In this document: positions 1 through 64,000 of the stretch, piece after piece
Numbering within the stretch: position 1 is the stretch's first letter
How the letters are laid out: every line of letters starts with the position of its first letter
Source of the DNA: a virus
DNA length: 64,000 nucleotides
IMG/VR virus record: IMGVR_UViG_3300032086_003797
Location: 32,001 to 96,000 of that record
Strand: one strand, 5' to 3'
The notes under the pieces: generated by a model
The model's input: the letters and a program-made list of their open reading frames with translations, nothing else
What the model was told of the DNA's origin: nothing
Databases searched by the model: none
Translations under genes and position numbers: made by a program

Positions 1-1
1 A

Positions 2-748
2 TACTTCTTTTTTGAAAAATATGTAAAGAGAAACGTAACCAATGTGCCTCTTCGTGGATTCTTGGATGACTTTATGAAGTTCGTTGCCGCTGAGATGTCA
101 AATGCGGGACTCACTGGAGAGGGTACTTCTCAATTTGAGCCATTCATTGTCCCATTCACAGCGCCTAATATTAATGGCAAACCGCTGAAGCCAGGAAAAG
201 AATATACAAAAACATCAGTAGAATTCAATACCAGCACATCAAGCCCAAGAGGCTTTTCGGTTAAGAGAGAAGCTGAGAGTAGTATCAACATGGAAGATTT
301 GAACAACTACATAATTTTATCAATGGTTCAAAATCCGTCACTCCCAGGAGAAGCGAAGGTAGATAACGGCAGGGGTATTTATCACCTGGTGCTTGCGGCA
401 GGCAGAGGACCCGTTAAATCGATCAAGTTCAGCGAGATGGATGTGTCGGAGCATATCAGGACAATGAATATCCGTGATGGTTCAGCAGACTTTCCAACAG
501 TGCCACAAAATGCCACGGTCGATCTAGTCGGTGCTCCACATTTTTGGCAGGGTCAGATGGTATATATCGATGCCGACTACGCTATGGAAAACGCATCCAT
601 AAATATTGGCATTGGTGGGTATTATTTTATTACAAAAGTAACTCATGATCTCAATGAGGGTGATTTCAAAACAACGCTCGATTGCCGATGGCAGGCATAT
701 AAAGAGGTTGCTCCAAAAAGCGCCAGCAAGAGGAGTAGTAATAAATGA
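2..748 (+). CDS. Baseplate hub/tail protein, C-terminal part (5'-truncated by the window)
   Basis: Frame is open from position 2. C-terminal GGYYFITKVTHDL..FKTTLDC resembles the end of gp27/GpD-like hub proteins. Confidence 0.5.
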   Translation, partial: YFFFEKYVKRNVTNVPLRGFLDDFMKFVAAEMSNAGLTGEGTSQFEPFIVPFTAPNINGKPLKPGKEYTKTSVEFNTSTSSPRGFSVKREAESSINMEDLNNYIILSMVQNPSLPGEAKVDNGRGIYHLVLAAGRGPVKSIKFSEMDVSEHIRTMNIRDGSADFPTVPQNATVDLVGAPHFWQGQMVYIDADYAMENASINIGIGGYYFITKVTHDLNEGDFKTTLDCRWQAYKEVAPKSASKRSSNK

Positions 749-2028
749 CCAGACCAGTATCTTTTGGAAACAATTCGCTTGGCTCATCAGATAGCTTCAG
801 GGAGAAAAAGGTTTACTATGAACAGGTTTTCCCTGAGGACCTCATTCCAAATCACATATCTCTATGGGATGACAACAGGTTATATGGTAGAGTAAATATG
901 GATAATGAGATTATAACACTTAGAGAAAGTACTCTTTCACCACTAAAGGCAACTAAAAACAACGCTGCTATGTTCGCACCAAACTTTATAGCCGATGCTT
1001 TCGGTGATTTAGTTGATAAACTGGATGCTTGCATGAAAGAAGGCAAAATAGTACCTAGAGGTCCATTTGCTAACTTGGAAGTGGTCCGTGGGTGGAGCAG
1101 TGTCAACCAAGAGTACGATAGATTCATGAAAGATCAAATTTTTAGCGTATTTGTAGAGCAATTCCTTATTTTTAGCAAACAAAACGAAAGAATAAAAGGC
1201 TTTTCTGGATTTTTAGAGGTTTTTGGCGGATTTTCAAAGCATTTAGGTAAACTATTGCCGCTTACGAGAACTGGATTTGTTGAGAGCACTTATTGTACTC
1301 CATATACTACAGGATTGGTGATTGATATAGGTAGGGGAGACTATTCGGATGATTTTGAGAAATCTGCAACCTACATCAATGATCCAAACTTTTTATTTTT
1401 CGCTGATACGGCAAAACAATTTGGATTTTTTGTTGATAGGAACGCCCCTTGGCGTTTGATTGCTAATTTGGGCTCCGCTGCTATGCAACGCTATGCAGCA
1501 AAAAGCGGTATTGTGCTGACAGACAATATACTAGAAAACATTGCAATAATTCAGGATTCGATGTATAAGATAACTAGCCCTGTTGATATGAACATCCTAG
1601 CAGCCTATCTAAAGGATATGTATAATGCGTATGTCGAGAGAAATCCATACTTGTTTGAGCAGATTATGAAAGAAGACCACAAGTGTGGTTCAGTTAGTAG
1701 AGTATACGAAAGAGATCAGATTGGCGATGCAGTGATGGATGAGTCGTTTGTGACTGGTGAATACAAATACCGCTGGGCAGTGAGAAGTCACTATTATATG
1801 AGAATGTTTGAACGGGGCATTAAAATAGATCTTCATAAGGATAAGAAAAGGCTTCGCCACTTATACAACATCATGGATGCAATGACGCCCAGTCAGGCAC
1901 CAAGCATTGAGGGATATAGGGAAGCTGTTAGAACTATAGAAAATGAGATAATTGGACCCTTTGCTCCATTGCCCAGGGGTATGCAGGATGAAGATGATGA
2001 CCTATTTTCACCGATTCCGAACTATTAA
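745..2028 (+). CDS. Hypothetical protein, probably virion-associated
   Basis: 427-aa ORF overlapping the upstream stop (ATGA); no recognised motif. Confidence 0.6.
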   Translation: MTRPVSFGNNSLGSSDSFREKKVYYEQVFPEDLIPNHISLWDDNRLYGRVNMDNEIITLRESTLSPLKATKNNAAMFAPNFIADAFGDLVDKLDACMKEGKIVPRGPFANLEVVRGWSSVNQEYDRFMKDQIFSVFVEQFLIFSKQNERIKGFSGFLEVFGGFSKHLGKLLPLTRTGFVESTYCTPYTTGLVIDIGRGDYSDDFEKSATYINDPNFLFFADTAKQFGFFVDRNAPWRLIANLGSAAMQRYAAKSGIVLTDNILENIAIIQDSMYKITSPVDMNILAAYLKDMYNAYVERNPYLFEQIMKEDHKCGSVSRVYERDQIGDAVMDESFVTGEYKYRWAVRSHYYMRMFERGIKIDLHKDKKRLRHLYNIMDAMTPSQAPSIEGYREAVRTIENEIIGPFAPLPRGMQDEDDDLFSPIPNY

Positions 2029-2066
2029 TATTGAACAAAACATATTTTATGTGGTAGAAAGGGATT

Positions 2067-3284
2067 ATGTTATTCCAAACCATAGACGATAAAAAAGAAT
2101 GTTCTGGCATCTTTCACGGTGGCAGTATGACCTACAACCCAGAAGAGTTCCCTGATGACCTGACCAGAACATGGAAGTATACAGCATCCATGGAAGGTTA
2201 CAGAGGGGTTGACTATGCGGAGATATATGCTCTAGGTAAGACACTCGATGAGATATGCCCAGAGCACTTACAGGATGAGTGGAAGATTGTTAAAGAAAGA
2301 ATGCAGGCTTTCTTTAAGGCAAATGCCACTGCCAAGATCAGCACATCGCAACATTGTTTGTTTGAATTGATCCCAGAGAAGTTTCTAAAAGACCTGTGTA
2401 ATATGAAAAACCTGATCAGTGACTGGGTTATCGAGAACACAAAACGACCACCAAATTATAAACACTTGCTATCTACTTTGGAAATGCTTCGTGATGTTGA
2501 AGCTTACGATATTAATATTGATCCCCTAAAGGTTCGTGCCATTAAAAATGAGCCAACTGCTAGATTGGTACTTGATAGACTCAGCAGAGGTTACACAAAA
2601 ATTAAATACAACCTGTTTTCCACCAGAACAGGTAGGCTAACTTGCACACAAAGATCCTTCCCAATATTCACCTTAAAGAAGCAGCATCGTGAAATCATCG
2701 TGCCTTCAAATGATATGTTTGTTGAATTGGATTTTAACGGTGCTGAGTTGAGGACTCTGCTAGCTCTTAGCGGACAGGAGCAACCAACTGGTGATGTGCA
2801 TGATTGGAATGTAAAAAACGTTTTTGATAGCCAGGTTTCACGAGAAGAATCAAAAGTATTATTCTTTTCGTGGCTGTATGGGTCTGGCTCGGAAGAATTG
2901 AAAAAGTGGAGAAGTTCACTGTCGAAGGTTTATAACACTAGGACGCTAAAATCCAAACATCTGGATGTTGATATGATTATGACCCCATATCATAGAGAGA
3001 TCGCAGCCAGCGAGCGTTTGTTTATCAACTATCTAATCCAATCGACGACGGCTGATTTGTGCTATGAGCAGTTTAGGAAAGTTTGGGATATCATCAGGGG
3101 CACCAACAGCGAGGTGGCTTTTGTTCTGCATGATGCGATTGTTGTTGATTTATCCCTGAGTGACAGACCGTTGCTAGAAAAAATGATGAATGTCATGGCG
3201 CAAACTAGGTATGGTCAGTACGGCGTCAATGTTAGCATTGGTAAGAACTATGGCGATATGAGGAAGACGAAACTTGGCTTATAG
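2067..3284 (+). CDS. Short family-A DNA polymerase-like protein
   Basis: TRTGRLT, motif A DFNGAELR, motif B REESKVLFFSWLYG, NYLIQST, motif C VLHDAIV. Confidence 0.85.
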   Translation: MLFQTIDDKKECSGIFHGGSMTYNPEEFPDDLTRTWKYTASMEGYRGVDYAEIYALGKTLDEICPEHLQDEWKIVKERMQAFFKANATAKISTSQHCLFELIPEKFLKDLCNMKNLISDWVIENTKRPPNYKHLLSTLEMLRDVEAYDINIDPLKVRAIKNEPTARLVLDRLSRGYTKIKYNLFSTRTGRLTCTQRSFPIFTLKKQHREIIVPSNDMFVELDFNGAELRTLLALSGQEQPTGDVHDWNVKNVFDSQVSREESKVLFFSWLYGSGSEELKKWRSSLSKVYNTRTLKSKHLDVDMIMTPYHREIAASERLFINYLIQSTTADLCYEQFRKVWDIIRGTNSEVAFVLHDAIVVDLSLSDRPLLEKMMNVMAQTRYGQYGVNVSIGKNYGDMRKTKLGL

Positions 3285-4104
3285 AATATTGGGTATCGGT
3301 ACCGCAGCGTGCAAAACAGCAGAAGCCTTCAAGAGGGAAAAGAATTATCTAGTTGACGTGATTGACGATGAGACCCTTGGTGCTCATGCAGATATGGAGA
3401 CGTATGAAAAGAAGTTCGACTCTAAAAGTCTAGCCAAGGTATTCAAGAAGTATAGGAAGAACGACGAGGTACTAATAATAGTCAGCGGCTCGTCGGCATC
3501 TAACGGCAGCTTGTTGCGAATCGCTGAAATGATAAAACGTTGTTCATGTTCAATTCTTTACTTATACCCAAGCATAACTTGGTGCAGCCCAACAGAAAAA
3601 ATTAATAATAAGATAACTTTTGGTGTTCTGCAAGAAATGACTAGATCTGGTCAATTTGAGCGTTTCTACATTATTTCAATGGAAGAAATGGAAAAGCATA
3701 TAGATAAAGTAACTCTCAAGGAGGTGGAGTCGGAACTAAACAACAAGATATACTCCTTGGTCAGTATGCTGATATACATGGATCATGTAACCCCAGACCG
3801 AACAAATTATGAAGCTACTCGACAGTCCACTAGAATTGTTAGTCTAGGGTACTTCTCAGACTCTGGAGAAGACCACCTTCTTTATCCCATTGACGAAGAA
3901 GATGTAAAAGAGAGAATTTATTATTTTGGGATTCCAGAGGATGAATTTACAACCACAGCCCTAATGGAGATAAAGAACCATCAAACGCTCAAGCTCGCTC
4001 AAAATTCAAGTACATATTTTAAGGCTTACTCAATGAAGGGAGAGATCAGCGTTAGATATTCTTTGTACTTAACGGACATTCCACAATCCACACCCTATTT
4101 ATAA
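3274..4104 (+). CDS. Divergent tubulin/FtsZ (PhuZ)-like protein
   Basis: N-terminal ILGIGTAACKTAEAF resembles the FtsZ/tubulin T1 loop; SGSSASNG lies at the expected GGGTGSG position; size fits. Confidence 0.45.
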   Translation: MAYRILGIGTAACKTAEAFKREKNYLVDVIDDETLGAHADMETYEKKFDSKSLAKVFKKYRKNDEVLIIVSGSSASNGSLLRIAEMIKRCSCSILYLYPSITWCSPTEKINNKITFGVLQEMTRSGQFERFYIISMEEMEKHIDKVTLKEVESELNNKIYSLVSMLIYMDHVTPDRTNYEATRQSTRIVSLGYFSDSGEDHLLYPIDEEDVKERIYYFGIPEDEFTTTALMEIKNHQTLKLAQNSSTYFKAYSMKGEISVRYSLYLTDIPQSTPYL

Positions 4105-4144
4105 AAGAACGAGAAGTTTCAATATATAAGGGGGTGAAGTAATA

Positions 4145-4558
4145 ATGGAAAGAGGAGTTTTACTGGCTACATTTGTTCGTGGCGAAGAAGAAGAAATAGA
4201 GAAAGCAATAAATAAAATACTAGACACAGTAACTCTAACTAATAAATTCATTTTTGTACTATCACAGAAGTCCGACCCAAAGAAAAAAATTATAACATAT
4301 AACTCATCCCTACAAGGGCAGGCAATTATAAAGAACGAGTATTACACCATTAGGGTGCACCGCAAAAAGAAAACCAATACTCTTTATACAATCAACGGAC
4401 TCAATCTAGCAATTGAAGCAGAGCATGACGGTCAGCGTGGCAAACACCTAAAACTTGACTGGGAAAAATACAGAAGTCATGTTATAGTATCGCACGGGAA
4501 CACCCTAAAGGCGATACCAGTAATACTTGAGAAGATCCTCGAAATCAAATTCGACTAA
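4145..4558 (+). CDS. Hypothetical phage protein
   Basis: 137-aa ORF with GGGGTG RBS; segment HRKKKTNTLYTINGLN. Confidence 0.7.
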   Translation: MERGVLLATFVRGEEEEIEKAINKILDTVTLTNKFIFVLSQKSDPKKKIITYNSSLQGQAIIKNEYYTIRVHRKKKTNTLYTINGLNLAIEAEHDGQRGKHLKLDWEKYRSHVIVSHGNTLKAIPVILEKILEIKFD

Positions 4559-4601
4559 AATATTTCTTTACAAAGAGAATAACCTGAAGTATACTTACTG
4601 T

Positions 4602-4811
4602 ATGGAAAATGGTAAACTGACAAATCGAGCCATGGCATTTCTTAGTGGGTATTATTTTATACTTATTTTCTTGACAGCCTGCATTTTTTATGACATAGTA
4701 GTAACTGAAGTCACAGGATTCACTTTTGGATATATCTTTGCCATATTCTATTTTATATACAGGCTCAAGGCTGTGCGTCAGCTTCTTGAAGACAACGATC
4801 ACTACAACTAA
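4602..4811 (+). CDS. Small two-TM membrane protein
   Basis: ATG at 4602; two hydrophobic stretches. Confidence 0.55.
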   Translation: MENGKLTNRAMAFLSGYYFILIFLTACIFYDIVVTEVTGFTFGYIFAIFYFIYRLKAVRQLLEDNDHYN

Positions 4812-4914
4812 CTGCATTGCCAGTAAAAACAAAAAAGATTTTAAAAGCATTACACACCGTAAAAAGTGTGCTAATATGGTCTCAAGGTCAACTAACCAGT
4901 AAAGGAGAAATACA

Positions 4915-5664
4915 ATGGGTATTGACTTAAGTAAGATGCGGCAGAAGCACTCTGCCTTGACTAATAAGGGTGGCGGCTCAAACGACACCTTTTGGAAACC
5001 AGAAGAGGGGACACAGACTATTCGTATCGTTTGTCCGAAGGATGGCGATCCATTCCGTGACTACCTCTTCCATTACCGCATGGGCGCTGATAACAACACC
5101 AGCATGATTAGCCCACGCACCTTTGGTCGGGTCGATCCGATCGCTGAGTTCGGCAATCAGTTGTGGAACGAAGGCACGGAAGCTTCCAAGCAAGAGGCTC
5201 GGAACTTCTTCCCTCGTATGCGAGTATTTGCACCCGTCGTCGTTCGTGGCGAAGAGGACAAAGGCGTTCGCATCTGGGGCTTCTCGAAGACCACTTATGA
5301 GTCTTTGCTAAACATCGTTCTCGATCCTGAGTACGGTGATATCACTGACCCACACACGGGCACTGATATTCGTTTGGAGTACGGTAAAAAGGCTGGACAG
5401 ATGTATCCAACCACCGAGCTTCGCCCAATGCGTAAGGCATCTAAGCTTTCTAAGACCGATAAGGAAATCGATACGATCTTAGAAACTATGCCCGTCTTCA
5501 GCGAAGTATTCCCTGAGACCACGACCGAGGATGCACAAAAGCTACTCGATCAGACTCTTGAGGGCGGCTCCACCGATGTTTCAGAAGGTACAGCCAAGTA
5601 TGGCGGTAAAGCTGAAGCAGAAACCAATGACATCGACAAAGCGTTTGATGATCTACTGGCGTAG
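4915..5664 (+). CDS. Single-stranded DNA-binding protein, T4 gp32-like
   Basis: FWKPEEG..IRI, RIWGFSKT, YGDITDPHTGTDI and an acidic tail DKAFDDLLA; AAGGAG RBS. Confidence 0.85.
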   Translation: MGIDLSKMRQKHSALTNKGGGSNDTFWKPEEGTQTIRIVCPKDGDPFRDYLFHYRMGADNNTSMISPRTFGRVDPIAEFGNQLWNEGTEASKQEARNFFPRMRVFAPVVVRGEEDKGVRIWGFSKTTYESLLNIVLDPEYGDITDPHTGTDIRLEYGKKAGQMYPTTELRPMRKASKLSKTDKEIDTILETMPVFSEVFPETTTEDAQKLLDQTLEGGSTDVSEGTAKYGGKAEAETNDIDKAFDDLLA

Positions 5665-5675
5665 TTGACCTTCGC

Positions 5676-5721
5676 TAATCCGCAGGGAGGCACGGGATTA
5701 CAGGTGCCTCACCCTTCGGGG
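5676..5721 (+). other. Predicted H-type RNA pseudoknot followed by a cUUCGg hairpin
   Basis: TAATCC(5676-81) pairs with GGATTA(5695-700), crossing GAGGCAC(5687-93)/GTGCCTC(5704-10); CCC-TTCG-GGG at 5712-21. Confidence 0.55.
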
Positions 5722-5749
5722 ATAATATTTTATAAAGGAGAGTAGCATA

Positions 5750-6169
5750 ATGACTACCAACAAAACACTTAGCGTCCATTATGTGGGCACATTCGATGAC
5801 GGCACTGTATTTGATGATTCCAAGAGCCGTGGCGATGCCTTGCAAGTTCAAGTAGGCGCTGGACAACTAATCCCTGGCTTCGAGCAGGCTGTATCGGAGA
5901 TGGAGGTTGGACAAACTAAAAAGATCCGCCTACGTCCAGAAGACGCCTATGGACCAACTAACCCCACGCTCATTCAGGAGGTTGGCAAAGAGGCATTTGA
6001 TGAAGGCTTCAACTTTCAGGTTGGTGAGTATGTTTCTGGTCAAGGAGAGAATGGAGAGCCTGTAACTGCACAGATTGTCAACGTTGAAGATACTAAGATA
6101 ACTCTTGACTTCAACCACCCAATGGCGGGCAAGAATCTTAACTTTGAAATTACAGCAGTAGAATCTTAG
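5750..6169 (+). CDS. FKBP-type peptidyl-prolyl isomerase (SlyD/FkpB-like)
   Basis: VHYVGTFDDGTVFD, GQLIPGFE, PEDAYG, DFNHPMAGKNLNF. Confidence 0.93.
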   Translation: MTTNKTLSVHYVGTFDDGTVFDDSKSRGDALQVQVGAGQLIPGFEQAVSEMEVGQTKKIRLRPEDAYGPTNPTLIQEVGKEAFDEGFNFQVGEYVSGQGENGEPVTAQIVNVEDTKITLDFNHPMAGKNLNFEITAVES

Positions 6170-6193
6170 TGTATAATATCAGTACTAGGAGGA

Positions 6194-7294
6194 ATGATGG
6201 CAAAAACTAATGCACTTGTAAGTGACTTGAGGAACTCCCTCAACAAGCAAGCAAAACACACAATCGCTTATGACTTGCACGGTGAAAACCCTACAGAAGT
6301 CAAGACTTGGATCTCAACTGGCTCTACTGTGTTGGACCTAGTGATTTCAAACCGACAAGATGGCGGTATCCCTGTAGGGAAAATCACCACTATTGCAGGT
6401 GAGTCACAAAGTGGCAAGAGTTTGATCGCTACGCATATCTTGGCTAACACACAGAAGAAAGGCGGGATTGCTATCTATATTGATACTGAGAACGCCAGCG
6501 ACCCTGGGTGGATGGTTAATCTAGGACTCAGCACTGATGAAGATTTCTTGTACTTGCAAACGCAAACCCTGGAGGATACCTTCCAAGCAATCGAGAATGT
6601 TATTGCCAATGTAAGGCAGAAAGCACCAGATCGTTTGGTGTGTATCGTTTGGGATAGCGTTGCGGCAACCCCAGCACGGGCAGAGGTCGAAGGTAGTTAT
6701 GATCCTAACTCACAGATCGGCGTGTCGGCACGAGTTATCGCTCGTGGTCTACGCAAGATCACAGAGATGATTGGGCAACAAAAGATCGCTCTTGTACTAA
6801 CTAACCAACTCAAAACAAACATTGGTCAGATGTTTGGAGACACAAGAGTTGAGCCAGGCGGCAAGGGACTACCTTATCAGGCTTCTGCCCGTGTATGGTT
6901 GACACGGCACACAGGTAAAGCCAATGGGGTTATTACTAACGACCAGGGTCAGCTTATTGGCTACAGGACCTCAGCCCAGATTGTGAAGAATCGCTTCGGA
7001 CCACCTAACAGGACTTGTGAGTTCGATGTGTTATTCGACCTGGCAAATAACAAGGTTGGCGTCGATGATGAAGGTTCGTGGCTTAAGGTTATTGCAGGGT
7101 CAGATAACTGCCCCAGAGCAGGCGCATGGTATACTCTAAAATATGATGACGGGGAAGAAAAGAAGTTTCAAAAAGCAGACTATCCTCGTCTGATTCAAAA
7201 TGAGAAATTTCGCAGTAGAGTCCTTGACATTCTACACAATGAGCTTATTATAGGATATGATCAAAGTGTAGATGGCGATGTGTCGGCAGAATAA
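6194..7294 (+). CDS. recA: RecA/UvsX recombinase
   Basis: ISTGSTVLD, Walker A GESQSGKS, YIDTE, WDSVAA, TNQ, PGGKGL, KNRFGPP. Confidence 0.93.
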   Translation: MMAKTNALVSDLRNSLNKQAKHTIAYDLHGENPTEVKTWISTGSTVLDLVISNRQDGGIPVGKITTIAGESQSGKSLIATHILANTQKKGGIAIYIDTENASDPGWMVNLGLSTDEDFLYLQTQTLEDTFQAIENVIANVRQKAPDRLVCIVWDSVAATPARAEVEGSYDPNSQIGVSARVIARGLRKITEMIGQQKIALVLTNQLKTNIGQMFGDTRVEPGGKGLPYQASARVWLTRHTGKANGVITNDQGQLIGYRTSAQIVKNRFGPPNRTCEFDVLFDLANNKVGVDDEGSWLKVIAGSDNCPRAGAWYTLKYDDGEEKKFQKADYPRLIQNEKFRSRVLDILHNELIIGYDQSVDGDVSAE

Positions 7295-7688
7295 GTTCCT
7301 TAGCGCAGCTATCAGAAAGATAGACTCTTCCAACTCTGACTATAGCGTCCAGCATAGACACGCTGCCGTTATTGTCAAAGGGGGAAGAGTTTTATCTTCT
7401 GGGGTGAATAGGATCAAAACACACCCTAAAGCTGTTGTCGAGGATGAAGACGGTGAAATGATTTGTAAATCAATTCATGCAGAGATGGATGCTATCTCAA
7501 GAGTTAAGAATAAAGAGCAACTTAAAGGGGCTACTATCTATGTTGCCAGAAAAGGCAGAAGTGATCAAGTTGGAATGTCTTTGCCATGTACAATGTGTCA
7601 GCGAGCACTAAGAGAGCATGGCTTAAATAAAGCTATATTTACAACAGAGCATGATCATGGGGTGATATATTTTGGAGGGGAAGAATGA
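7272..7688 (+). CDS. Cytidine/dCMP deaminase-fold protein
   Basis: HAEMDA and PCTMC zinc-binding motifs. Confidence 0.8.
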   Translation: MAMCRQNKFLSAAIRKIDSSNSDYSVQHRHAAVIVKGGRVLSSGVNRIKTHPKAVVEDEDGEMICKSIHAEMDAISRVKNKEQLKGATIYVARKGRSDQVGMSLPCTMCQRALREHGLNKAIFTTEHDHGVIYFGGEE

Positions 7689-7826
7689 AAGGTTTTATTA
7701 TGATGGAAATGCCAAAGAGAATTAAGATAGCTGTTCCAATTGAGGATGACGGCGGAATCTGTGCATTCACTTTGAAGAACATGAGAGATCGAGCCTGGGG
7801 CATAGTGGCAGATATGGAATACGAAG

Positions 7827-8807
7827 ATGACCGACGTGACGCATAAAAGACTTTTACTGATTGACGGTATGAATAACTTCCTCAGGTCCTATGTGGTAAA
7901 CCCTAGCCTAGACGCTAATGGTTCCCATATTGGCGGCATGGTAGGGTTTATTAATTCACTAAAAAAAGCTATGACAGAGACCAAGCCCGATGCTGTAATC
8001 ATAGCATGGGAAGGCACTAATGGCTCTCGCAAGCGGAAAGAGATAAACAAAAATTATAAGGCAGGACGCAAACCGCCACGTCTCAACCGAGAGTATGAGT
8101 TTACTGCTGAGGAAGAAGCAGAGAATAAATTACAGCAACTCATTATGCTGATTGACCATCTAGAGAAGCTACCTGTGTTGCAGTTGTCGTTAGATGAAGT
8201 GGAGGCAGATGATGTTATTGCTTGGGCTACAAAGTCCAATCATTATGCAGATTATCAAAAAATTATCTATTCTAATGACAAAGACTTCCTTCAGTTGTGT
8301 GACGACAAGACTATCCTGTATCGTCCTACAGCTAAACAGGTTCACAACAAAAATTCTATTATAGAAGAATTTAAAATCCATCCTCGAAACTTCGCTATTG
8401 CTAAAGCAATCGCTGGTGATAAATCAGATAATATTATTGGCGCACCACGAGTTGGTTTGACCACGGTGGCTAAAAGGTTCCCGTTTCTATGTGAGGATAA
8501 AGATTATATTTTACAGCAAGTCTTCGACTTTTGCGAGGAGAAGGTAAAACAAACTAAGAAACCACCACAGGTTTATAATTCTGTGCTAGAGTGCTCAGGG
8601 ACACTAAAAGATAATTATGATATCGTTCAGTTGTACGAGCCCATGATCTCCTTGCAGGGTCAGCAAAGACTGTCTGAAGCAGTGAACGGCTTTACGCCAC
8701 AACTACAGAAGAATGATTTTAGGATGTCTTTAATGAAGCACGGTATCAGCGGCATCAGCGTAGATAATTTATTCCAATCTTGTATGCAAATTGTAGTAAA
8801 CAAATAA
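7827..8807 (+). CDS. 5'-3' exonuclease / T4 RNase H-like (FEN family)
   Basis: LIDGMN, YKAGR, EADDVIA, SNDKDFLQL, GDKSDNIIGAPRVG. Confidence 0.92.
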   Translation: MTDVTHKRLLLIDGMNNFLRSYVVNPSLDANGSHIGGMVGFINSLKKAMTETKPDAVIIAWEGTNGSRKRKEINKNYKAGRKPPRLNREYEFTAEEEAENKLQQLIMLIDHLEKLPVLQLSLDEVEADDVIAWATKSNHYADYQKIIYSNDKDFLQLCDDKTILYRPTAKQVHNKNSIIEEFKIHPRNFAIAKAIAGDKSDNIIGAPRVGLTTVAKRFPFLCEDKDYILQQVFDFCEEKVKQTKKPPQVYNSVLECSGTLKDNYDIVQLYEPMISLQGQQRLSEAVNGFTPQLQKNDFRMSLMKHGISGISVDNLFQSCMQIVVNK

Positions 8808-8845
8808 TAGTGTTTAGGGTATTGTAGCATACCCAGGAGAATAGC

Positions 8846-10369
8846 ATGACCGATCAAAGGTTGACAGAAGAAGATAGCTTTTCTAAGTTTGGCAAAAGCT
8901 TTCAAGAGAAATTGGGTAAGTTGATCTTACTTGATCGCTCATTCGCTAATCAGATGACTGAAGTGCTGGATATCAAGTTTCTAGAACTTCGATATTTGCA
9001 GGCATTTGTAGAACTCATTTTTCAGTACAAAGAGAAGTACAGTGTCCACCCAACATTTGAAACAATGGTTTCGGTTATTAGAACTGAGATGGATGACTAT
9101 CCCGATGTAGTACGCAAGCAGGTGATCGAATACCTTTCTAAGCTGAAAACTAATCAAATAAGTGATGAAGATTCTGATTTTGTCAAGGAGAAGTCGTTAG
9201 ACTTCTGCAAGAAGCAAAAACTCAAAGAAGCCATCCTTAAATCCGTGGGCTTGTTGCAGACGTCATCCTTTGACGAGATCCATAAGGTTATTGATACAGC
9301 CCTCAAGCTTGGTCTGGATGATAGTCATGGTCATGATTTTGTCCAAGACTTTGAACAAAGATATATTATGAAGGCTAGAGATCCTGTGATTACAGCATGG
9401 CAAGAGGTTGACAAGATTACACGAGGTGGTCTTGGCAAGCGAGAGCTTGGTGTAGTTATTGCTCCAACTGGAGCGGGCAAATCAATGGCTCTGGTACACC
9501 TTGGCGCTATGGCAGTTGCTATGGGTAAGACTGTCATGCACTATACTTTGGAGCTAGCAGAAGGAGTGGTGGGAATGCGTTACGATTCTTGTCTCACTAC
9601 GATCCCTCTGTCGAACCTACACGACCATAAAGATAAGATCAAAGAAAAAATTACTACCCTAGATGGGCAGCTAATTATTAAAGAATATCCTACAAAGTCT
9701 GCAACTACAAAGACTTTGGAGTCGTCGCTAGAGAGGCTTCGACAAAGAGGCATTGAGCCCGACATGGTTATTGTCGATTATGCTGATCTGTTGCGCCCTG
9801 TAGCTACTAATTACAGGAGCGAGCATCGCCACAATCTTGAGTCAATTTATGAAGAGTTGCGAGGCATTGGACAGAAATTTGACCTACCAGTTTGGACAGC
9901 CAGCCAAACTAATAGAAGTGGGTTGAATGCGGAGGTTATTACTATGGAATCAATCAGCGAGGCTTTCAACAAATGCTTTGTAGCTGATTTCATTTGCACA
10001 ATCTCCAGAACAGCAGAAGATAAAGTTGAAGGCGGTGGTCGCATGTTTATCGCTAAGAATAGAAACGGACCCGATGGCATCGTCTTTCCAATGGAGATCG
10101 ACACTAGTAGAGTCAAGTTGAGGGTTTTGCAACCAGAGGCTGGCTCGGACCTAAACTCGGTAGTCTCTAGAACCCAGCAGGAACAGAAAGAACACTTGCA
10201 GCAAAAGTATCAAAAGTACAAGAATAAGAAACAGAAGATGCAGGACACAAACAACAACCAGAAGGCAGCAAGTTCGCAGCTTAGTGGATTAAACAAAGAA
10301 GAATTTAGAAAGCTCGCCCAAAAGCAAGCTAACCAACAAGAACAAAAGGAGACTAACGTCAATGTCTGA
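8846..10369 (+). CDS. DnaB/gp41-like replicative helicase
   Basis: APTGAGKS, YTLE, IVDYADLL, WTASQTNR, KNRNGPDG. Confidence 0.92.
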   Translation: MTDQRLTEEDSFSKFGKSFQEKLGKLILLDRSFANQMTEVLDIKFLELRYLQAFVELIFQYKEKYSVHPTFETMVSVIRTEMDDYPDVVRKQVIEYLSKLKTNQISDEDSDFVKEKSLDFCKKQKLKEAILKSVGLLQTSSFDEIHKVIDTALKLGLDDSHGHDFVQDFEQRYIMKARDPVITAWQEVDKITRGGLGKRELGVVIAPTGAGKSMALVHLGAMAVAMGKTVMHYTLELAEGVVGMRYDSCLTTIPLSNLHDHKDKIKEKITTLDGQLIIKEYPTKSATTKTLESSLERLRQRGIEPDMVIVDYADLLRPVATNYRSEHRHNLESIYEELRGIGQKFDLPVWTASQTNRSGLNAEVITMESISEAFNKCFVADFICTISRTAEDKVEGGGRMFIAKNRNGPDGIVFPMEIDTSRVKLRVLQPEAGSDLNSVVSRTQQEQKEHLQQKYQKYKNKKQKMQDTNNNQKAASSQLSGLNKEEFRKLAQKQANQQEQKETNVNV

Positions 10370-12233
10370 GCCAGAACTATCAAACAAGATCCTATCTGAT
10401 ATAACAGTTTATATGAAATATGCCAGGTTTTTACCTGAAGAGCAGCGCAGGGAAACGTGGTCAGAATTAGTAACTCGTAATATGAACATGCACATCAAAA
10501 AATACCCCAAGCTGGAAACGGAAATCCGTGAGAAATATCAGCTTGTTTATGATAAGAAGGTACTCCCTTCGATGCGCTCCATGCAGTTCGGCGGAAGACC
10601 GATTGAAATCGCCCCCAATAGAATTTTTAATTGCGCCTATCAACCTATCAACGATTGGCGTGCATTTGGTGAAACCATGTTTCTTCTTTTGGGCGGAACT
10701 GGCGTCGGCTTCTCCGTCCAGAATCATCACATCGAAGAACTACCAGAAATTCGTAAACCTAATCAGAAAAGAACTCGGAGGTACTTAATCAATGATAGTA
10801 TTGAAGGATGGGCTGATGCCGTTAAATATCTTATGCGTAGCTACTTCTATGGCGGCTCGAAGCTACGATTTGATTTTAGTGATATTCGCCCTAAAGGTGC
10901 TCGCCTTGTAACCTCTGGTGGCAAAGCCCCAGGACCTCAGCCCTTGCGTGAGTGCCTGGTGAAGATCGAGGGCTTACTAAGCGAAAAAAGCGATGGTGAC
11001 AAGCTAAGCTCAATTGAGGTGCATGATATTATTTGCCATGTGGCTGATGCTGTCTTGGCTGGCGGCATCCGAAGAGCCGCTTTGATTTCCCTGTTTTCAG
11101 CCGACGATGATGAAATGATTGCAGCCAAGTCGGGCAACTGGTGGGAAACCAGCCCGCAGAGAGGCAGAGCAAACAACTCAGTCGTCTTGTTACGACACAA
11201 GGTTGATGAAGAGTATTTCATGAATCTTTGGGAGAGAATTAAGGCATCGGGAGCAGGCGAGCCAGGCTTTTATCTGTCGAATGATAAGGACTGGGGTACG
11301 AACCCATGCTGTGAAATTGCCCTTCGCCCACACCAATTCTGTAACCTGACTGAGGTCAATGCTAGCAACATTACTAGTCAAGAGGATTTGAATGAAAGAG
11401 TTGAAGCGGCTTCCTTCATCGGTACCCTACAAGCGGGCTACACAGACTTCCATTATCTGCGCCCAGTTTGGCAGCGAACAACTGAAAGAGACGCACTTGT
11501 TGGAGTTTCTCTAACTGGTATCGCATCTGGTCGTGTGCTGGCAGATGGAATTTCCTTGAAAGAAGCATCCCAGAACGTAAAGAAGGAAAATGTTAGAGTG
11601 TCTGAGCTTATTGGGATTCGCCCAGCATCTCGGACTACCTGTGTTAAGCCAGCGGGCACAACGTCCCTTACCCTTGGGACGTCAAGCGGTATTCACGCCT
11701 GGCACAATGATTATTATATTCGACGTCTGCGTGTAGGTAAGAACGAGGCAATTTACACACACCTATCGATTCATCATCCCGAACTTGTAGAAGATGATTA
11801 CTTTAGACCTCATGATACAGCCGTGATCGGGATTCCCCAGAAAGCCCCTGACGGCTCGATCCTAAGAACAGAGTCGGCTTTAGACTTGCTGAAAAGGGTT
11901 AAGAAGGTCACGAAGGAGTGGATTCGCCCAGGTCATCGAACGGGGCAAAACACCCACAACGTCTCAGCCACTATCTCGATCAAGGATGATGAGTGGGAAG
12001 AGGTTGGAAAGTGGATGTGGAAGAACAATGTTAGCTACAATGGACTTAGCGTGCTTCCTGACGATGGTGGCACTTATGTTCAGGCACCGTTTGAGAATTG
12101 CACCAAGGAGCAATACGAAGAGATGGTCAAGTCCCTGTCCTCTTTGGATCTTAGCACCATTGTGGAATTTGATGATAACACTGACCTCAAGGGTGAAGCT
12201 GCTTGTGCTGGCGGAGCTTGTGAAATAACTTAA
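10362..12233 (+). CDS. nrdJ: Class II (B12-dependent) ribonucleotide reductase
   Basis: FNCAY, GTNPCCEI, KPAGTTS, C-terminal ACAGGACEI; no beta-subunit gene nearby. Confidence 0.88.
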   Translation: MSEPELSNKILSDITVYMKYARFLPEEQRRETWSELVTRNMNMHIKKYPKLETEIREKYQLVYDKKVLPSMRSMQFGGRPIEIAPNRIFNCAYQPINDWRAFGETMFLLLGGTGVGFSVQNHHIEELPEIRKPNQKRTRRYLINDSIEGWADAVKYLMRSYFYGGSKLRFDFSDIRPKGARLVTSGGKAPGPQPLRECLVKIEGLLSEKSDGDKLSSIEVHDIICHVADAVLAGGIRRAALISLFSADDDEMIAAKSGNWWETSPQRGRANNSVVLLRHKVDEEYFMNLWERIKASGAGEPGFYLSNDKDWGTNPCCEIALRPHQFCNLTEVNASNITSQEDLNERVEAASFIGTLQAGYTDFHYLRPVWQRTTERDALVGVSLTGIASGRVLADGISLKEASQNVKKENVRVSELIGIRPASRTTCVKPAGTTSLTLGTSSGIHAWHNDYYIRRLRVGKNEAIYTHLSIHHPELVEDDYFRPHDTAVIGIPQKAPDGSILRTESALDLLKRVKKVTKEWIRPGHRTGQNTHNVSATISIKDDEWEEVGKWMWKNNVSYNGLSVLPDDGGTYVQAPFENCTKEQYEEMVKSLSSLDLSTIVEFDDNTDLKGEAACAGGACEIT

Positions 12234-12282
12234 CGATCTAATCAGAGTAAAGTAATATATAAAATATAGAAAGGAGCCCATC

Positions 12283-12513
12283 ATGGCTACCCTAAATTTT
12301 ATTATGCCTAAAAGCCTGAAAGACGGCTTTTGCGCACGTCAACCTAAACAGAATAAGGTCAAGCATAGCTGGTTACCCTCAGGACAGACCCGTGCCCTCC
12401 CAGGAGGTAGTGTTGCCATAGAGTGCTACTGTAGGCATTGCAACGAGCGTGAGTGGAGCACAGTAACAAAAGTAGAGTTCGTAAAACTTACAAAACAATG
12501 GAGCGAGTTATAA
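12283..12513 (+). CDS. Small putative zinc-binding protein
   Basis: AAGGAG RBS; CYCRHC motif. Confidence 0.6.
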   Translation: MATLNFIMPKSLKDGFCARQPKQNKVKHSWLPSGQTRALPGGSVAIECYCRHCNEREWSTVTKVEFVKLTKQWSEL

Positions 12514-12770
12514 TGAAGCCAGTAAACAGAAGACTAATGGTCGAGCCCTATGAAGAGGAGCAGGACAAAAGCTCTTTCATCATTCCAGAGGAGTACCAAG
12601 AAAAGTCACACATAGCTTATAAGATTACAGCCACTTCTAATGATTGCAGCTTGGGTTTAGACGTAGGCGATATAGTGGTTGCACACAGCACAGACCCAGA
12701 GATTATCCACTATGAGGGTAGGCAGTATCATCTGTTGTTAGAAAATCGTGTGGTTTGTGTGGCTAGCTAG
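12513..12770 (+). CDS. groES: GroES-like co-chaperonin
   Basis: MKPVNRRLMVEP, FIIP, VGDIVV, YEGRQYHLLLENRV; start placed at ATG 12513. Confidence 0.75.
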   Translation: MKPVNRRLMVEPYEEEQDKSSFIIPEEYQEKSHIAYKITATSNDCSLGLDVGDIVVAHSTDPEIIHYEGRQYHLLLENRVVCVAS

Positions 12771-14020
12771 CCGCCTATACACAGGTCCTCAAATATTTGC
12801 CTGATTTGCAAAAACACTGTTTCTGAATTGGCGGTTGGGGTGAATAGCCTTCTTTGTTCTGCATGTACGCACATGAGGAATGTATTGTGGTGTTCTTGAA
12901 GGGCGAAGACAAAAAGTTCATATCCTCCTGTGATAGCAAAGTTGCTTAACTCATTGCAGGACATCCCGATTTCTGTCTGAGCTTGTTCGTCGGTCATGGT
13001 AATGATAACCTTTTGTGCTCCTGACCTCCAAGAGAAAGGGTACTGATTCATGGTCCAATACATAGCATCTATCGTAGGCTCAAGCCCTGCGCTGGGGGCG
13101 TGCCGAGCATCCTCTAGAATTTGTAAAAACTCATCAGCCCCTACAAAGTTGCTAATAAATTGAGCGTGTCTATGGTGAACTACAATATCCTCATCTCCAC
13201 GGGTGCCCACGATAACTAGTCCAAATCGGAATGTACTAGTGATGGGATCACTCAGCAGTGGCTCAATGCCTCTTATCATTGACTCTATTTCATCATCAAA
13301 CGAACCAGAAATATCGAGAACAAAAACTAAATCTACACCCCGAGAATCAAAACCCTCATCAACTTCCCCATCACAATCATTGTCTAGATTATCGCACACT
13401 TCTTCTTGGGGGATAATTTGCCTATCACAGGGTCCATCAAAGCCACCGTTAGTGCAGTATCGGACACCAGCACGACACTCCCCAACACCCATTGTTCCAG
13501 CGGGTCCTTCATAGCAAACGATAGCAGTAGAATTTGCTATTCCCTCATCTATTGACCCATCGCAGTTGTTGTCTAGTCCATCGCATATCTCATCAGACGG
13601 ACCAATGTGTCCGCTACAGTACACAGCGCCGTTATCGCAGGTCATAACTCCTGGGGTGCAGACCCCAACCCCATAAGAAGTACCCTCTACAAATCCACAC
13701 AACTGATGCTTTTCTGGGTATGATTCGTCTATCTCGCCATCGCAGTCATTATCAATTCCATCGCATATTTCTTCGGAGGGACCTTTGGCACCCGTACACT
13801 CTGACCAGCCTTGAAAGTCGCAGGTTCTTAGTCCATAAGAGCACTGCCCTGGTCTTGCGGGTGGTGGATCTGTGACACCGTTAGGAAAATCTAATCCCTC
13901 GTGGTTGCACAATATTTGCTCACCTGGACGGCACTCAAGCGGCACAAGCTCCTCATCATCAGTACACGACTGACAAAAGACTAGTAAAACAATTATTAAT
14001 AGCTTGGTTATCTTGTCCAT
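12767..14020 (-). CDS. Lipoprotein with MopE-related Cys/Asp repeats and a C-terminal VWA domain
   Basis: Signal peptide ending ..FCQSC; three ExCDxxDNxCDGxxDE repeats; VWA MIDAS DISGS, then MTDE. Confidence 0.8.
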   Translation of the reverse strand: MDKITKLLIIVLLVFCQSCTDDEELVPLECRPGEQILCNHEGLDFPNGVTDPPPARPGQCSYGLRTCDFQGWSECTGAKGPSEEICDGIDNDCDGEIDESYPEKHQLCGFVEGTSYGVGVCTPGVMTCDNGAVYCSGHIGPSDEICDGLDNNCDGSIDEGIANSTAIVCYEGPAGTMGVGECRAGVRYCTNGGFDGPCDRQIIPQEEVCDNLDNDCDGEVDEGFDSRGVDLVFVLDISGSFDDEIESMIRGIEPLLSDPITSTFRFGLVIVGTRGDEDIVVHHRHAQFISNFVGADEFLQILEDARHAPSAGLEPTIDAMYWTMNQYPFSWRSGAQKVIITMTDEQAQTEIGMSCNELSNFAITGGYELFVFALQEHHNTFLMCVHAEQRRLFTPTANSETVFLQIRQIFEDLCIGG

Positions 14021-14475
14021 TCGGCTACGCTCTCTAAGCAAGCCTTCTGATCATGAAAAAGTTTCATCTTAAACATCTCGCTACCAAGCCAGCTAAAAGA
14101 TAATTGTTTTGCTGGTAGGTCATCGGGAATGTCTGCACTTAATATAATGGGAGGGTTCGCCTCCCTGCCTGGCATTGCGAATGCTAAAAGTAATTGATTT
14201 CCTTTTGAGGTCTGAATCACGCCTCTGATCACGCCAACTCTATTAGCTGCGGGTATGCCTATGGCAATACGAGTCATAGAGTTAGGATTATTATCTAAGG
14301 TGTCTAACGTTTGGATAACCCACAAGCAATTACGTTTTTGACCTTGTAGGTAGTAGGTTGTTTGCTTGGGTATTATGATTTGCGGCGAAGGCTCGGCAAA
14401 AGCAAAAAAAGATATTATAGCAACAAGAGAGACTAATGAAAGTACAGAAGCTAAGACTATAGTTCTTTTGCGCAT
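14008..14475 (-). CDS. Secreted or membrane-anchored hypothetical protein
   Basis: Basic-then-hydrophobic N-terminal signal. Confidence 0.6.
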   Translation of the reverse strand: MRKRTIVLASVLSLVSLVAIISFFAFAEPSPQIIIPKQTTYYLQGQKRNCLWVIQTLDTLDNNPNSMTRIAIGIPAANRVGVIRGVIQTSKGNQLLLAFAMPGREANPPIILSADIPDDLPAKQLSFSWLGSEMFKMKLFHDQKACLESVAEWTR

Positions 14476-14484
14476 CCTTGCATA

Positions 14485-14781
14485 TTACTTTGCTTCCCCA
14501 GCATAGGTCACGAAAGGAAGCTTAGTTATCTCCTTGTATAGGGGCTTTTGAGTTTCCATGTCCATGAACTTTACGCCCTTTACAAGAGTAACTAGGACTT
14601 GCTTGGTAATATTTACGTCGTCTTTGGTATATTTCCATCGACCCTCAGTAGCTTCTTTCCAAGCCTGCTGTATAACAATTGAGGCTTGCTTCTGGCTCTC
14701 ATTATTGACCTCGCCCCCAAAAGAAGCTGAAGGAGATAGTAGTAAAAACGATATTGTTGCGATGATTGTTAGAATTTTCAT
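14485..14781 (-). CDS. Secreted hypothetical protein
   Basis: Signal peptide MKILTIIATISFLLLSPSASFG. Confidence 0.6.
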   Translation of the reverse strand: MKILTIIATISFLLLSPSASFGGEVNNESQKQASIVIQQAWKEATEGRWKYTKDDVNITKQVLVTLVKGVKFMDMETQKPLYKEITKLPFVTYAGEAK

Positions 14782-14851
14782 AACTTATTAGAATCCCACC
14801 TTTGACAATGAAGTGTCATAAACATTCGTAACTAGTCAACAAAACACCAAA

Positions 14852-15748
14852 ATGCCTCATATTTACTACATGAGAGTAAAATTACCGATCCTAAGATTAG
14901 CCACTCTGCTGGTGTTATTACAAATGGGCTGCATGGGTGGATGTTATTCCACCAAGCAAGTGGTCAAGAAAGATGACAAGCCACACGAAAGGATGCCCTT
15001 CGCATCTTTTGTACGAATTGAGGCAACTCATGCTATCCAGGCATGTCAAACTATAACTGACAAAGATGGCAAAGAGGGCGAGCGATGCACAGTAGGTGCC
15101 GTTAGGTATACTTCGTCAGGAGCCATCATCGGTCATAGCGAAGTAGACCCTACAATCGCATACGCTTTGACTGCGGGACATTCTTGCCAAAAGAAGATAA
15201 AGAATAAGAAAATGGCAGGGTTCTCCTTGAACACGGTGGCTAGCACTTATGTCACTTTGTCCTATCGAGGCGTGTTGAAGGCAGCAGAGATAGTTGCATA
15301 TGAGATGACTTCGGATGTGTGCATACTCAGAGTGACTGGCTACAAGGCTAAGAAGCGCCCCAAAGTAATTCCAATTTCTAAAAAGATGCCAAAGATGGGC
15401 GAGAAGGTATACAACCCCGCCGCACCCAGAGGTATTTTTGGTCCAGGGATGTTGCTTATGTTTGACGGTTATTATGCAGGTGTTGGATATAAAAACTATA
15501 TGTTCTTCACGTTACCAACAAAGCCAGGCTCAAGCGGCTCGCCTATTTTGAATGAGAAGGGAGAGCTAGTATCGATGATATTTGCAGGATTCCCAGCCAT
15601 GGAAAACATCGGGCTAGGCTCAAATCTAAACGCAGTTCGTACATTTGTAGCCGAGACAATTGTGATATCAGAGATGGACCTGTGGGCGAAAAAGAATATG
15701 AACTTAGATTCTACTGAATCGAATACCATAGAGCCACCGAAACCGTGA
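14852..15748 (+). CDS. Trypsin-like (S1) serine protease, exported, no PDZ domain
   Basis: Catalytic triad motifs LTAGHSC, SDVCIL, PGSSGSP; N-terminal signal/lipobox; real start may be the MRVKL methionine. Confidence 0.87.
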   Translation: MPHIYYMRVKLPILRLATLLVLLQMGCMGGCYSTKQVVKKDDKPHERMPFASFVRIEATHAIQACQTITDKDGKEGERCTVGAVRYTSSGAIIGHSEVDPTIAYALTAGHSCQKKIKNKKMAGFSLNTVASTYVTLSYRGVLKAAEIVAYEMTSDVCILRVTGYKAKKRPKVIPISKKMPKMGEKVYNPAAPRGIFGPGMLLMFDGYYAGVGYKNYMFFTLPTKPGSSGSPILNEKGELVSMIFAGFPAMENIGLGSNLNAVRTFVAETIVISEMDLWAKKNMNLDSTESNTIEPPKP

Positions 15749-16221
15749 TGCCTCCAGCAAATCAGCGGGAGCGTGAAGCATATCAGAGAATTAAAGAGAA
15801 CGCATATAACGCCATGCACGAGCCGCAGGTCTACGACGTAACACCAGAGGCTATGCCTAAGACGAATTATCTGTCTGGCTTGGTGTGGACTTCTATGGTG
15901 GCAACATTAGTTTGTGCTATTTTCATGGGCTTTTTATTATATCTTTATAATCAGATAGATTTAGAGGGAAGCCTACAGAAAGCTACCAATCATGCAGTGG
16001 TCAACCTTGAGCGGGTTATCTCTAAGCAGAGCGAAGAAATAAACAATCTAAAAGAAGAAAACAAAAAGATTCATAATCATATAAAGTTTTGGACGCCCAT
16101 AGATTGCAAGCCTAAAGAAAAATGGGTGATACCAGGCATCGGCTTGCCAGAGATACCAATCCAGCGCCAAAGCAGAAATAAAATACAAAGGTATGGTGAC
16201 TTCCAATGCTTCTCTTATTAG
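15745..16221 (+). CDS. Single-pass membrane protein with coiled coil
   Basis: About 45-aa N-terminal segment, TM LVWTSMVATLVCAIFMGFLLYLY, then heptad region. Confidence 0.7.
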   Translation: MMPPANQREREAYQRIKENAYNAMHEPQVYDVTPEAMPKTNYLSGLVWTSMVATLVCAIFMGFLLYLYNQIDLEGSLQKATNHAVVNLERVISKQSEEINNLKEENKKIHNHIKFWTPIDCKPKEKWVIPGIGLPEIPIQRQSRNKIQRYGDFQCFSY

Positions 16222-17006
16222 TAATAATATTATCATTAGTTTTTATTCATGAGCTTGGGCATTATGTCGTCGGTCGTTTGTGCGGCGTCGGCATCCAAGA
16301 ATTCTCAGTGGGCTTTGGACCGAAAATTTTTTCATTCAACGCATTTGGCAACAAGTGGTCTCTCGGTCTACTGCCTCTCGGCGGCTATGTAAAGTTCGAG
16401 GGTGAAGAAGATTATAATAATACAACACGAAATCCTAAGTCTTTTTGGGCAGCACATCCACTAAGGAGAATGATAATAGCCCTAGCAGGACCAGCTACAA
16501 ACCTAGCTCTACCTTATGCTATATTTTTCTTTTACTTGTGGGGTATGCCTTGGTCAGATGTTAAAGCACCCGATGGTTCAAATGTTGGCACGGTTAGTGC
16601 CCCATGGGCTTGGAAGGGAAGTGTTGACACAACACATAAAATGTATTATAATATATACAAATCAATAGACATCATAAAAGACAGGGGAGTATCAGTAAAG
16701 GACGTCGGCGGACCCGTAGCTATCTACGAGATCACAGAACAGGCACAGGCAAGATCAACCCAAACTAAAGACAACGGCTTTATTTATCAGTGGATAGCTT
16801 TCTTGAGTATCAACTTGGGAATAATTAATTTACTACCAATCCCTTTACTAGATGGCGGACATGTGGTATTCTCTATAGCAGAGACAATAATGGGACGTAA
16901 AGTTAAGTACAGGACTCGTGCTTGGCTATCCTATGTTGGTTTGGCATTTGTGGTAGGAATAATGGCGTTAGCAATCACTTCAGATATAGGAAGGTTGATA
17001 GGATAA
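16206..17006 (+). CDS. rseP: Site-2 intramembrane metalloprotease (M50, RseP-like)
   Basis: HELGH, FSVGFGP, PLGGYVK, LAGPATN, NLLPIPLLDGGH. Confidence 0.92.
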   Translation: MLLLLVIILSLVFIHELGHYVVGRLCGVGIQEFSVGFGPKIFSFNAFGNKWSLGLLPLGGYVKFEGEEDYNNTTRNPKSFWAAHPLRRMIIALAGPATNLALPYAIFFFYLWGMPWSDVKAPDGSNVGTVSAPWAWKGSVDTTHKMYYNIYKSIDIIKDRGVSVKDVGGPVAIYEITEQAQARSTQTKDNGFIYQWIAFLSINLGIINLLPIPLLDGGHVVFSIAETIMGRKVKYRTRAWLSYVGLAFVVGIMALAITSDIGRLIG

Positions 17007-17007
17007 C

Positions 17008-17244
17008 ATGGACATCGGAGATGTTGTTTGGCAGGACCATAACGGTTTATTGAGACTCGGCATAATTAAAAGTATTGCAGAGGGCGATGACTCATGGTCT
17101 AGCCTTAGGATAGATTGGGTGGAAGACGATATGTATGAGTATTGGAATCAGCCCGAACACAGGAAAGAAATTTACCGAGGAGATGAGGTCAGAACAGTTT
17201 GCAAGAACAGATTAAACAAAATCGTTACCGCTGCTTTGATCTAG
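17008..17244 (+). CDS. Small KOW/SH3-like protein
   Basis: MDIGDVVW..LGII pattern. Confidence 0.55.
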   Translation: MDIGDVVWQDHNGLLRLGIIKSIAEGDDSWSSLRIDWVEDDMYEYWNQPEHRKEIYRGDEVRTVCKNRLNKIVTAALI

Positions 17245-17248
17245 ACCC

Positions 17249-17626
17249 ATGGAGGAAATAAAAATGTCAGATGAAGAAAATAAAGTATCAGACGAAGAAT
17301 TGCCAGATGACTTAATTCCTAAGCCACCTTCAAAATTGGCACCTAGAGGGATTACTAGTTTCACGGTATATCGCCAGGCAGATGAAACAGGAGTCTCAGG
17401 CGAAGGCGTTGTGATCGAAGGTGTGAAGATGGCAACGGGTCAGTGTGTGGTGCATTGGCTCTACCCACCACCTCGTGGTGGTATCGCTATCTTTGATAGT
17501 ATGAGTGACTTTGTAAAGGTACACATCGAGCCACACCCAGCCAATCAGACGATCATCACATATCAGGATGGCACCAAAGAAGTCTTCGGTAAAAAAGAAG
17601 AGCTTGACAAATCCGAAGAAGAATAG
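17249..17626 (+). CDS. Hypothetical phage protein
   Basis: DETGVSGEGVVIEGV segment; GGAGG RBS. Confidence 0.7.
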   Translation: MEEIKMSDEENKVSDEELPDDLIPKPPSKLAPRGITSFTVYRQADETGVSGEGVVIEGVKMATGQCVVHWLYPPPRGGIAIFDSMSDFVKVHIEPHPANQTIITYQDGTKEVFGKKEELDKSEEE

Positions 17627-17652
17627 TATAATATAAAAAAGCAAAGTAAAGG

Positions 17653-20600
17653 TTGCACATGACAAAACGAATCGAGAGCAAGATTCCTTTTGTGGGACTC
17701 CACGCCCACTCAGGACTTTCCCCGTTTGATGGCTTAGGTATGCCAGGCGAACATATGGACTTCGCCTTTGAGAATGGGATGAATGCCCACTCGCTTACCG
17801 ACCACGGACACATGAATGGCTTATCCTTCCAGGTTGAGCACCTAAAGAAGATGAGGGCAGATGGAAAAGACTTCAAAGCAATCTATGGTTGTGAAGCTTA
17901 CTTTATCAAGTCACACAAGAAGTGGCGTCAACAGTACGAAGAACACAAAGCCAGTAGCAAGCGGCAAAAGAAAGAAGAGTTTGCTATGGTTGTTGAGGAT
18001 GAGAACCGCCAGAAGAAGTTCAACCCTCTAAACATCCGCAGGCATTTGGTTCTATTGGTTCAGAATCAGGTTGGATTGAGCAACCTCTTCAAGCTTGTAT
18101 CGGACAGTTACCGTCCCGAGAATTTTTATCGCTACCCCCGTATCGACTTTGAGATGTTGGACAAATACAACGAGGGCTTGCTTGTTAGCAGTGCTTGTAT
18201 GTCAGGTCCGCTCTTTGGGGACTTTTGGAAGCACCGTGATCCAGTCACTCACGAGTACGACGCAGACATGGTTTTAGCATCGATGCGGCAGACGATCGGG
18301 GAGTTCCAGGATATCTTTGGCGACAGGTTCTACGGGGAGATCCAGTGGAACGACATTCCAGAGCAGCACATTGTCAATGACCTAATCATCCAAGCCTGTA
18401 CCGAGATGGGCGCAGAGGTTATCAGTACATCCGACAGCCATTACCCACGACCAGAATTGTGGAAGGACCGTGAGATGTACCGCCGTATTGGGTGGGCGGG
18501 CAAAGCTCCTTATGAAGATCAGGACGCTCATAGGCTGCCAGAGTCGGTAGAAGAGATCGGCTATGAGTTATATCCTCGCAACGGGGATCAGATGTGGGAT
18601 GCCTACAAGAAGTACGCAGGTCGATCTAAGGTAGAGTATGATGATGACTTTGTGTTGGCTAGCATTGAGCGCACACATCAGATCGCCTTTGATCGTATCG
18701 AGGACTTCCTACCAGACAGCGAAGTTCGCCTACCAGATTTTGTTGTGCCAGAGGGTAGCACGGCAATGCAGACCCTAACAAAGCAGGCACTCAAGGGGCT
18801 AAAAGATAAAGACCTTAAAGACCAAGAGTATATCGATCGCCTCAAGTATGAGTTGTCGGTTATTAAAGATCGAGGCTTCGCTCAATACTTCTTGACGATG
18901 AAGGCTATTAGCGACAGGGCGCAAGAGGAGATGCTTGTGGGTCTCGGTCGAGGCTCGGCAGCAGGATCATTATTATCCTACGTCCTAGACATTACGCAGG
19001 TCGACCCAATCAAGTATGCTCTCCAGTTTGAGAGGTTCCTAACCAAGGGCGGCAAAGGCTACCCCGACATCGACTTTGATGTTGAGGAGCCAATGCAACT
19101 CAAGGAGCAACTCGCAGAGGAGTGGGGGAAGATCGGCGTCAATGTTGTCCCCATCAGCAACTTCAACACGCTCCAGTTGCGCTCACTCATCAAAGACATT
19201 GGGAAGTTCTATGGCGTCCCGTTTGCAGAGGTGAACAAAGTCACAGGCGTCATGATGAGCGAAGCTACCCCTAAAGCCAAAGCAGCCCACGGTCAGACTG
19301 CGGGCGTTTACGTCCCGACATTTGAGGAAGTGAAGAAGTACAGCGAAACACTCCAGGCGTTCTTCGACAAGTACCCCGAGATCGCAACGCATGTTGACAA
19401 TCTTTTTGGCAATGTTCGTAGTGTGAGTAGGCACGCTGGTGGCATCGTTGTGGCAGAGAACTTGGATAAGCACATGCCATTGATCAACTCAGGTGGTGTG
19501 ATGCAAACCCCGTGGAGCGAGGGGCAGAACGTCAGGCACCTTGAGCCGCTCGGTTTTATTAAGTTTGACCTTCTCGGACTCTCAACTCTCCGTATGATTT
19601 CGGGAGCAATTCGACATGTGCTCAAGCGCCATCACGGCATTGAAGAGCCGACCTTTGAACAGGTCCGTGCCTTTTATGATGAGAAATTACACCCCGATGT
19701 AATCGACTTCGATGACCAAGAAGTCTGGAAAAATATTTTCCATAAAGGTAAGTGGGCGGGCGTTTTCCAGATGACCAGCGGACCAGCCCAGGCTTTCTGC
19801 CAAGAGGCAAAACCAGAGTCGCTTATGGACTTTGCAGCCATCACGGCAATCTTTAGACCAGGACCTTTGTCGGCAAAAGCGGATAAGATGTATATTGCCA
19901 ATAAGAGCAATCCAGATCAGGTAGAGTATAAGCACCCGCTTATCGAGGAGGTGCTAGGGGATACATACGGGTTACTGGTGTTCCAAGAGCAGTTGGCTAT
20001 GCTGGCTCACAAGCTGGGAGATAACATCTCGCTAGACGAAGGGAATCTCCTCCGCAAGGTTCTTACCAAGCGTGGCACAGGCAAAGACAGCGTAAGAGAT
20101 AAGATCTACGCTAAGTTTGTCAAAGGCTGCAATGACAAGGGGCTATCGGAGCAGGTTGCTAAAGACCTTTGGGCAAAGATGGTATTCTTCTCAGGCTACG
20201 GCTTCAACTTGTCACATGCAGTATCTTACGGAGCGGTGTCGTTTCAGTGCGCTTGGTTGGCACACTATTATCCGACCGAATGGATCGCAGCGTTCTTGGA
20301 CAAGGAGCCAGAGAAGCGCAAGATGGCAGCAATCAACACAGCCAAGAAGTTTGGCTTCAACATCGTACCAGCCAGCATCAACAAGTCAGGAATGGTTTGG
20401 GAGATCTCCGAGGATGGGCAAAACCTCATCCAGCCGTTGACTGCGATCAAGGGGTTGGGATCAACAGCTATCCAGCAAATCTTGGACCACCGACCTTTCA
20501 ATACGATTGAGGAGTTTATTTTCAATGAAAACATTACTTACTCCAAACTAAACAAGAAGGCACTGGACGTCCTGGTCCGAAGCCAGGCATTGAATGAGTT

Positions 20601-21087
20601 GATGGATGATCGCTTCACAGGGATGAAACACTTTTGGTCTTCTGTGGCAGTCGATCGCCCACGCAAGGAGAAGAACCTAATTGAGAATATTGACGCATAC
20701 AAAGAAGAAGGTAGCTTTACAAAGGAAGAAAAGATAGAACATCTAACAACCTTGACGGGAATCTATCCTATCGATCTAATCATGGATGATTTTACAAAGC
20801 AAGCTCTCATGAATAAGGGTTGCCCTCCCATCTCCGAGTTCGACCCCGAGCTTATCCTTTGTTGGTTCATTCCAAGAGAGATCAAGGTCAAGAAGACGAA
20901 GCACGGCAAGAAATATTATATTGTGTCAGTGACAGATCACAACGGAGCAGATGAGCAGATCAAATGCTGGGGTGTAAAAGACACAGACATTATTAAAACT
21001 AATCGTATTTACGTTGGCAAGCTTAAACATGAACCACGATGGGGATTTAGTACTTACAGCGTCAAGCATAATCTTAGGCTTTTATAA
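17653..21087 (+). CDS. dnaE: DNA polymerase III alpha subunit
   Basis: PHP domain (LHAHS, LTDHG, SDSHY), GRGSAAGS, YPDIDFD, SRHAGG, KFDLLGL, GYGFNLSHA; start probably ATG 17659. Confidence 0.96.
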   Translation: MHMTKRIESKIPFVGLHAHSGLSPFDGLGMPGEHMDFAFENGMNAHSLTDHGHMNGLSFQVEHLKKMRADGKDFKAIYGCEAYFIKSHKKWRQQYEEHKASSKRQKKEEFAMVVEDENRQKKFNPLNIRRHLVLLVQNQVGLSNLFKLVSDSYRPENFYRYPRIDFEMLDKYNEGLLVSSACMSGPLFGDFWKHRDPVTHEYDADMVLASMRQTIGEFQDIFGDRFYGEIQWNDIPEQHIVNDLIIQACTEMGAEVISTSDSHYPRPELWKDREMYRRIGWAGKAPYEDQDAHRLPESVEEIGYELYPRNGDQMWDAYKKYAGRSKVEYDDDFVLASIERTHQIAFDRIEDFLPDSEVRLPDFVVPEGSTAMQTLTKQALKGLKDKDLKDQEYIDRLKYELSVIKDRGFAQYFLTMKAISDRAQEEMLVGLGRGSAAGSLLSYVLDITQVDPIKYALQFERFLTKGGKGYPDIDFDVEEPMQLKEQLAEEWGKIGVNVVPISNFNTLQLRSLIKDIGKFYGVPFAEVNKVTGVMMSEATPKAKAAHGQTAGVYVPTFEEVKKYSETLQAFFDKYPEIATHVDNLFGNVRSVSRHAGGIVVAENLDKHMPLINSGGVMQTPWSEGQNVRHLEPLGFIKFDLLGLSTLRMISGAIRHVLKRHHGIEEPTFEQVRAFYDEKLHPDVIDFDDQEVWKNIFHKGKWAGVFQMTSGPAQAFCQEAKPESLMDFAAITAIFRPGPLSAKADKMYIANKSNPDQVEYKHPLIEEVLGDTYGLLVFQEQLAMLAHKLGDNISLDEGNLLRKVLTKRGTGKDSVRDKIYAKFVKGCNDKGLSEQVAKDLWAKMVFFSGYGFNLSHAVSYGAVSFQCAWLAHYYPTEWIAAFLDKEPEKRKMAAINTAKKFGFNIVPASINKSGMVWEISEDGQNLIQPLTAIKGLGSTAIQQILDHRPFNTIEEFIFNENITYSKLNKKALDVLVRSQALNELMDDRFTGMKHFWSSVAVDRPRKEKNLIENIDAYKEEGSFTKEEKIEHLTTLTGIYPIDLIMDDFTKQALMNKGCPPISEFDPELILCWFIPREIKVKKTKHGKKYYIVSVTDHNGADEQIKCWGVKDTDIIKTNRIYVGKLKHEPRWGFSTYSVKHNLRLL

Positions 21088-21096
21088 CATATAGTA

Positions 21097-21106
21097 ACTA
21101 TTTATA
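21097..21106 (+). promoter_or_regulatory. Putative phage late-promoter motif ACTATTTATA
   Basis: Same motif at 25782, 28209, 62497 and on the minus strand at 40883, each just upstream of a gene start. Confidence 0.55.
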
Positions 21107-21149
21107 TTGTATTACCGCACCCGCAAGGTGCCCAAAGGGGATTTATCAA

Positions 21150-21389
21150 ATGAAGATTACTAAAGAACAACTCAAACAAATCATTAAAGAAGAAGTTGCT
21201 AGAGAGATGAACGAAGAGTACAGCACACAAATGGAAGTACTGTTCCAAGAGCTTATGCGAGTAGCCCAAGAGATGGGTGGAACACCAGAGATTATGGATG
21301 ATCTTCTAGCTATGCAGAATCGCCATGGTGGAACAAAGCCAAGCGAAACTGGTGCTGGCGATATAGACATGAGCAAGATGGACATCTAA
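21150..21389 (+). CDS. MKITK-tag protein 1
   Basis: Starts MKITKEQLKQIIKEE. Confidence 0.8.
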   Translation: MKITKEQLKQIIKEEVAREMNEEYSTQMEVLFQELMRVAQEMGGTPEIMDDLLAMQNRHGGTKPSETGAGDIDMSKMDI

Positions 21390-21390
21390 G

Positions 21391-21660
21391 ATGAAGATTA
21401 CAAAGCAGCAACTAAAACAAATTATTAAAGAAGAGGTTGGTCGCTACGCAGACCTTGGTAAAAACCCTCACGCAGACCAGCCACACGTTGCGGCTTTAAT
21501 GGAGATGCGTCAAAAGATCGGTTCACTTTCAAACGACATTGTTGATAAGTTGGGCGGCAGCGTTCCGATTCAAGATGCACAGAGTTATCTTGATGATGCT
21601 GCTAGGAACATCTCTAAGGCAATGGACGAGATCATGTTAGCATTGGAGATGGACTCATGA
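21391..21660 (+). CDS. MKITK-tag protein 2
   Basis: Starts MKITKQQLKQIIKEE. Confidence 0.8.
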   Translation: MKITKQQLKQIIKEEVGRYADLGKNPHADQPHVAALMEMRQKIGSLSNDIVDKLGGSVPIQDAQSYLDDAARNISKAMDEIMLALEMDS

Positions 21661-21758
21661 AAAACTTTTTACACAAATTAGTTAACTTATTCAATAGCAG
21701 CCACTGTTGCTGCTGCTGTGGCTGTTGCGCTTGCACTAGCTGCGAAGGGGCATGTTAG
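21657..21758 (+). CDS. 33-aa Cys-rich (metallothionein-like) peptide
   Basis: MKNFLHKLVNLFNSSHCCCCCGCCACTSCEGAC; overlaps the upstream stop (ATGA) and abuts the next ATG. Confidence 0.6.
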   Translation: MKNFLHKLVNLFNSSHCCCCCGCCACTSCEGAC

Positions 21759-22130
21759 ATGAAAGAACTATTATCAGAGTGGCGCAAGTATATTACAGAA
21801 GTCAGGTATTCTGGCAACCAGGGCGATCGACAAAAAGAAGTTGTCGAAGCAATGCTCAAAGAGCTTGGTTTGGTCGGTGACGAAAACACAGACAAAGCAA
21901 CATACGCATACACCTACACGCTCAGGTCTGTAGCAAAAAATCAGAACCTTAACGACAAGCAGAGAGCGGCGCTAGAAGACCCTCGCTTCAAGAAAGCTAC
22001 TGGCATGTTCATGGAGTTCAAGAAGGAACTAGAGGGACAAGATGCGGACCCAGAGATAATTTTTGAAACTGCAACAATGCTAACCAAAGAGGCAGGTAAT
22101 CGTCTATCTGACGAAGATGATTTAGGCTGA
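21759..22130 (+). CDS. Hypothetical protein with MKELLSEWRKYITE leader
   Basis: Amphipathic N-terminus ending I-T-E; lies inside the tag cluster. Confidence 0.75.
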   Translation: MKELLSEWRKYITEVRYSGNQGDRQKEVVEAMLKELGLVGDENTDKATYAYTYTLRSVAKNQNLNDKQRAALEDPRFKKATGMFMEFKKELEGQDADPEIIFETATMLTKEAGNRLSDEDDLG

Positions 22131-22140
22131 GGGATAACAA

Positions 22141-22380
22141 ATGAAAATTACAAAACAACAATTACAACAAATAATCAAAGAGGAACTCCTCAAGGAACGG
22201 CTGGACGAAGAACTTGAGGTTGTTATGCAACACCTAGAGAAGGCACAGGAACTTCTTGGAGATTATATTAGAGAACAGGGGGGTGACTACCATCCGCTTA
22301 TGGACGCAGAAGATCAACTTAGGACCGTAATTGGTGACGTTGGTAGAAGCGGCAGCGAAGGCGCTGGATTCGGATTTTAA
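22141..22380 (+). CDS. MKITK-tag protein 3
   Basis: Starts MKITKQQLQQIIKEE. Confidence 0.8.
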   Translation: MKITKQQLQQIIKEELLKERLDEELEVVMQHLEKAQELLGDYIREQGGDYHPLMDAEDQLRTVIGDVGRSGSEGAGFGF

Positions 22381-22381
22381 A

Positions 22382-22558
22382 ATGAAAATCACCAAAGACC
22401 AACTGCGAAATATTATTAAAGAAGAAATCTCAGATCGTGACAAAGATACGATGAATGATGTTATAGCAGAGCTTAAGAAAGCCGTGCAGGCACATAAGTC
22501 CCAGCATGAAAGACTACAAGCTATCCTAGACAGACTAGTAGATAGCGAGGGAGATTAA
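22382..22558 (+). CDS. MKITK-tag protein 4
   Basis: Starts MKITKDQLRNIIKEE at ATG 22382. Confidence 0.8.
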   Translation: MKITKDQLRNIIKEEISDRDKDTMNDVIAELKKAVQAHKSQHERLQAILDRLVDSEGD

Positions 22559-22559
22559 A

Positions 22560-23210
22560 GTGAAAATCACAAAAACTCAACTACGAAATATTATTAGACA
22601 AGAGTTAGCAGAAGAAACCCAAGGCGAGATGAACCTGGCGGGGATCAATAAGACGATCCATGCTGGCTTGTTAGATCGTGGCAGAGACAACGACCTTTAT
22701 GATGCACTGGTCAAAGCCGCTGTAGAATATGAAGAACACTTAACTAAAGTGCTGGCGAGTATTATTCCAGATATGAAGAGCAAGCCAATTGCTCACATAG
22801 AGTCAATCACCACAGGTGTTTTGAGGTATGATATATATTACCCAGAGCATATTGAGATAGAACTCAAGGCTATTCCAAACCGAGGCGACACATCTAAAAC
22901 CGTATTCAACCTTAGTGTACAGTTCCCCTTTGGTGATGATAAGCTCGAAGACGAGAAATATGATGCCCTCAAGAAACTAAGAGGCGGTCATGGAAACATC
23001 GGCAGCGTAAAGGGCGTGTTGAATCTATTGGCACAAGGCGGCAGCCTTTATAAGAGCCAGACCAAAGGCTTGGCAGCCGAGCCAGAAGGTCAAGGCGAAC
23101 TGCCATTCGGCGAAAGCAAAAAACGCCATATTAAAATCTCAAATAACACACTGAATAAAATTATTCAGGAAGAGCTTAGAAATGTTTTATTGGAGAAGGG
23201 GAGCAAGTAG
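22560..23210 (+). CDS. MKITK-tag protein 5 (tag at both ends)
   Basis: N-terminal MKITKTQLRNIIRQE and C-terminal IKISNNTLNKIIQEE. Confidence 0.8.
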   Translation: MKITKTQLRNIIRQELAEETQGEMNLAGINKTIHAGLLDRGRDNDLYDALVKAAVEYEEHLTKVLASIIPDMKSKPIAHIESITTGVLRYDIYYPEHIEIELKAIPNRGDTSKTVFNLSVQFPFGDDKLEDEKYDALKKLRGGHGNIGSVKGVLNLLAQGGSLYKSQTKGLAAEPEGQGELPFGESKKRHIKISNNTLNKIIQEELRNVLLEKGSK

Positions 23211-23213
23211 AAC

Positions 23214-24131
23214 ATGAACATCAAACAACTCAGAGAGTTAATTATAGAAACACAAAGAGAGATGCTACAGGAGCGTCAAAGCTTTTTGCTTGATCAGCCT
23301 GGCGTAGTCAATGAAGAACTACTGGATGAGGGTGTTTATGATAAGGGCATTCTCAAAGCAGTCTTCACAGCGGGCGGACCAGGCAGTGGTAAATCTTATG
23401 TGGCTGACGTAATGTTTGATGCCAGAGAAGCTGGCAAGGATAAGCAGTTTGATGCTGCCTCGTTTGTTGGTCGCTATGGGCTTAAATATGTTAATAGCGA
23501 CAACTTGTTTGAGATAGGCCTCAAGAAGATGGGTATCCCACTCGCTGATCTTGGTGCCATCTCGCAAGCTGCCAAAGAAGGCGGCGAGTATAAAGGACAA
23601 GATGCAAAAGAACTAGCACAACAGATTGGTCTGCTGGGTAAGCGAGCCGACTCTACCCGAGCCATCGCCAAGGGTAAGCTAGCAAAGCTTCAGGGCTATT
23701 ATGCCGCTGGTCGCCTGGGGATGCTGATTGATGGTACTGGCAAAGATTATAATAAGATGGTGCAAAAAAGGCAACGCTTGATTGACCTTGGGTACGACAC
23801 CTACATGATCTTTGTGGACACCTCCCTAGATCGTGCTCTAAAGCAAAACGCAAAGAGAGAAAGAAAGTTAGACCCTGAAGAAGTACAGAAGATGTGGCAG
23901 CAAGTTCAGGACAATAAGGAAAACTATCAAGAGCTATTTGGCGCTAATAATTTTACAATCGTTGTCAACAATGAGCCAGTGCCACCAACCAAGGAAGCAA
24001 CAAGATCGGTGCAGAGATTCGCCGAGGCTCCAGTTGAAAACCCTCTGGGTCAATCTTGGATGAACGTACAGCTTGCCGCCAAGGATACTTCGGGTGACGC
24101 ACCCTCAGAAGAACCTTCCGAAGAAGAATAA
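23214..24131 (+). CDS. P-loop kinase (zeta-toxin/AAA_33-like) with tag-like leader
   Basis: AGGPGSGKS, YVNSD, LIDGTG, MIFVDTSLDRALKQNAKR; leader MNIKQLRELIIE. Confidence 0.75.
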   Translation: MNIKQLRELIIETQREMLQERQSFLLDQPGVVNEELLDEGVYDKGILKAVFTAGGPGSGKSYVADVMFDAREAGKDKQFDAASFVGRYGLKYVNSDNLFEIGLKKMGIPLADLGAISQAAKEGGEYKGQDAKELAQQIGLLGKRADSTRAIAKGKLAKLQGYYAAGRLGMLIDGTGKDYNKMVQKRQRLIDLGYDTYMIFVDTSLDRALKQNAKRERKLDPEEVQKMWQQVQDNKENYQELFGANNFTIVVNNEPVPPTKEATRSVQRFAEAPVENPLGQSWMNVQLAAKDTSGDAPSEEPSEEE

Positions 24132-24155
24132 ATAAATCCTTTACAAATAGTATAG

Positions 24156-24464
24156 GTGTGGTATCCTTATAAAGAAAGGGGTACAGTGGATAAGAAACAA
24201 AAGAAAAGCCTCAAGCGCAAGGCTAAGAATAAAAAGCAGAAGCAAGCGTCTGAGGAAGCCCAACGGCGGATGCAGAAGCAGATTAATTTGTTTGACAAAC
24301 TACCAAAAACATGTTCTACTTGTAGTATGGAATTCCCAAAGACAAGAGAAGCACACATGAGTTGGAAAGTAGTAGTTAGAGCTAAGAACGAGATGGTTAG
24401 GTTATTCTGCCCAGCCTGTCAAAACAAAGTCACTGAACTTGTAGGAGAACAAAGTGAAGTTTAA
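24156..24464 (+). CDS. Basic zinc-finger hypothetical protein
   Basis: CSTC and CPAC pairs. Confidence 0.65.
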   Translation: MWYPYKERGTVDKKQKKSLKRKAKNKKQKQASEEAQRRMQKQINLFDKLPKTCSTCSMEFPKTREAHMSWKVVVRAKNEMVRLFCPACQNKVTELVGEQSEV

Positions 24465-25500
24465 AGAAGCAGTCACTTATGATGATATGCTTTTGGTGCC
24501 GCAGTACAGCGATATCGAAAGTAGGAGCGAGGTAGACATTACAAACTACCTTGGGCACAGAGAGTTTACTTTACCTATCATTGCTTCACCGATGGACACC
24601 GTGTCTGAAACAGAGATGGCAGTCACCATGATTAACGCTGGCGGGCTTGCTGTACTCCACCGTTACAACTCTATCACAGAGCAACAAGCTATGGCAGTCG
24701 AAGTAGACAAGGCTACTAACTTGGTTGAGAAAAAGCTCGCCGCTGCTATCGGCGTGACGGGTGATTACCTAGAGCGTACCGAGGCGCTTATCAGTGCTGG
24801 TGTTGATATCCTCTGTGTGGATGTTGCCCATGGACATCATGCCTTGATGAAGAAAGCACTTACGACTTTGCGGCAAGAATATGGAAATAATATTTATATT
24901 ATGGCAGGCAACGTCTGCACGTTAGAAGGTATCAACGATCTTGCTGATTGGGGTGCCAACGCAGTGCGCTGTAATATTGGTGGCGGCTCCATTTGTAGCA
25001 CTCGTATAGTCACGGGTCATGGATTGCCAGGCTTGCAAACAATCTTTGATTGTGCTAAAACAGACAGAGATGTTGCAATCATCGCAGATGGCGGAATCAA
25101 AACCTCTGGAGATATTGTCAAAGCCCTAGCCGCAGGAGCCGACTTTGTGATGTGTGGGTCTCTTCTGGCAGGCACAACTGAGAGTCCTGGCAGGGTGATC
25201 AGTCTACCCGATAATAGCAGGGTCAAAGAATATCGAGGCATGGCCTCTAAAGATGCACAAATGAACTGGCGCAACAAGTCTTCTACCCCAGAGGGCGTTG
25301 CCTCATATATTCCATTTAAGGGCAGTGCTATTGATATCTTGAGGGATCTTGATGGCGGTATTCGCAGTGGATTATCTTACACTGGTGCTCGTAGTATTGA
25401 CGAGCTACAACATAAAGTAGAGTGGGCCCGACAAACCTCAGCAGGCTTGATCGAGAGTGGTACACATATCCTAACAACCCAAAGCGGTCGGAGAAAATAA
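24454..25500 (+). CDS. guaB: IMP dehydrogenase/GMP reductase family, CBS-less
   Basis: [45 protein letters not shown]. Confidence 0.9.
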
Positions 25501-25501
25501 A

Positions 25502-25768
25502 TTGTATAAGTTAGAAAATGGTAGCATTTGTTTTGATTTCTTTGACAGGCTCAGTAAGTCATGCAGCAAGCAAGAATGTAGACACTGGATCGACTACGAG
25601 GGAGATAGTAACTGTTCAGTAGTTTGTGCAAATAAAAACCCAGGCGGTCTAAGCCTGCGAGACGTCGCCGATCGATTACAGATTAGCTTCCCGAGAGTCA
25701 AGCAAATTCAAGATAAAGCAATGGAAAAAGCAGGCAAAAGAGGACTTTTTGATTTCATGGAGGAATAA
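25502..25768 (+). CDS. Stand-alone sigma70 region-4-like HTH with Cys-rich N-terminus
   Basis: LSLRDVADRLQISFPRVKQIQDKAMEK. Confidence 0.7.
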   Translation: MYKLENGSICFDFFDRLSKSCSKQECRHWIDYEGDSNCSVVCANKNPGGLSLRDVADRLQISFPRVKQIQDKAMEKAGKRGLFDFMEE

Positions 25769-25846
25769 TACTTTTTACCCAACTATTTACTAACAGTTGA
25801 CGAAGACGTCATCTAAGTATATCTGATTTATTAAGGAGTTGAATAA

Positions 25847-26389
25847 ATGACAAAGCAAGATAAACTACTAAACGAACAGACCATCCGCAGATGGGCTAAG
25901 TTAGCTGACGTTAACGTCATCAGCGAAACATTCTTCGCAGACGAAGAAGAAGTTACAGAGAATACCGAGACAGAAGAAACTGACGAAGAAGAAACGGTAA
26001 CCGAAGACGGTGCCGCTACTGAGGAAAACACCATCGAAGAAGAGGCTCACGAAGAGGGCGAGGAAGAAGGTGATATGGATGTAGAGATGGACATGGGCGA
26101 CGCAGACGATGCCGAAGGCATGGATGTTGTTCAAGCTGTCCTAAAAGCTCTTGAGCCATTTGGTGTTGAGACTGAAGAAGATGATGAAGCAGAAGAGGCA
26201 GCACCAGAAATGGAAGCTGGCGAAGCTGAAGATGCCGCAATGGCAGCCGAAGATCCAGCAATGGATCATGGTATGGGAGATCGCTATAACCGCAAAGACG
26301 AGCAGATCGATCTAGAGGTTGTTGATGAAGAGGCTTTAACTGAAGCAGTGCTCAAGCGAGTTCTTGAGCGAATCCTTACTAAGAAGTAA
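25847..26389 (+). CDS. Highly acidic protein, scaffold/internal-head-like
   Basis: Very Glu/Asp-rich; helical ends LLNEQTIRRWAKLA and LTEAVLKRVLERIL; late motif at 25782. Confidence 0.65.
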   Translation: MTKQDKLLNEQTIRRWAKLADVNVISETFFADEEEVTENTETEETDEEETVTEDGAATEENTIEEEAHEEGEEEGDMDVEMDMGDADDAEGMDVVQAVLKALEPFGVETEEDDEAEEAAPEMEAGEAEDAAMAAEDPAMDHGMGDRYNRKDEQIDLEVVDEEALTEAVLKRVLERILTKK

Positions 26390-26421
26390 AGAAAGCCTTT
26401 ACACTTTGTCATTTATAAAGT

Positions 26422-26460
26422 AAGATGTAGGCCAGGGCAACTTGGTCTACATCTTTTTTT
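26422..26460 (+). terminator. Rho-independent terminator
   Basis: AAGATGTAGGCCA..TGGTCTACATCTT stem followed by a T run. Confidence 0.8.
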
Positions 26461-26481
26461 ATTTTATTGAAAGTTTAACTT

Positions 26482-26859
26482 ATGAGAGCAAGTGTAAGAG
26501 ATATTTTGAACCTGCTAAAGTTTGTAGGAGCTAGTGACGATGATAAGGTTGTCACCGCTGAAAAGCTTTTTGTAGCCAACAGGGTTCTTAATATAGCATA
26601 TGAGAAAATCGATAAAGGGCACATGGAGGTGGCAGACTTATCCCAGTATATCCAAGCCCTGATAGAGTACCGAGATGGGACGCTAGAATTTAATTTTGAA
26701 ATCGATGAACAGACAGGCGAAGATAAGGTATACTTTACACGCCAAGAGCAATCTATATACAGTAAGTACGCTGGTCAATTCAGGAACAGCAATCTTTATA
26801 ACGACTTGAAGTCAAGCAAAGGAAAATCTACACATGCCGAAGAAGACGAAGAAGAATAA
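26482..26859 (+). CDS. Hypothetical protein
   Basis: 125-aa ORF. Confidence 0.6.
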   Translation: MRASVRDILNLLKFVGASDDDKVVTAEKLFVANRVLNIAYEKIDKGHMEVADLSQYIQALIEYRDGTLEFNFEIDEQTGEDKVYFTRQEQSIYSKYAGQFRNSNLYNDLKSSKGKSTHAEEDEEE

Positions 26860-27577
26860 GGAAGAGGTCGAAGTACTAATTCCAGAATCCGATGCAGAAC
26901 TTGATGCTGCTTTGGAAATTGTTTCAATTGAGGACATGACTGAGGAAGAGATCAGGGAGGTAGTCCCTACATTAGTAGAGGTGGCTACTGAGAAGAGGAC
27001 CCCACGAGCTATTAACTTCTGTGGTAGTCTTGACGAAGAGGCAGCCTCCGCTATCATTTCAGCTATGATCTATCACAACTATAACAATAGTCTTGTTATG
27101 ATCAACACCGAGAAGACAAAGCAATACATGGCTGTAAAGCCTATGCAATTCTATATCTCAACATTTGGTGGCAACGCCGCAGACATGTTTGGCATCCACG
27201 ACTTGATGTTGTCAATGAGGTCGTCAACACCTATTGAAACAGTAGGACTCGGAAAGGTTATGTCTGCTGGTGTTCTGCTGCTGGCTTCAGGTGCTGAAGG
27301 CTGTAGGTTCATTGGTAGGAACACAAGAGTCATGATCCACTCGCTTCGTGCAGGACATCACGGTGCCATGCACGAACTGGAGACTGAGTACGAAGAAACC
27401 AGGTGGCTACAGGATCAATACATTCAGGCTCTAGCTAGCGTAACTAACATGAATAAGAGAATGATCAAGAAGATGATGGAAAGGAAGACAAATGTTTATA
27501 TCAATGCTAAGCAGGCTATTGAATTTGGTATTGCCGATCGAATCCTCGATCAGTCCTACTGGGATGTCCCAGAGTAA
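26834..27577 (+). CDS. clpP: ClpP-like protease subunit
   Basis: YISTFGG, catalytic Ser in MSAG, His in RVMIHS, AIEFGIAD. Confidence 0.85.
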   Translation: MPKKTKKNKEEVEVLIPESDAELDAALEIVSIEDMTEEEIREVVPTLVEVATEKRTPRAINFCGSLDEEAASAIISAMIYHNYNNSLVMINTEKTKQYMAVKPMQFYISTFGGNAADMFGIHDLMLSMRSSTPIETVGLGKVMSAGVLLLASGAEGCRFIGRNTRVMIHSLRAGHHGAMHELETEYEETRWLQDQYIQALASVTNMNKRMIKKMMERKTNVYINAKQAIEFGIADRILDQSYWDVPE

Positions 27578-27593
27578 GGAAGAGGTAGAAACA

Positions 27594-28205
27594 ATGAGTT
27601 TGCGGGAAATTATAGCTGATAGAGAAGCCGTCATTGCAGCCTATGAGAAAAAGGGCTACATGTTTTTTGACGGCAATAAAGATTATAATGTTAACATCTT
27701 CGGCGTCAGGGTAGACAACCCAGACAGCAATCGCTTTGACGACTACCTGTGTGCTGTATACAGAGAAGGCGGAGAGTGGAAACACCACGTTTGGAATGCT
27801 ACCACGGACCCAGGAAAACACTGGCTAGAAAACCCACTAAGCCCTAAGGGCACGGCTATCCTTATTCCAGGGCAGTATCGCTCAACCTGGAAGCTTGCCA
27901 AGCACCAAGGCAAGTACGAGGCACTGTGCCAGAGGAAGCCAGTTAGAGTTTGGCGTGACAACAACAAGGATGATATCCTAGATTACGGCTGTGAAGAAAC
28001 CCAAGAGGGTCTATTTGGCATCAACATCCACAGAAGCAATCCAAGGACACAATCTTATCTAGTAGAGAAATGGTCAGCAGGCTGTCAAGTGTTCCAGAAG
28101 GTTGACGACTATAATCTCTTCATGGAGATATGTAATAAGTCTGCAAAGGCTTTTGGCAATTCATTTACATATACTCTGTTTGAAGAGCGGGATTTTGCTA
28201 GTTAG
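27594..28205 (+). CDS. Putative cell-wall enzyme (YkuD/L,D-transpeptidase-like; possible endolysin)
   Basis: GINIHRS...WSAGCQV His/Cys motif; TTDPG. Confidence 0.55.
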   Translation: MSLREIIADREAVIAAYEKKGYMFFDGNKDYNVNIFGVRVDNPDSNRFDDYLCAVYREGGEWKHHVWNATTDPGKHWLENPLSPKGTAILIPGQYRSTWKLAKHQGKYEALCQRKPVRVWRDNNKDDILDYGCEETQEGLFGINIHRSNPRTQSYLVEKWSAGCQVFQKVDDYNLFMEICNKSAKAFGNSFTYTLFEERDFAS

Positions 28206-28239
28206 AAAACTATTTATACATTGAGGAGTACTTTTTACC

Positions 28240-28524
28240 ATGAACACATTTCAAATTACTAAAGCTAGGCTCAAGCAAATTATTAAGGAAGAGCAGCAAA
28301 AGCTCGATGAGGAGAGCCAGAGCTTGGAAGAAAAGTCAACTAAGAAGTATGACGACAACCCTAAGCTTAAAGGTGATCAAGATGAATTGCCCGACGGGCT
28401 CCAGAAAGCTATCATTGATAAAGAAGGCGGTGACGCCGATGAGGAAGAAGAAGAGAAGAACGAAAGTTTGGAACTTGAAGCTATGATCCGACAGGAAATA
28501 TTAGCAGCCTTAAACGGAGAATAA
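28240..28524 (+). CDS. MKITK-tag family protein 6
   Basis: FQITKARLKQIIKEE, C-terminal LEAMIRQE; late motif at 28209. Confidence 0.8.
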   Translation: MNTFQITKARLKQIIKEEQQKLDEESQSLEEKSTKKYDDNPKLKGDQDELPDGLQKAIIDKEGGDADEEEEEKNESLELEAMIRQEILAALNGE

Positions 28525-28525
28525 C

Positions 28526-30517
28526 ATGCCAGGGCACAATCCCTATCAATCTCTAGCGTCAGATCCTAACGTGGCGATGGAATACAAGAACAAGATCAAC
28601 CAATTGAACCAGCGACTAAACGTCAATGGATACAATTACGATCGTGACTTTGACGGCATGAACGATAAGCAGCGTTATATATTTACTATGGGGCTGTTTG
28701 TTAGCCCTGAGCAAGCCGACAGTATCGATGATTATGTTGAGTTTGGTCATGATAATTGTGACTGCCCTGATGTGGTAGACGACCTACGTCAAACTTGCCC
28801 CACCCTGATGGCTGGGATAAAAGATACCCAGCATAGTATGAGAGAGACGCAAACAAGAACCATAGAGATGGGGCTAGAATTTCTCATAGAGCAATGTATT
28901 GACGAGATTATTCAAGAAGGCAGGGGTGTGATGCACCCAGACACCGTTGGACTTAAGCTTACCAACAAGGAAGGTCAAGCGATTGAGACAGTCGGGCAAC
29001 AGTTTATTAAGATAGGCGAGCCCGAAACAATAACAAATCAAGCGCAACTCGCTCTAGCTGTTTATCAACTTATAGCCAAGCAAAATAAAATTCCTACTCC
29101 CAACGACTTGAAGTCAGCCCTGTCTAACAATAAGCTCAGTAAGCTTGTCCTGTATAGCAGCGCCGAGGGGCAAGAGGATAAATTGCCTACTAGGGTCAAG
29201 TCAGCCCAGATTCTCCTTGCGAAGGCAGACAAAGGGAAGGCTCTAGGAAAAGAGGTGTACGCTTTTATAAAATATGGCAGCGGGCAGACAAGCCCAGGAC
29301 CACCATGGCAGCAAACACAATTCCGACAGCAGACAGGCTTCGGCTCTAAAACCACACAGGCTGGGAAAGAGATTCAAGAAGTAGGTCCTAGTTTACTGGG
29401 CGGCAGTCGTGACCAGAAGATGGCTCTCAACTCTGTCCCAGGCTCACTTGACAAGTCCATATTGGACAAAATAGACACTGCTCTAGCAAGAAGCCTCCCT
29501 GCTTATCTCAAGGCAGCCGTGGCGGGGCAAGCCTTACCTGTTCTACAGTTCGAGTCAGAGGAAAACAGGGATCAATACTTGCCATCAATCTTTAAATACC
29601 TAAGCGAAGTCACGGGTCCAATATTCTTAGCCACAGGCAACAAGACATATTTGGGTAACGACGCCGTACTTGACAGCGCCCTAGAGAATCTACTCAAACC
29701 ACGAGGTGTCAACAACTGGACTGAAAGCGATGGCGTGTCATGGCCTATGTCTAAAAACGAAAAGCTAAAAGACAGCTATGTTCATTTTGGTGATAAGCAA
29801 GATATCATGGTTAGTTCAAAAGCTGGGAAAGGTGCTAACCCAAGTGTGGCAGAACTCTATGCAGAGTTGGCGGATATAGAACAGGAAGAGAAGCAACAAC
29901 TAATAGACCTGTACGGACCAGGCAACCCTTCAGGGATAAACTTGTATACTGGCAATATGGAAGACCCAGGCATTGTGGACATGATGGCTGACAAAAGATA
30001 TAGTTGGTGGGATTTAGTTATACGGATGCACGTTGAAATAGCAGGCGACTACAATCTGACAGGGGATCAATACAATCAGATTAGAGAGATGATGAAAGCT
30101 GAGAAAGCTAAAAGATGGCCTAGAGAGATGGCACCAGTAGCGGACAAAAATATAAAAGCCAAACTTGATAAGTTCAAGGCACTCTTCAAGCCCAACACAG
30201 ACAAGTCCGATTATAGCGAGGCGCTCCATATTATTGCTGGCATGGCAAAACTAGCACAGCAGGCGGTCAACAATGCGCAGGGTAAAGACGGAGAAAAGAT
30301 CTTTACAAACTTTGCTAAAGCGATGTATAATAGATTACCTTTAGTACAGATCTACGCAAAGAGGGGAGCTTATGTGGCAGATGGCGATACAGGCGTAAAG
30401 TCGGGACCATTAGATATCATCTACCCAGCTAAGTTTGATGGCGAGATCCGAGTTGACGGCGGCAAGAACTACTTTGCTACTGGCAACAAAGGCAAGATGA
30501 CCATTAAGATCCCATAG
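28526..30517 (+). CDS. Large hypothetical protein, possible PD-(D/E)XK-like domain
   Basis: 663 aa; internal LEFLIEQCIDEIIQE; LKDSYV..MVSSKAGKG. Confidence 0.55.
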   Translation: MPGHNPYQSLASDPNVAMEYKNKINQLNQRLNVNGYNYDRDFDGMNDKQRYIFTMGLFVSPEQADSIDDYVEFGHDNCDCPDVVDDLRQTCPTLMAGIKDTQHSMRETQTRTIEMGLEFLIEQCIDEIIQEGRGVMHPDTVGLKLTNKEGQAIETVGQQFIKIGEPETITNQAQLALAVYQLIAKQNKIPTPNDLKSALSNNKLSKLVLYSSAEGQEDKLPTRVKSAQILLAKADKGKALGKEVYAFIKYGSGQTSPGPPWQQTQFRQQTGFGSKTTQAGKEIQEVGPSLLGGSRDQKMALNSVPGSLDKSILDKIDTALARSLPAYLKAAVAGQALPVLQFESEENRDQYLPSIFKYLSEVTGPIFLATGNKTYLGNDAVLDSALENLLKPRGVNNWTESDGVSWPMSKNEKLKDSYVHFGDKQDIMVSSKAGKGANPSVAELYAELADIEQEEKQQLIDLYGPGNPSGINLYTGNMEDPGIVDMMADKRYSWWDLVIRMHVEIAGDYNLTGDQYNQIREMMKAEKAKRWPREMAPVADKNIKAKLDKFKALFKPNTDKSDYSEALHIIAGMAKLAQQAVNNAQGKDGEKIFTNFAKAMYNRLPLVQIYAKRGAYVADGDTGVKSGPLDIIYPAKFDGEIRVDGGKNYFATGNKGKMTIKIP

Positions 30518-30530
30518 AAAGTGAGGCTCG

Positions 30531-33072
<2,542 letters not shown>

Positions 33073-33103
33073 AAACTAGTTACTAATAGTTCCATAAAAC
33101 TAC

Positions 33104-33136
33104 AAAGCCCAGCGTCTGCCTGGGCTTTATTTTTTT
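33104..33136 (+). terminator. Rho-independent terminator
   Basis: AAAGCCCAG/CTGGGCTTT stem followed by a T run. Confidence 0.75.
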
Positions 33137-33154
33137 CAAAGAGGTGGTAGCACT

Positions 33155-33613
33155 ATGAGTGATGAAATTCTAAAACTATTATTAGAGAAGCTAGAAAAGG
33201 TTGAACATAAAGTAGTTAACTCCCCTGCGATGAACGGCGGCTTTGACAAGCTGTTGTCTGAGGTCGACCACATTAAGCAATCTCAAACTGAAGTATTAGA
33301 GTCCGTCCGTGGCATTAAGCAAAGCCTTTACGAGCCCGACTCTGGATTATACAGTCGAGTCAAAGGTCTGGAGACAGAATCAGCCAGACGCTGGCAGTTT
33401 ATCAAAGAGGCTAAGCCAGCCCTGGAATTCTCCAAGGAGCTTACAGTCTGGAAGGTTAGAGCGGATAAGGATCTGGAAGAGGTCGAGCGTTTACACCTTG
33501 AGGTGTCTAAGCTTCAAGATTGGAAAGACGGTATGCAGAAAGTTATTTGGCTCCTAGCCACCGCCGCAGGCGGGCTGTGGATCAAGAACTTGGCAGACCT
33601 AATGATGAAATGA
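33155..33613 (+). CDS. Coiled-coil protein with C-terminal TM
   Basis: Heptad pattern and hydrophobic tail; GAGGTG RBS. Confidence 0.65.
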   Translation: MSDEILKLLLEKLEKVEHKVVNSPAMNGGFDKLLSEVDHIKQSQTEVLESVRGIKQSLYEPDSGLYSRVKGLETESARRWQFIKEAKPALEFSKELTVWKVRADKDLEEVERLHLEVSKLQDWKDGMQKVIWLLATAAGGLWIKNLADLMMK

Positions 33614-33745
33614 TTGGCTTTATCGTAGGGGCGATTATGTTTTCTATTGCCACCATTTATTATCGTATTAAATGGAAGCAGTGCAAAGCAGAGAAAAACA
33701 GAATACTTAAAAACTCTTGGCAATGGCAAGACTGGGGGGAATAAA

Positions 33746-34105
33746 ATGAAAAGCTGGAAACCTATCTTTATTGAGAACAGCAAAGTGCCTGTTTGGTTAT
33801 CATACCTTGCACCAATAAACATTGGTGCCATAACTCTTTTCTTCTTGGTATTTAGCCGAGGGGAGATGGGCAAAAGACTGAAGCGCCACGAGACAATCCA
33901 CTTCCAGCAGATGCTAGAGACATTGGTCATTGGCTTCTTGTTTTTGTATCTCTGGGATTATGCCAGGGGATACATCAAATACAAAGATGGTGCAAAAGCC
34001 TACCGCTGCATAAGAGCAGAACAAGAAGCATATAATAATGACGGCACAGCAGGATATCTACAAAAAAGAAAAAGATATCAGTGGATACGAAAGTATGCTG
34101 CATGA
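33746..34105 (+). CDS. Small HExxH membrane-associated protein
   Basis: RHETIHFQQ, EQEAY. Confidence 0.55.
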   Translation: MKSWKPIFIENSKVPVWLSYLAPINIGAITLFFLVFSRGEMGKRLKRHETIHFQQMLETLVIGFLFLYLWDYARGYIKYKDGAKAYRCIRAEQEAYNNDGTAGYLQKRKRYQWIRKYAA

Positions 34106-34464
34106 ACCAAGGAGCGCCTAGCATGAACCATCAAGGACTTGCAGATGAATTAGTTAAGTTAGCAGAGCATCTTGTGGGTGGCTATGGTATATTGTTTTTC
34201 GTAGCGTTTGTCACTTTTATGTTTAGGGACTTCGTTACGAACTTTGCAGCGGGTCTAAGATTTATGTTTGGGTCCGACTTTGACGTTGATGACCTAGTAT
34301 GGATTGATGGTAAAAAGAAAGCAAGAATCATGCGCCAGACCCCAGTAAAGACAGTGTTCCATCTACTGGAGACAGATAGAAAGCTTGTTGTTCCCAACAT
34401 AGACCTCTATAAATTAAAGATAGAGAAGGCACTCCCAGGTGCAAATGATGGGAGAGACATCTAG
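34101..34464 (+). CDS. MscS-like small membrane protein
   Basis: TM then FRDFVTNFAAG..FDVDDLVWIDG..LVVPN; exact start uncertain. Confidence 0.6.
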
Positions 34465-34540
34465 AATGCGTGTGAGCACAATTGAAATGATGGTATTGCT
34501 TGCGTTGGCTGTATTGGCTGGCGTAATTTTTTTATAATAT

Positions 34541-34587
34541 TTCCTTGACCAATGCCTGATGTGTGGTATTATAAATTGTAAGGGAGA
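34541..34587 (+). promoter_or_regulatory. Early promoter+RBS cassette, copy 1
   Basis: CTTGAC-N14-TGG-TATTAT-AAATTGTAAGGGAGA. Confidence 0.85.
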
Positions 34588-34593
34588 CAAATA

Positions 34594-35217
34594 ATGAGTT
34601 ACTGGTCCCAAATGTACCGCCGCCCTCAACGAGCAGAGCGCCTTGAGCTTGAGAACGGCGAGGCTCGCTTCGAGTCCTTGATGGCTAGGAAGCTATCGCA
34701 AGGAGACCGCAAGTTCGCTGAGTCTCTCAAGAGTCAGTTTGAGGATGGCGGCAAGCTGTCTCCCAAGCAGATTGAGTGTGTTGAGCGTATGGAGCAACGC
34801 TACTCTGATGAGTCTGTGTTGAAGCGTGAGCAGTGGGCTCAGTCCTACAAGGCTGACCACCGTGAGACCGCTATCATCGTGGCTCGCTACTATCGCACCA
34901 CTCAGTACTTCCGAGATCTTGCCAGCAAGATTCTCTTAGACGAGGAATTTATTCCTACCGAGCGCCAGTTCATCGCCATGACCAAAAACAAGTATGCTAA
35001 GAAGGCTATTGCCACTGCGACCGAACCGCCAGCTTTCCCTGTTGGTTCGCTCTGCAAGATCCGTGCTAACGCTAGCCTGGTACATCAACGTGAGTTACAC
35101 AACCAAGTTGCGCTTGTTATGGATAATCATCCTATCGGTCTCCACGCTAAGTCAACCTTGCTTGTGAACGGTATCCAAGTCAAGCTAGAGGATCGCTGCT
35201 TGAAAGTAGCGAAATAA
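34594..35217 (+). CDS. Early hypothetical protein with C-terminal KOW/SH3-like domain
   Basis: Directly follows cassette 1; FPVGSLCKI. Confidence 0.75.
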   Translation: MSYWSQMYRRPQRAERLELENGEARFESLMARKLSQGDRKFAESLKSQFEDGGKLSPKQIECVERMEQRYSDESVLKREQWAQSYKADHRETAIIVARYYRTTQYFRDLASKILLDEEFIPTERQFIAMTKNKYAKKAIATATEPPAFPVGSLCKIRANASLVHQRELHNQVALVMDNHPIGLHAKSTLLVNGIQVKLEDRCLKVAK

Positions 35218-35282
35218 TAAATTATACAGTCAGGGTGATAATATGGTAAAACAGTATACATAATATTGAAGAGGTTATTCTA

Positions 35283-36056
35283 TTGAATCCAAAAGCATAC
35301 ATATTTGATATGGACGGGACCTTAACTGAGTCCCGCCGTCATATAGTGAGTGCAACGGCGGACGCCTTACGAAGCTTGATGCCAGCAAAACTATACTTAG
35401 TTACGGGCTCCGACTTTAGCAAGGTTGCAGAGCAGCTTGATAACGATCTAATCCTTGGCACGTTTGAGCGCATATACGCATGTAATGGCACTAGGGTTTG
35501 GAACTGCAACTTGGATATGGACGATGAAACTGGGGCTCTTGAACCAGAGTTGATCCACAAAGTAAGCTTGACAGATCATTACTCACAAGCAGACCTCAAT
35601 CACATTACCACTACGCTTTTAAAAATGGCGGCAGATAACCACACAAAGTTTAAGACGGGTACGTTTGTCGAGTGGCGAGATCCCCTGATCAACTTCTCTC
35701 TGATTGGTAGGAACTGTACTCTTGAGCAGCGAGATGATTACGCCAAGTGGGACAGTAAATCAGGTGAAAGAGATAAAGCAATTGAGCAACTTGAGAAGAC
35801 CTTCCAGGGCTGGGGACTATCCTTCAGGAAGGGCGGACAGATCTCTATCGACATCACCCGTAAGGGCTGGGATAAGTCCTACGCTTTCAGGAACATGCAT
35901 GAGAAGCCAGAGGAGTGTGTGTTCTTTGGGGATCGTATCGACGGGAACGGAAATGACAGCGATATAGCTGTTTTATGTAAAACATATCACGAAGTATCTG
36001 GACCGCAGGAAACGGTTGAGATTATAAAATCAGTATACAACAAAGGGAGAAAATAA
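35283..36056 (+). CDS. HAD-IIB phosphomannomutase (PMM/Sec53-type)
   Basis: FDMDGTLT, VTGSD, INFSLIGRNCTLEQR, GGQISID, GWDKSY, FFGDR..GND. Confidence 0.85.
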   Translation: MNPKAYIFDMDGTLTESRRHIVSATADALRSLMPAKLYLVTGSDFSKVAEQLDNDLILGTFERIYACNGTRVWNCNLDMDDETGALEPELIHKVSLTDHYSQADLNHITTTLLKMAADNHTKFKTGTFVEWRDPLINFSLIGRNCTLEQRDDYAKWDSKSGERDKAIEQLEKTFQGWGLSFRKGGQISIDITRKGWDKSYAFRNMHEKPEECVFFGDRIDGNGNDSDIAVLCKTYHEVSGPQETVEIIKSVYNKGRK

Positions 36057-36058
36057 GT

Positions 36059-36463
36059 ATGCGTGCAAATATTAACTTGAATATCCACATCGATCAAGTG
36101 AAAACTTTATCAAGAAGTATGCTAGCCAATGAAGGTCAGCGGTTAATGCATTTGGTCAACGGGTACACTGAAAGTGTCTTAAAGCCACTTGATGACGGTG
36201 ATCTGGGAGAGGTTTTGGGGAACCTCGATGAACTTAGAGAGCACTTGGCAGATATTGATATAATGCTAGCCCAAGCAGGGAACATCCTAAGCGGCTATCA
36301 CCACCGTGATGAATCTGAAGTTGCAGTTGAAACTAGCAGGCTCAAGTCAAGCATTGAATCTAGACTGGCAGAAGCAGAAAAGTTTAATAGTTTTCTGGAA
36401 AAGATTTCAGACCAAGTAGTGGAAGAAGGACCTGCGGAGAACCTTGATGATGGCGAAGACTAA
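36059..36463 (+). CDS. Hypothetical protein
   Basis: 134-aa ORF in the gene run. Confidence 0.6.
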   Translation: MRANINLNIHIDQVKTLSRSMLANEGQRLMHLVNGYTESVLKPLDDGDLGEVLGNLDELREHLADIDIMLAQAGNILSGYHHRDESEVAVETSRLKSSIESRLAEAEKFNSFLEKISDQVVEEGPAENLDDGED

Positions 36464-36673
36464 TATTAGTAGCTTCCTGACTCAAGGCGACTTGGTTTAT
36501 CTACCCGCTAAAACATCGCTAACAAAATATGATTCAGCGGGCGTAGCGAATACTTTTTGCTATCTGAAGGAGCCAAGAGATGTTGTCTATAACCGTGGTC
36601 TCGGGCTCGGCAGGGTAGAGATTTTGTATGAAGGGGAACTTTGGTGCGTGCAGGAAGAAAGCTGTTTCATGCC

Positions 36674-37630
36674 ATGAAGATAACTAAGCCAAACACTTGG
36701 CTGAATCTTTATGATTTCTATGCCACGAACCATCTAATTCCAATTGACTTTTGGTATGATTCAGATCAGCCTGGAGGACCATACAATAATCCTTTTTATG
36801 AGCCTGTGACGAATCGAAGGTTCAATCAGGTGTCAGCCAAGAAGGCTAATCCTGCCAGGGTCCGACTGATATTTTTGCGAACCCTACTTGCTGATGAGCC
36901 AGGGTATAAAAGGTTGTGTCACAAAGATGGCAGACCAGTATGGGCTTATGATCTAAAGTACGAAGGCGTCAAGCCATCTCAGGGCAGGACGCTATCCTTC
37001 AATCTCAAGGGGGAATCAAAGCGGTTTGTGGTTAGCGAGAGGCATACACTCTTCTTAGAGGATGATCAGTATATCAATCCAAACCACCACTTTTTTATGC
37101 TTAGTCATAGATTGGCTTTCTCTTGTTTTGGTAATCCGTTTGTTGCTGATAGATGCCTTAAATTGATGTATCAGAAATGCGACACGTCTGAAACAGAAAA
37201 GGAATTTATGAAGCGAGTCCAAGAAGATTCTCAAATAAAGATTGGCTCTTTGGTAGAAGTTAGGATGGGGCTGTTCGCTCCTGATTTTAAGTATCGCAAG
37301 AATCTCCTGATTACTATGGCAGAAAAATATTGTGATAAAATAGGATATGAGGAGTCACACCCCGAGCGGGCTAAATTACTCCGACTGCTGAAAGGGTCGT
37401 CAACTTTTCACGGCATCTCAGAAACCCAAGAGCCGTCATATATAGAGTTTGTCAATTGGTGCAGGGATAGCAACGAGTGCATATTTCCGTTAGGGCTGGT
37501 ACTGAGGAAAGACCCAGTGCCTAAAAAGCTTTCGTCCAATGGTCGGGAGTCTTACACAGTAAAATTTGGTGATTTAGTATATGAGGAACTTCACCCTATA
37601 CAAATGGAGGTTGTAAAAAACAATGTATAA
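36674..37630 (+). CDS. Hypothetical protein
   Basis: Long ORF; ATG overlaps the upstream stop. Confidence 0.6.
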   Translation: MKITKPNTWLNLYDFYATNHLIPIDFWYDSDQPGGPYNNPFYEPVTNRRFNQVSAKKANPARVRLIFLRTLLADEPGYKRLCHKDGRPVWAYDLKYEGVKPSQGRTLSFNLKGESKRFVVSERHTLFLEDDQYINPNHHFFMLSHRLAFSCFGNPFVADRCLKLMYQKCDTSETEKEFMKRVQEDSQIKIGSLVEVRMGLFAPDFKYRKNLLITMAEKYCDKIGYEESHPERAKLLRLLKGSSTFHGISETQEPSYIEFVNWCRDSNECIFPLGLVLRKDPVPKKLSSNGRESYTVKFGDLVYEELHPIQMEVVKNNV

Positions 37631-37877
37631 TGTAGTAGCAAAAGCAACGTGTCCCTATTGTGTGTCAGCAATAGAGTTACTAAAAGAGAATGGCTTATCT
37701 TATCAAGTAGTGTCGGTTGATGGAAACCCTGAACTTTTACAGGAGATGAAGTCTAATTACAATTGGCAGACAGTACCGATTATTACTGAAGTAACCCCAA
37801 GGGGAACTAGGTTTATTGGTGGCTATACGGATCTTCGAGAACACCTCAAGACTGGGAAGACGCTGCTAAGGGGATGA
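37623..37877 (+). CDS. Glutaredoxin
   Basis: CPYC, TVP, IGGYTDL. Confidence 0.92.
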   Translation: MYNVVAKATCPYCVSAIELLKENGLSYQVVSVDGNPELLQEMKSNYNWQTVPIITEVTPRGTRFIGGYTDLREHLKTGKTLLRG

Positions 37878-39159
37878 TTTGTCAGAAGGTAAGAAATATG
37901 GTCTTAAGATCAACACTGTAATTACGAGCATCGAATACTTGTCGCAGATAAGAGACTATGCTGAATCTATTATCCTAAACTTTGAAGAAGACGAAGAATT
38001 TTACACAAAAGAAATGCTCAGAGATCTGTGTGCATTCGTGACTGCTGTCACGGGTCAGATAGAATGGGTGATGGATGATATAGTGCCTAGGGCACCAAAG
38101 GATGGCGTAGTACCAGTAAGCTCGGAGGATATTGATACCATGAAGCTTTACAGTGAGATGGTTAACAACAGGCTGACTAAATTAAAAAAGTATCATATTT
38201 CTTTCAAGGAGCATTAACAAATGTTGAATAATCTATTACAATATAGGCACACCGCAGTCAATGCAGCTTTAGGGTTTGTGTTCTTGGGTGTGATCACAGC
38301 TAGGCTAATCATAGAACGACTTGGGGATAGGTAGTATTGTATACTAAATCAGAGCTAGCTTTTATTAGGAGCATGTTGGCTGGCGACAGTTGTCAACAGG
38401 CTCAGTCTAATGTGGCTAGGCTTGGCTTACCTGCGCTTACGAAACAAACACTAGCAGTCTGGCAAAACATATACCTACCAGTATTACGAAAAAACAGATT
38501 TTACGCAACCAGCGTCGCCTCAGGCACAATGTCTATGAGCGACGTAATCACTAGCATCAATAAAAGGATGAAAGGTTAGAGATAATGAATGAAGAAAAGT
38601 CTTGGTTCAAATCATTTTGCGAAAGCAACCGTCTACGCTATCGGCTAGCAGAGGACTCGCACGCCGTCGCTGTATCTTCTGGAAAGTGGAAGAACGATCA
38701 ATTCTTCGACGGCTTCGGCAAGGGCATTGTTGGCATCTTTGTGCAAAGAGATACAAAGACACAATATACATATTTGAAGAAGCGCCTGATCGATAAATTT
38801 GGTTGCGAGGTAACTCAAGATGGGGAAACTGAAGGGTGCTTTACAGTAGAAGCCTGGCAAGCTATGCCCATTGCTAAACACTTGAGAATTACCATGCACA
38901 AGGCTAGAGTATCCAACCCTAAGTGGCTGCATAAAGATGAATAGTCCGCTGAAACCAAGCCTATCTAAAGATGATATTGCATTTGTTGGGCAATTGTTGC
39001 TCAAAAACTCTCAGACAGACATAGATAAATTAGTAGGTTCTTTAGCGGTTCAACTAGCCCACTGCCACCAGCAACGGGATATGCATCGCTATCTTAACCC
39101 AATATTTTTCTTAGCTGGGCTTCTTATAGGATATTATATCGGAGCCTAAAGGGGGTTCG

Positions 39160-39609
39160 GTGGAAGCCAAAGTTGCTTTCTATAAAGGAGAAGGACAGTG
39201 GCACAATCGCTTCATAAGGTATTGGACTAAGAGTAAATATTCACACGCCGAACTAATAATAGACAAAGAGTGCTACACCATAGAGCCATTCAGCTTAGAA
39301 GGTGTCAGAAAAACAGAATGCGATTATAGTGAAGCCGAGTGGGATTTTATATCATTTGAGATTACGGATGAGCAAAAAGAAATATTCAATAATTTCTTTA
39401 ACAAAACAAAGGGACAAGGATATGATTGGGTTGGAATGTTGGTAAGCCAAGCGTTACCAAACTATTTTGTCAAGTGTGTAAGCAAGTGGTACTGCTCCGA
39501 GTGGATTATCTACGCCTTGCGTCTAACTAATATTATCGGACCAGTATATGAACTATCCGATTTATCACCAAGTAAACTACATCAGCTTCTAACGGAGGAG
39601 AAAAGATGA
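39160..39609 (+). CDS. Permuted papain-like (NlpC/P60) protein
   Basis: YSHAEL, GQGYDW, WYCSEW. Confidence 0.72.
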   Translation: MEAKVAFYKGEGQWHNRFIRYWTKSKYSHAELIIDKECYTIEPFSLEGVRKTECDYSEAEWDFISFEITDEQKEIFNNFFNKTKGQGYDWVGMLVSQALPNYFVKCVSKWYCSEWIIYALRLTNIIGPVYELSDLSPSKLHQLLTEEKR

Positions 39610-40212
39610 CGCTATCTGATGAACAAATTTATTATAACCTGCCGAGCCATACTAAAGAGGCTGTTGGCTTATCGGATCGATATTGGGATTTAACGCTGCA
39701 ACAGAGATCCTTTGTGAGTGATTTGATTGAAACTTGCGCTGCACAGTTTAAGGACCATATCCTTATGGATAAAGAAGTTTACACGGATCTGCTCTCGGAT
39801 TCCTTGGCTCAGATCAAAGATGCGGCTGAAGATATTGATCAGGTCAGAAATCGCATCAATAGTTTTAATGAAGTAGATAATGTCTAGAATGCAGTTTGCT
39901 GTAGGCGACCTAGTGTTTTGTGCAGACCAGCCCTCTGAAGAGGAGAGGTTTGTCATGTGCTCTTATGGACCAGACCACTGGGTTAACCAGACATCGAATC
40001 GCCCCTTCCTTCAGCCAGAACTTAAATCGCTAAAGAGCATTGTTGATCCTGTGTTACACAATTACAAGCACTACTATGGCACCACGGGGATAATTACTAG
40101 AGCCAAAGCGCCGAAAGGCAAGGATTCAAAAGGAATATATGAGATTTTTATCGAGGGTACAAAGTATATCGCACAAGATTATGTGCTTCATCGGCATATG
40201 ACGACTGACCCC

Positions 40213-40872
40213 CTAAAAGCGGTCCCCGTACTGAGCCATCACCATATCTAGTAGTCTTTGTTTTTCCTCGTCGTTATTCGCCATGAACCACAGATAACCA
40301 AGCGTAGTTTGCTTAGAGTTTATTGATTGTTCCATCTCTTTTATAGATTGCTCCAGGGATATGTTCTCAGCCTCCAGCAAATATTCTGGCACTTCAATAT
40401 TATATTTCATGCATAGTGAAACAAGTTCTGCTAAATTATTATTATCATATGCTTCCCTGGCTCTAAAAAAATCCTCTACGTTTTCATTTGAATTGGTTTT
40501 GTCTGGGTGTGTTTTGTCTATTAGTTTCCTAAAAAGCTTTTTTGCATTGGGGTCTTTTGGTGCGGCTTTAGATTGGCTTGTCTCTACATCTTCGCCATCG
40601 TCCAGATCATCTGCGAACCCAAACGGGTCACCATCGCTATTAACCTCTGTAGAAATTGGACCACCCGATTCTCCTTCCTCATCCTCGTCTTGGGGTCCGT
40701 ACCCACTATGTATGCCCCGTGACTCCATTAGCTTTTTCCAGAGTTCAGACGTTTTCATCTCTCTGTCGCCCGTAGCGCAGCAGTCTTCTACATGTTGCTC
40801 TTCGCTTTTGACCCAGCTATACTTTGATCTGAGTCTTTTGTTTTTCATCTTGGATCTCTTATCATTAGCCAT
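40213..40872 (-). CDS. J-domain (DnaJ-like) protein
   Basis: KKLFRKLIDKTHPDK..FFRAREAYD; CTATTTATA just upstream of ATG 40872 on the minus strand. Confidence 0.75.
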   Translation of the reverse strand: MANDKRSKMKNKRLRSKYSWVKSEEQHVEDCCATGDREMKTSELWKKLMESRGIHSGYGPQDEDEEGESGGPISTEVNSDGDPFGFADDLDDGEDVETSQSKAAPKDPNAKKLFRKLIDKTHPDKTNSNENVEDFFRAREAYDNNNLAELVSLCMKYNIEVPEYLLEAENISLEQSIKEMEQSINSKQTTLGYLWFMANNDEEKQRLLDMVMAQYGDRF

Positions 40873-40920
40873 ATTATAAATAGCTATACAATACAATGAA
40901 AGTGTGTTATTAATAGAATC

Positions 40921-41235
40921 ATGAGTGAAGAAAATAAAAAGACACCACCCAGGAAGAGCCGACTGCGAGCAAAGAAAGGCTCGCACAAATTGACAGAGCG
41001 CCAAGTGGAGATGATCAGGTCGCAGAAAGGCAAGATGAGCGTGCGAGAAATAGCGAAGTGGTTTGCCAAGAAGAACCATTATCAAATTAAAATCAGTCCG
41101 TCATTGGTGCAAGGAATATTGAGTGGCAAGATGCATAAGAAAGAAGATAAGGTTTCAATCTATGATTTGATTAACGAAGATGTCTCCGAAGAAGAGCTTG
41201 AGAATATGGACCCAAAGAAAGTGAAATATGATTAG
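40921..41235 (+). CDS. HTH DNA-binding protein
   Basis: KLTERQVEMIR..MSVREIAK..ISPSLVQGILSG. Confidence 0.65.
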   Translation: MSEENKKTPPRKSRLRAKKGSHKLTERQVEMIRSQKGKMSVREIAKWFAKKNHYQIKISPSLVQGILSGKMHKKEDKVSIYDLINEDVSEEELENMDPKKVKYD

Positions 41236-41768
41236 TATTGTTTTGGCAACAGTTTTAGCTACAAACCTGGCAGCGCCAAGCTATAGCAAGCGACCTTACA
41301 TGGACAAGCCCCAAGTGAAGCGCCACGCTAACCAGATAACAAATTATCTTAAGAGGACAGACCCACGAGTGCTTCGTGAGGTCCTTCGTCAAATGAAGTG
41401 GGCTCCGATTAAAAAGCGCAAGCGAACAAAAGCCAGCACATTCGATGATTGGTATTTTGATATGATGTATGACTTCGGTGGGATTCCCAAAGTAAAATAA
41501 TAAGGATATTAGATTTGAGCGCAAAGTTAAAAGTAGAAGTTGGCGACGTCGATTACAGTGAGTTATCAGAAACATTAAAGTTCACTGTCGTGTTGAACAA
41601 AACCGCAATTGATTGCATCATGGAGACGCTGTTTACCAGCAGGGACATGATCACTAACGAGGAGGTCGCCTTGGCGGCAGCCGATGCCCTGCAAAGGGGG
41701 ATTGCCATGGATATTACAAGAGGCGGCATGAGGTCGCCAGTTATCAACCCATTTGAAGAGGACGGCTG

Positions 41769-42038
41769 ATGAAGAAAATCATCCACGTCAACCAACACGT
41801 CATCAGGCGCAACACAAAGCATGGAACTGATGAGCCAGTATTGACGGTAAAAACATATAAAGAAAATAATTATGCCCACGAGGCTATAATCAAAACAAAA
41901 GATGGTGTAGAATTAGGTAGGGTCATCTATAGTCCACACAAGCCACTGAGTTGTGGAGCGAGAGTATGGATTGAGACTGATACTGAAACTGCTGATGTTG
42001 AATTAATTGTCAGAGAAGGAGAAACAAATGACACTTGA
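41769..42038 (+). CDS. Hypothetical phage protein
   Basis: IHVNQHVIRRN..PLSCGARVWIET. Confidence 0.7.
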   Translation: MKKIIHVNQHVIRRNTKHGTDEPVLTVKTYKENNYAHEAIIKTKDGVELGRVIYSPHKPLSCGARVWIETDTETADVELIVREGETNDT

Positions 42039-43263
42039 GACCGCAACACAACTAAGCGCAGAGGCAATGAAGGCGGTCAAAAACGCCCAGCAATCGCCTC
42101 TCATTGAGGCAGAAAATGAAGCGTTACGCCAAGCAAAGGCAGCATCGTTTCTTAATCCTCATGATGATAAGGACCAGCGAGCAACTCTTTTCCCGCCTGC
42201 TCCTCCAGGTAAAACATATCGTCGTATTATCAAGGCATTCCATCAGTTAAAGTACTCGCAACTTACTGATAAGAATAATCGACATGCTGATGTAGATGAG
42301 AAGCACTGTCGAGAGGTTTTGCAGCCCTTGCTAGAGCGGGCTGGGCAAATTAACTATCCGATTATGGGCAGAGCTAAGTCCCCAGTATCGTTTTATACGG
42401 ACCATGGTCATAACCGAGGTTGGTCCTCTAACGATCTATGGCCTGGCAGACTATTGCCGTTTTTAGAGCTTTTTCCTGATGTGTATGAGGTCACCACCGA
42501 TTCTACTGGTCAGGAGATTTATACTGCCATCTCCACCCCCGAAGGAAGCCTAGGAGAATACCTTTCCGAGGTCCGATGTAACCCTAGTCAGGTAAATAAG
42601 ATTTATACTATATTTTGTGCTGTCGAGCATTTGAAAGAGTCTTTTCAGCGTGATCCATCATTCCACGGGCGAAACCCCTCAAGGCAGTTCCCAGATCGAA
42701 CGGGCGGAACCTTTGATGATATCATGGACTTGCTCCACCCAGAGCAGTTCCTATACAAGGGCACCCGCACTCAGATTTACAATAGGTGGAAGCAGGGCGC
42801 TCCAACCTCATCTACGATTGCCCAGACTCAGGGTTCCCGAACGAACGAACTGGCGAAGCTAGGATGGGATCAAGGCTTGATCCCTGGGAAAAACGGACAG
42901 ATGTCTGAATATAATCGGGAGACTTTCAAAATTTGGGAGTGGTACGATGTAAAGAACAATGCTTATTTGGGTATGACTACAAGCAATGGTAATAAGTTCA
43001 AGGAAAAGATTTTCCTGAATTGCATTGAAGCACATTGTGCAAACAGAAGTCTTCAGTCCAACGACATCAACCTTCTGTTTGTGATCGATAAACCTAGTCA
43101 TGTTCTGGCTAACCTAGAGACACAAAGAGATAATCAGGTCAGTGAGATTAGAAGAGTTAACGCCATGCTAAAAACGCTTGGAATCAAGCTGCGCATTAAA
43201 ACGGTAAGGTTTGTGAAGCAGCTAAAAGATACTAATGACATTGGTCGCACTGTGATTGTATGA
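42028..43263 (+). CDS. Hypothetical protein, possible ParB/Srx-like N-terminal domain
   Basis: GQINYPI..DHGHNR loosely matches the ParB DGxxR motif; AAGGAG RBS. Confidence 0.4.
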   Translation: MTLETATQLSAEAMKAVKNAQQSPLIEAENEALRQAKAASFLNPHDDKDQRATLFPPAPPGKTYRRIIKAFHQLKYSQLTDKNNRHADVDEKHCREVLQPLLERAGQINYPIMGRAKSPVSFYTDHGHNRGWSSNDLWPGRLLPFLELFPDVYEVTTDSTGQEIYTAISTPEGSLGEYLSEVRCNPSQVNKIYTIFCAVEHLKESFQRDPSFHGRNPSRQFPDRTGGTFDDIMDLLHPEQFLYKGTRTQIYNRWKQGAPTSSTIAQTQGSRTNELAKLGWDQGLIPGKNGQMSEYNRETFKIWEWYDVKNNAYLGMTTSNGNKFKEKIFLNCIEAHCANRSLQSNDINLLFVIDKPSHVLANLETQRDNQVSEIRRVNAMLKTLGIKLRIKTVRFVKQLKDTNDIGRTVIV

Positions 43264-43742
43264 GAGAAAAGATGGGGAATAAGCGACTCCCAACTGGCGG
43301 GAAGTGGAGATTTCTTGGCGGCAGACTAGTGCCATGCCTGAGAACAACTCTAGAGAAAACTAGCGCAACAGACAAATATACGTTCCATGTCGGCACGGAT
43401 AGCAAGCCGTTTACTGAGTATACAATTGTCAGCACAGCCATATGTCTGCGCCAAAAAGGCTCTGGAGTCTTAGTGGCTTATCGGAGGGTGAAAGTTGATA
43501 ACTTCAAATCATTAGCAGAGAGACTACTGTTTGAGACAACCGAGTCAATTGCAGTTGCGCAGATGATAGAGGGAATCACTGGCAGATCACCATTGGTACA
43601 CGCAGATGTTAATATTAAGGATGAGGCTGAGAGTAGTAAGATGCTAACAACCGTCGAGGGCATGATCAAAGGCATGGGTTTCAGTGCTGTCTGCAAGCCA
43701 AACGCCTGGGCAGCCGATATTGCAGACATGTTTACGAGATAG
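43260..43742 (+). CDS. RNase H-like YkuK family protein
   Basis: HVGTDS, RLLFET..SI, VHADVN, KPNAWAA..AD. Confidence 0.8.
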   Translation: MREKMGNKRLPTGGKWRFLGGRLVPCLRTTLEKTSATDKYTFHVGTDSKPFTEYTIVSTAICLRQKGSGVLVAYRRVKVDNFKSLAERLLFETTESIAVAQMIEGITGRSPLVHADVNIKDEAESSKMLTTVEGMIKGMGFSAVCKPNAWAADIADMFTR

Positions 43743-43749
43743 AGAATAT

Positions 43750-44493
43750 ATGATTGATTTAAAACATGCAGATTGTTTAGAGTATCTTCGCACACTCGAT
43801 GATGAATCAGCCGACCTTGTTGTGGTTGACCCTCCTTACTTTGAGATCGTCAAAGACGCCTGGGATAACCAGTGGGGCTCCGAGCAAGAGTACCTAGATT
43901 GGTGCAAGGCTTGGACGGAGGAGTGCTTCCGTGTCATGAAGCCAGGTGCCTGCTTTTATGTTTGGGGCACAACTAAGACAGACACATTTCTAAGATATAA
44001 GCTGAATGTTCTCAACGAGATACCAGATGCTCATTATCAAAACTGGATCATTTGGGCTTATGACTGGGGTGGCAGAACAAAGAAGAAGTTCCCCCGCAAG
44101 CATGAAGATATTCTAATGTACTCCAAAGGCAAGGAGTTCCCATTTCATGCTGATGACATTCGAGTGCCCTACAAAATGAAAAAGAATATCCGTGCCACCG
44201 CTAGTAACAATCCACTAGGCAAGATCCCAACTGATGTGTGGACTAAGAACAACCATACCACAAGCAAAGAATATGCAGGCTGGCACACTACCCAGAAACC
44301 CATCTCATTGCTAGAGAGAATCATAAAAGCTCATACACAACCTGGCGATACTGTGGTAGACTGTTTTAGCGGCTCGGGATCAACGATGATTGCCTGTTCA
44401 AATACTGGTCGATCGTTTAGGGGTTGTGAGTTTGATGAAGAATATATTAATAAATCCCTCGAAAGGTTAGAGGTTCTATGCAAGACGAAGTAA
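43750..44493 (+). CDS. DNA N6-A/N4-C methyltransferase (beta class)
   Basis: DPPY, HTTQKP, DCFSGSGST. Confidence 0.92.
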   Translation: MIDLKHADCLEYLRTLDDESADLVVVDPPYFEIVKDAWDNQWGSEQEYLDWCKAWTEECFRVMKPGACFYVWGTTKTDTFLRYKLNVLNEIPDAHYQNWIIWAYDWGGRTKKKFPRKHEDILMYSKGKEFPFHADDIRVPYKMKKNIRATASNNPLGKIPTDVWTKNNHTTSKEYAGWHTTQKPISLLERIIKAHTQPGDTVVDCFSGSGSTMIACSNTGRSFRGCEFDEEYINKSLERLEVLCKTK

Positions 44494-45047
44494 AGAAGTA
44501 TCAAATCATTTATGCTGATCCGCCTTGGGATTATAAGGGGCAGCTTCAGCATACAGGACAAGGCGGCAAGGACTCTGGCGGAGCTACAAAGCACTACGGC
44601 TGCATGAAACTGGCAGACCTAAAGAAGCTTGATGTTCCAAGCTTATGCGATGAGGATTGTCTTATGTTCATGTGGGCGACGAGCCCGCACCTTGACCAAG
44701 CGATTGAGCTACTGAAGGCTTGGGGGTTCTCCTGGGCAACTGTGGGGTTTGTCTGGGATAAGCAAAAGGTCAACCCAGGGTTTTACACCATGAGCCAAGT
44801 CGAGCTTTGCTTGATTGGTAAGCGAGGCAAGATCCCAAAACCACGAGGTGCCCGCAACATTCGGCAGATGGTCTCAGTGATGAGGGGGAAACACAGCGCC
44901 AAGCCAGAGGAAGTAAGAAAGAGAATTGAAGAGATGTTCCCAGAACAAGCCAAGTTAGAAATGTTTGCCAGAGCCGCCGCCGATGGCTGGGACGTGCATG
45001 GCAATGAAATTGAAGCAGATGTGGAGTTAGATTTTGTCAGTCAATGA
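44478..45047 (+). CDS. MT-A70 family adenine methyltransferase
   Basis: IYADPPW, FMWAT, HSAKP, LEMFAR, GNE. Confidence 0.92.
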   Translation: MQDEVKKYQIIYADPPWDYKGQLQHTGQGGKDSGGATKHYGCMKLADLKKLDVPSLCDEDCLMFMWATSPHLDQAIELLKAWGFSWATVGFVWDKQKVNPGFYTMSQVELCLIGKRGKIPKPRGARNIRQMVSVMRGKHSAKPEEVRKRIEEMFPEQAKLEMFARAAADGWDVHGNEIEADVELDFVSQ

Positions 45048-45135
45048 CCAAAGTAATTTATTTAATGTTAGTGATGAATGTTATGATTGCGGGTGTGACT
45101 TAAAACCAGCCTGCGCAGACCGACCAGGGAATAAA

Positions 45136-45618
45136 ATGAAAGTAGAGAAAAAGAATATGCAAGTAAGAGTACAACGAGTTCATGAAAATGCTAAGATGCC
45201 AGTGAGGGCCCACAGCACTGATGCGGGTATGGACTTGTTCTTTTGCCCGACGCCAAAGCCTGAGCTAGATTCTCAGATTGAGACCGTGCTACCGTTTGGT
45301 TCATCCGTAATCCCAACTGGGTTAAAGATCGAAGTTCCTGAGGGTTACATGCTGGAGATCAAGAACAAGTCAGGTATTGCTAGTAAGCGTGGCTTGCTTG
45401 TGGGTGCTTGCGTTGTTGACCGAGGGTATACTGGTGAGATCTTCGTGAACCTCCACAACGTTACCCACCGCAACCAGACTCTCCACGACGGCGACAAGAT
45501 TGCCCAGGCGGTCTTCGTAAAGGTTGAAACAAATATCAGCCTGGTAGAATCAGATAATATTTATGACGACGACACAAGCAGAGGTGATGGCGCACTAGGC
45601 TCAACGGGCGACAGGTAA
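45136..45618 (+). CDS. dut: dUTPase (trimeric)
   Basis: AGMDL, KSG, VVDRGYTGE, KIAQ, RGDGALGSTG; start uncertain. Confidence 0.92.
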   Translation: MKVEKKNMQVRVQRVHENAKMPVRAHSTDAGMDLFFCPTPKPELDSQIETVLPFGSSVIPTGLKIEVPEGYMLEIKNKSGIASKRGLLVGACVVDRGYTGEIFVNLHNVTHRNQTLHDGDKIAQAVFVKVETNISLVESDNIYDDDTSRGDGALGSTGDR

Positions 45619-45644
45619 AATAATAATAAAATATATTTGCCAGT

Positions 45645-45691
45645 TTCCTTGACGTATCCCCTATCCGTGGTAATATAAATTGTAAGGGAGA
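45645..45691 (+). promoter_or_regulatory. Early promoter+RBS cassette, copy 2
   Basis: CTTGAC-N14-TGG-TAATAT-AAATTGTAAGGGAGA. Confidence 0.85.
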
Positions 45692-45698
45692 TACAGAT

Positions 45699-46601
45699 AT
45701 GGGTTATCGCACTAATCAATGTCAACACTGTGGTCAATACGGACACAACCGTCGTGGCTGCCCACAAATCAAAGAAGCCCACGCCAGAGTTGAGAGCCTT
45801 GCCGAGAAGTACGGCATTGAGCGTTTGGAAGATGAGCTTGCCTACGCTTCCACTCAGTGGATCAGCAGAATCAACGAGGCTGCCAAGATTCAAGACGCCG
45901 ATGAGGATGAAATCTCCTGGCGTGACCGCTGGCTCTGGGAAGAGGTTGAAGAGCGCAAGATTGCTCAGGCTCGCAAGAACAAGCGTGGTCGTCGCTGCGG
46001 TTTCTGCGGTGCTCACGGTCACAACGCTCGAACCTGCCCAACTAAAAAGGAACATCGTGTCCAAGCTGATCGAGTTCAGGGTCTTGCCCATCGTGTAGTA
46101 GCGGCGGTTCTTGAGAAGGCTGGGATTGTCCCAGGGGCTGTAGTTGGGGTTCGGGAGTGGGATTACAAAGCTGAGGAATACCGTATGGCTCCAGCCCTTG
46201 TCAGTCACATCGAGTGGGATGCGATTGCCAAGCCTGGCTATAAAACGCCGCAAGGCATTCCAAACATCTTTGAGGACTGGTTCTCCAAGCCAATGATTCG
46301 GGTTCAGACGCCCAATGGCTCGGGGCTAATAAGAATCCCTTACTCTCTCAAGCAGTGCCCAGAGTACCACTGGTACGAAGGCAGGGAAGATCATAACTCT
46401 TCGATGATCAGCCCATATCTTGCGGGTGAGGTAAACAAGAGTCAAGGCTGGAAGGGTGACGACATCTCACTGATCGACCCAGAGCATTGCAGTAAGATCC
46501 AGCGTTGGTCATCCGTTTCTTGGTGCGCCGATGAGGAGCTTACTCCTGTCATTGAAAAGCTCATCGCAGAGGTCGGTCTTGCTATGAACGATATCTTATA
46601 A
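45699..46601 (+). CDS. Early protein with two CCHC zinc knuckles
   Basis: CQHCGQYGHNRRGC and CGFCGAHGHNARTC. Confidence 0.8.
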   Translation: MGYRTNQCQHCGQYGHNRRGCPQIKEAHARVESLAEKYGIERLEDELAYASTQWISRINEAAKIQDADEDEISWRDRWLWEEVEERKIAQARKNKRGRRCGFCGAHGHNARTCPTKKEHRVQADRVQGLAHRVVAAVLEKAGIVPGAVVGVREWDYKAEEYRMAPALVSHIEWDAIAKPGYKTPQGIPNIFEDWFSKPMIRVQTPNGSGLIRIPYSLKQCPEYHWYEGREDHNSSMISPYLAGEVNKSQGWKGDDISLIDPEHCSKIQRWSSVSWCADEELTPVIEKLIAEVGLAMNDIL

Positions 46602-46923
46602 AGGAGAAGAAAATGGGTTGGGCTACTAAGATTGATAAAACAATCACAAGCTTTGAAGAGACAACAGGCAGGATTCAAGATGCCATGGACTGGGCGGAGA
46701 AGGCACGAGACTATGCACATGAATATGACAAGGGCTGCACAGCTTATGTTGACATGTACAAAGCCCATGCTGCATTAGAAGCCTTGAAGAGTATAGTCGA
46801 GAAAGCATCTAATGATTTAGCTAAGGATATGTTTGGAGATTGAGTTTTTTACAATAAAATAGCTAAACACTTGCTTGAATATAATATATATTAGATAAAG
46901 AATAACCATTAGGAGGTTACAAC

Positions 46924-47100
46924 ATGAATAACATTTTAAATAACTGGTCTGAAATCAAAGAGCTTATTGATATGCTAGAGGTTGATATGGGCAAGACTGC
47001 TGGAGGCAACAAAGCCGCTGGCGTTCGTGTCCGCAAAGAGCTTCGCAGACTCAAGACACTAACTTCAGGATTAGTCAAAGAGACTTTGAACAAGGAATGA
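46924..47100 (+). CDS. Histone H1-like Hc1-family small protein (58 aa, below the ORF-track cutoff)
   Basis: GGNKAAGVRVRKEL motif; AGGAGG RBS; upstream TATAAT. Confidence 0.75.
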   Translation: MNNILNNWSEIKELIDMLEVDMGKTAGGNKAAGVRVRKELRRLKTLTSGLVKETLNKE

Positions 47101-47657
47101 AATTGCTGTTAGCAAGATTATACTTCTGGTTAGCAAGAGTTTTGTTGTCCCGTGGTTTGCTCGCTGGACAATGGTTTCAAAACAAAGGCATCTTGATGCT
47201 CGCTAAGATCGGAATAAAAAAGAATGGATAGTATGGTTGGGTTGGCATATGCGGCTGTTGCAGTTGGCACTAGCGTGGTGACTGTGATGGCGCTTGAAAA
47301 GATGACTCAGGCAATCGGCAACAAAAGATTTAAAAGAAAGGTCAATAGAAGACTGTGACTATTCATGATTTCATTGAGGTCGGCTTAGTTTCAGTTCTTT
47401 TACTCCTAACTTTTTGGATAGGATACGAATTCGGTGCGAACAAGAATGAATAAAAAGAAGTACCTTTACGTCTGTCAAACAGAGGATGGTCGCAACAATA
47501 AACTGTTAGAAAAGTGCGGGTTCCGATATGCATTCACAGAAATCGGTAACTGGAATTGTCCAAAGTGTGGAGCGAAGCTAGACCTAGAAGGTACGTCTGG
47601 CAAAACTGTCTCCGAAATACTCTCAGAAGGCTTCAGGGAAGAGAAAAAAGGTAAATA

Positions 47658-48092
47658 ATGAAAAGGTTTACTCTAATTGACATCGTTACCATGCTGGGTA
47701 TTGCATCATCTATTTTATTAGTATTGATGTTCGCCTCGGGATGCTCTATGAAATTCTATAAGGAGACACCAGAGGATACTCGCAAATGCTGCGAGCGGGT
47801 CAACTTACACACCGAAGAGATGGATAAGTTTGGGCGTTACTGCAAGGTAGCTGTGTTCCTCTCTAAGAGCGAAAACATGGCAGTCGGCGCAGGCGTCAAG
47901 AAAGGTGCGCAAGAGGCGGTAAGGATTTGTAAGTTTGTTTTCCAGGTTGAGACTGACAAGGATTTGATTTCAGCTTCAGATGCTCAACATTATTATAAGG
48001 TTCGCAGCTACGTTGTCGATAACCCTATTCAGAAGGGTTGGCGCATGAAGCTAGATTGTGACCCAGCAGAAATTTATTGTGAGGAGTTTTAA
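47658..48092 (+). CDS. Putative lipoprotein
   Basis: Hydrophobic N-terminus with lipobox-like FASGC. Confidence 0.55.
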   Translation: MKRFTLIDIVTMLGIASSILLVLMFASGCSMKFYKETPEDTRKCCERVNLHTEEMDKFGRYCKVAVFLSKSENMAVGAGVKKGAQEAVRICKFVFQVETDKDLISASDAQHYYKVRSYVVDNPIQKGWRMKLDCDPAEIYCEEF

Positions 48093-48093
48093 G

Positions 48094-48795
48094 ATGAGTA
48101 GCAACGAACAGGGTTTTGCCTATGAGACAACGGTCATTGAGGCTTTGAAGGCGGCAGGAATCGCAGGCGACATTCAGGAGGGCGCAGGCGCATCGGCAAC
48201 ACTTGCCGACGCAGATTTTTTTGTCGGCGGTAAAAAATATTTATTAGAAGTGAAGCAGGATTCCCACGCACAGATGGGAGGCACCTCTGTACGCTATGAT
48301 AACGGCAGCTTTGAGATGGTGAGTGAAGCCGTAGATGGCAATACGGCAGATCTAATCATCTCAGCACTAGGTCAAAAGGTAGAAGCCATTGAACGTTTCC
48401 TAGCTGCTATTGGGGCAGAGAAATTTCCTACCACTTGTGACAAGTACACTTGGACAGAAGCAAAGAAAAAAGGATTATTAAAACCTATCAACGCTAAAAT
48501 CAAAGAGGATGTTTCTTTCATTATCGACCACTACAAGAAGAAAGGTATCCACTACATGCAGATTGGTGGAGCAGGCTTATTCTATTTGGATGAGAACCCA
48601 GCGGACCTACCCGTACCCAAGCTCGAAGGTGAGATTGACATCGAGTTACGAGCGGGGCGCAGTGGCTCTTCATTAAACGCCGCAGGCGTCCGCCGAGTCA
48701 GCGGTTTGTTGCGAGCCCAGGCACGACTAAAGTTCAAGGGCAAGTCGCCGATTAGCTTGGACTCACCCAGTGGGATTGCTCAGTTGAAGAGATGA
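48094..48795 (+). CDS. PD-(D/E)XK nuclease-like protein
   Basis: GFAYE..ADADF..LLEVK. Confidence 0.6.
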   Translation: MSSNEQGFAYETTVIEALKAAGIAGDIQEGAGASATLADADFFVGGKKYLLEVKQDSHAQMGGTSVRYDNGSFEMVSEAVDGNTADLIISALGQKVEAIERFLAAIGAEKFPTTCDKYTWTEAKKKGLLKPINAKIKEDVSFIIDHYKKKGIHYMQIGGAGLFYLDENPADLPVPKLEGEIDIELRAGRSGSSLNAAGVRRVSGLLRAQARLKFKGKSPISLDSPSGIAQLKR

Positions 48796-49286
48796 AGAAG
48801 TCAGAGTTAATCAGGTTGATCCGCTACCAGTTGAACAGTGGCGATCACCCAGGCACAGAAGTTGTGCTCGATCTACTCGATCAGCTTATCAGCCAGGGCG
48901 GAGCAACATTGGGCGACGTAACAAAAATAAAAGAACTAATCTTAGAGGAATAATAAATGCTATACACGCTAAAGGTAGTAGCAACCATGATCGTAGCCTT
49001 TGCAGGAGGTATAGTATTAAACAGGTTGCTTTATAGATTCTTCGATTGGTTCTTAGATCTTATAGAAAGTTTTGATGAAGAGAACAGGCACTAATGCATA
49101 AGCGATATGATAGATACCCAGCATGGACCGACGCCCTAGCAGAACATAAGAGATGGAGCAACAGAGGCAAGTCTTGGACCAAAGAGTATATGAGATTATA
49201 CAAACGAGCCACACAAGAACAAGCAGAAGAGGAGTGGTACAACAGGCCACCCGATTCATATCATAAACCACAGGAGTATTAGTAGC

Positions 49287-49985
49287 ATGTCACGATTTGG
49301 AAAAACAGCAGGTGGTAACCGACGCAGGCACCCTCTTCGACAAGACGATTGGCAAGATCCCAAGACCTATGTGGCTAGGCGACTTGTGGTAGAAGCCAGG
49401 AACTACGACAAGAACAGTGATTCTATGAAGACGGTCGCCGATCGTTTCAGGTGGGCAGCCGACGCTTGGATAAGCAGTGGCTATAGCGACGATGAGCTAC
49501 AAACACATCTTTGTAACTATTGTGGCGAAGAGAAGCCATTCTATGATTATTATTCTAAAAGCGAAATAAGGTGCAAAGAGTGTCAACCTAAAAGACAATC
49601 GGTTCCTATCAATACTCCCGAGCGAATCAGGAAGAGGATCGCCACCGCTTACGTTATCACCATCAAGCACGAATTGGGCAAGGGAAACAATAAATATATC
49701 TCTAATCCCATTCCTATTGTATGGGACGAGATAGAGAAACACTTGGGATACAACAAGGAAGATCTACTAAGGCATTTAGAGAGCAGGTTTGAGCCTTGGA
49801 TGGATTGGAGTTGTTGGGGGCGCACCAGAAAAAATCAAGATGGTAAGTGTTGGGAGATCGATCATATCAAACCCAGGAGCACTTACGAATACACAGGAAT
49901 CAACACACCAGAGTTCAAAGAGATTTGGAGCTTGGGGAATATTAGACCATTATCTCGCAAAGAGAACACAGCAAAGGGAGCATAA
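49287..49985 (+). CDS. HNH endonuclease
   Basis: CNYC/CKEC zinc ribbon; WEIDHIKP..NIRPLSRKEN..KG. Confidence 0.8.
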   Translation: MSRFGKTAGGNRRRHPLRQDDWQDPKTYVARRLVVEARNYDKNSDSMKTVADRFRWAADAWISSGYSDDELQTHLCNYCGEEKPFYDYYSKSEIRCKECQPKRQSVPINTPERIRKRIATAYVITIKHELGKGNNKYISNPIPIVWDEIEKHLGYNKEDLLRHLESRFEPWMDWSCWGRTRKNQDGKCWEIDHIKPRSTYEYTGINTPEFKEIWSLGNIRPLSRKENTAKGA

Positions 49986-50969
49986 GGAGTTATGACAAGT
50001 TACCATGTAGACAAGAAGCTCGACCAGTTGACCGAGAGATTCTCAGAAGAGATCAACAAGGTCATCGCAGGCTTTGGTCATGAGTTAGAATACTTTCAAG
50101 ACAGAGTAGAACGCCTTGAGAAAAACCACAAGCGGACCCAAATGAAGCTAGGATTCCTAAGCCTCGTGGTTCTGCTAAGTTTCATCCTATAAGCAGCGGG
50201 CGACAAATAATAATGTTTGAATTAGAAAACCCCAATAAAGAAGAAATGATAGAACACATCTATAAGATTGCAGATGAGTATATCCAGAAGAGCATAGATG
50301 ATCCTAATGGAGAGTTAGCTTATCAAGAAACAGAATGGAGAACCCCAGGTAACTGGTTTGCTTCTATCGAGGATATCGAAGGTTGGGTTAAGTTGATCAC
50401 TTCGCATAACAACTTCTATGGTTATGTTACAAGAGAGTTATATAAGTTAGGCTTCTATGATGAAATAGGTAATGAATACAGTGGTAGTGCTTTCAGCCGA
50501 ATGTGGCATGGCAGAGAAGGACTTGCTGCCAAGGGTGAGTACGGAGTGACCGATGTGCCTATTAATCAATTGAGGATACAACGGAACAAGAAAAGAAGAG
50601 CCGCCAGGGGCAGCACCTTTCGTGTTTAGTAACTTTGCCTAATATTTGTGCATAGTTGTGTTTAGGAGTGACAATAAATGGGCGTTTTTTTTCAAGTTGA
50701 CAGCAAAGTCATAGGGGTGCCTACTTTTTGTGCAAAAGGATTGCTTATTAATTGTGCAAAAATAAGGTTTTGATTATAAAATAGGCACAGTGTGACATTA
50801 TTGTCATAGTGACCTTGGAGGTGCGAAGAGACCTAATACATAGATGATGTAAAGTCGTCAAGAAGATTATTTAGCAGGCTAAAGGGAATAAACTCTCATT
50901 ATACACCATATACTATTGGTTGTTAAAGCAGGTTTTCGCAGGAGAAAAAAGTGAAAAAAGTTTAGCAGT

Positions 50970-51016
50970 TTCCTTGACTCCCAGCGTATACATGGTAATA
51001 TAAGATGTAAGGGAGA
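50970..51016 (+). promoter_or_regulatory. Early promoter+RBS cassette, copy 3
   Basis: CTTGAC-N14-TGG-TAATAT-AAGATGTAAGGGAGA. Confidence 0.85.
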
Positions 51017-51025
51017 GAGATTGAT

Positions 51026-52078
51026 ATGAGTGTAGACTTCAAAACCTTTGTGAACTTAGCGCCTGCGGTATCTGCCGCTCGCCTGCCTGTCCTGCTTCGT
51101 GGTCGCCACGGTGTTGGTAAAAGCCAGGTTGTTTACCAGATTGCTAAGAACATGGAGCTTCCAGTTGTGGAGCGCCGTGCTTCCCAAATGACCGAGGGTG
51201 ACTTGGTTGGCTTGCCCAGCATTGAGGGCAATCGCACCAGCTTCAATCCGCCAGACTGGTTCAAACAGGCTTGTGAAGAGCCCGTTGTCCTGTTTCTGGA
51301 CGAAGTTGACCGTGCCACCTTGGAAGTTCGCCAAGGTATCTTTGAGTTGACGGACAGTCGGAAGCTCAATGGGCACTACCTTCACGCTGATACGCTTGTG
51401 TTCGCTGCCATCAACGGTGGTGAGCACGGTGAGCAGTACCAAGTCAATGAGATGGACCCAGCGGAACTTGACCGTTGGTCAGTCTGGGACATTGAGCCTA
51501 CGGTTGAGGACTGGTTGTCCTGGGCTAAGGGCAATGTTGACTCCCTGGTTTGGGACTTCATCAACCAAAACCGTGATCACCTTGAGCACAACGGTGACAT
51601 CGAGCCCAACAAGCGGTACCCTAGCCGTCGTAGTTGGGATCGGCTGAACCAAGTGTTGGCAAAAGCTGACCTTCTGGAGTCCCCAGGTCCCCAGATGTTC
51701 GCCCTTGCTCAGTCCTTCGTGGGCTTCGAGGCTGCTGTCTCCTTCAATGACTTCGCTGCCAACTATGAGCGGCAGGTTACGGTTCAACAGTTGCTTGCTG
51801 GTGAGCGTGTGGAAGCCCTAGCTGGGTTCTCCCTAAATGATAACTGCGCTTTGATCGAGAAGCTTGACGCTTCTGGTGCGCTCAAAGAAGAAGACCTTAG
51901 CGAGGAACAGGTTGTGAACCTGGCTAAGTATTTCGTAACCCTTCCTAGCGAAGCTGCCATGAAGCTGTGGCAAGTTGTCGCTCGGATGCCACAACCCAAA
52001 GTGAAGCTGTTTCATGCTGCTGAGCTTGCTGACGGTGAATCCGTCGCTGGGTACCTGGCAAAGATCTTGGGAGCCTAA
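51026..52078 (+). CDS. MoxR-like AAA+ ATPase
   Basis: GRHGVGKS, LFLDEVDRA, FAAIN, MDPAELDRW, PSRRSW. Confidence 0.88.
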   Translation: MSVDFKTFVNLAPAVSAARLPVLLRGRHGVGKSQVVYQIAKNMELPVVERRASQMTEGDLVGLPSIEGNRTSFNPPDWFKQACEEPVVLFLDEVDRATLEVRQGIFELTDSRKLNGHYLHADTLVFAAINGGEHGEQYQVNEMDPAELDRWSVWDIEPTVEDWLSWAKGNVDSLVWDFINQNRDHLEHNGDIEPNKRYPSRRSWDRLNQVLAKADLLESPGPQMFALAQSFVGFEAAVSFNDFAANYERQVTVQQLLAGERVEALAGFSLNDNCALIEKLDASGALKEEDLSEEQVVNLAKYFVTLPSEAAMKLWQVVARMPQPKVKLFHAAELADGESVAGYLAKILGA

Positions 52079-52116
52079 TCTCTACCCTTACACAACCAAG
52101 GTTCCTTTGAGATCGG

Positions 52117-52152
52117 CAGAGCCCACCGAAGTAATGGTGGGCTTCTGTTTTT
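52117..52152 (+). terminator. Rho-independent terminator
   Basis: AGCCCACC/GGTGGGCT stem followed by a T run. Confidence 0.75.
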
Positions 52153-52175
52153 AAAGGGCAAATAAATATAGTAGT

Positions 52176-52222
52176 TTACTTGACAGGTAGCCATAGTGTG
52201 GTACTATAAATTGTAAGGAAGA
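52176..52222 (+). promoter_or_regulatory. Early promoter+RBS cassette, copy 4
   Basis: CTTGAC-N14-TGG-TACTAT-AAATTGTAAGGAAGA. Confidence 0.85.
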
Positions 52223-52228
52223 GATGAA

Positions 52229-53461
52229 ATGAGTTTTGATCTAAAACTACATGCTTATCGCTTACTGCTCAAAGAGCCTTTCTTTGCTGCTCTAAGTCGT
52301 AAGATTGAAAAGAAGGAAAACTATGGTATCCCTACTGCGGGTGTCAGAGTCAATCCTGAGAATGGTCACTTTGAGATGGCTTACAACCCAGACTTCTTTG
52401 AAGGTCTGAGTGATGTAGAAAAAGCTGGCGTACTCAAGCATGAGTTCTATCACTTGATCTTTGATCATGTTACCAGTCGTAAGCCAGAAGGCGTGCCACA
52501 CAAGAAGTGGAACATCGCTGCTGACCTGGCTATCAATAGCCACTTGGTTGGCGAGCTACCTGACAACTGCTGTATGCCTGGTGTCGCTCCCTTTGAAGAC
52601 ATGCCCAAGGGTGAGTCTGCTGAGTGGTACTTAGCCAACATGCCTGAGGACAAAGAGTCTGAGGGTGAGGGTGAAGGTAGCGGTGATGGCGCTGAGGGCG
52701 AGGGTGAGTCAGGAGAAGGTGGCGACTCTGGCGGGCAAGAAGAAAATAATGATAACGGCTCTGCTAGCCCTGGTAACTTTGATGATCACTCTGGCTGGGA
52801 AGAAGCTGCCAGTAGTGAGGTAGCCCAGATGGCTAAGGAGCGACTCAAGAACGCCATCAAAGAAGCTGCCCAAGAAGCTGCTCAAGCTTCAGGAGGCTGG
52901 GGCTCAGTGTCAGGTGAGGTACGCAAAGAGATCATGAAGCGCCTTGAGACCAAGGTAGACTGGCGCAAGGTCCTTCGCTACTTCATCAAGACCAGCCAGC
53001 GTGCCAGCAAGAGCAGCACGGTAAAGCGGATTGATAAGCGTTACCCCTACATCCATCCAGGCAAGAAGGTACGGCGGCAAGCTAAGATTGCAATTGCCAT
53101 CGATCAGTCTGGTAGTGTTAGTGATGAGATGCTAGAAGCTTTCTTTGCTGAGTTGAATAACCTGGCTAAGCTTGCTGAGTTCACCGTGGTACCCTTCGAT
53201 ACCCAGGTCGATCAGGATAAGGTCTACGTCTGGAAGAAAGGCAAGAGCCAAAAGGCTGAGCGTGTGATGTGTGGCGGTACCTGCTTTGATGCTCCAACCG
53301 AATGGGCTAACAACAACAGCGTGGATGGCATCATTATCCTAACGGATATGGAAGCCCCCAAGCCCAAGCGGTGCAAGGCGCAGCGGATGTGGCTAACGGA
53401 TGCTCGGGGTGCTAGCCGTCCCTACTTCCAAACCAATGAGCGAGTGATCGCCGTAGACTAA
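52229..53461 (+). CDS. DUF2201-type metallopeptidase + VWA protein
   Basis: HEFYH, WNIAADLAIN, acidic Gly-rich linker, DQSGS, GGT.F, LTD. Confidence 0.88.
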   Translation: MSFDLKLHAYRLLLKEPFFAALSRKIEKKENYGIPTAGVRVNPENGHFEMAYNPDFFEGLSDVEKAGVLKHEFYHLIFDHVTSRKPEGVPHKKWNIAADLAINSHLVGELPDNCCMPGVAPFEDMPKGESAEWYLANMPEDKESEGEGEGSGDGAEGEGESGEGGDSGGQEENNDNGSASPGNFDDHSGWEEAASSEVAQMAKERLKNAIKEAAQEAAQASGGWGSVSGEVRKEIMKRLETKVDWRKVLRYFIKTSQRASKSSTVKRIDKRYPYIHPGKKVRRQAKIAIAIDQSGSVSDEMLEAFFAELNNLAKLAEFTVVPFDTQVDQDKVYVWKKGKSQKAERVMCGGTCFDAPTEWANNNSVDGIIILTDMEAPKPKRCKAQRMWLTDARGASRPYFQTNERVIAVD

Positions 53462-53718
53462 TTGACACCTTGAAATAAAGCGACAGGAGATTGACGCTAT
53501 GAAAGATACAGAGGACCTCTTCGTGCTGGACAAGTTTGGCGGGGAGATAAACATTAATAACTTACCAGAGGTAGTAGCCCATGCTAATGCTAAGTGGGCT
53601 AACCTGCATCCTGCCTTAGACCAAGCCTACCAACAGCTTATGATCAATGAAGCCTTCTGGTGTTACCCTCATCACTATGAGTTCAGTAAGCTACCCCATT
53701 GGCATCAGCTAGGTATTG

Positions 53719-53747
53719 CTTGACAGGCTGCTGTAGTATGCTATAAT
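53719..53747 (+). promoter_or_regulatory. sigma70-type promoter
   Basis: CTTGAC-N17-TATAAT with an extended TG. Confidence 0.7.
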
Positions 53748-53759
53748 AGGTAAGGTGCT

Positions 53760-53937
53760 ATGGGTGGCCCCCACCCCCCTGGGGTACCCATGGGCCCCCT
53801 CCCTACGGGTATTATGTAGGTGGGTACTGGGGAGGGTATATAAGCCGCCTAAGGACGTTAACGACGTGTATGAAAATTTTGTAGAATTTAGAAAACTTGA
53901 AAAATTGCAAATTAAAAAATTGAGACTTTTTGGAAAA
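53760..53937. other. G/C-run structured element followed by A/T tracts
   Basis: Many G and C runs with crossing complementarity at 53762-53836; A/T tracts at 53873-53937. Confidence 0.55.
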
Positions 53938-54118
53938 GAAAATGACTAACTTAGAACTAGAACAATTCGTAAGAGCGTTCCTAACATTAGAGCGTGCAGT
54001 AACAGCCCTGTACTCTTTGACAACAGATATAAAAGAAAGAGTCGACCTCCTGGAGGATAAGCTCGATCTAATGGATAAAAGTATTCTAAAACCAGATGGT
54101 ATTCAATAAGGAGGCACC

Positions 54119-54286
54119 ATGGACTTGGTAGATAAGATTATGACGTATGAAGCTGGTGGGCTAGATGATGCAGAGGTTGTCGAGCTATACCAAGAGCTAC
54201 ACGATACAGGCATCCTATGGGAGCTACAGGGGCACTACGGTCGACGTGCGTCCCTAATGCTGCAAGAGGGGATGATCGGGCAATGA
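54119..54286 (+). CDS. Small phage protein (55 aa)
   Basis: IMTYEAGGL..ELYQEL.DTG..WELQGHYGR; GGAGG RBS. Confidence 0.7.
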   Translation: MDLVDKIMTYEAGGLDDAEVVELYQELHDTGILWELQGHYGRRASLMLQEGMIGQ

Positions 54287-56167
54287 GTATCCAGCTAGGC
54301 AGCTTAGTAAAAATAAGCGTGCCCCTGATGGCAGGTGACGCACCAGAGTTGCAAGGCATCTTGGTTGAGATTAAACCTATGCAGACAGAAATAAATAAAG
54401 GTAAACATCTTTGCAGAATCATGCTAAATGAAGGTGGCGAAGAATACTGTTTGCTAACAGACTTGAAATTGGTAAAATGATAATGGGCATTGGTTCCTTA
54501 GTACAACAAACAATCCGTGGCGGGCTCCATAGCGGTCAAGTCGTCTCATCGACTTTAGGTTTGATTGTAAATGAACTTAAAGAACCAGGCGCACTACCAC
54601 AGTTCAAAGTGGATTGGTTCAAGGGACCTGACCGAGGTAAGCAGCTTTGGTATTACAAGCATGATTTAAAGGAGGCTGAATGAGCCAAGATAATATTGTA
54701 ACGTTAGAGAACCCTGGTTGGGACTACAAGTATGTAGCAAAAATCGGGGAAGACCATCACTTCTACTTAGCTAAGCTGACGAGGGAGAGTTTCATCCAGC
54801 TTTGGCAAGCGTGTAATAGCGTGGAGCAGTTCAAGGCGTCGTATGAAGCCATGGGGGGTGGGACATGTCGCCTCCCGCACGAGGGTGCAACACCTGTCCC
54901 AGTGGAGTCCGTACACAAAATCCAGTATACGGTAGATGTGCTTAGGAAAAAGAATATCACCCTAAAGGACTACGATGCGAATGATCCCGCCGAAGAAGCC
55001 ATGTGGGGAGACTTACGGAGGCTAGCGAGTGCCCACTCAAGGCGACAAGTTCAAGGTAGGTGACCTTGTAAAGTTTCCGCCTAATCATCTACTGGGTGGT
55101 GTCGGGGGTAATCTCTACATTGTCGTAAGGCAGCACGAGGGCGGCTTTATATATGTGCATAACGCCTGCCCCAAAGAGTACGGCAATACGGAGGCAATGC
55201 TTTATCATGAGGATGACTTTGTGCTCTACTCGACGGCACCATAAGCTTGAAAACACTTGTTGCGTTTCTATTGCAAAAAATACTTGGACTACGGTAGTCC
55301 TGCCTATGTGCCTGCAAAGAGTAATATTTATCAAAGGTAGCCGTTTAAGTGAGAACTATAAGAAAAAAAGAAGTGACCAAGGGGGCTGCCGTAGCCTACC
55401 TACTATATGGAAGGACACCACAGTGGATCAAACTCACAAAAAGCGCAGGACGCCTGCGATCGCCTAACGCCGACGTTAAGACAAAAGTTAATAAAAAAAA
55501 TTACGGAAACTTCTATTGGTGACCTGGTGGAATCTAAGTTTGTTATTTATGGACCTGCGTTTACGATGGACGGCTATGAAGCTTCCTATGGGTCTGGACC
55601 TGGGCATCAAGGGATCGGTACTAGCTCACAAAAAATTTACGCCGACTTGTTGGATGAGATTTATGCTGGTACGAGCGTTAGTGTCGAGAGGGGTACCCTG
55701 GGTATCGTGATCGGCATGACAACTTTTAACGTGCATGTGCATTGGCTACCTAAAGGACCTAAGTGGTGGATATTTCCCGAGGAATATAATATTGTCTCAA
55801 AAAATAAAGAGGATACCTTTAGGATCTCTGGTTCGCATTAAGCACTACGCCGACTTTGATGAGCAAGAAGATCTTTATATTGTGGTAGGTTTGGAGCCTA
55901 TGAGCCCATACGAGCTAAATAGCCATAGGGCAGAGCATTATACATTTTGTTATGTTTTAGCGCCTGCTGGTGACCCTGATGATTTTAAAAAATATCATTA
56001 TCATAATGAGCTAATTGTGGTATCATCAAGTTAGGAGATAACTGTATGACTGAATCGATTGTAATGGGGCTGCTTGCGTTTATAGCCTGGGTTGGGTTTA
56101 GTACGGTGATTACATTTGTTATTGCGTCGGCTTTCTTTGGACTGCCGAATAAAAAGGAGAAGCGTTA

Positions 56168-56425
56168 GTGAATAAGCTAGACCTACATGGCACACCTCAT
56201 GATGAGGTAAAAAATTTAACGGCGAGCTTTATCGAAAAAAATCTGCGGCGAGCGAGTATTCTTGAGGTCGTCACTGGACATAGTAACACCATGAGGGATA
56301 TCGTGCTGGACGTCCTGACTCAATATAATCTTGAGTGGTATCTCGGTACTGGAAATCTTGAGGGGTCAATCAAAGTGATCGTGGATGACTACTCGGAGTA
56401 TTATGATGACTATATTGATAATTAA
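56168..56425 (+). CDS. Smr-domain protein
   Basis: KLDLHG, EVVTGHS. Confidence 0.75.
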   Translation: MNKLDLHGTPHDEVKNLTASFIEKNLRRASILEVVTGHSNTMRDIVLDVLTQYNLEWYLGTGNLEGSIKVIVDDYSEYYDDYIDN

Positions 56426-56737
56426 TATTTTGTTGGCGAGTCCGCAAATCGAATGTCCCCGAGTCCTGCCTGGAAGTGAGACACCGCTGCCTGCTGGTGT
56501 TAGCCTGTCACGAGAGGATGAACTACTACAACGTGTAGCTTGTTTTTGTAGTCGAGTGATGGAACAAGAGCGCACTTGCTTAGAAAGAGCTTTCACTCGG
56601 CAGGCTAGGGAGCGGTGCAAGGAAACAACTGCTGCTTGGGTTAGACAAAATCTGGCGCTGCCTCGCAACTGGGTCGAGGCTGGTGGTGTAGCGCCTCCAC
56701 CAAACCGATCGATGCCAAGAAATATTAGGGTGGTATA

Positions 56738-57157
56738 TTGAGGAAAGGATTTACTTTAGTATTAGCAGTCTCTATGGGTATGCTTCTCACTGGGCTGGCG
56801 ATTATGCTTTTTCAATCCGTCAATCTGGATATGATGATTGCTGGTAACAAACGTAGATACAACCAGGCATCGTTTGCGGCGCAAAGTGGTATGAATCATT
56901 TTGCCGCTTTGCAGTTCAATTATGATCAGCTAAAAAATTTAGCGGGGAATAATCTGGAACTAAACCTGATCCGTGAAGCAATAGATGATAAACATAGTTA
57001 TGAGGTTTCTATCAAGTTCTGTTGCGGTCGTCTTGGGGAGGTATTACAGCCTGGACAATATTATGTTCAGAGCACTGGTTGGTATAAGAGAAATACTAAC
57101 CACGAGTCTTCTGCAACGTATCAAAGTTTTTATTCTCTTGACAATAATGATTTTTAA
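56738..57157 (+). CDS. PilX N-terminal-like (minor pilin-like) protein
   Basis: RKGFTLVL prepilin-like start; AGN.R..QASFAAQSG. Confidence 0.6.
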   Translation: MRKGFTLVLAVSMGMLLTGLAIMLFQSVNLDMMIAGNKRRYNQASFAAQSGMNHFAALQFNYDQLKNLAGNNLELNLIREAIDDKHSYEVSIKFCCGRLGEVLQPGQYYVQSTGWYKRNTNHESSATYQSFYSLDNNDF

Positions 57158-57435
57158 GGTATAACTATTATAAGGGGTCATAAACTTTAGCATGAGGAAA
57201 TTCCATCATGAAAATTTATCCATTCTTACCCACCGAACAACGTCGCAAGGAACGTCATAAAGAATTAGAATTAGAGCTACCAGTACCACAACACAGCGAG
57301 ATATATGAAGAGGCTACCACAGCACCAACAGGTTCTGACCGTGGCGTTTGCATTATCGATATGAATGAAGATATGACTGGTGGCGTGATTATAGACTAAG
57401 AGCATTTAACAAAACCATTAAGGAGGTTACATAAA

Positions 57436-57897
57436 ATGGCTAAGAGAAGAAAAAGAAGACGAATAGCATTTCTGAATCGAATGAAGGATATGATGAATGA
57501 AGATCCTTCATTACCACTGGATCGTGCTAAGACACTAACTGAGGTTGAAGTCAAGAATGCGCTCCGTGTTGCGGATGCAAAAGCACGACATGATAAAGAA
57601 GAGCATCATAGAGTATTCGAGGAAACGTTATTCGGTAAGAATACTACTACCACACCCGTAAAGGAAACAACGACGGTAACTCCTGTAGAAGCCAAAGCAA
57701 CACCCGTGAAAACGGAGACAGTGACTACTACTGCTACTAAGCCAGTGGTTACCAAGGCGACCACGACTACTGTTACTGAAAAAGCTACAGCAGTTACCAC
57801 CAAAACAACCACCACAGCTAAGACTACAGCCAAAGCTAGAACAGCCAGTAAGTCTAAAAAGCGAACCACTACCAAGAGTAGAAAGAAGAAGGCTTAA
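57436..57897 (+). CDS. Basic Thr/Lys-rich low-complexity protein
   Basis: AGGAGG RBS; T/K-rich tail. Confidence 0.7.
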   Translation: MAKRRKRRRIAFLNRMKDMMNEDPSLPLDRAKTLTEVEVKNALRVADAKARHDKEEHHRVFEETLFGKNTTTTPVKETTTVTPVEAKATPVKTETVTTTATKPVVTKATTTTVTEKATAVTTKTTTTAKTTAKARTASKSKKRTTTKSRKKKA

Positions 57898-58614
57898 ATG
57901 TCCAACCCCTTCAAAGAGATCTTAGGTGATATTATAGATAAGCTCAAAGAAGAGCGTCCAAAGCACGCTTTGCCATATGGTACTTGGGTGAAACATTATA
58001 AAGATCCTACTCTTTGGGGGGTTGTGACAGAGGCGCATGATGCAACAGGAGAAAATCTTGCTGGTGAGAAGACATGTAGTTACATGGTTTACTGGCTAAA
58101 TAATGGAAAGTCTAAAGGAAAGAAAAGTAAGATGTTTAAGACAACTATTGAAAATGACTTTTCTCTGATTGTTCAATTTGACGAAGATGGTAAACCATTT
58201 TTGTTTGAAGATGTGTAGGGTATTATGAGTGGTACCTATTCTTACTCTACTGGTTGGTATTCTATTAGCCCTGCTTTTGCCTGGTGGAACTTTGATGCTC
58301 ATCGTGTGGCTGCGATCAAAGCACGCAGAGAAGCAGCGAGAATTGCTGAAGAAGATAAACAACAAAAGAAAATTAACTCTGCAAAAATTGCAGAAGGAAC
58401 AATATCGGTATATGCGTAGTAAGCATTCAAGAAAGGAAAATAAATGAACTGCTTTCAAATCGAAGTCCGTGGTGCAACCTTTACAATCTGGGCTCCTACC
58501 CTCCGTGAGGCATTAGAAACCTTCATGATTGATATGGATATCTATGAAGTACCCAAGCAGTTGAGTGCTTTTGATATGCCTAGTAATATTCCAGCAGGCT
58601 TCTAATTACCAACG

Positions 58615-59085
58615 ATGTTTTGGTTAATTCTATCTTTATCATTCCCGTCGTATTTTACGGCTCAACAGACTTCCATGGCTCATACAATTATTGAGAAGAC
58701 TAGGCATGTTGGGGATGATCCATATTTGCTTGTTGCAACAGCATGGGTAGAATCTAGACTAAATCCTTTCAGTATATCCAAGACTAATGACTATGGTCTA
58801 TTCCAGATCAACTGGACATTCTGGGGCAGAGAGTGGGGATATAAAGACAGAAAAACATTCTATAAAGATATGTCCAACCCTTACCATGCAACTGTTGCAG
58901 CGATGGTTGTCTTGAAAGAAATGAGAAGATACAAAACATGCCAAGGATTAAATCTTCCTGCTTGTTATAATGGTGGACCAGGGTGGAAAGTTTCAAAGAA
59001 CAAAGATAAAATATTAGCTTACGCCAACAAGGTCAATCGACTAAGAATATATTATAAAAAAAGATTCCCTAACTGGAGCAAATAA
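58615..59085 (+). CDS. Lytic transglycosylase (SLT)
   Basis: AWVESRLNP, DYGLFQIN, CYNGG; N-terminal signal. Confidence 0.85.
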   Translation: MFWLILSLSFPSYFTAQQTSMAHTIIEKTRHVGDDPYLLVATAWVESRLNPFSISKTNDYGLFQINWTFWGREWGYKDRKTFYKDMSNPYHATVAAMVVLKEMRRYKTCQGLNLPACYNGGPGWKVSKNKDKILAYANKVNRLRIYYKKRFPNWSK

Positions 59086-59191
59086 ATTTAACATTTGTAC
59101 AAGCAACGTGCTATCTATAGTAAGCCCGACACACAACCATAATGAGGAAACTTACGCCTCGTGTCGGAAGCATGTAAGATAGGAGGATATT

Positions 59192-59674
59192 ATGGTAAAG
59201 TCAGTTTTCAGTGACAAAAAAGGTTTGGTTCAGAGTGCGGGATCTGGGGTTACAATTCAAAATTCACTCTCTGTGACGGGTCAAGTCGGGATGACGGGTG
59301 CAATTTCGGTACAATCAACACCACTTTTTGGTGGAGGTTTATCAGTCGGAGCACAGGCTGTTACAGCAGCAGGGTCTAACCAGGGCGATGCGGCAGCTAT
59401 TAGTGCCACAGGTGGTGCAATGGTTGTAGTTACTGGTGCAGATAACACCAAAGCTGTTCTCTTGCCATCTTTAGCTTCTGTTGGGGCTGGGAATATTTAT
59501 TTCATCCAGAACTCCTCAGGTAACACCTTAGAGGTATTTCCTTCATCGGGTGACAAGGTTTCACCTGCGGCTGATGATGCTGCAATTACTGTTGCTGCAA
59601 ATTCAATGCTGGTTTGTATCGCAGCCGATGCAACCCAATGGTTTGGATTCGAGCCTACTGTTGTCGGTGCCTGA
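59192..59674 (+). CDS. Probable virion structural protein (Ala/Gly/Ser/Val-rich)
   Basis: Composition; AGGAGG RBS; own terminator. Confidence 0.55.
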   Translation: MVKSVFSDKKGLVQSAGSGVTIQNSLSVTGQVGMTGAISVQSTPLFGGGLSVGAQAVTAAGSNQGDAAAISATGGAMVVVTGADNTKAVLLPSLASVGAGNIYFIQNSSGNTLEVFPSSGDKVSPAADDAAITVAANSMLVCIAADATQWFGFEPTVVGA

Positions 59675-59701
59675 TAGGTAACTTACAGCTTTGGCTAAGA
59701 G

Positions 59702-59732
59702 AAAGGCACTCCTTCGGGGGTGTCTTTTTTTT
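59702..59732 (+). terminator. Rho-independent terminator
   Basis: AAAGGCACTCC-TTCG-GGGGTGTCTTT followed by a T run. Confidence 0.85.
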
Positions 59733-59750
59733 ATCTTTTTTATTTTTGAT

Positions 59751-59797
59751 TTCCTTGACATATAGCCGTGCTATGGTATTATAAATTGTAAGGGAGA
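59751..59797 (+). promoter_or_regulatory. Early promoter+RBS cassette, copy 5
   Basis: CTTGAC-N14-TGG-TATTAT-AAATTGTAAGGGAGA. Confidence 0.85.
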
Positions 59798-59804
59798 TAG
59801 AGTT

Positions 59805-60260
59805 ATGAAGTTAGAGAATGCTATCAAAAGAATCAACAAGCGTGCCAGCATCGTTGGTCGTGAGGTTGAGATCGATCGTCGTGATCGCAAAGTTTATGTT
59901 CGCTTTGAAGATGCTGTGAGCGAGCTTTCATTTTGGGTCAATAGTGATGGTCACATCAGTTCTCCTCATATTCGCCGTTATAATGACCATAGCGATATTA
60001 TGGTAGATTACTTCGCTGGTTATCATCTCGATAATCTCAAGCAAGCACTTGATTCGCTGGCTCCATTGCCACCGAAGTACGAAGTCGGCTCTCTTGTTCA
60101 GTTCAAGAACAGTAAGCGTAATCAGCGTTGGAAGCTGGCGGGCAAGGTTGCCTTGGTGATCCAAGCTGAGTCTGGCGGTAACTACAAGGTTCAGTACCCA
60201 GGTAGCGAAGATCGTTACAATCCTTTCTACTCCGAGCGTGATTTAGAGTTGGCGGCATAA
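59805..60260 (+). CDS. Early hypothetical protein with C-terminal KOW/SH3-like domain
   Basis: YEVGSLVQF..GKVALVI..YKVQY. Confidence 0.7.
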   Translation: MKLENAIKRINKRASIVGREVEIDRRDRKVYVRFEDAVSELSFWVNSDGHISSPHIRRYNDHSDIMVDYFAGYHLDNLKQALDSLAPLPPKYEVGSLVQFKNSKRNQRWKLAGKVALVIQAESGGNYKVQYPGSEDRYNPFYSERDLELAA

Positions 60261-60540
60261 ATGAGAAGCAAAGAAATCTTAGAAGAAATCAAAGCACGAT
60301 GCCCCATCAAGCTTGGGGATCTTGTGATGGCAGGTGGCAACTTTGACGACGCAGGCAACAAAGCAGTTCCTGTTATGTGCTTGGTGGAAAGTCTATCACC
60401 AGCTAACGACGATGCTTTTGATCGGGCCTACGAAGGTGCTGAAGATCACTTGATGTTTCGGCTGCAACCAGTAGGCGTTAAAGAGTCTAATATCGGATTG
60501 TTTGTTGACTACGCATGTAATCTAGAAAAAGTTTAAATAT

Positions 60541-60587
60541 TTGCTTGACACTTTGATATAGTGTGGTATTATAAATTGTAAGGGAGA
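60541..60587 (+). promoter_or_regulatory. Early promoter+RBS cassette, copy 6
   Basis: CTTGAC-N14-TGG-TATTAT-AAATTGTAAGGGAGA. Confidence 0.85.
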
Positions 60588-60783
60588 GAGAAATGATTCA
60601 AGTAGGTTCCAAAGTTAGTCACCGTTTTCACCCGCTTTACCACAACAGTATTGGTAAAGTCATTAGCCTTGAGGGTCACCAGTTTGATGGTCACCAGATG
60701 GTCGTTGTGGATTGGGGTGTAAGTAAAAAAAGCATGTACCCCATCCAACATCACCACGCAGAAGCATTACGAAAGGAAGCATA

Positions 60784-61098
60784 ATGGCTATTGCAAATCC
60801 CGAAGTTGAGTTTCACCTGCAAGACTTTATTGGTCAGTGTGTTGAGATTATCAGTGAGCACTACAGTTCTAAGTTGCCAAACTTGGAGGTTCCCGAAGTC
60901 AAAATCAAAGAGGGTGGCAAGTATTACAAAATCTTTAAGCAGCAGGGCGAATACAACTCACACGTTTGGTTCTTCGTCAGCAAAGAGGACGGCTTTATTT
61001 GGAAGCCTGCTTCTTGGAAAGCTCCTGCTCGCAACTTCCCTCGTGGAAATATTCTTGAAGACAAAGCAAAAGACGTCATTGGCGTCTACGGAATCTAG
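60784..61098 (+). CDS. Hypothetical phage protein
   Basis: GKYYKI..FV..DG.IWKPASWKAPA..RGNI. Confidence 0.7.
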   Translation: MAIANPEVEFHLQDFIGQCVEIISEHYSSKLPNLEVPEVKIKEGGKYYKIFKQQGEYNSHVWFFVSKEDGFIWKPASWKAPARNFPRGNILEDKAKDVIGVYGI

Positions 61099-61431
61099 GA
61101 GGAAATGATGGATTACGAATTAAGAGAATTCGATGAGGATATTTTTATCCAATGGTTTACAGAGGAGGCTCGTAATGGTAGGATGCCACCAGAGCGAATG
61201 CAAGAACCCAATTGGGGAGTGAGTCCTGAGTTTCTCATCAACTCTTCTTTTGATGCGATCGCAGCCGACCGAGCAAAATGGCTGCAACCATTGATGTTCT
61301 TGGCAGGCATTAGCGTTGGTATGATTGGCGGAGCACTTTTGAGTTTAGAATATCCTATTTATTGGCTAACATTATAAGCCCGTAGGAGGTAAACCCCATG
61401 AAGAAAAAATACACACGTCGAAGATAAGTGT

Positions 61432-61592
61432 TAGGGGTCAACCCGACCGATCTGGCAGGAAGCATAAAGAGCCAGCGTCCCTACCTTCAGTAACCACATA
61501 CCTTTTGAAGAGTTGCGTGTGGAAAACGGTTTGTAGGGTCAGATACACATGGAACAGGAGCCCCAGACGTACTTGGGCGAAAACTCTTCACA
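61432..61592 (+). ncRNA. Candidate structured ncRNA upstream of tRNA-Arg
   Basis: No ORF; stems CTGGC/GCCAG, CCCTAC/GTAGGG and CCCAG/TTGGG; 9-bp crossing pair TGAAGAGTT/AACTCTTCA. Confidence 0.5.
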
Positions 61593-61595
61593 TAT

Positions 61596-61672
61596 GGTCC
61601 AGTAGCTCAGTTGGATAGAGCAACGGTCTTCTAAACCGTGGGTCGCAGGTTCAAATCCTGCCTGGATCACCA
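61596..61672 (+). tRNA. tRNA-Arg (anticodon UCU)
   Basis: Cloverleaf; anticodon loop CTTCTAA; GTTCAAATC; encoded CCA. Confidence 0.95.
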
Positions 61673-61684
61673 AGGAGTTTTGAG

Positions 61685-62287
61685 ATGTTGAAAGTATTAG
61701 GGAAGTTGCCGAGGGAGTTAGTGGTCGCTGTTAGTGGTGGTCCTGATTCTATGGCTATTTTAGATTTCCTTAATAATAATCATAAGGTGACAGCATATTA
61801 TTTTGATCATGGCACAACATTCGGAGAAGAGGCGTACCATTTCCTTAAGAGCTACTGCGCAAGTAGAAAAATCCCATTTGTAACCAGCGTTTTATCAGAA
61901 TCTCGTCCAAGCGGCAAGTCACTTGAGGAACATTGGCGGGATGAACGCTATAAACGATTTCACGACTATAACCTACCCATCGTAACTGGGCATAATTTAG
62001 ACGATGTTATTGAATGGTTCCTGTTCTCATCTGTGCATGGTAAAGGAAAAGTTATTCCTTATCAAAATAAAAATGTTATCCGTCCTTTCCTATCTACCTC
62101 GAAGCAAAGCTTGATTGACTGGTGTACAAGAAAAGGTATTCCGTTTCTGACTGACCCTGGTAATAGTAACAGAAAATTTATGAGAAGTATTATCAGACAC
62201 GACATGATGCCTATCGTAGAAGAAATTAACCCAGGTATTCAAAAAACATTTAAAAAAATTGTAGAAAGCAGGTATAATAACATCTAA
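61685..62287 (+). CDS. tilS: tRNA(Ile2) lysidine synthetase, catalytic domain only
   Basis: AVSGGPDS, DHG, R..RY, TGHNLDD, IRP, DPGN, RSIIRH. Confidence 0.9.
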   Translation: MLKVLGKLPRELVVAVSGGPDSMAILDFLNNNHKVTAYYFDHGTTFGEEAYHFLKSYCASRKIPFVTSVLSESRPSGKSLEEHWRDERYKRFHDYNLPIVTGHNLDDVIEWFLFSSVHGKGKVIPYQNKNVIRPFLSTSKQSLIDWCTRKGIPFLTDPGNSNRKFMRSIIRHDMMPIVEEINPGIQKTFKKIVESRYNNI

Positions 62288-62296
62288 CAGCACTGT

Positions 62297-62373
62297 GGTC
62301 CACTAGCTCAATTGGTTAGAGCAACTGACTCATAATCAGTAGGTTCGAGGTTCGATCCCTCGGTGGACTACCA
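62297..62373 (+). tRNA. tRNA with CAU anticodon, most likely tRNA-Ile2
   Basis: Cloverleaf; GACTCATAATC anticodon arm; C4:G69 and C5:G68 TilS determinants; starts 10 nt after tilS. Confidence 0.88.
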
Positions 62374-62374
62374 T

Positions 62375-62450
62375 GCCCGAATGGCTCAATTGGTAGAGCA
62401 GCGGTTTTGTAAACCGAAGGTTGTAGGTTCAAGTCCTACTTTGGGCACCA
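62375..62450 (+). tRNA. tRNA-Thr (anticodon UGU)
   Basis: Cloverleaf; anticodon loop TTTGTAA; encoded CCA. Confidence 0.93.
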
Positions 62451-62458
62451 AGAACAAT

Positions 62459-62484
62459 AAGCTCCCGAAAGGGGGCTTTTTTGT
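62459..62484 (+). terminator. Rho-independent terminator
   Basis: AAGCTCCC-GAAA-GGGGGCTT followed by a T run. Confidence 0.85.
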
Positions 62485-62541
62485 TTTATATGCAGTCTAT
62501 TTATTTTGTATGCCTAATATAATAATACAGGACTTCTTTAT

Positions 62542-63405
62542 ATGACTGCTAAATTAGTTATCGGAAATGTAGACTTATTTCCCTTCAATGGTGATGCTGC
62601 TGTAACAGGCAACCTTGAAGTAAGTGGAGTATTAAACCTTTCAGAAGTTACTAGCGTTCCTGGCGCTCCTGCTTCTGGTACAGTGAAAATGTTCATGTCT
62701 GGTAATCAAATGTTTGCCAAGTTTCCAGACAGCACTTTAGTAAACATGTCAAGCTCTGGTCCAAATGTGACTAACGCTTCTGATAATAGGCTTATCACCT
62801 CAGTAGATTCGGATTCTTTTAACGGAGAAGCAAACCTAACCTTCGATGGCACAGATTTAGAACTTACAGGTGCTCTAAACGTATCAGGCAATATACTAGT
62901 ATCTAACGACGTCACAACAGGATCTCAAGCAGGACCTGGGAGCTTCTTAGCATTAGACGCAAATAATAAGATAATATTGACAGAGGGCGGCGGCTCAGTA
63001 ACAATAGCGAATGATGCTAACAACAGGATTACTACTGCTGGTGGCGATGGCTCTATCAACGGTGAGGCAAACTTAACCTTTGATGGCAACAAGCTTGTTA
63101 TCAATGCTGGTTTGGTTCTAAATAGAAGAGCTATTACCTCGACCGTCACGGCTTCGGAGACAGATTATTATCTTGCTATTAGGGCTGCTGATGATTTGGA
63201 TATTAGGCTGCCCGATGCATCCAGCTTAACAGAGGGACAAACGTTTGTATTGAAAGATGAACTAGGCACGTCTCCGTCGCATAATGTCGCTATCTCCGCA
63301 TCAGGTGTTCAAACAATTGATGGTAAGAATTTTATTCTTTTGAACTCCCCTTTTGCTGCTATCCACCTATATACAAATGGTAGCAATGGTTATTTTATAT
63401 ACTAA
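62542..63405 (+). CDS. Virion fibre/structural protein with internal repeat
   Basis: Two copies of NR(L/I)xT...NGEANLTFDG; late motif at 62497. Confidence 0.7.
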   Translation: MTAKLVIGNVDLFPFNGDAAVTGNLEVSGVLNLSEVTSVPGAPASGTVKMFMSGNQMFAKFPDSTLVNMSSSGPNVTNASDNRLITSVDSDSFNGEANLTFDGTDLELTGALNVSGNILVSNDVTTGSQAGPGSFLALDANNKIILTEGGGSVTIANDANNRITTAGGDGSINGEANLTFDGNKLVINAGLVLNRRAITSTVTASETDYYLAIRAADDLDIRLPDASSLTEGQTFVLKDELGTSPSHNVAISASGVQTIDGKNFILLNSPFAAIHLYTNGSNGYFIY

Positions 63406-63552
63406 CCAAAATAGGTTCTGATATAACAACACATTATAGGTTATCATGGTTACATGAACTGATTAGCGTACCCAAACAACGCTGACAAAATTAGTTTATA
63501 AAAATGTTTTTTAGATAATAAGTTTTTCTCATTTCTTAGGAGGAAAATATAA

Positions 63553-64000
63553 ATGGCTTATAAATTTCAATCAGGACTCGCTCGCCTCGGCGGCGAAGTC
63601 CACATGGATTCAGCCCTATTAGTTTCTGGTTCAGTCAACTTGGCAGACAAGTCGCTACCCATAGCAGACTTGGATGTCAATGAAGGAACCAATTTAGGTC
63701 CAAATGCAGCACACACGGATGAGCTTATCATTCATGATGCTGATGCGGACGCTACTAAAAAGATTAGAGTTGTCGATCTTGGACAATATCTATCAGGTTC
63801 AGATCCAACTTTCTTGCAGGTCAACCAAGCAACACAGGCAGCTTCTGGTTCATTCAGAGTTGTTGGTCACAGCATCTCTGGTAGTGCTGCTCTAGAAGTT
63901 GTTGGACAAAGTTTCTTACAGGGTAAAGTCAATGCATCTGGTGCTATTGAAGCCGAAGGCTCCATTACTGCTGGATCTAGCTTTATCATTGGTAGTGCTG
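63553..64000 (+). CDS. Virion structural protein (3'-truncated by the window)
   Basis: AGGAGG RBS; MAYKFQSG..; SGS-rich; frame appears open to the window end. Confidence 0.65.
   Translation, partial: MAYKFQSGLARLGGEVHMDSALLVSGSVNLADKSLPIADLDVNEGTNLGPNAAHTDELIIHDADADATKKIRVVDLGQYLSGSDPTFLQVNQATQAASGSFRVVGHSISGSAALEVVGQSFLQGKVNASGAIEAEGSITAGSSFIIGSA

Follow-up and report, generated by a model that had tools for sequence, protein, structure and literature searches.

Does a virus that encodes an exported serine protease, a single-pass membrane protein and a site-2 protease in three overlapping genes carry its own regulated intramembrane proteolysis cascade? The initial annotation of this locus proposed that it does, on the model of DegS and RseP, which successively cleave the anti-sigma factor RseA. 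Site-2 proteases are known as cellular enzymes of signalling and membrane quality control; full-text literature searches returned no phage-encoded example, and phage is nowhere mentioned in a review of the bacterial enzymes from 2023. We analysed a 64,000-nucleotide stretch of DNA, here called the window, which corresponds to bases 32001–96000 of a 174,625-bp IMG/VR virus record estimated to be 95% complete. The genes in question, termed S1, mid and M50, are plus-strand ORFs that overlap by 4 nt (S1/mid) and 16 nt (mid/M50).

The three-gene locus is flanked by a ribonucleotide reductase (RNR) gene (10362–12233) and a gene for a DnaE-type PolIII alpha subunit (17653–21087). Nearly all genes of the window lie on the plus strand, and three tRNA genes are present. 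When the locus region was searched against GenBank phage DNA zero matches were obtained, and the PolIII protein was at most 31% identical to proteins of cultivated phages, among which there was no close relative. The lineage is one of widespread, large, uncultured marine phages. Because mid and M50 sit among replication genes, their position suggests expression in the replication phase, before late functions. A scan for sigma-70 promoters gave counts not above those in shuffled sequence, and revealed no convincing promoter in the 70-bp divergent intergenic region.

The M50 protein (16206–17006, plus strand, 266 amino acids) is a group I, RseP/RasP-type site-2 metalloprotease in which a loop takes the place of the PDZ tandem. 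It matched Peptidase_M50 (PF02163) with an E-value of 6.5e-57 and 192.8 bits (cut-off 27.2), and the RseP equivalog model TIGR00054 with 191.9 bits (cut-off 147.55). Across 23 sequences the HExxH motif (H15, E16 and H19), N208, P211, the L215-D216-G217 motif and the GFG beta-hairpin were invariant. Residues 3–108 align with RseP 5–107 and residues 146–265 with RseP 314–428, so that RseP residues ~108–313 are skipped while the post-PDZ helices are kept. The AF2 model (pLDDT 90.2) contains the membrane-reentrant beta-hairpin, with strands at 30–46 and 49–64, and a loop of about 20 residues at the PDZ site; no PDZ domain was matched in Pfam. Foldseek aligned the model to RasP, Aquifex RseP and E. 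coli RseP with E-values from 5e-16 to 9e-13 and query-normalised TM-scores of 0.78–0.80, RasP being the top match, and group III enzymes gave a much poorer structural fit. Among cellular proteins, genuine RseP is the closest to M50. When M50 was used as a protein query, nothing but full-length, host-type RseP was retrieved, in records that were contaminated or fragmentary; none of the homologues was PDZ-less. A PDZ-less RseP-type enzyme is under clear purifying selection in this marine phage lineage.

S1 (14852–15748, plus strand, 298 amino acids) is a lipoprotein serine protease with an HtrA/DegS-type fold, and it too is PDZ-less. Since M7 is invariant in relatives, the true start of the gene is probably at 14870. 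The protein matched Pfam Trypsin_2 at 3e-11, and in 23 homologues the catalytic triad H110, D155 and S228 was invariant, as was C27 at the end of the hydrophobic leader. Relatives display a clear lipobox at this site, for example LTSC or LASC. The best structural matches of the AF2 model (pLDDT 81.6) were HtrA1, Deg1 and DegS-deltaPDZ, at E-values of approximately 1e-11; S1 combines the chymotrypsin fold and His-Asp-Ser triad of the HtrA/DegS group (MEROPS S1C). Pfam gave no PDZ match, and past the protease domain the model consists of one long helix (259–283).

The middle gene (15745–16221, plus strand) encodes mid, a phage-specific single-pass coiled-coil protein of 158 amino acids to which Pfam and NCBIfam scans assigned no family. 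A cytoplasmic tail of about 45 amino acids is followed by the sole hydrophobic segment (approximately residues 45–68), a continuous heptad pattern over residues 70–118 (a/d hydrophobic occupancy 0.67 versus 0.24 elsewhere) and a C-terminal region marked by LWTPI.C and GYGLPE motifs. The charges flanking the transmembrane segment of the window's own protein do not decide its orientation; at the level of the family, short-tailed relatives and the invariant K39 point to an N-in, type-II topology. Conservation peaks in the juxtamembrane K-x-N-[YW] motif, the transmembrane segment, the end of the coiled coil (ENKKI..YLKLWTP) and GYGLPE. We had considered the transmembrane cysteine C57 as a zinc-binding 'switch', and dropped this idea as Ser or Thr replaces it in the most distant members.

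The mid family is very small: 15 clusters matched among 5.8 billion proteins, and a profile search of 1.84 billion recovered 23 representatives. All members are metagenomic and confined to these phages; the latter search yielded no matching cellular family, and none of the 23 representatives was a mid–M50 fusion. The length of the cytoplasmic tail varies across the family from about 45 to about 8 amino acids, with tails of 8–16 amino acids in P0144, P0152 and P0149. The gene for P0144, whose tail has 8 amino acids, still overlaps an M50 gene, the product of which is 49% identical to the window's M50. No mid member scanned against Pfam and NCBIfam matched an anti-sigma or regulatory domain. When 12 members were compared with Pfam, NCBIfam and PHROG, sub-threshold coiled-coil noise was all that appeared, including DivIC in 3 (E 0.011 or weaker), SlyX in 4 and a PHROG 'DNA ligase' family in 7. 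A feature-based search of the ESM Atlas placed the protein's own viral cluster first and an FtsL cluster second; the score of the latter, 0.81, falls short of the trusted level.

As a description of the parts the initial annotation held up well. It had listed three overlapping ORFs for a trypsin-like protease, a single-pass protein and an M50 protease, and these are present as described; its identification of the enzymes is borne out by the structural matches of S1 to DegS-deltaPDZ and HtrA and of M50 to RseP and RasP; and its single-pass middle protein has a predicted type-II layout, of the kind that RseP-type enzymes cleave.

Transcribed away from S1 on the minus strand is an island of three genes. 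They encode a VWA-domain lipoprotein with three Cys-rich MopE-type repeats (12767–14041; PF11617 at 3.8e-15, VWA at 9e-8), which gave no match in a protein search; p155, a signal-anchored or exported protein of no known family with an N-terminal hydrophobic segment (14008–14475); and p98, a small exported protein of no known family with a signal-peptide-like N-terminus (14485–14781). A scan of IMG/VR with an S1 alignment identified 41 loci, and in all 41 S1 is divergent from genes for a VWA/Cys-repeat lipoprotein and a p155 homologue. A third small exported protein is usually encoded between S1 and the p155 and VWA genes; it is recognisable as p98 by sequence in the window's clade, L045 and L046, and an ORF of similar size occupies the same position in G001 and L109. 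Each of the six proteins, from the VWA lipoprotein to M50, carries a signal peptide, a lipobox or transmembrane segments, and all six are predicted to be envelope proteins.

We then asked whether the three genes stay together. An M50 alignment scanned against IMG/VR yielded 36 loci, 30 of them in the short-M50 clade. The gene order of the window (VWA, p155, (p98), S1, mid, M50) was present at 8 of these 30 loci. Fifteen others had mid and M50 alone of this set in other neighbourhoods, and one (L081) had mid–M50 before PolIII with the island absent. At five loci M50 abuts the far (VWA) end of the island, with a full-length DnaJ homologue upstream and no adjacent mid, and at the remaining one M50 stands by itself. 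At 24 of the 30 loci, which represent four or more different neighbourhoods, mid overlaps the start of M50, invariably by 16–31 nt and with M50 identities of 44–91%. This overlap of mid with the M50 start suggests that the two genes are translationally coupled. The pair can nevertheless be separated: mid occurs without an adjacent M50 in L071, and M50 without an adjacent mid in L101 and the L084 clade. In G013 and G014, where M50 adjoins the island, a short-tailed mid homologue lies approximately 21 kb off, and mid was not found in G008, a genome that is 70% complete.

The S1 gene behaves differently. M50 is within 5 kb of S1 at only 14 of the 41 S1 loci, and S1 touches mid–M50 only in the window's clade. 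The distance between the island and mid–M50 is 69 kb in G001 and about 75 kb in G003, a complete genome of 190 kb, and exceeds 100 kb in G004, so that these three genomes span 69–112 kb. Relatives thus show two separate modules and not a triplet: module A, the S1 island, and module B, mid–M50. The S1 island, mid and M50 nonetheless all occur in G000 and G003, the two genomes that are at least 90% complete, and in the partial genomes G001, G004, G013 and G014. Every pairwise linkage is broken in some clade, yet each pair is adjacent in some clade, and M50 contacts the S1 island in two different arrangements.

Two more distant viral contigs bear on the relation of the proteases. L103 and L104 encode distantly related M50 proteins (30–33% identity) that are PDZ-less, and in both exported Trypsin_2 protease genes lie just upstream. 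L104 has two such proteases, the second of which overlaps the start of M50; L103 has one, 0.8 kb upstream, and a 74-amino-acid tail-anchored ORF overlapping the end of M50. This recurrence lends support to the view that, in phages, exported S1 proteases and PDZ-less site-2 proteases are functionally linked. Given also the co-occurrence of the modules and the second abutting arrangement, the S1 and M50 proteases still seem to be connected.

How do these patterns bear on the proposed triplet? The initial annotation had named unlinked genes in relatives as counting against a cascade, and S1 is indeed unlinked in G001, G003 and G004, at the distances given above. Its complete triplet survives in part: proximity of S1 and M50 recurs in other phage lineages, while relatives show two modules. 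The linkage that holds at most loci is that of mid with M50. What is sound in the earlier reading is its core, the association of an exported S1 protease with a PDZ-less site-2 protease in phages, an arrangement that is undescribed for these viruses.

In E. coli the PDZ tandem of RseP serves as a size filter, the impairment of which leads to unregulated, DegS-independent cleavage, and PDZ domains make the DegS/RseP cascade signal-dependent and ordered (PMC7728848). The PDZ-less SpoIVFB is restrained by its membrane partners BofA and SpoIVFA, both of which are removed by serine proteases (PMC10202637). By analogy we tentatively favour, at a little short of an even chance, a reading in which mid is the dedicated client of M50, as its substrate or its gate, and S1 is a candidate trimmer, in a system of envelope proteolysis that operates without a PDZ sensor. 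As M50's dedicated client mid would form a membrane complex with the protease, and its transmembrane segment would either be cut by M50 or gate the path of M50's substrates, as BofA and SpoIVFA do for SpoIVFB. Because the PDZ size filter is absent, access to M50 would be set by the periplasmic coiled-coil ectodomain of mid, which comprises about 90 amino acids. Trimming of this ectodomain by a periplasmic protease would then permit intramembrane cleavage or unblock M50. The S1 protease of module A is the obvious candidate for the trimming step, a plausible though not an obligatory one; it is encoded in cis in the window's clade, and in the other clades its action would be in trans. The more likely output is the removal of mid, or an M50 freed to cleave further type-II membrane proteins, whether of the phage or of its host. 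A released cytoplasmic regulator is probably not the output.

The last point separates this dedicated-client reading from the RseA-like cascade of the initial annotation, in which an envelope signal would cause S1 to clip the mid ectodomain and M50 to cut the transmembrane segment, releasing an N-terminal regulator. The order of the overlapping genes in the window's clade, the type-II single-pass layout predicted for mid, the DegS-like fold of S1 and the RseP-like core of M50 all agree with such a cascade. However, we consider it quite improbable. The fragment to be released is not conserved: the tail shrinks to about 8 amino acids, being only 8–16 amino acids in P0144, P0152 and P0149, and the gene for P0144 nonetheless overlaps M50, which makes a released N-terminal regulator unlikely as the function of the family. 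No mid member matched an anti-sigma domain. Both proteases lack the PDZ domains that confer signal dependence and order on DegS and RseP, so no sensor or filter is visible from which these properties could arise, and S1 is apart from mid–M50 in most relatives. The chief rival is host-directed action. Here the phage enzymes would act as sensor-less versions of DegS and RseP and would cleave single-pass proteins of the host whether or not stress is signalled, with mid as an adaptor or unrelated. RseA-like anti-sigma factors or TonB/TolA-like proteins are possible targets, and by cutting them the phage could force or short-circuit envelope signalling or prevent superinfection. That the nearest cellular relatives of M50 are genuine RseP, with a score above the equivalog cut-off, fits this proposal, as do the six predicted envelope proteins and a position among replication genes that suggests expression ahead of late functions. 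It leaves unexplained, however, both the persistent coupling of a phage-specific protein to M50 and the association of S1 with the VWA lipoprotein. We think it unlikely, albeit with a real chance of being correct.

Two further alternatives were considered. Given its transmembrane segment, the periplasmic coiled coil after it and a conserved C-terminal Cys, mid could be an i-spanin-like protein that spans the periplasm from the inner membrane, the proteases timing or processing lysis components. Weak matches to phrog_739, an Rz-like spanin family, in 7 of 12 mid members (7e-5) point the same way, and in a distant lineage S1 is followed by genes for a holin-like protein (2–3 transmembrane segments) and an SLT lytic transglycosylase. 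But the phrog_739 profile also found matches in 14 of 14 control genomes, archaea included, and the obviously spurious 'DNA ligase' family matched equally many mid members. In six lineages no ORF of at least 25 amino acids with a lipobox was found within or just after mid; its neighbours are RNR, M50 and PolIII and no endolysin, and the SLT-like gene of the genome is 42 kb away. The transmembrane segment of Rz begins within a few residues of the N-terminus, and the conserved cytoplasmic tail of about 45 amino acids in most mid members is atypical of such a protein. A role in lysis is in our view highly improbable. Alternatively, the S1 island, mid and M50 might be independent accessory or core genes, shuffled in a variable slot and sharing no pathway. 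The interval between RNR and PolIII is a hot spot for accessory genes, with cargo that differs among relatives: in L071 a SAM synthetase and an Acb5-like gene precede mid there, and in L081 the slot holds mid–M50 alone. In addition, no two of them stay linked in every clade, and the co-occurrence of the three genes may mean only that they are core genes of the lineage, their adjacency here being incidental. Against this, the 16–31 nt overlap of mid and M50 has been kept across deep divergence and changing neighbourhoods, and the proximity of S1 and M50 has recurred independently in L103 and L104 and again in the L084 arrangement. We regard a wholly fortuitous arrangement as very unlikely.

The dedicated-client reading suggests a new gating mode for an intramembrane protease, in which a partner protein takes over from the PDZ filter, and, for phages, a novel way of acting on the envelope of the host. 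A wider claim is that phages of this lineage and, independently, of at least two others pair HtrA-type with PDZ-less RseP-type enzymes in a sensor-less kit, controlled by a phage-specific single-pass protein in place of PDZ domains, to cut single-pass envelope proteins of their hosts; this we put forward as a speculation that is doubtful at present. If it is true, the kit would cut anti-sigma factors or TonB/Tol-like proteins, so that envelope signalling is rewired or superinfection barred, and it would be the first regulated intramembrane proteolysis system encoded by a virus.

Among known systems, the lambda i-spanin Rz shares with mid an N-terminal transmembrane segment, a periplasmic coiled coil and a conserved C-terminal Cys. 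In contrast to Rz, mid was found with neither an o-spanin partner gene nor a lysis-cassette context, has a long cytoplasmic tail, and matches the spanin profile non-specifically. The RasP/FtsL pair of B. subtilis provides the top structural match for M50 and an FtsL-like layout for mid, although mid has no significant match to FtsL or DivIC and RasP retains a PDZ domain. With the DegS–RseA–RseP system of E. coli the phage proteins have more in common: M50 is a group I enzyme with the HExxH and LDG motifs, the reentrant beta-hairpin and the post-PDZ helices, S1 has the HtrA/DegS fold and an intact triad, and mid is a single-pass, predicted type-II protein with a periplasmic ectodomain. They differ in that the sensor PDZ of DegS and the size-filter PDZ of RseP are both absent, that S1 is a lipoprotein whereas DegS is anchored by a transmembrane segment, that mid has no anti-sigma domain and a variable tail of sometimes about 8 amino acids, and that the genes are phage-encoded, with S1 mostly unlinked. 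The SpoIVB/CtpB–SpoIVFA/BofA–SpoIVFB system of B. subtilis differs in its components. M50 belongs to group I and not to group III and lacks a CBS domain, mid has no sequence similarity to SpoIVFA or BofA, S1 is of the S1C/HtrA type and not S55 or S41, and the phage set includes no identified pro-sigma substrate. The organisation is nevertheless alike: a PDZ-less site-2 protease shares an operon with a single-pass membrane partner encoded directly upstream of it, the partner could be removed by exported serine proteases, and the gene for the real substrate could lie elsewhere.

The true constant partner of S1, the PDZ-less HtrA/DegS-type lipoprotein serine protease, is the divergently oriented gene island beside it. 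This island (window positions 12767-14781, minus strand) encodes a lipoprotein with VWA and MopE-repeat regions, a signal-anchored protein (~155 aa) and, as its third product, a small protein that is exported. It is conserved beside S1 in all 41 S1 loci (L021, L028-L060). In a distant lineage (L109-L112), where S1 is ~33% identical, two Trypsin_2 lipoproteins flank the same island as in the window. Here S1 is followed by a holin-like protein (103-115 aa, 2-3 TM segments) and an SLT lytic-transglycosylase lipoprotein, with a PG_binding/muramidase gene farther along, beyond SLT. These gene neighbours hint at a connection of the island to the cell wall or to lysis. The window also encodes an SLT-like exported protein of 156 aa (58615-59085) that shares 34% identity with the SLT gene product after S1 in L109; no obvious holin was seen beside this window gene.

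Mid, the single-pass coiled-coil protein, was found in other arrangements. In one relative (L071/L072, 2709-4474) it lies directly before the gene for the DnaE-type PolIII alpha subunit without an adjacent M50 gene, and is itself preceded by genes for a SAM synthetase and an Acb5-family protein (PF26761). In P0138 (312 aa), a family member from a metagenome, the periplasmic portion of mid follows an unrelated N-terminal stretch of ~215 aa, which is acidic and lacks a TM segment; P0138 may represent either a mis-called gene or a soluble variant.

Perfect matches to TTGACA-N17-TATAAT occur only twice in the 64-kb window and are 1 kb apart, one within the M50 coding region (16624-16652) and the other just 5' of the PolIII gene (17604-17632). 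Allowing one mismatch gave 3 matches in the window, compared with a chance expectation of 0.37.

In the clade where M50, the RseP/RasP-type site-2 protease, abuts the VWA island, a full-length DnaJ homologue possessing a J domain, a CxxCxGxG zinc finger and a C-terminal domain is encoded directly upstream of M50 (L055, 1060-2076; L063, 458-1483). Two unrelated viral contigs, L103 (3423-5848) and L104 (3307-5615), carry PDZ-less M50 genes (247 and 215 aa) directly preceded by exported Trypsin_2 proteases. In L103 a tail-anchored 74-aa ORF overlaps the end of M50, and the first of the Trypsin_2 proteases in L104 carries a TM segment at its N-terminus together with a coiled-coil stalk.

Follow-up and report, generated by a model that had tools for sequence, protein, structure and literature searches.

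Six genes within a window of 64,000 nucleotides (the whole stretch of DNA analysed, part of a 174,625-bp viral genome) begin with nearly the same peptide, MKITKxQLKxIIKEE, hereafter tag A, and continue into unrelated payloads. This raises the question as to what a common leader does for proteins that are otherwise dissimilar. The first-pass annotation had proposed a modular address label for prohead cargo; that proposal passed every sequence test that could be run, although several of its details proved wrong or incomplete. With a probability of roughly two in three, tag A and a second leader, tag B, would be capsid-targeting propeptides of a distant T4-type marine phage.

Two leaders on unrelated payloads

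In the window, the cargo genes form a cluster at 21150-24131 and a second unit at 28240-30517; coordinates are those of the window unless marked as genome positions. The cluster is organised as follows:

21097-21104, + strand: ACTATTTA motif, candidate late promoter, 53 nt 5' of the first tagged gene
21150-21389, + strand: tag A gene, 79 aa, acidic payload of pI 4.2; tag profile 27.5 bits
21391-21660, + strand: tag A gene, 89 aa, start 1 nt past the preceding stop codon; 28.8 bits
21759-22130, + strand: tag B gene, 123 aa, MKELLSEWRKYITE, member of the second N-terminal family
22141-22380, + strand: tag A gene, 79 aa; 27.1 bits
22382-22558, + strand: tag A gene, 58 aa; 32.2 bits
22560-23210, + strand: tag A gene, 216 aa, GTG start, second tag copy at 23130-23177; 25.4 bits (N-terminal) and 20.1 bits (C-terminal)
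23214-24131, + strand: P-loop kinase-like protein, 305 aa, short tag-like start MNIKQLRELIIE; matches to AAA_33, Zeta_toxin and phrog_12810

A tag profile run over all six frames of the genome recovers the tag on the five clustered genes (21150, 21391, 22141, 22382, 22560) and on 28240, as had been claimed, and returns 12 strong copies genome-wide (20-32 bits), all on the + strand and within real ORFs; a single next-best match scores 11.5 bits and the remainder 6.2 bits or less. Seven of the 12 lie in the window, namely 21150, 21391, 22141, 22382, 22560, 28249 (three residues inside ORF 28240) and 23130, the latter being the second copy that had been noticed near the C-terminus of the 22560 protein. 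All-against-all comparison of 878 candidate N-termini yields the tag A family, one second family and almost nothing more. This second family, tag B (MKKLLTEWRKYLxE), has 10 genome copies, most of them at genome 164-170 kb, and includes the 21759 protein, which had been taken for a variant of tag A. The 25847 protein, also listed as a variant, has no match to the tag profile and belongs to neither tag family; the kinase-like protein, listed likewise, does start with a short relative of tag A but lacks the full tag.

Tag A is conserved at the protein level, and the synonymous differences reported between its DNA copies are borne out: any two window copies agree at 7-14 residues, of which 3-8 are encoded by different codons, Leu8 is written CTC, CTA, TTA or CTG, and the longest exact DNA run common to any two copies is 14 bases. 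It is also confined to viral sequence. The exact tag has no match in 596 Gb of prokaryote genomes, where an equal abundance was to count against the address-label reading, and occurs in at least 119 viral contigs; four of five large tag-bearing contigs encode Peptidase_S77, and two of these five fragments, every one of them incomplete, carry a ClpP gene. A search of the phage collection turned up no cultured relative.

The payloads differ in length (from about 40 to about 520 residues) and in type: among them are polybasic proteins, Cys-rich modules, a kinase-like protein and an ADP-ribosyltransferase. The last of these, a tag B cargo, has an ART-PolyVal match (32.9 bits against a cut-off of 31.2); two tag A cargos carry net charges of +28 and +35, and the 21150 payload belongs to a family of 62 marine-metagenome proteins, nearly all of which keep the tag. 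The kinase-like protein matches phrog_12810, AAA_33 (25.9 bits, slightly below the curated cut-off of 27) and Zeta_toxin (21.3 bits against 22.3). Could the tagged proteins simply be ordinary paralogues with slower-evolving N-termini? Real kinship is hard to detect among small, acidic, helical proteins, the class to which most of the window payloads belong. However, BLAST divides the 75 tagged ORFs of the genome and its relatives into 40 payload groups, and with tags removed no pair of window payloads exceeds a probability of 2.3% in profile-profile comparison; together with the spread in length and type, this leaves common descent very improbable and upholds the original view that the payloads are unrelated.

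Thr/Ser4 is invariant in tag A, and a kinase-like gene with a tag-like start of its own ends the window cluster, which would suit a leader acting, as in RiPPs, as the recognition sequence of a modifying enzyme, for example the adjacent P-loop kinase on Thr4. This is nonetheless hard to credit: tag B has no conserved hydroxyl residue, no radical-SAM gene was found in the genome, the kinase is distant from the main tag clusters in two relatives (G001 and G002) and a third (G003, with 6 tags and 87% complete) gave no match to the kinase, while the usual substrates of such P-loop kinases are small molecules or nucleic acids.

Cassettes, upstream motif and the second unit

Cargo loci turn over among close relatives. 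Where DnaE is 85-95% identical, loci hold 9, 10 and 7 tag A matches compared with 7 in the window, the order of tag genes differs, and fusions occur at the tag; relatives differ by entire tag-bounded cassettes. Orthologues of 21391 are found in related loci L004 and L005 and not at the corresponding place in L006, those of 22382 in L004-L006, and in L006 the kinase is fused downstream of a full tag A and about 230 aa. An internal second tag is present in 20 of 31 longer tagged proteins. In 22560, this second copy lies 26 residues before the stop, whereas its relatives have the same payload, which a Cys-rich mini-module can precede, followed by the internal tag and 100-180 aa more of payload; the C-terminal tag of 22560 is a fused, truncated downstream cassette. 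That new cargo could be recruited by fusion to the tag, as first suggested, agrees with this gain, loss and fusion of tagged genes.

Such exchange invites a reading in which the peptide is a passenger and the conserved element is a DNA junction for translational coupling or cassette recombination, made up of stop codon, start codon and an A-rich 5' coding stretch, whose translation yields the common residues. Gene junctions are indeed tight and stereotyped (TAA-N-ATG/GTG-AAR-ATY-AC), and the E-N-K-M that often precedes internal tags is this same junction in another reading frame. Yet codons vary freely at the kept residues, distant relatives retain the peptide with conservative replacements (MKVTKSYIKQLIKEEL), and conservation is 45 bases deep, with its maximum at residues 12 and 14 instead of the start codon, all of which renders a mere passenger improbable; the junction may well aid recombination as a second use of the tag.

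The second unit, together with a stand-alone unit upstream, reads as follows:

25782-26455, + strand: stand-alone unit with ACTATTTA motif at 25782, acidic protein at 25847-26389 and strong terminator at 26422-26455
28209-28216, + strand: ACTATTTA motif, 31 nt 5' of gene 28240, kept in L004-L006 and L010
28240-28524, + strand: tag A gene, 94 aa, tag from residue 4 (28249-28296), acidic payload of net charge -16; 23.4 bits
28526-28918, + strand: N-terminal module, residues 1-131 of a 663-aa protein, long helix ending IIQE (E131)
28919-30517, + strand: cargo part of the 663-aa protein, fold not recognised

The three ACTATTTA sites at 21097, 25782 and 28209 mark one block each; the motif that had been assigned to every block is thus present ahead of all three, though not ahead of each gene. 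Genome-wide, the exact form occurs 13 times forward and 2 reverse, and the degenerate form ACTA[CT]TTA 18 times forward and 2 reverse, mostly in intergenic positions 15-72 nt 5' of + strand genes. Every tag cluster is headed by ACTAYTTA, and so are the scaffold-like gene, the tail sheath gene, a 3706-aa giant fibre-like gene and a PhoH-like gene; it is the genes downstream that suggest a late character. The motif at 21097 occupies the same place in L004, L005 and L006, and ACTAYTTA persists 5' of tag genes even where the DnaE of a relative is as little as about 50% identical.

The 25847 protein (180 aa) is very acidic, with a net charge of -50 over residues 13-180, and its conserved N-terminus includes RRWAKLA; in all six frames, it is the sole match to RW[AGS]xLA other than the C-terminal tail of the scaffold. 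Orthologues of 28240 with the identical three-residue extension occur in L004-L007, L010 and L011. The large protein of the second unit probably carries a different leader: the IDEIIQE once counted as a tag copy, to which the tag profile is blind, is the end of a separate 130-residue N-terminal module, likewise closing on [LI]xE. This module (residues 8-135) is N-terminal in at least 45 cluster representatives, followed by at least 12 unrelated groups of downstream parts, and [LI]xE stands where the alignment stops in 34 of 46 proteins; AF2 models it with pLDDT of about 97 for residues 11-100 and a helix at 92-133. The cargo gave no sequence match in Pfam, PHROG or PDB and no convincing fold match in structural comparison, its nearest cultured-phage structural neighbour being S-PM2p143, annotated as hypothetical and not as a virion protein; its C-terminal domain (about residues 220-662) is seen again in 440-530-aa proteins and forms the end of others of 1500-2200 aa.

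Head protease and predicted cleavage geometry

The genome encodes a T4-type head module: a gp21-type protease (Peptidase_S77, 95.6 bits, genome 13928-14524), a Gp23 match of 213 bits, a portal gene and an acidic scaffold-like gene. In the phage collection, the major capsid protein is nearest to those of the 'far-T4' phages Microcystis Mel-JY01, Flavobacterium immuto and Rhodothermus RM378. A ClpP-family gene at 26834 (PF00574, 93 bits), kept in 51 of 80 DnaE-linked loci, is not the head protease.

Cleavage by gp21 follows L/I-X-E (PMC9026906). Of the 21 full tags, 17 have an [LI]xE whose Glu is exactly residue 14; the tag A copies of 22560 and genome 165247 are without Glu14 and have the motif at residue 18 alone, and the 22141 protein has an additional L-x-E site at residue 23. 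Information content is maximal at residues 12 and 14 in both families, collapsing past position 16 in tag A and past 14 in tag B, and the two tags are therefore unrelated sequences with one geometry. The N-terminal stretch of the major capsid protein is invariant through AAQLLKE, which resembles the QIIKE-E of the tag and is its predicted cleavage site, and variable immediately beyond. [LI]xE is short and common in helical Glu/Lys-rich sequence, and copies of one tag are not independent; the real support is thus two tag families plus the 130-residue module. As the leader ends in the cutting motif of the phage's own head protease, it is most likely a capsid-loading signal that is clipped off.

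The leader could also serve to engage some partner besides the capsid, be it as an oligomerisation or docking helix for a host or phage protein or as an N-terminal degron by which a Clp-type protease would time the destruction of the tagged proteins. A low-confidence model predicts the tag as an amphipathic helix separate from the payload, the ClpP-like gene lies inside the region, and the tag has the Met-basic-hydrophobic start that some ClpX N-terminal recognition motifs resemble. This alternative, the strongest of those weighed here and still unlikely, leaves unexplained why two unrelated tags are most conserved where the gp21 rule places P3 and P1, and why tag and structural genes have an upstream motif in common. 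Nor does it account for the nearest relative of tag A, the N-terminus, MKKSQLKELIKEC, of a protein whose gene overlaps the gp21 stop codon; this is the most conserved part of that protein over about 50 loci, and the N-terminus of the kinase-like protein pairs with it too. Internal tag copies are moreover common, and an N-terminal degron would be unable to act there.

Comparison with known loading systems and a proposed route

In T4, the capsid-targeting sequence MKTYQEFIAE on IPI, IPII, IPIII and Alt is removed by the prohead protease gp21 (PMC9026906, PMC8442874, PMC3012670). The present leaders likewise are short N-terminal segments on otherwise unrelated proteins, ending I/L-x-E, in a genome with a gp21-family protease, a gp22-like scaffold and gp23; here too, cargo loci vary among relatives and the cargo includes an ADP-ribosyltransferase (as Alt) and basic proteins. 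The leaders are however longer (14-16 residues compared with 10), their sequence likeness to the T4 signal is limited to Met-Lys and the I-x-E end, and there are two unrelated ones plus the 130-residue module, on some 21-23 tagged genes as against a handful, with frequent internal leaders chaining payloads. Its lineage differs as well: the phage belongs to a marine 'far-T4' clade that is uncultured and has a DnaE-type polymerase.

Among giant phages, phiKZ, 201phi2-1 and SPN3US cut propeptides of inner-body or ejection proteins after Glu by gp21-like proteases, and a diverged gp21 homologue processes numerous proteins of the head interior at redundant sites, each time behind a short motif that closes on Glu (PMC9026906, PMC5694885). 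The 130-residue module ending [LI]xE resembles their long propeptides in layout; in contrast to these phages, the genome here measures 175 kb and has a T4-type gp23. We know of no single short portable tag shared verbatim by unrelated proteins among giant-phage propeptides.

The polyvalent proteins of phages and conjugative elements, reportedly described by Iyer et al. in 2017 and namesakes of the Pfam family ART-PolyVal that one tag B cargo matches, are similarly a delivered arsenal of shuffled effector domains, and the tag-payload-tag-payload chains recall their multi-domain architecture; the cargos here are mostly separate small genes with their own leaders and a protease motif at the joints. 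Encapsulins and P22 scaffold fusions resemble the present case in principle only: any cargo can be loaded once it has a short portable peptide that attaches to the inner face of an HK97-fold shell or to its scaffold. Encapsulin peptides are usually C-terminal and uncleaved, whereas the tag is N-terminal and predicted to be cleaved.

For the preferred reading as a capsid-targeting propeptide, we infer the following route. Tagged genes would be transcribed late from the ACTAYTTA-type promoter; the amphipathic leader would attach to the scaffolding core while the prohead assembles and bring the payload inside, where the gp21-type protease would cut after Glu14 in the context I/L12-x-E14. The released payload would remain in the head and enter the host with the DNA, and internal leaders would give rise to cleavable tag-payload-tag-payload chains. 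Because the leader would suffice for targeting, cargo could be gained, lost, reordered and fused at the leader.

Two leader families on unrelated proteins

When a profile of tag A, the N-terminal leader MKITKxQLKxIIKEE, was run over all six frames of the whole genome, it returned 12 matches at 20-32 bits, one at 11.5 bits and otherwise nothing above 6.2 bits. With such a gap between signal and noise the tagged N-termini of the first-pass annotation are real; all 12 strong matches are on the + strand and within real open reading frames (ORFs), seven of them in the window and the other five near the right end of the genome.

Tag A copies in the window (n = 7; window coordinates)
21150, + strand, tag A of gene 21150
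21391, + strand, tag A of gene 21391
22141, + strand, tag A of gene 22141
22382, + strand, tag A of gene 22382
22560, + strand, tag A of gene 22560
23130, + strand, tag A copy near the C-terminus of the 22560 protein, 26 residues from its end
28249, + strand, tag A copy at residue 4 of ORF 28240

A comparison of 878 candidate N-termini, all against all and independent of the tag, recovered the tag A family together with an equally large second family, tag B (MKKLLTEWRKYLxE), which numbers 10 copies. Window gene 21759, at first taken for a variant of tag A, belongs instead to tag B, the other members of which lie at 164-170 kb in whole-record (genome) coordinates. Two further proposed variants, LLNE in 25847 and IDEIIQE in 28526, are not detected by the tag A profile, and the latter marks the end of a separate N-terminal module. 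The kinase-like gene 23214, also proposed as a variant, has no strong profile match; its start (MNIKQLRELIIE) nevertheless pairs with one other N-terminus only, that (MKKSQLKELIKEC) of a 123-aa product encoded beside the gene of a gp21-type protease, and this 123-aa protein is itself the 11.5-bit match of the tag A profile.

Conservation of the tag is at the protein level, as had been supposed. Pairs of window copies share 7-14 identical residues, of which 3-8 differ in codon, Leu8 is written with four different codons, and the longest exact DNA run common to two copies is 14 bases. Within the peptide, Thr4 and Ile12 are invariant and Glu14 is kept in 9 of 11 copies.

The proteins behind the leaders have little else in common. 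The 75 tagged ORFs of this genome and related contigs fall by BLAST into 40 payload groups and, once their tags are removed, no pair of the seven window payloads exceeds 2.3% probability in profile-profile comparison (hhalign); the payloads are thus unrelated, as the first-pass annotation had it, and plain paralogy of the tagged proteins is set aside. The window payloads are small and acidic (pI 4.2-5.9). In the distal cluster, two of the proteins are polybasic (net +28 and +35) and one is an ART-PolyVal ADP-ribosyltransferase (32.9 bits, cut-off 31.2). Searches of Pfam and PHROGs gave no match for any small payload, nor for 22560, 25847, 28240 or 28526; the AF2 model of the 22560 protein is poor (mean pLDDT 47.9, from a 10-sequence alignment), and an Atlas search for 22560 gave no usable lead. 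Altogether this genome carries about 21-23 tagged genes and the metagenome library dozens of distinct tagged payloads, nearly all of them lacking a known family.

The T4-type head module and the geometry of the leaders

The virus record, of which the window covers bases 32001-96000, comprises 174,625 bp, with an estimated completeness of 95%, and its head genes, a portal gene among them, lie outside the window in a module of T4 type.

Head-module genes (genome coordinates) and the polymerase beside the tagged region (window coordinates)
genome 13928-14524, gp21-family protease, Peptidase_S77 (PF03420, 95.6 bits, cut-off 27)
genome 14521-14892 (L084:14521-14892), 123-aa protein gene overlapping the gp21 stop codon (ATGA)
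genome 15671-16687, acidic scaffold-like gene beside the protease and gp23
genome 16712-18523, gp23 major capsid protein (PF07068, 213 bits)
window 17653-21087, DnaE-type polymerase

DNA and protein searches among 50,697 sequenced phage records found no relative for the window genes. The capsid protein is about 40% identical to its homologues in Microcystis phage Mel-JY01, Flavobacterium phage immuto and Rhodothermus phage RM378; judged by this kinship and by its head module, the phage is a distant, uncultured member of the T4 type. Around the tagged region are also encoded a GMP-reductase-like dehydrogenase, a ClpP-family protein, a Mom-like protein and GroEL. The ClpP-family protein (window 26834-27577; PF00574, 93 bits) has an acidic N-terminal extension of about 85 residues; its gene is kept in 51 of 80 DnaE-linked loci, with two copies in some relatives, and the phage has a gp21-type head protease in addition to this ClpP-like one. 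The Mom-like protein (PF25680, 50 bits) and, after it, a full-length GroEL (phrog_5725, E 1.6e-133) occupy window 30531-33072, downstream of the 663-aa protein 28526.

In T4, the prohead protease gp21 cleaves after the Glu of L/I-X-E (PMC9026906), and residues 1-10 of the internal protein IPIII (MKTYQEFIAE) suffice for the head loading of a protein, with residues 4 and 7 for targeting and residues 8 and 10 for processing (PMC9026906; PMC8442874). The internal proteins of T-even phages are diverse and have only this capsid targeting sequence (CTS) in common (PMC3012670). The present system resembles that of T4 in having a gp21-family protease inside a T4-type head module, a single short N-terminal leader on otherwise unrelated proteins, an L/I-x-E site at the end of this leader, and a leader that is kept while the cargo loci are hypervariable between related phages.

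Of 21 full tags, 17 have an [LI]xE whose Glu is residue 14. In a logo of tag A over different payloads, from a sample that the word-based search biases in part to exact copies, E14 and I12 are the most informative positions and information collapses after position 16; in the logo of tag B, the top value is shared by E14, Met1 and Lys2, L12 is also high, and information collapses after position 14. Tags A and B, although unrelated, thus have one geometry in common, and this geometry matches the protease rule. In many tag A proteins another h-x-E follows near residue 22.

Two proteins of the head module are linked to the tags by their N-termini. The N-terminal stretch of the capsid protein is invariant up to AAQLLKE and variable directly beyond; this boundary has the appearance of a maturation site, though a predicted one, and resembles the QIIKE-E of tag A. 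The 123-aa protein next to gp21, with an overall identity of 33-45% across about 50 related loci, has its best-conserved part at the N-terminus (MKKSELKNIIKECVKEVIFEEG), and strong conservation is confined to its first ~40 residues (MKKSELKNIIKECVKEVIFEEGVLSGIITEVAQGL). This protein probably belongs to the prohead core, and tag A probably derives from it.

The reading we favor, with a probability of roughly two-thirds, is that the leaders bring proteins into the capsid and that the gp21-type protease cuts these leaders. The mechanism so proposed extends the CTS principle of T4 to a distant lineage whose leaders are new and whose set of cargo is far larger. Compared by eye, the tags share with the CTS MKTYQEFIAE only the Met-Lys start and the I-x-E end, which makes them analogues of the CTS rather than homologues. 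No paper describing these leaders was found, and literature searches with the motif strings had no match; a 24-residue tag query against phage records gave one match, to a small gene of the nrdC region of Pectobacterium phage PM2, at chance level (E = 2). The leaders could also be those of a radical-SAM or RiPP-like maturase; this is excluded by the lack of any PF04055 match in a 95%-complete genome, the same search having given matches in all 14 control genomes.

Cassettes, a longer N-terminal module and a shared upstream motif

The relatives, drawn from 80 viral contigs with a DnaE gene, point to tagged genes as exchangeable cassettes. The closest related DnaE-bearing loci, L004, L005 and L006 (DnaE identity 95, 90 and 85%), hold 9, 10 and 7 tag A matches, compared with 7 in the window, and differ from it in content and order; there are also fusions, and cassettes located elsewhere in the genome. 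In L005, a cargo found here at genome 165 kb is fused ahead of the 22560 payload. A 534-aa fusion in L006 (L006:12391-13995) consists of a full tag A, an extra domain of 230 residues and then the kinase, unlike the window kinase 23214, which has a short tag-like start only. The tags might be substrates of the adjoining P-loop kinase, a possibility rejected on the ground that the kinase is not consistently beside tag clusters in relatives: in two large tag-bearing contigs (G001, G002) it lies at 62-66 kb and the main tag clusters at the contig ends, and a third (G003) has 6 tags and no kinase match.

Four arrangements of the 22560 payload (X) were seen: [tag][X][tag + 12 residues], [tag][Cys-rich module][X][tag + 12], [tag][module][X][tag][Y] and one that lacks the first tag, [X][tag][Z]. 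The C-terminal second tag of 22560 is indeed present (23130), as first annotated, but these layouts indicate that it leads a downstream cassette, which has been joined in frame and is cut short in this genome. Such internal tags are found in 20 of 31 longer tagged proteins of the metagenome library and are often preceded by E-N-K-(M/I/K) or E-S-K-M (library proteins P0253-P0283, P0093-P0101), E-N-K-M being the usual TAA-A-ATG gene junction in another reading frame; fused and separate cassettes thus seem to differ only in the frame of the upstream gene. Were this junction alone conserved, as DNA, with the peptide as its passenger, neither the synonymous variation between tag copies nor the conservation peak at residues 12 and 14 would be explained; the stop-start junction may aid cassette exchange.

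The tag is a viral feature. Back-translated, MKITKxQLKQIIKEE has 0 matches in 596 billion bases of prokaryote genomes, compared with at least 119 stretches of viral contigs that match, and is thus not equally common in cellular genes. Each of five large relatives has between 3 and 16 copies of tag A, and Peptidase_S77 is encoded in four of five large tag-bearing contigs (54-79% complete). A role as docking helix or Clp degron is possible but less probable, as it fits poorly with the common internal copies and with the link of tags to the head module; ClpP was found in two of five tag-bearing contigs, all of them incomplete fragments.

Gene 28526, encoding 663 residues, may extend the principle of a leader to a whole domain. 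At least 45 cluster representatives begin with the module that its residues 8-135 make up, and the parts downstream of such modules fall into at least 12 unrelated groups. The alignment of the module ends at a helix with [LI]xE in 34 of 46 sequences (38 of 46 when Val or Met is accepted as well). In the confident AF2 model of 28526 (mean pLDDT 87.5) the module is helical, its last helix spanning 92-133 with IIQE at 128-131. In layout it corresponds to a long propeptide that targets whichever cargo is attached. Eight long relatives of 28526 have no Pfam or PHROGs match, and Foldseek of the model against the PDB found nothing at E <= 0.001; an Atlas search returned unnamed viral clusters only. 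A zincin-protease core for the N-module (best VIA-align Z 5.8) and an endonuclease-like fold for the C-domain (Z 3.8-4.7) both fall below the meaningful level. The cargo domain thus has no recognisable fold, and its predicted-structure neighbours are uncharacterised phage proteins, one of them, the BFVD neighbour S-PM2p143, being annotated as hypothetical and not as a virion structural protein. The C-domain (window 28919-30517) also ends proteins of 1500-2200 residues in the library (P0174, P0184, P0203, P0213, P0215), without a Pfam match there; the Atlas clusters RE_HaeIII and R-HINP1I, at 0.85-0.87, are an endonuclease-like hint far too weak to name it.

One motif stands ahead of the tag blocks, as the first reading had it. 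The motif ACTATTTA occurs 13 times forward and twice in reverse in the genome, and ACTA[CT]TTA 18 times forward and twice in reverse, nearly all of these sites lying between genes, 15-72 nt ahead of one on the + strand. It stands before each tag cluster (window 21097 and 28209, genome 163803 and 173408), and within the 64-kb window is found only at these two positions and at 25782. It also precedes the scaffold-like gene, a gene that matches a head-tail adaptor, the tail sheath gene, a 3706-aa fibre-like gene, the acidic gene 25847 and a PhoH-like gene, and in relatives whose DnaE is only 50-60% identical it lies 30-50 nt upstream of the first tag gene. ACTAYTTA would be a late promoter, its timing judged from the genes that follow it. 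Immediately upstream of ACTATTTA at 25782 is a gene for an 88-aa protein (window 25502-25768) with a Cys-rich N-terminal half and a Sigma-70 region 4-like helix-turn-helix (23.6 bits, cut-off 24.1), which might be a small transcription factor.

Acidic protein unit (window coordinates)
25782-26455, very acidic 180-aa protein (gene 25847), preceded by a ACTATTTA motif of its own and followed by a strong terminator (15-bp stem)

The 25847 protein has a net charge of -50 over residues 13-180, and its conserved N-terminus LLNEQTIRRWAKLA contains RRWAKLA. The scaffold ends in a conserved tail, NRWA(T/K/V)LAG, and RW[AGS]xLA has two matches only in the six frames of the genome, namely these two sites. 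This link, observed post hoc, is only a lead; the 25847 N-terminus could represent a third kind of prohead address.

Significance of a readable leader

Phage proteins that are packed in the head and injected together with the DNA act ahead of any phage gene expression; in T4 they include an inhibitor of a restriction enzyme and an ADP-ribosyltransferase whose target is the RNA polymerase of the host. We know of no present way to tell which genes of uncultured marine phages encode packaged and injected proteins. A leader readable in sequence would mark them, about 21-23 in this genome and, as nearly all tagged payloads are without a known family, would point to a pool of candidate anti-defence and take-over proteins. 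The T4 mode of loading would moreover prove old and flexible, with differing leaders, one protease rule and cassettes swapped at the leader. The CTS of T4 is already useful as a tool, and a short portable loading tag for another capsid could serve likewise.

In its widest form, which we hold tentatively and at somewhat less than even odds, the proposal is that a large uncultured marine far-T4 clade encodes its packaged proteome via interchangeable address modules, namely two 14-residue leaders, a 130-residue domain ended by [LI]xE and possibly a copy of the scaffold RWAxLA tail on 25847, internal leaders yielding protease-cleavable polyproteins of shuffled cassettes. If this is true, the injected arsenal of thousands of uncultured phages, mostly familyless proteins, could be listed from sequence alone.

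What the first reader, a model, noticed from the sequence alone, without database searches (positions are those of the whole stretch)
61596..62450. TilS plus three tRNAs supply the AGA/AUA/ACA codons that promoter-cassette genes avoid
Seen: tRNA-Arg(UCU), tilS, tRNA(CAU) with Ile2 determinants and tRNA-Thr(UGU) form one unit with a terminator. Reading codons by eye, I found no ATA, AGA or ACA in the 350-codon gene at 51026 or the 207-codon gene at 34594, and only sporadic ones in 52229, 59805 and 45699. Genes such as 4145 and 16206 use them freely. Known: TilS converts the CAU anticodon to lysidine so that it reads AUA. Inference: early genes are written for host tRNA pools (a more GC-rich host), while later genes depend on phage-supplied decoding, acting as a translational gate on timing or as insurance against host anticodon nucleases.
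Basis: partly seen in the sequence, partly recalled or inferred. Interest (0 to 1): 0.72.

Follow-up and report, generated by a model that had tools for sequence, protein, structure and literature searches.

The report
Phage tRNA plus mini-TilS decoding module
An uncultured marine phage carries three tRNAs and a one-domain lysidine synthetase for the codons AGA, AUA and ACA, which its most strongly expressed genes avoid; this is the classic T4-style codon-compensation pattern with the phage's own tRNA-modifying enzyme added, not a timing switch.

Summary
tRNA-Arg(UCU), a 200-aa TilS, a CAU tRNA and tRNA-Thr(UGU) form one terminated unit, and they are the only tRNAs in the 174.6-kb genome.

The six genes behind a repeated sigma70-type promoter/leader cassette use ATA, AGA and ACA 6 times in 200 Ile/Arg/Thr codons. 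GC3-matched genes use them at 21% and the genome at about 36%. These are the 1st, 2nd and 4th most depleted of 59 codons, and the pattern is conserved in diverged relatives.

The proposed translational timing gate is not supported:
- Genes co-transcribed behind the cassette genes use the codons at 19-33%.
- The late major head protein avoids ATA (2/25) and AGA (0/30), and SSB without a cassette avoids all three.
- Among 142 non-cassette genes, usage falls with an independent expression-like codon signature (rho -0.58).

The best reading is T4-style codon compensation plus translational selection.

New points:
- TilS is catalytic-domain only, with no CTD1 or CTD2 anywhere in the genome.
- It is linked to a CAU tRNA in 21/21 contigs.
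- The tilS gene itself avoids ATA.
- A conserved micro-ORF and a 168-nt pseudoknotted RNA precede the unit.

This scan has already noted mini-TilS/tRNA(CAU) modules in other phage genomes.

The parts
34540..34587 (+). Promoter/leader cassette 1 (TTGAC, extended -10, conserved leader with Shine-Dalgarno)
34594..35217 (+). Cassette gene, 207 aa, no family; ATA 0/10, AGA 0/18, ACA 0/8
45644..45691 (+). Promoter/leader cassette 2
45699..46601 (+). Cassette gene, 300 aa, zinc-knuckle protein; ATA 1/22, AGA 3/23, ACA 0/7
50969..51016 (+). Promoter/leader cassette 3
51026..52078 (+). Cassette gene, 350 aa, MoxR-type AAA ATPase; none of the three codons in 36 Ile/Arg/Thr codons
52175..52222 (+). Promoter/leader cassette 4
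52229..53461 (+). Cassette gene, 410 aa, DUF2201 metallopeptidase-like plus VWA domain; 1/49
59750..59797 (+). Promoter/leader cassette 5, preceded by the terminator at 59696-59733
59805..60260 (+). Cassette gene, 151 aa, no family; 1/21; no Thr residue
60540..60587 (+). Promoter/leader cassette 6; probable promoter of the transcription unit that ends with the tRNA/TilS module
   Evidence: no terminator between it and 62459
60593..61377 (+). Three small genes: 63 aa (60593-60784), DUF7717 of 104 aa (60784-61098), and an 89-aa gene (61108-61377). ATA 0/21; the first two have no Thr
61398..61427 (+). Micro-ORF MKKKYTRRR* behind AGGAGG; ends CGT CGA AGA TAA; found in every relative with upstream sequence
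61428..61595 (+). Conserved structured RNA of about 168 nt: six helices including a pseudoknot; no Rfam match
61596..61672 (+). tRNA-Arg(UCU), reads AGA and probably AGG
61685..62287 (+). Mini-TilS, 200 aa: catalytic PP-loop domain only; ATA 0/15, AGA 5/12, ACA 5/9
62297..62373 (+). tRNA(CAU), elongator type, probable tRNA-Ile2 and TilS substrate
62375..62450 (+). tRNA-Thr(UGU), reads ACA
62459..62488 (+). Intrinsic terminator closing the unit

Best explanation
The stretch is a phage translation-supplement module of the T4 type. It sits at the promoter-distal end of a unit driven by a near-consensus sigma70 cassette promoter. In order it holds a micro-ORF, a 168-nt structured RNA, tRNA-Arg(UCU), a catalytic-domain-only lysidine synthetase, a CAU tRNA, tRNA-Thr(UGU) and a terminator.

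How it most likely works:
1. Host RNA polymerase transcribes the unit early (inferred from the promoter).
2. The tRNAs are cut out of the transcript.
3. Mini-TilS converts C34 of the adjacent CAU tRNA to lysidine, so that the tRNA is charged with Ile and reads AUA (inferred from homology and linkage; no chemistry shown).
4. The cell's capacity to decode AGA/AGG, AUA and ACA rises. These make up a third or more of the phage's Arg, Ile and Thr codons, and 43-46% in the arm after the unit.

The near-absence of these codons from the six cassette genes is real and conserved. It is the extreme end of translational selection on the most strongly translated genes. Those genes keep codons that the unsupplemented host pool reads best. 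It does not separate early from late genes.
For: Shown:
- The unit and its terminator.
- It has no convincing promoter of its own and no terminator lies between cassette 6 and the unit.
- TilS identity: TIGR02432 above cutoff; PP-loop SGGPDS and the other catalytic motifs aligned to three solved TilS structures; model at pLDDT 95 with the top six PDB hits all TilS, TM 0.79-0.83.
- TilS and a CAU tRNA are linked in 21/21 related contigs, one of them intron-split.
- ACA, ATA and AGA rank 1, 2 and 4 of 59 codons by depletion in cassette genes, with AGG third. The chance of three named codons all falling in the top four is about 1e-4.
- The next most depleted codons, GCA and GGA, are those read by the commonest extra tRNAs of relatives, Ala-UGC and Gly-UCC.
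- The depletion survives GC3/A3 control and recurs behind the equivalent cassettes of relatives: 0-5% against 24-41% in L002, L007, L010, L015 and L019. Synonymous sites have turned over heavily in these relatives, with a median 47% of identical TilS residues using different codons.
- Evidence for an expression link and against a timing link: co-transcribed genes use the codons at 19/30/33%. The head protein has ATA 2/25 and AGA 0/30. SSB has 0/12, 0/14 and 2/24. UvsX has ATA 1/28, ClpP 0/20 and DnaE 1/71. Across 142 non-cassette genes rho is -0.58, p = 5e-14.
- tilS specifically avoids ATA across the clade: 11/170 at conserved Ile columns, against ACA 49/91 and AGA 74/187. This fits AUA decoding being limiting until TilS is made.

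Literature:
- T4 encodes Arg(UCU), Ile(CAU, lysidine), Thr(UGU) and Gly(UCC), and early promoters precede tRNA genes in T4-like phages (PMC1524935).
- Early and late phage genes differ in codon bias (PMC5683454, listed, abstract only).
- Phage tRNAs have been proposed to serve late structural genes (PMC12482277).
Against: - The host is unknown, so 'host-optimal' is inferred from the phage's own best-adapted genes and not from a host tRNA set.
- No expression data exist. 'Highly expressed' rests on gene function (head, sheath, SSB) and on promoter and Shine-Dalgarno strength.
- Cassette genes remain more depleted than the general signature predicts (log OR -1.38, p = 8e-5).
- ACA is avoided only by cassette genes and SSB. 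The late head and sheath proteins use it at 34-35%, which leaves room for a timing component for ACA.
- Lysidine formation by a TilS without any C-terminal domain has never been shown. A 2025 study found that removing only CTD2 from a Type I enzyme lowers activity strongly (PMC11947777).
Confidence: 0.7

Rival explanations
1. Translational timing gate. Immediate-early genes are written without ATA, AGA and ACA so that they can be translated on host tRNAs alone. Later genes are held back until the phage tRNAs and lysidinylated tRNA-Ile2 accumulate.
For: - The first gene behind each strong sigma70-type cassette has almost none of the three codons.
- The whole stretch 59805-62287 upstream of and including tilS has ATA 0/48.
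- tilS avoids ATA but not AGA or ACA across the clade.
- ACA is absent from cassette genes yet used at 34-35% in the late head and sheath genes.
- Usage is highest in the arm that starts right after the unit.
Against: - Genes co-transcribed within 11-65 nt of the cassette genes use the codons at 19-33%, so genes of the same timing class are not gated.
- The late, abundant head protein avoids ATA and AGA, so these codons stay disfavoured even when the phage tRNAs should be at their peak.
- SSB, UvsX, ClpP and DnaE avoid ATA without any cassette.
- The depletion is continuous with a general codon-optimisation signature.
- Most bacteria can already read all three codons, so a hard gate is unlikely (established knowledge).
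Confidence: 0.15
2. Insurance against host tRNA-targeting defences. The phage copies replace host tRNA-Arg, tRNA-Ile2 or tRNA-Thr that are cleaved by host anticodon nucleases during infection.
For: The idea is established for other phages (PMC10264068, listed). The phage also carries a tmRNA, so it invests in rescuing translation.
Against: - The clade's tRNA repertoire follows the A-ending, most-avoided codons, as codon compensation predicts.
- The three anticodon loops (CUUCUAA, CUCAUAA, UUUGUAA) are ordinary.
- No nuclease or host is known here.
Confidence: 0.05
3. Compositional artefact. The cassette genes are recent imports from a GC-richer source and have not yet drifted to the phage's AT-rich codon use.
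For: Cassette genes have GC3 of 0.39-0.58 against about 0.35 for the genome.
Against: - The bias is kept in orthologues of relatives whose synonymous sites have turned over heavily.
- It survives GC3 matching.
- It favours U-ending GCT, GGT, CGT and CTT over GCC/GCG, GGC, CGC and CTG, which is selection on particular codons and not GC content.
- The cassettes themselves are a phage-specific repeat.
Confidence: 0.05

Closest known systems
Phage T4 tRNA gene cluster and the codon-compensation model
   Same: - T4 encodes tRNA-Arg(UCU), tRNA-Ile(CAU, lysidine-modified), tRNA-Thr(UGU) and tRNA-Gly(UCC) (PMC1524935). That is the core set of this clade.
- Early promoters precede tRNA genes in T4-like phages.
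- In the T4 record the cluster has an ORF (segB) between tRNA-Ile and tRNA-Arg, and two small stable RNAs of unknown function next to tRNA-Arg.
- In T4, tRNA gene presence appears to correlate with phage-versus-host codon bias.
   Different: - T4 relies on the host's TilS; this phage brings its own.
- The ORF inside the cluster is tilS, not a homing endonuclease.
- Gene order along the transcript is reversed.
- The 168-nt RNA has no sequence similarity to T4 rnaC or rnaD.
- The T4 late-promoter motif TATAAATA is not enriched here (3 found, about 10 expected), and the replicative polymerase is DnaE-like.
Short TilS of Pseudomonas jumbo phages PA5oct and MIJ3 (first phage TilS reported, 2019)
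   Same: About 200 aa and about 40% identical over 97% of the length. Annotated as tRNA(Ile)-lysidine synthetase, with function stated as unknown (PMC6892783). The phage genome also encodes CAU tRNAs.
   Different: In PA5oct no tRNA gene lies within 4 kb of tilS. Here tilS lies 12 nt after tRNA-Arg and 9 nt before the CAU tRNA, and TilS and a CAU tRNA are linked in 21/21 contigs.
Bacterial TilS Type I (E. coli 1NI5, G. kaustophilus 3A2K) and Type II (A. aeolicus 1WY5/2E21/2E89)
   Same: Same catalytic PP-loop domain by sequence and by fold (TM 0.79-0.83). Conserved motifs are SGGxDS, HxxDDxxE, RP, DxxN and RxxxRH.
   Different: It lacks CTD1 and CTD2, and neither domain is found anywhere in the genome. 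[quoted passage not shown] The acceptor-stem pairs read by Type I enzymes vary freely in the clade's CAU tRNAs.
Leader-peptide attenuators (trpL, hisL, pheL class) and stalling at rare Arg codons before a stop
   Same: A short translated ORF with a strong Shine-Dalgarno lies upstream of the genes it might control. It ends in consecutive Arg codons directly before the stop. That context appears in the title of Hayes, Bose and Sauer 2002 as an efficient determinant of SsrA tagging in E. coli (reference list of PMC3985003).
   Different: - No terminator hairpin with a U-tract follows.
- The invariant codon is CGA, which the phage tRNA-Arg(UCU) does not read, and four relatives end CGA-CGA.
- Thr is missing from the micro-ORF in three relatives.
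- The downstream RNA is a compact pseudoknotted fold.

Membership tests
TilS (tRNA(Ile)-lysidine synthetase) | N-terminal PP-loop ATP-pyrophosphatase domain with SGGxDS, scoring above the curated cutoff of the TilS N-domain model | tested here: met
   TIGR02432 at 116.6 bits against a cutoff of 93.6; PF01171 at 107.6 bits; SGGPDS at residues 17-22
TilS (tRNA(Ile)-lysidine synthetase) | Fold of the TilS catalytic domain | tested here: met
   Model at pLDDT 95.4; top six PDB matches are TilS structures, TM 0.79-0.83 over the query
TilS (tRNA(Ile)-lysidine synthetase) | At least one C-terminal tRNA-binding domain (CTD1 in Type II; CTD1 plus CTD2 in Type I) | tested here: not met
   The alignment covers only residues 13-228 of the solved enzymes. 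Only 9 nt separate the stop from the next tRNA. PF09179 and PF11734 are absent from the whole genome. The 120 best near-length homologues are mostly about 200 aa (168-225).
TilS (tRNA(Ile)-lysidine synthetase) | Converts C34 of tRNA-Ile2 to lysidine | not testable with these tools
   Needs an in vitro lysidinylation assay or mass spectrometry of the tRNA
tRNA-Ile2 (CAU, lysidine-dependent) | CAU anticodon in an elongator body, not an initiator | tested here: met
   Anticodon loop CUCAUAA. Position 1 pairs with 72 (G1-U72), and the anticodon stem ACUGA/UCAGU lacks the initiator's three G-C pairs
tRNA-Ile2 (CAU, lysidine-dependent) | Acceptor-stem pairs C4-G69 and C5-G68, the E. coli TilS identity elements | tested here: inconclusive
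   Present in the window's tRNA and in T4 tRNA-Ile, but in only 6 of the 17 tRNA(CAU) genes aligned. These elements are species-specific (PMC11947777).
tRNA-Ile2 (CAU, lysidine-dependent) | Genetic association with a lysidine synthetase and heavy use of AUA | tested here: met
   Linked to tilS in 21/21 contigs. It is the only CAU tRNA in the genome. ATA is 33% of Ile codons.
tRNA-Ile2 (CAU, lysidine-dependent) | Isotype-specific model score (tRNAscan-SE Ile2 against Met), and charging with Ile | not testable with these tools
   No isotype models are on hand. BLAST similarity is uninformative: the best hits are tRNAs of other isotypes.
Phage tRNA codon compensation | Phage tRNAs match codons common in the phage and poorly served by the host | tested here: inconclusive
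   The three codons are common in the phage (33-38%) and are the most avoided in its best-adapted genes. The host and its tRNA pool are unknown; two searches for host hints failed.
Leader-peptide transcription attenuator | Leader ORF whose control codons match the regulated product, followed by alternative terminator and antiterminator hairpins | tested here: not met
   The ORF and its Shine-Dalgarno are conserved. No U-tract terminator follows. The invariant codon CGA is not read by the phage tRNAs, and AGA is replaced by CGA in four relatives.

The most novel reading that the evidence does not exclude
The module tunes itself. The conserved micro-ORF, which ends in slow Arg codons directly before its stop, and the 168-nt pseudoknotted RNA that begins inside it would report ribosome speed and set how much tRNA and TilS transcript is made or survives. 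The ATA-free tilS gene would solve the start-up problem of an enzyme that must be made before AUA is read well. The catalytic-domain-only TilS would pick out its co-evolving CAU tRNA from the anticodon arm alone, a third TilS type.
Probability: 0.2. Interest if true: 0.8.

Novelty: new variant of a known kind. Interest (0 to 1): 0.45.

Why it matters
The codon pattern is a clean, quantified and evolutionarily replicated example of the T4 paradigm in an uncultured marine phage. It also shows how a striking early-gene pattern can be separated from a true timing gate using only sequence: co-transcribed genes and late abundant proteins serve as the controls.

The part with lasting value is the enzyme. 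The current TilS literature recognises only forms with one or two tRNA-binding domains, and it calls open the question of how the shorter form tells tRNA-Ile2 from tRNA-Met. Here a natural enzyme has neither domain. It is always linked to its probable substrate, and that substrate's acceptor stem varies freely. This pair is a ready-made minimal system for that question.

The ATA-free tilS gene and the conserved micro-ORF and RNA in front of the unit suggest that phages regulate their own decoding capacity.

Tried and rejected
- Isotype of the CAU tRNA by BLAST against E. coli genomes and phage records: the best hits were tRNA-Thr, tRNA-Lys and tRNA-Arg, so this was uninformative.
- Host identification failed. 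DnaE has no close relative in 185,579 species genomes. The RNA motif is absent from bacterial genomes.
- The single-sequence fold of TilS was useless (pLDDT 47). It was replaced by the alignment-based model.
- The T4 late promoter TATAAATA as a timing marker: 3 copies against about 10 expected, so it is not usable here.
- Homology of the 168-nt RNA to T4 rnaC or rnaD: none. To any Rfam family: none at E up to 1.
- My first promoter regex for relatives had the wrong spacing and found nothing. The corrected one worked.
- The idea that L007 had lost its CAU tRNA was rejected. The gene is split by a group I intron after the anticodon.
- The idea that the micro-ORF is a codon-matched sensor of the phage tRNAs was weakened. 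The invariant codon is CGA, and Thr and AGA are not universal.
- Conservation of the Thr-free run was checked in relatives. Low Thr content (1.4-5.7% in cassette genes against 4.7-6.6% in the other genes) is shared by all but one locus, but zero Thr is not.
Full report
**What is there.** The window is bases 32001-96000 of a single 174,625-bp virus record of 42.2% GC. CheckV rates it 95% complete. Nearly all genes lie on the + strand: 211 of my 215 calls.

ARAGORN and Rfam agree on three tRNA genes:
- tRNA-Arg(TCT) at 61596-61672
- tRNA(CAT) at 62297-62373
- tRNA-Thr(TGT) at 62375-62450

These are the only tRNAs in the genome. Between the first two lies a 200-codon ORF, 61685-62287. It starts 12 nt after tRNA-Arg and ends 9 nt before the CAU tRNA. 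A hairpin with a T-run at 62459-62478 closes the unit.

**The enzyme.**
- The ORF scores 116.6 bits on NCBIfam TIGR02432 (lysidine_TilS_N, cutoff 93.6) and 107.6 bits on Pfam PF01171.
- It aligns only to the N-terminal catalytic domain of the three solved TilS enzymes (residues 21-226 of 3A2K, 25-228 of 1WY5, 13-204 of 1NI5). The PP-loop SGGPDS and the motifs GHNLDDxxE, RPF, DPGN and RxxxRH are all kept.
- A model built from 52 homologues has pLDDT 95.4. Its six best PDB matches are all TilS, with TM 0.79-0.83 over the query.
- Neither C-terminal domain family (PF09179, PF11734) is found anywhere in the genome.
- The 120 best near-length homologues listed, out of 484 with E at or below 1e-10, are mostly about 200 aa (range 168-225) and come from metagenomes.
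- Current literature divides TilS into Type I (two C-terminal domains) and Type II (one). [quoted passage not shown] Deleting CTD2 alone lowers activity strongly and relaxes acceptor-stem discrimination (PMC11947777).
- A phage TilS of this short kind was first reported in MIJ3/PA5oct in 2019, with function unknown (PMC6892783). It is about 40% identical to this one and is not next to a tRNA.

**The CAU tRNA.**
- It is an elongator, not an initiator. G1 pairs with U72, and the anticodon stem lacks the three G-C pairs of initiators.
- It has C4-G69 and C5-G68, as does T4 tRNA-Ile. Only 6 of the 17 tRNA(CAU) genes aligned, including this window's, have these pairs. They are therefore not a clade-wide determinant, which fits an enzyme with nothing to read the acceptor stem.
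- The strongest evidence for Ile2 identity is linkage. All 19 TilS-bearing relatives from IMG/VR, plus two more contigs found through the RNA motif, carry one CAU tRNA beside tilS.
- The single apparent exception, L007, has the gene split by a group I intron right after the anticodon (Rfam RF00028, 84.7 bits).
- I could not run isotype-specific models, and BLAST was uninformative. I put Ile2 identity at about 0.85.

**The cassette and the codon claim.** The cassette TTTCCTTGAC, 14 nt, TGGTAnTATAA, ATTGTAAGGGAGA, then 4-9 nt to the ATG occurs six times, all in the window. It is a near-consensus sigma70 promoter with an extended -10, fused to a fixed leader and a strong Shine-Dalgarno.

The genes behind it are a MoxR-type AAA ATPase, a DUF2201/VWA protein, a zinc-knuckle protein and three proteins with no family match. 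None is SSB or GroEL.

| Codon | Cassette genes | Genome |
|---|---|---|
| ACA | 0/36 | 38% |
| ATA | 1/70 | 33% |
| AGA | 5/94 | 37% |

- Of 59 synonymous codons these three rank 1st, 2nd and 4th by depletion, with AGG third. AGG is also in reach of tRNA-Arg(UCU). The chance of three named codons all falling in the top four is about 1e-4.
- Other A-ending codons are depleted too, but less. GCA and GGA fall 4- to 5-fold, most others about 2-fold, and CAA hardly at all.
- Against 28 GC3-matched genes the odds ratio is 0.11 (p = 5e-12). After adjusting for GC3 and A3 of the other amino acids it is 0.14 (p = 1e-10). A gene-level rank test on residuals gives p = 7e-5.

**Replication in relatives.**
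- The cassette architecture is conserved, with sequence drift, 1-4 kb upstream of tilS in most relatives.
- Genes behind the full cassette again nearly lack the three codons: L002 1.2%, L007 4.5%, L010 4.2%, L015 0% and L019 4.4%, against 24-41% for the other genes of the same loci.
- Among TilS orthologues a median 47% of identical residues use different codons. The bias is therefore maintained by selection and not inherited passively.

**Why it is not a timing gate.** There are four lines of evidence.
1. Only three convincing terminators lie between 33104 and 62478. The roughly 29-kb block is covered by six cassette-driven units. The 51 other genes of this block use ATA, AGA and ACA at 19%, 30% and 33%. 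The jump happens at the second gene, 11-65 nt after the first. The boundary therefore follows the cassette's translation signal and not the time of transcription.
2. The major head protein is late and abundant. It has ATA 2/25 and AGA 0/30, though ACA 14/41. The tail sheath has ATA 5/47.
3. Genes without a cassette that should be well expressed also avoid the codons:
   - SSB: 0/12, 0/14 and 2/24
   - UvsX: ATA 1/28
   - ClpP: ATA 0/20
   - DnaE: ATA 1/71 and AGA 3/50
   - DnaB: ATA 1/29
   - GroEL is only mildly depleted (5/39, 10/28, 10/35).
4. I built an index of 'cassette-like' codon use from amino acids other than Ile, Arg and Thr. Across 142 non-cassette genes the three-codon fraction falls with it (Spearman -0.58, p = 5e-14), and SSB, the head protein and DnaE are among the highest-scoring genes.

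The preferred codons are C-ending in two-fold boxes and U-ending in GCN, GGN, CGN and CTN. That is a translational-selection signature and not a GC shift, so a 'more GC-rich host' is not needed.

Usage rises in tiers:

| Gene class | ATA | AGA | ACA |
|---|---|---|---|
| Cassette-first genes | 1.4% | 5.3% | 0% |
| Rest of the cassette block | 19% | 30% | 33% |
| Genes upstream of the block | 25% | 33% | 35% |
| The 73 genes after the tRNAs | 43% | 46% | 43% |

- Cassette genes are still more depleted than the general signature predicts (log OR -1.38, p = 8e-5). That index was trained on the cassette genes themselves.
- ACA is avoided only by cassette genes and SSB.
- tilS itself has ATA 0/15 here. 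At conserved Ile columns across the clade it has ATA 11/170, while ATT and ATC interchange freely. ACA (49/91) and AGA (74/187) are not avoided in tilS.

This last point is specific and not part of general optimisation, because tilS has GC3 of 0.33. It fits AUA decoding being limiting until the enzyme exists. I therefore keep a small probability for a timing component.

**Comparison with the known.**
- T4 encodes tRNA-Arg(UCU), tRNA-Ile(CAU, lysidine-modified), tRNA-Thr(UGU) and tRNA-Gly(UCC).
- Every tRNA-bearing T4-like genome studied has an Ile-type CAU tRNA.
- Early promoters precede the tRNA genes.
- T4's tRNA genes appear to correlate with phage-versus-host differences in codon bias (PMC1524935).
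- Codon-bias differences between early and late phage genes (PMC5683454, listed) and use of phage tRNAs for late structural genes (PMC12482277) are published.
- The extra tRNAs of relatives (Gly-UCC, Ala-UGC, Val-UAC, Lys-UUU, Glu-UUC) read further A-ending codons, and GCA and GGA are the next most depleted here.

This is the T4 paradigm with the modifying enzyme added. Notes of this scan record similar mini-TilS/tRNA(CAU) modules in several other phage genomes.

**The upstream elements.**
- Upstream of tRNA-Arg, a 9-codon ORF (61398-61427, MKKKYTRRR*) behind AGGAGG is conserved in all 16 relatives that have upstream sequence, and in shortened form (MNKRR*) in two more. Synonymous variation occurs within it, and it ends (K/R)-R-R-stop, written [AAA/CGN/AGA] CGA [AGA/CGA] TAA.
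- From its stop to the first tRNA of the cluster, whichever tRNA that is, the distance is a constant 166-175 nt.
- This stretch is nearly invariant. It fits a six-helix fold with a pseudoknot: 98% of cells are paired against 27-47% in slid controls, and 5 pairs and 21 cells carry compensatory changes.
- It matches no Rfam family. It occurs only in this phage clade and in no bacterial genome. It is unrelated in sequence to T4's rnaC and rnaD, which occupy the analogous place next to tRNA-Arg.
- It is not a classical attenuator. There is no U-tract terminator, and the invariant codon is CGA, which the phage tRNAs do not read.
[quoted passage not shown] 2002 (reference list of PMC3985003). The phage also carries a tmRNA (Rfam RF00023, 81.9 bits).
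- Other first-stage notes flagged the same micro-ORF independently.

**Verdict.** The unit is a T4-type codon-compensation module carrying its own catalytic-domain-only TilS. The cassette genes' avoidance of ATA, AGA and ACA is the extreme of expression-linked codon selection and not a timing gate.

Noticed in passing
window 59805-61098: Four consecutive genes (151, 91, 63 and 104 aa; 409 residues) contain no threonine. With flanking residues, the Thr-free run of 430 residues is the most extreme run lacking any amino acid in the proteome, 3.1 times the expected longest run. Cassette genes have about half the Thr content of other genes here and in all but one relative locus with cassette genes. 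Zero Thr is not conserved in distant orthologues. Unexplained.
   Followed up: partly
window 61398-61595: A conserved micro-ORF ending in Arg-Arg-stop, followed by a nearly invariant pseudoknotted RNA of about 168 nt, directly upstream of the tRNA cluster in every relative. It has no Rfam match and is absent from bacterial genomes.
   Followed up: yes
L043:8590-8912 (genome 104590-104912, about 8.6 kb beyond the window's end): A phage-encoded tmRNA (Rfam RF00023, 81.9 bits against a cutoff of 47; tag peptide ANDDFQLAQAA by ARAGORN). ARAGORN also finds it in relative L019 at 20207-20530.
   Followed up: partly
L007:11410-11747: In one relative the CAU tRNA next to tilS is split right after the anticodon by a group I intron (RF00028, 84.7 bits). 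A 226-aa ORF lies between tilS and the tRNA's 5' exon and runs 15 nt into it.
   Followed up: partly
L001:9832-9906 against window 61590: The 92%-identical relative has an 80-nt insertion, exactly one extra tRNA-Gly(ACC), between the RNA element and tRNA-Arg. tRNA genes are gained and lost as precise units at this junction.
   Followed up: partly
window 57436-57897: A 153-aa protein with 37 threonines (24%) and no family match lies 2 kb upstream of the Thr-free genes.
   Followed up: no
window 62249-62278: A promoter-like site (TTTAAA, 18 nt, TATAAT) lies inside the 3' end of tilS, just upstream of the CAU tRNA. In relative L002 a full cassette and a gene lie between tilS and the CAU tRNA. The two distal tRNAs may therefore have extra transcription input.
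   Followed up: no
window 51026-53461: The MoxR-type AAA ATPase and its VWA/DUF2201 partner each have their own promoter cassette, with a terminator (52120-52143) between them. This is unusual for a pair that is normally co-transcribed.
   Followed up: no
whole genome: The T4 late-promoter motif TATAAATA occurs 3 times against about 10 expected, and the replicative polymerase is DnaE-like (window 17659-21087). The label 'T4-like' in earlier notes fits the virion genes better than the replication and late-transcription systems.
   Followed up: partly
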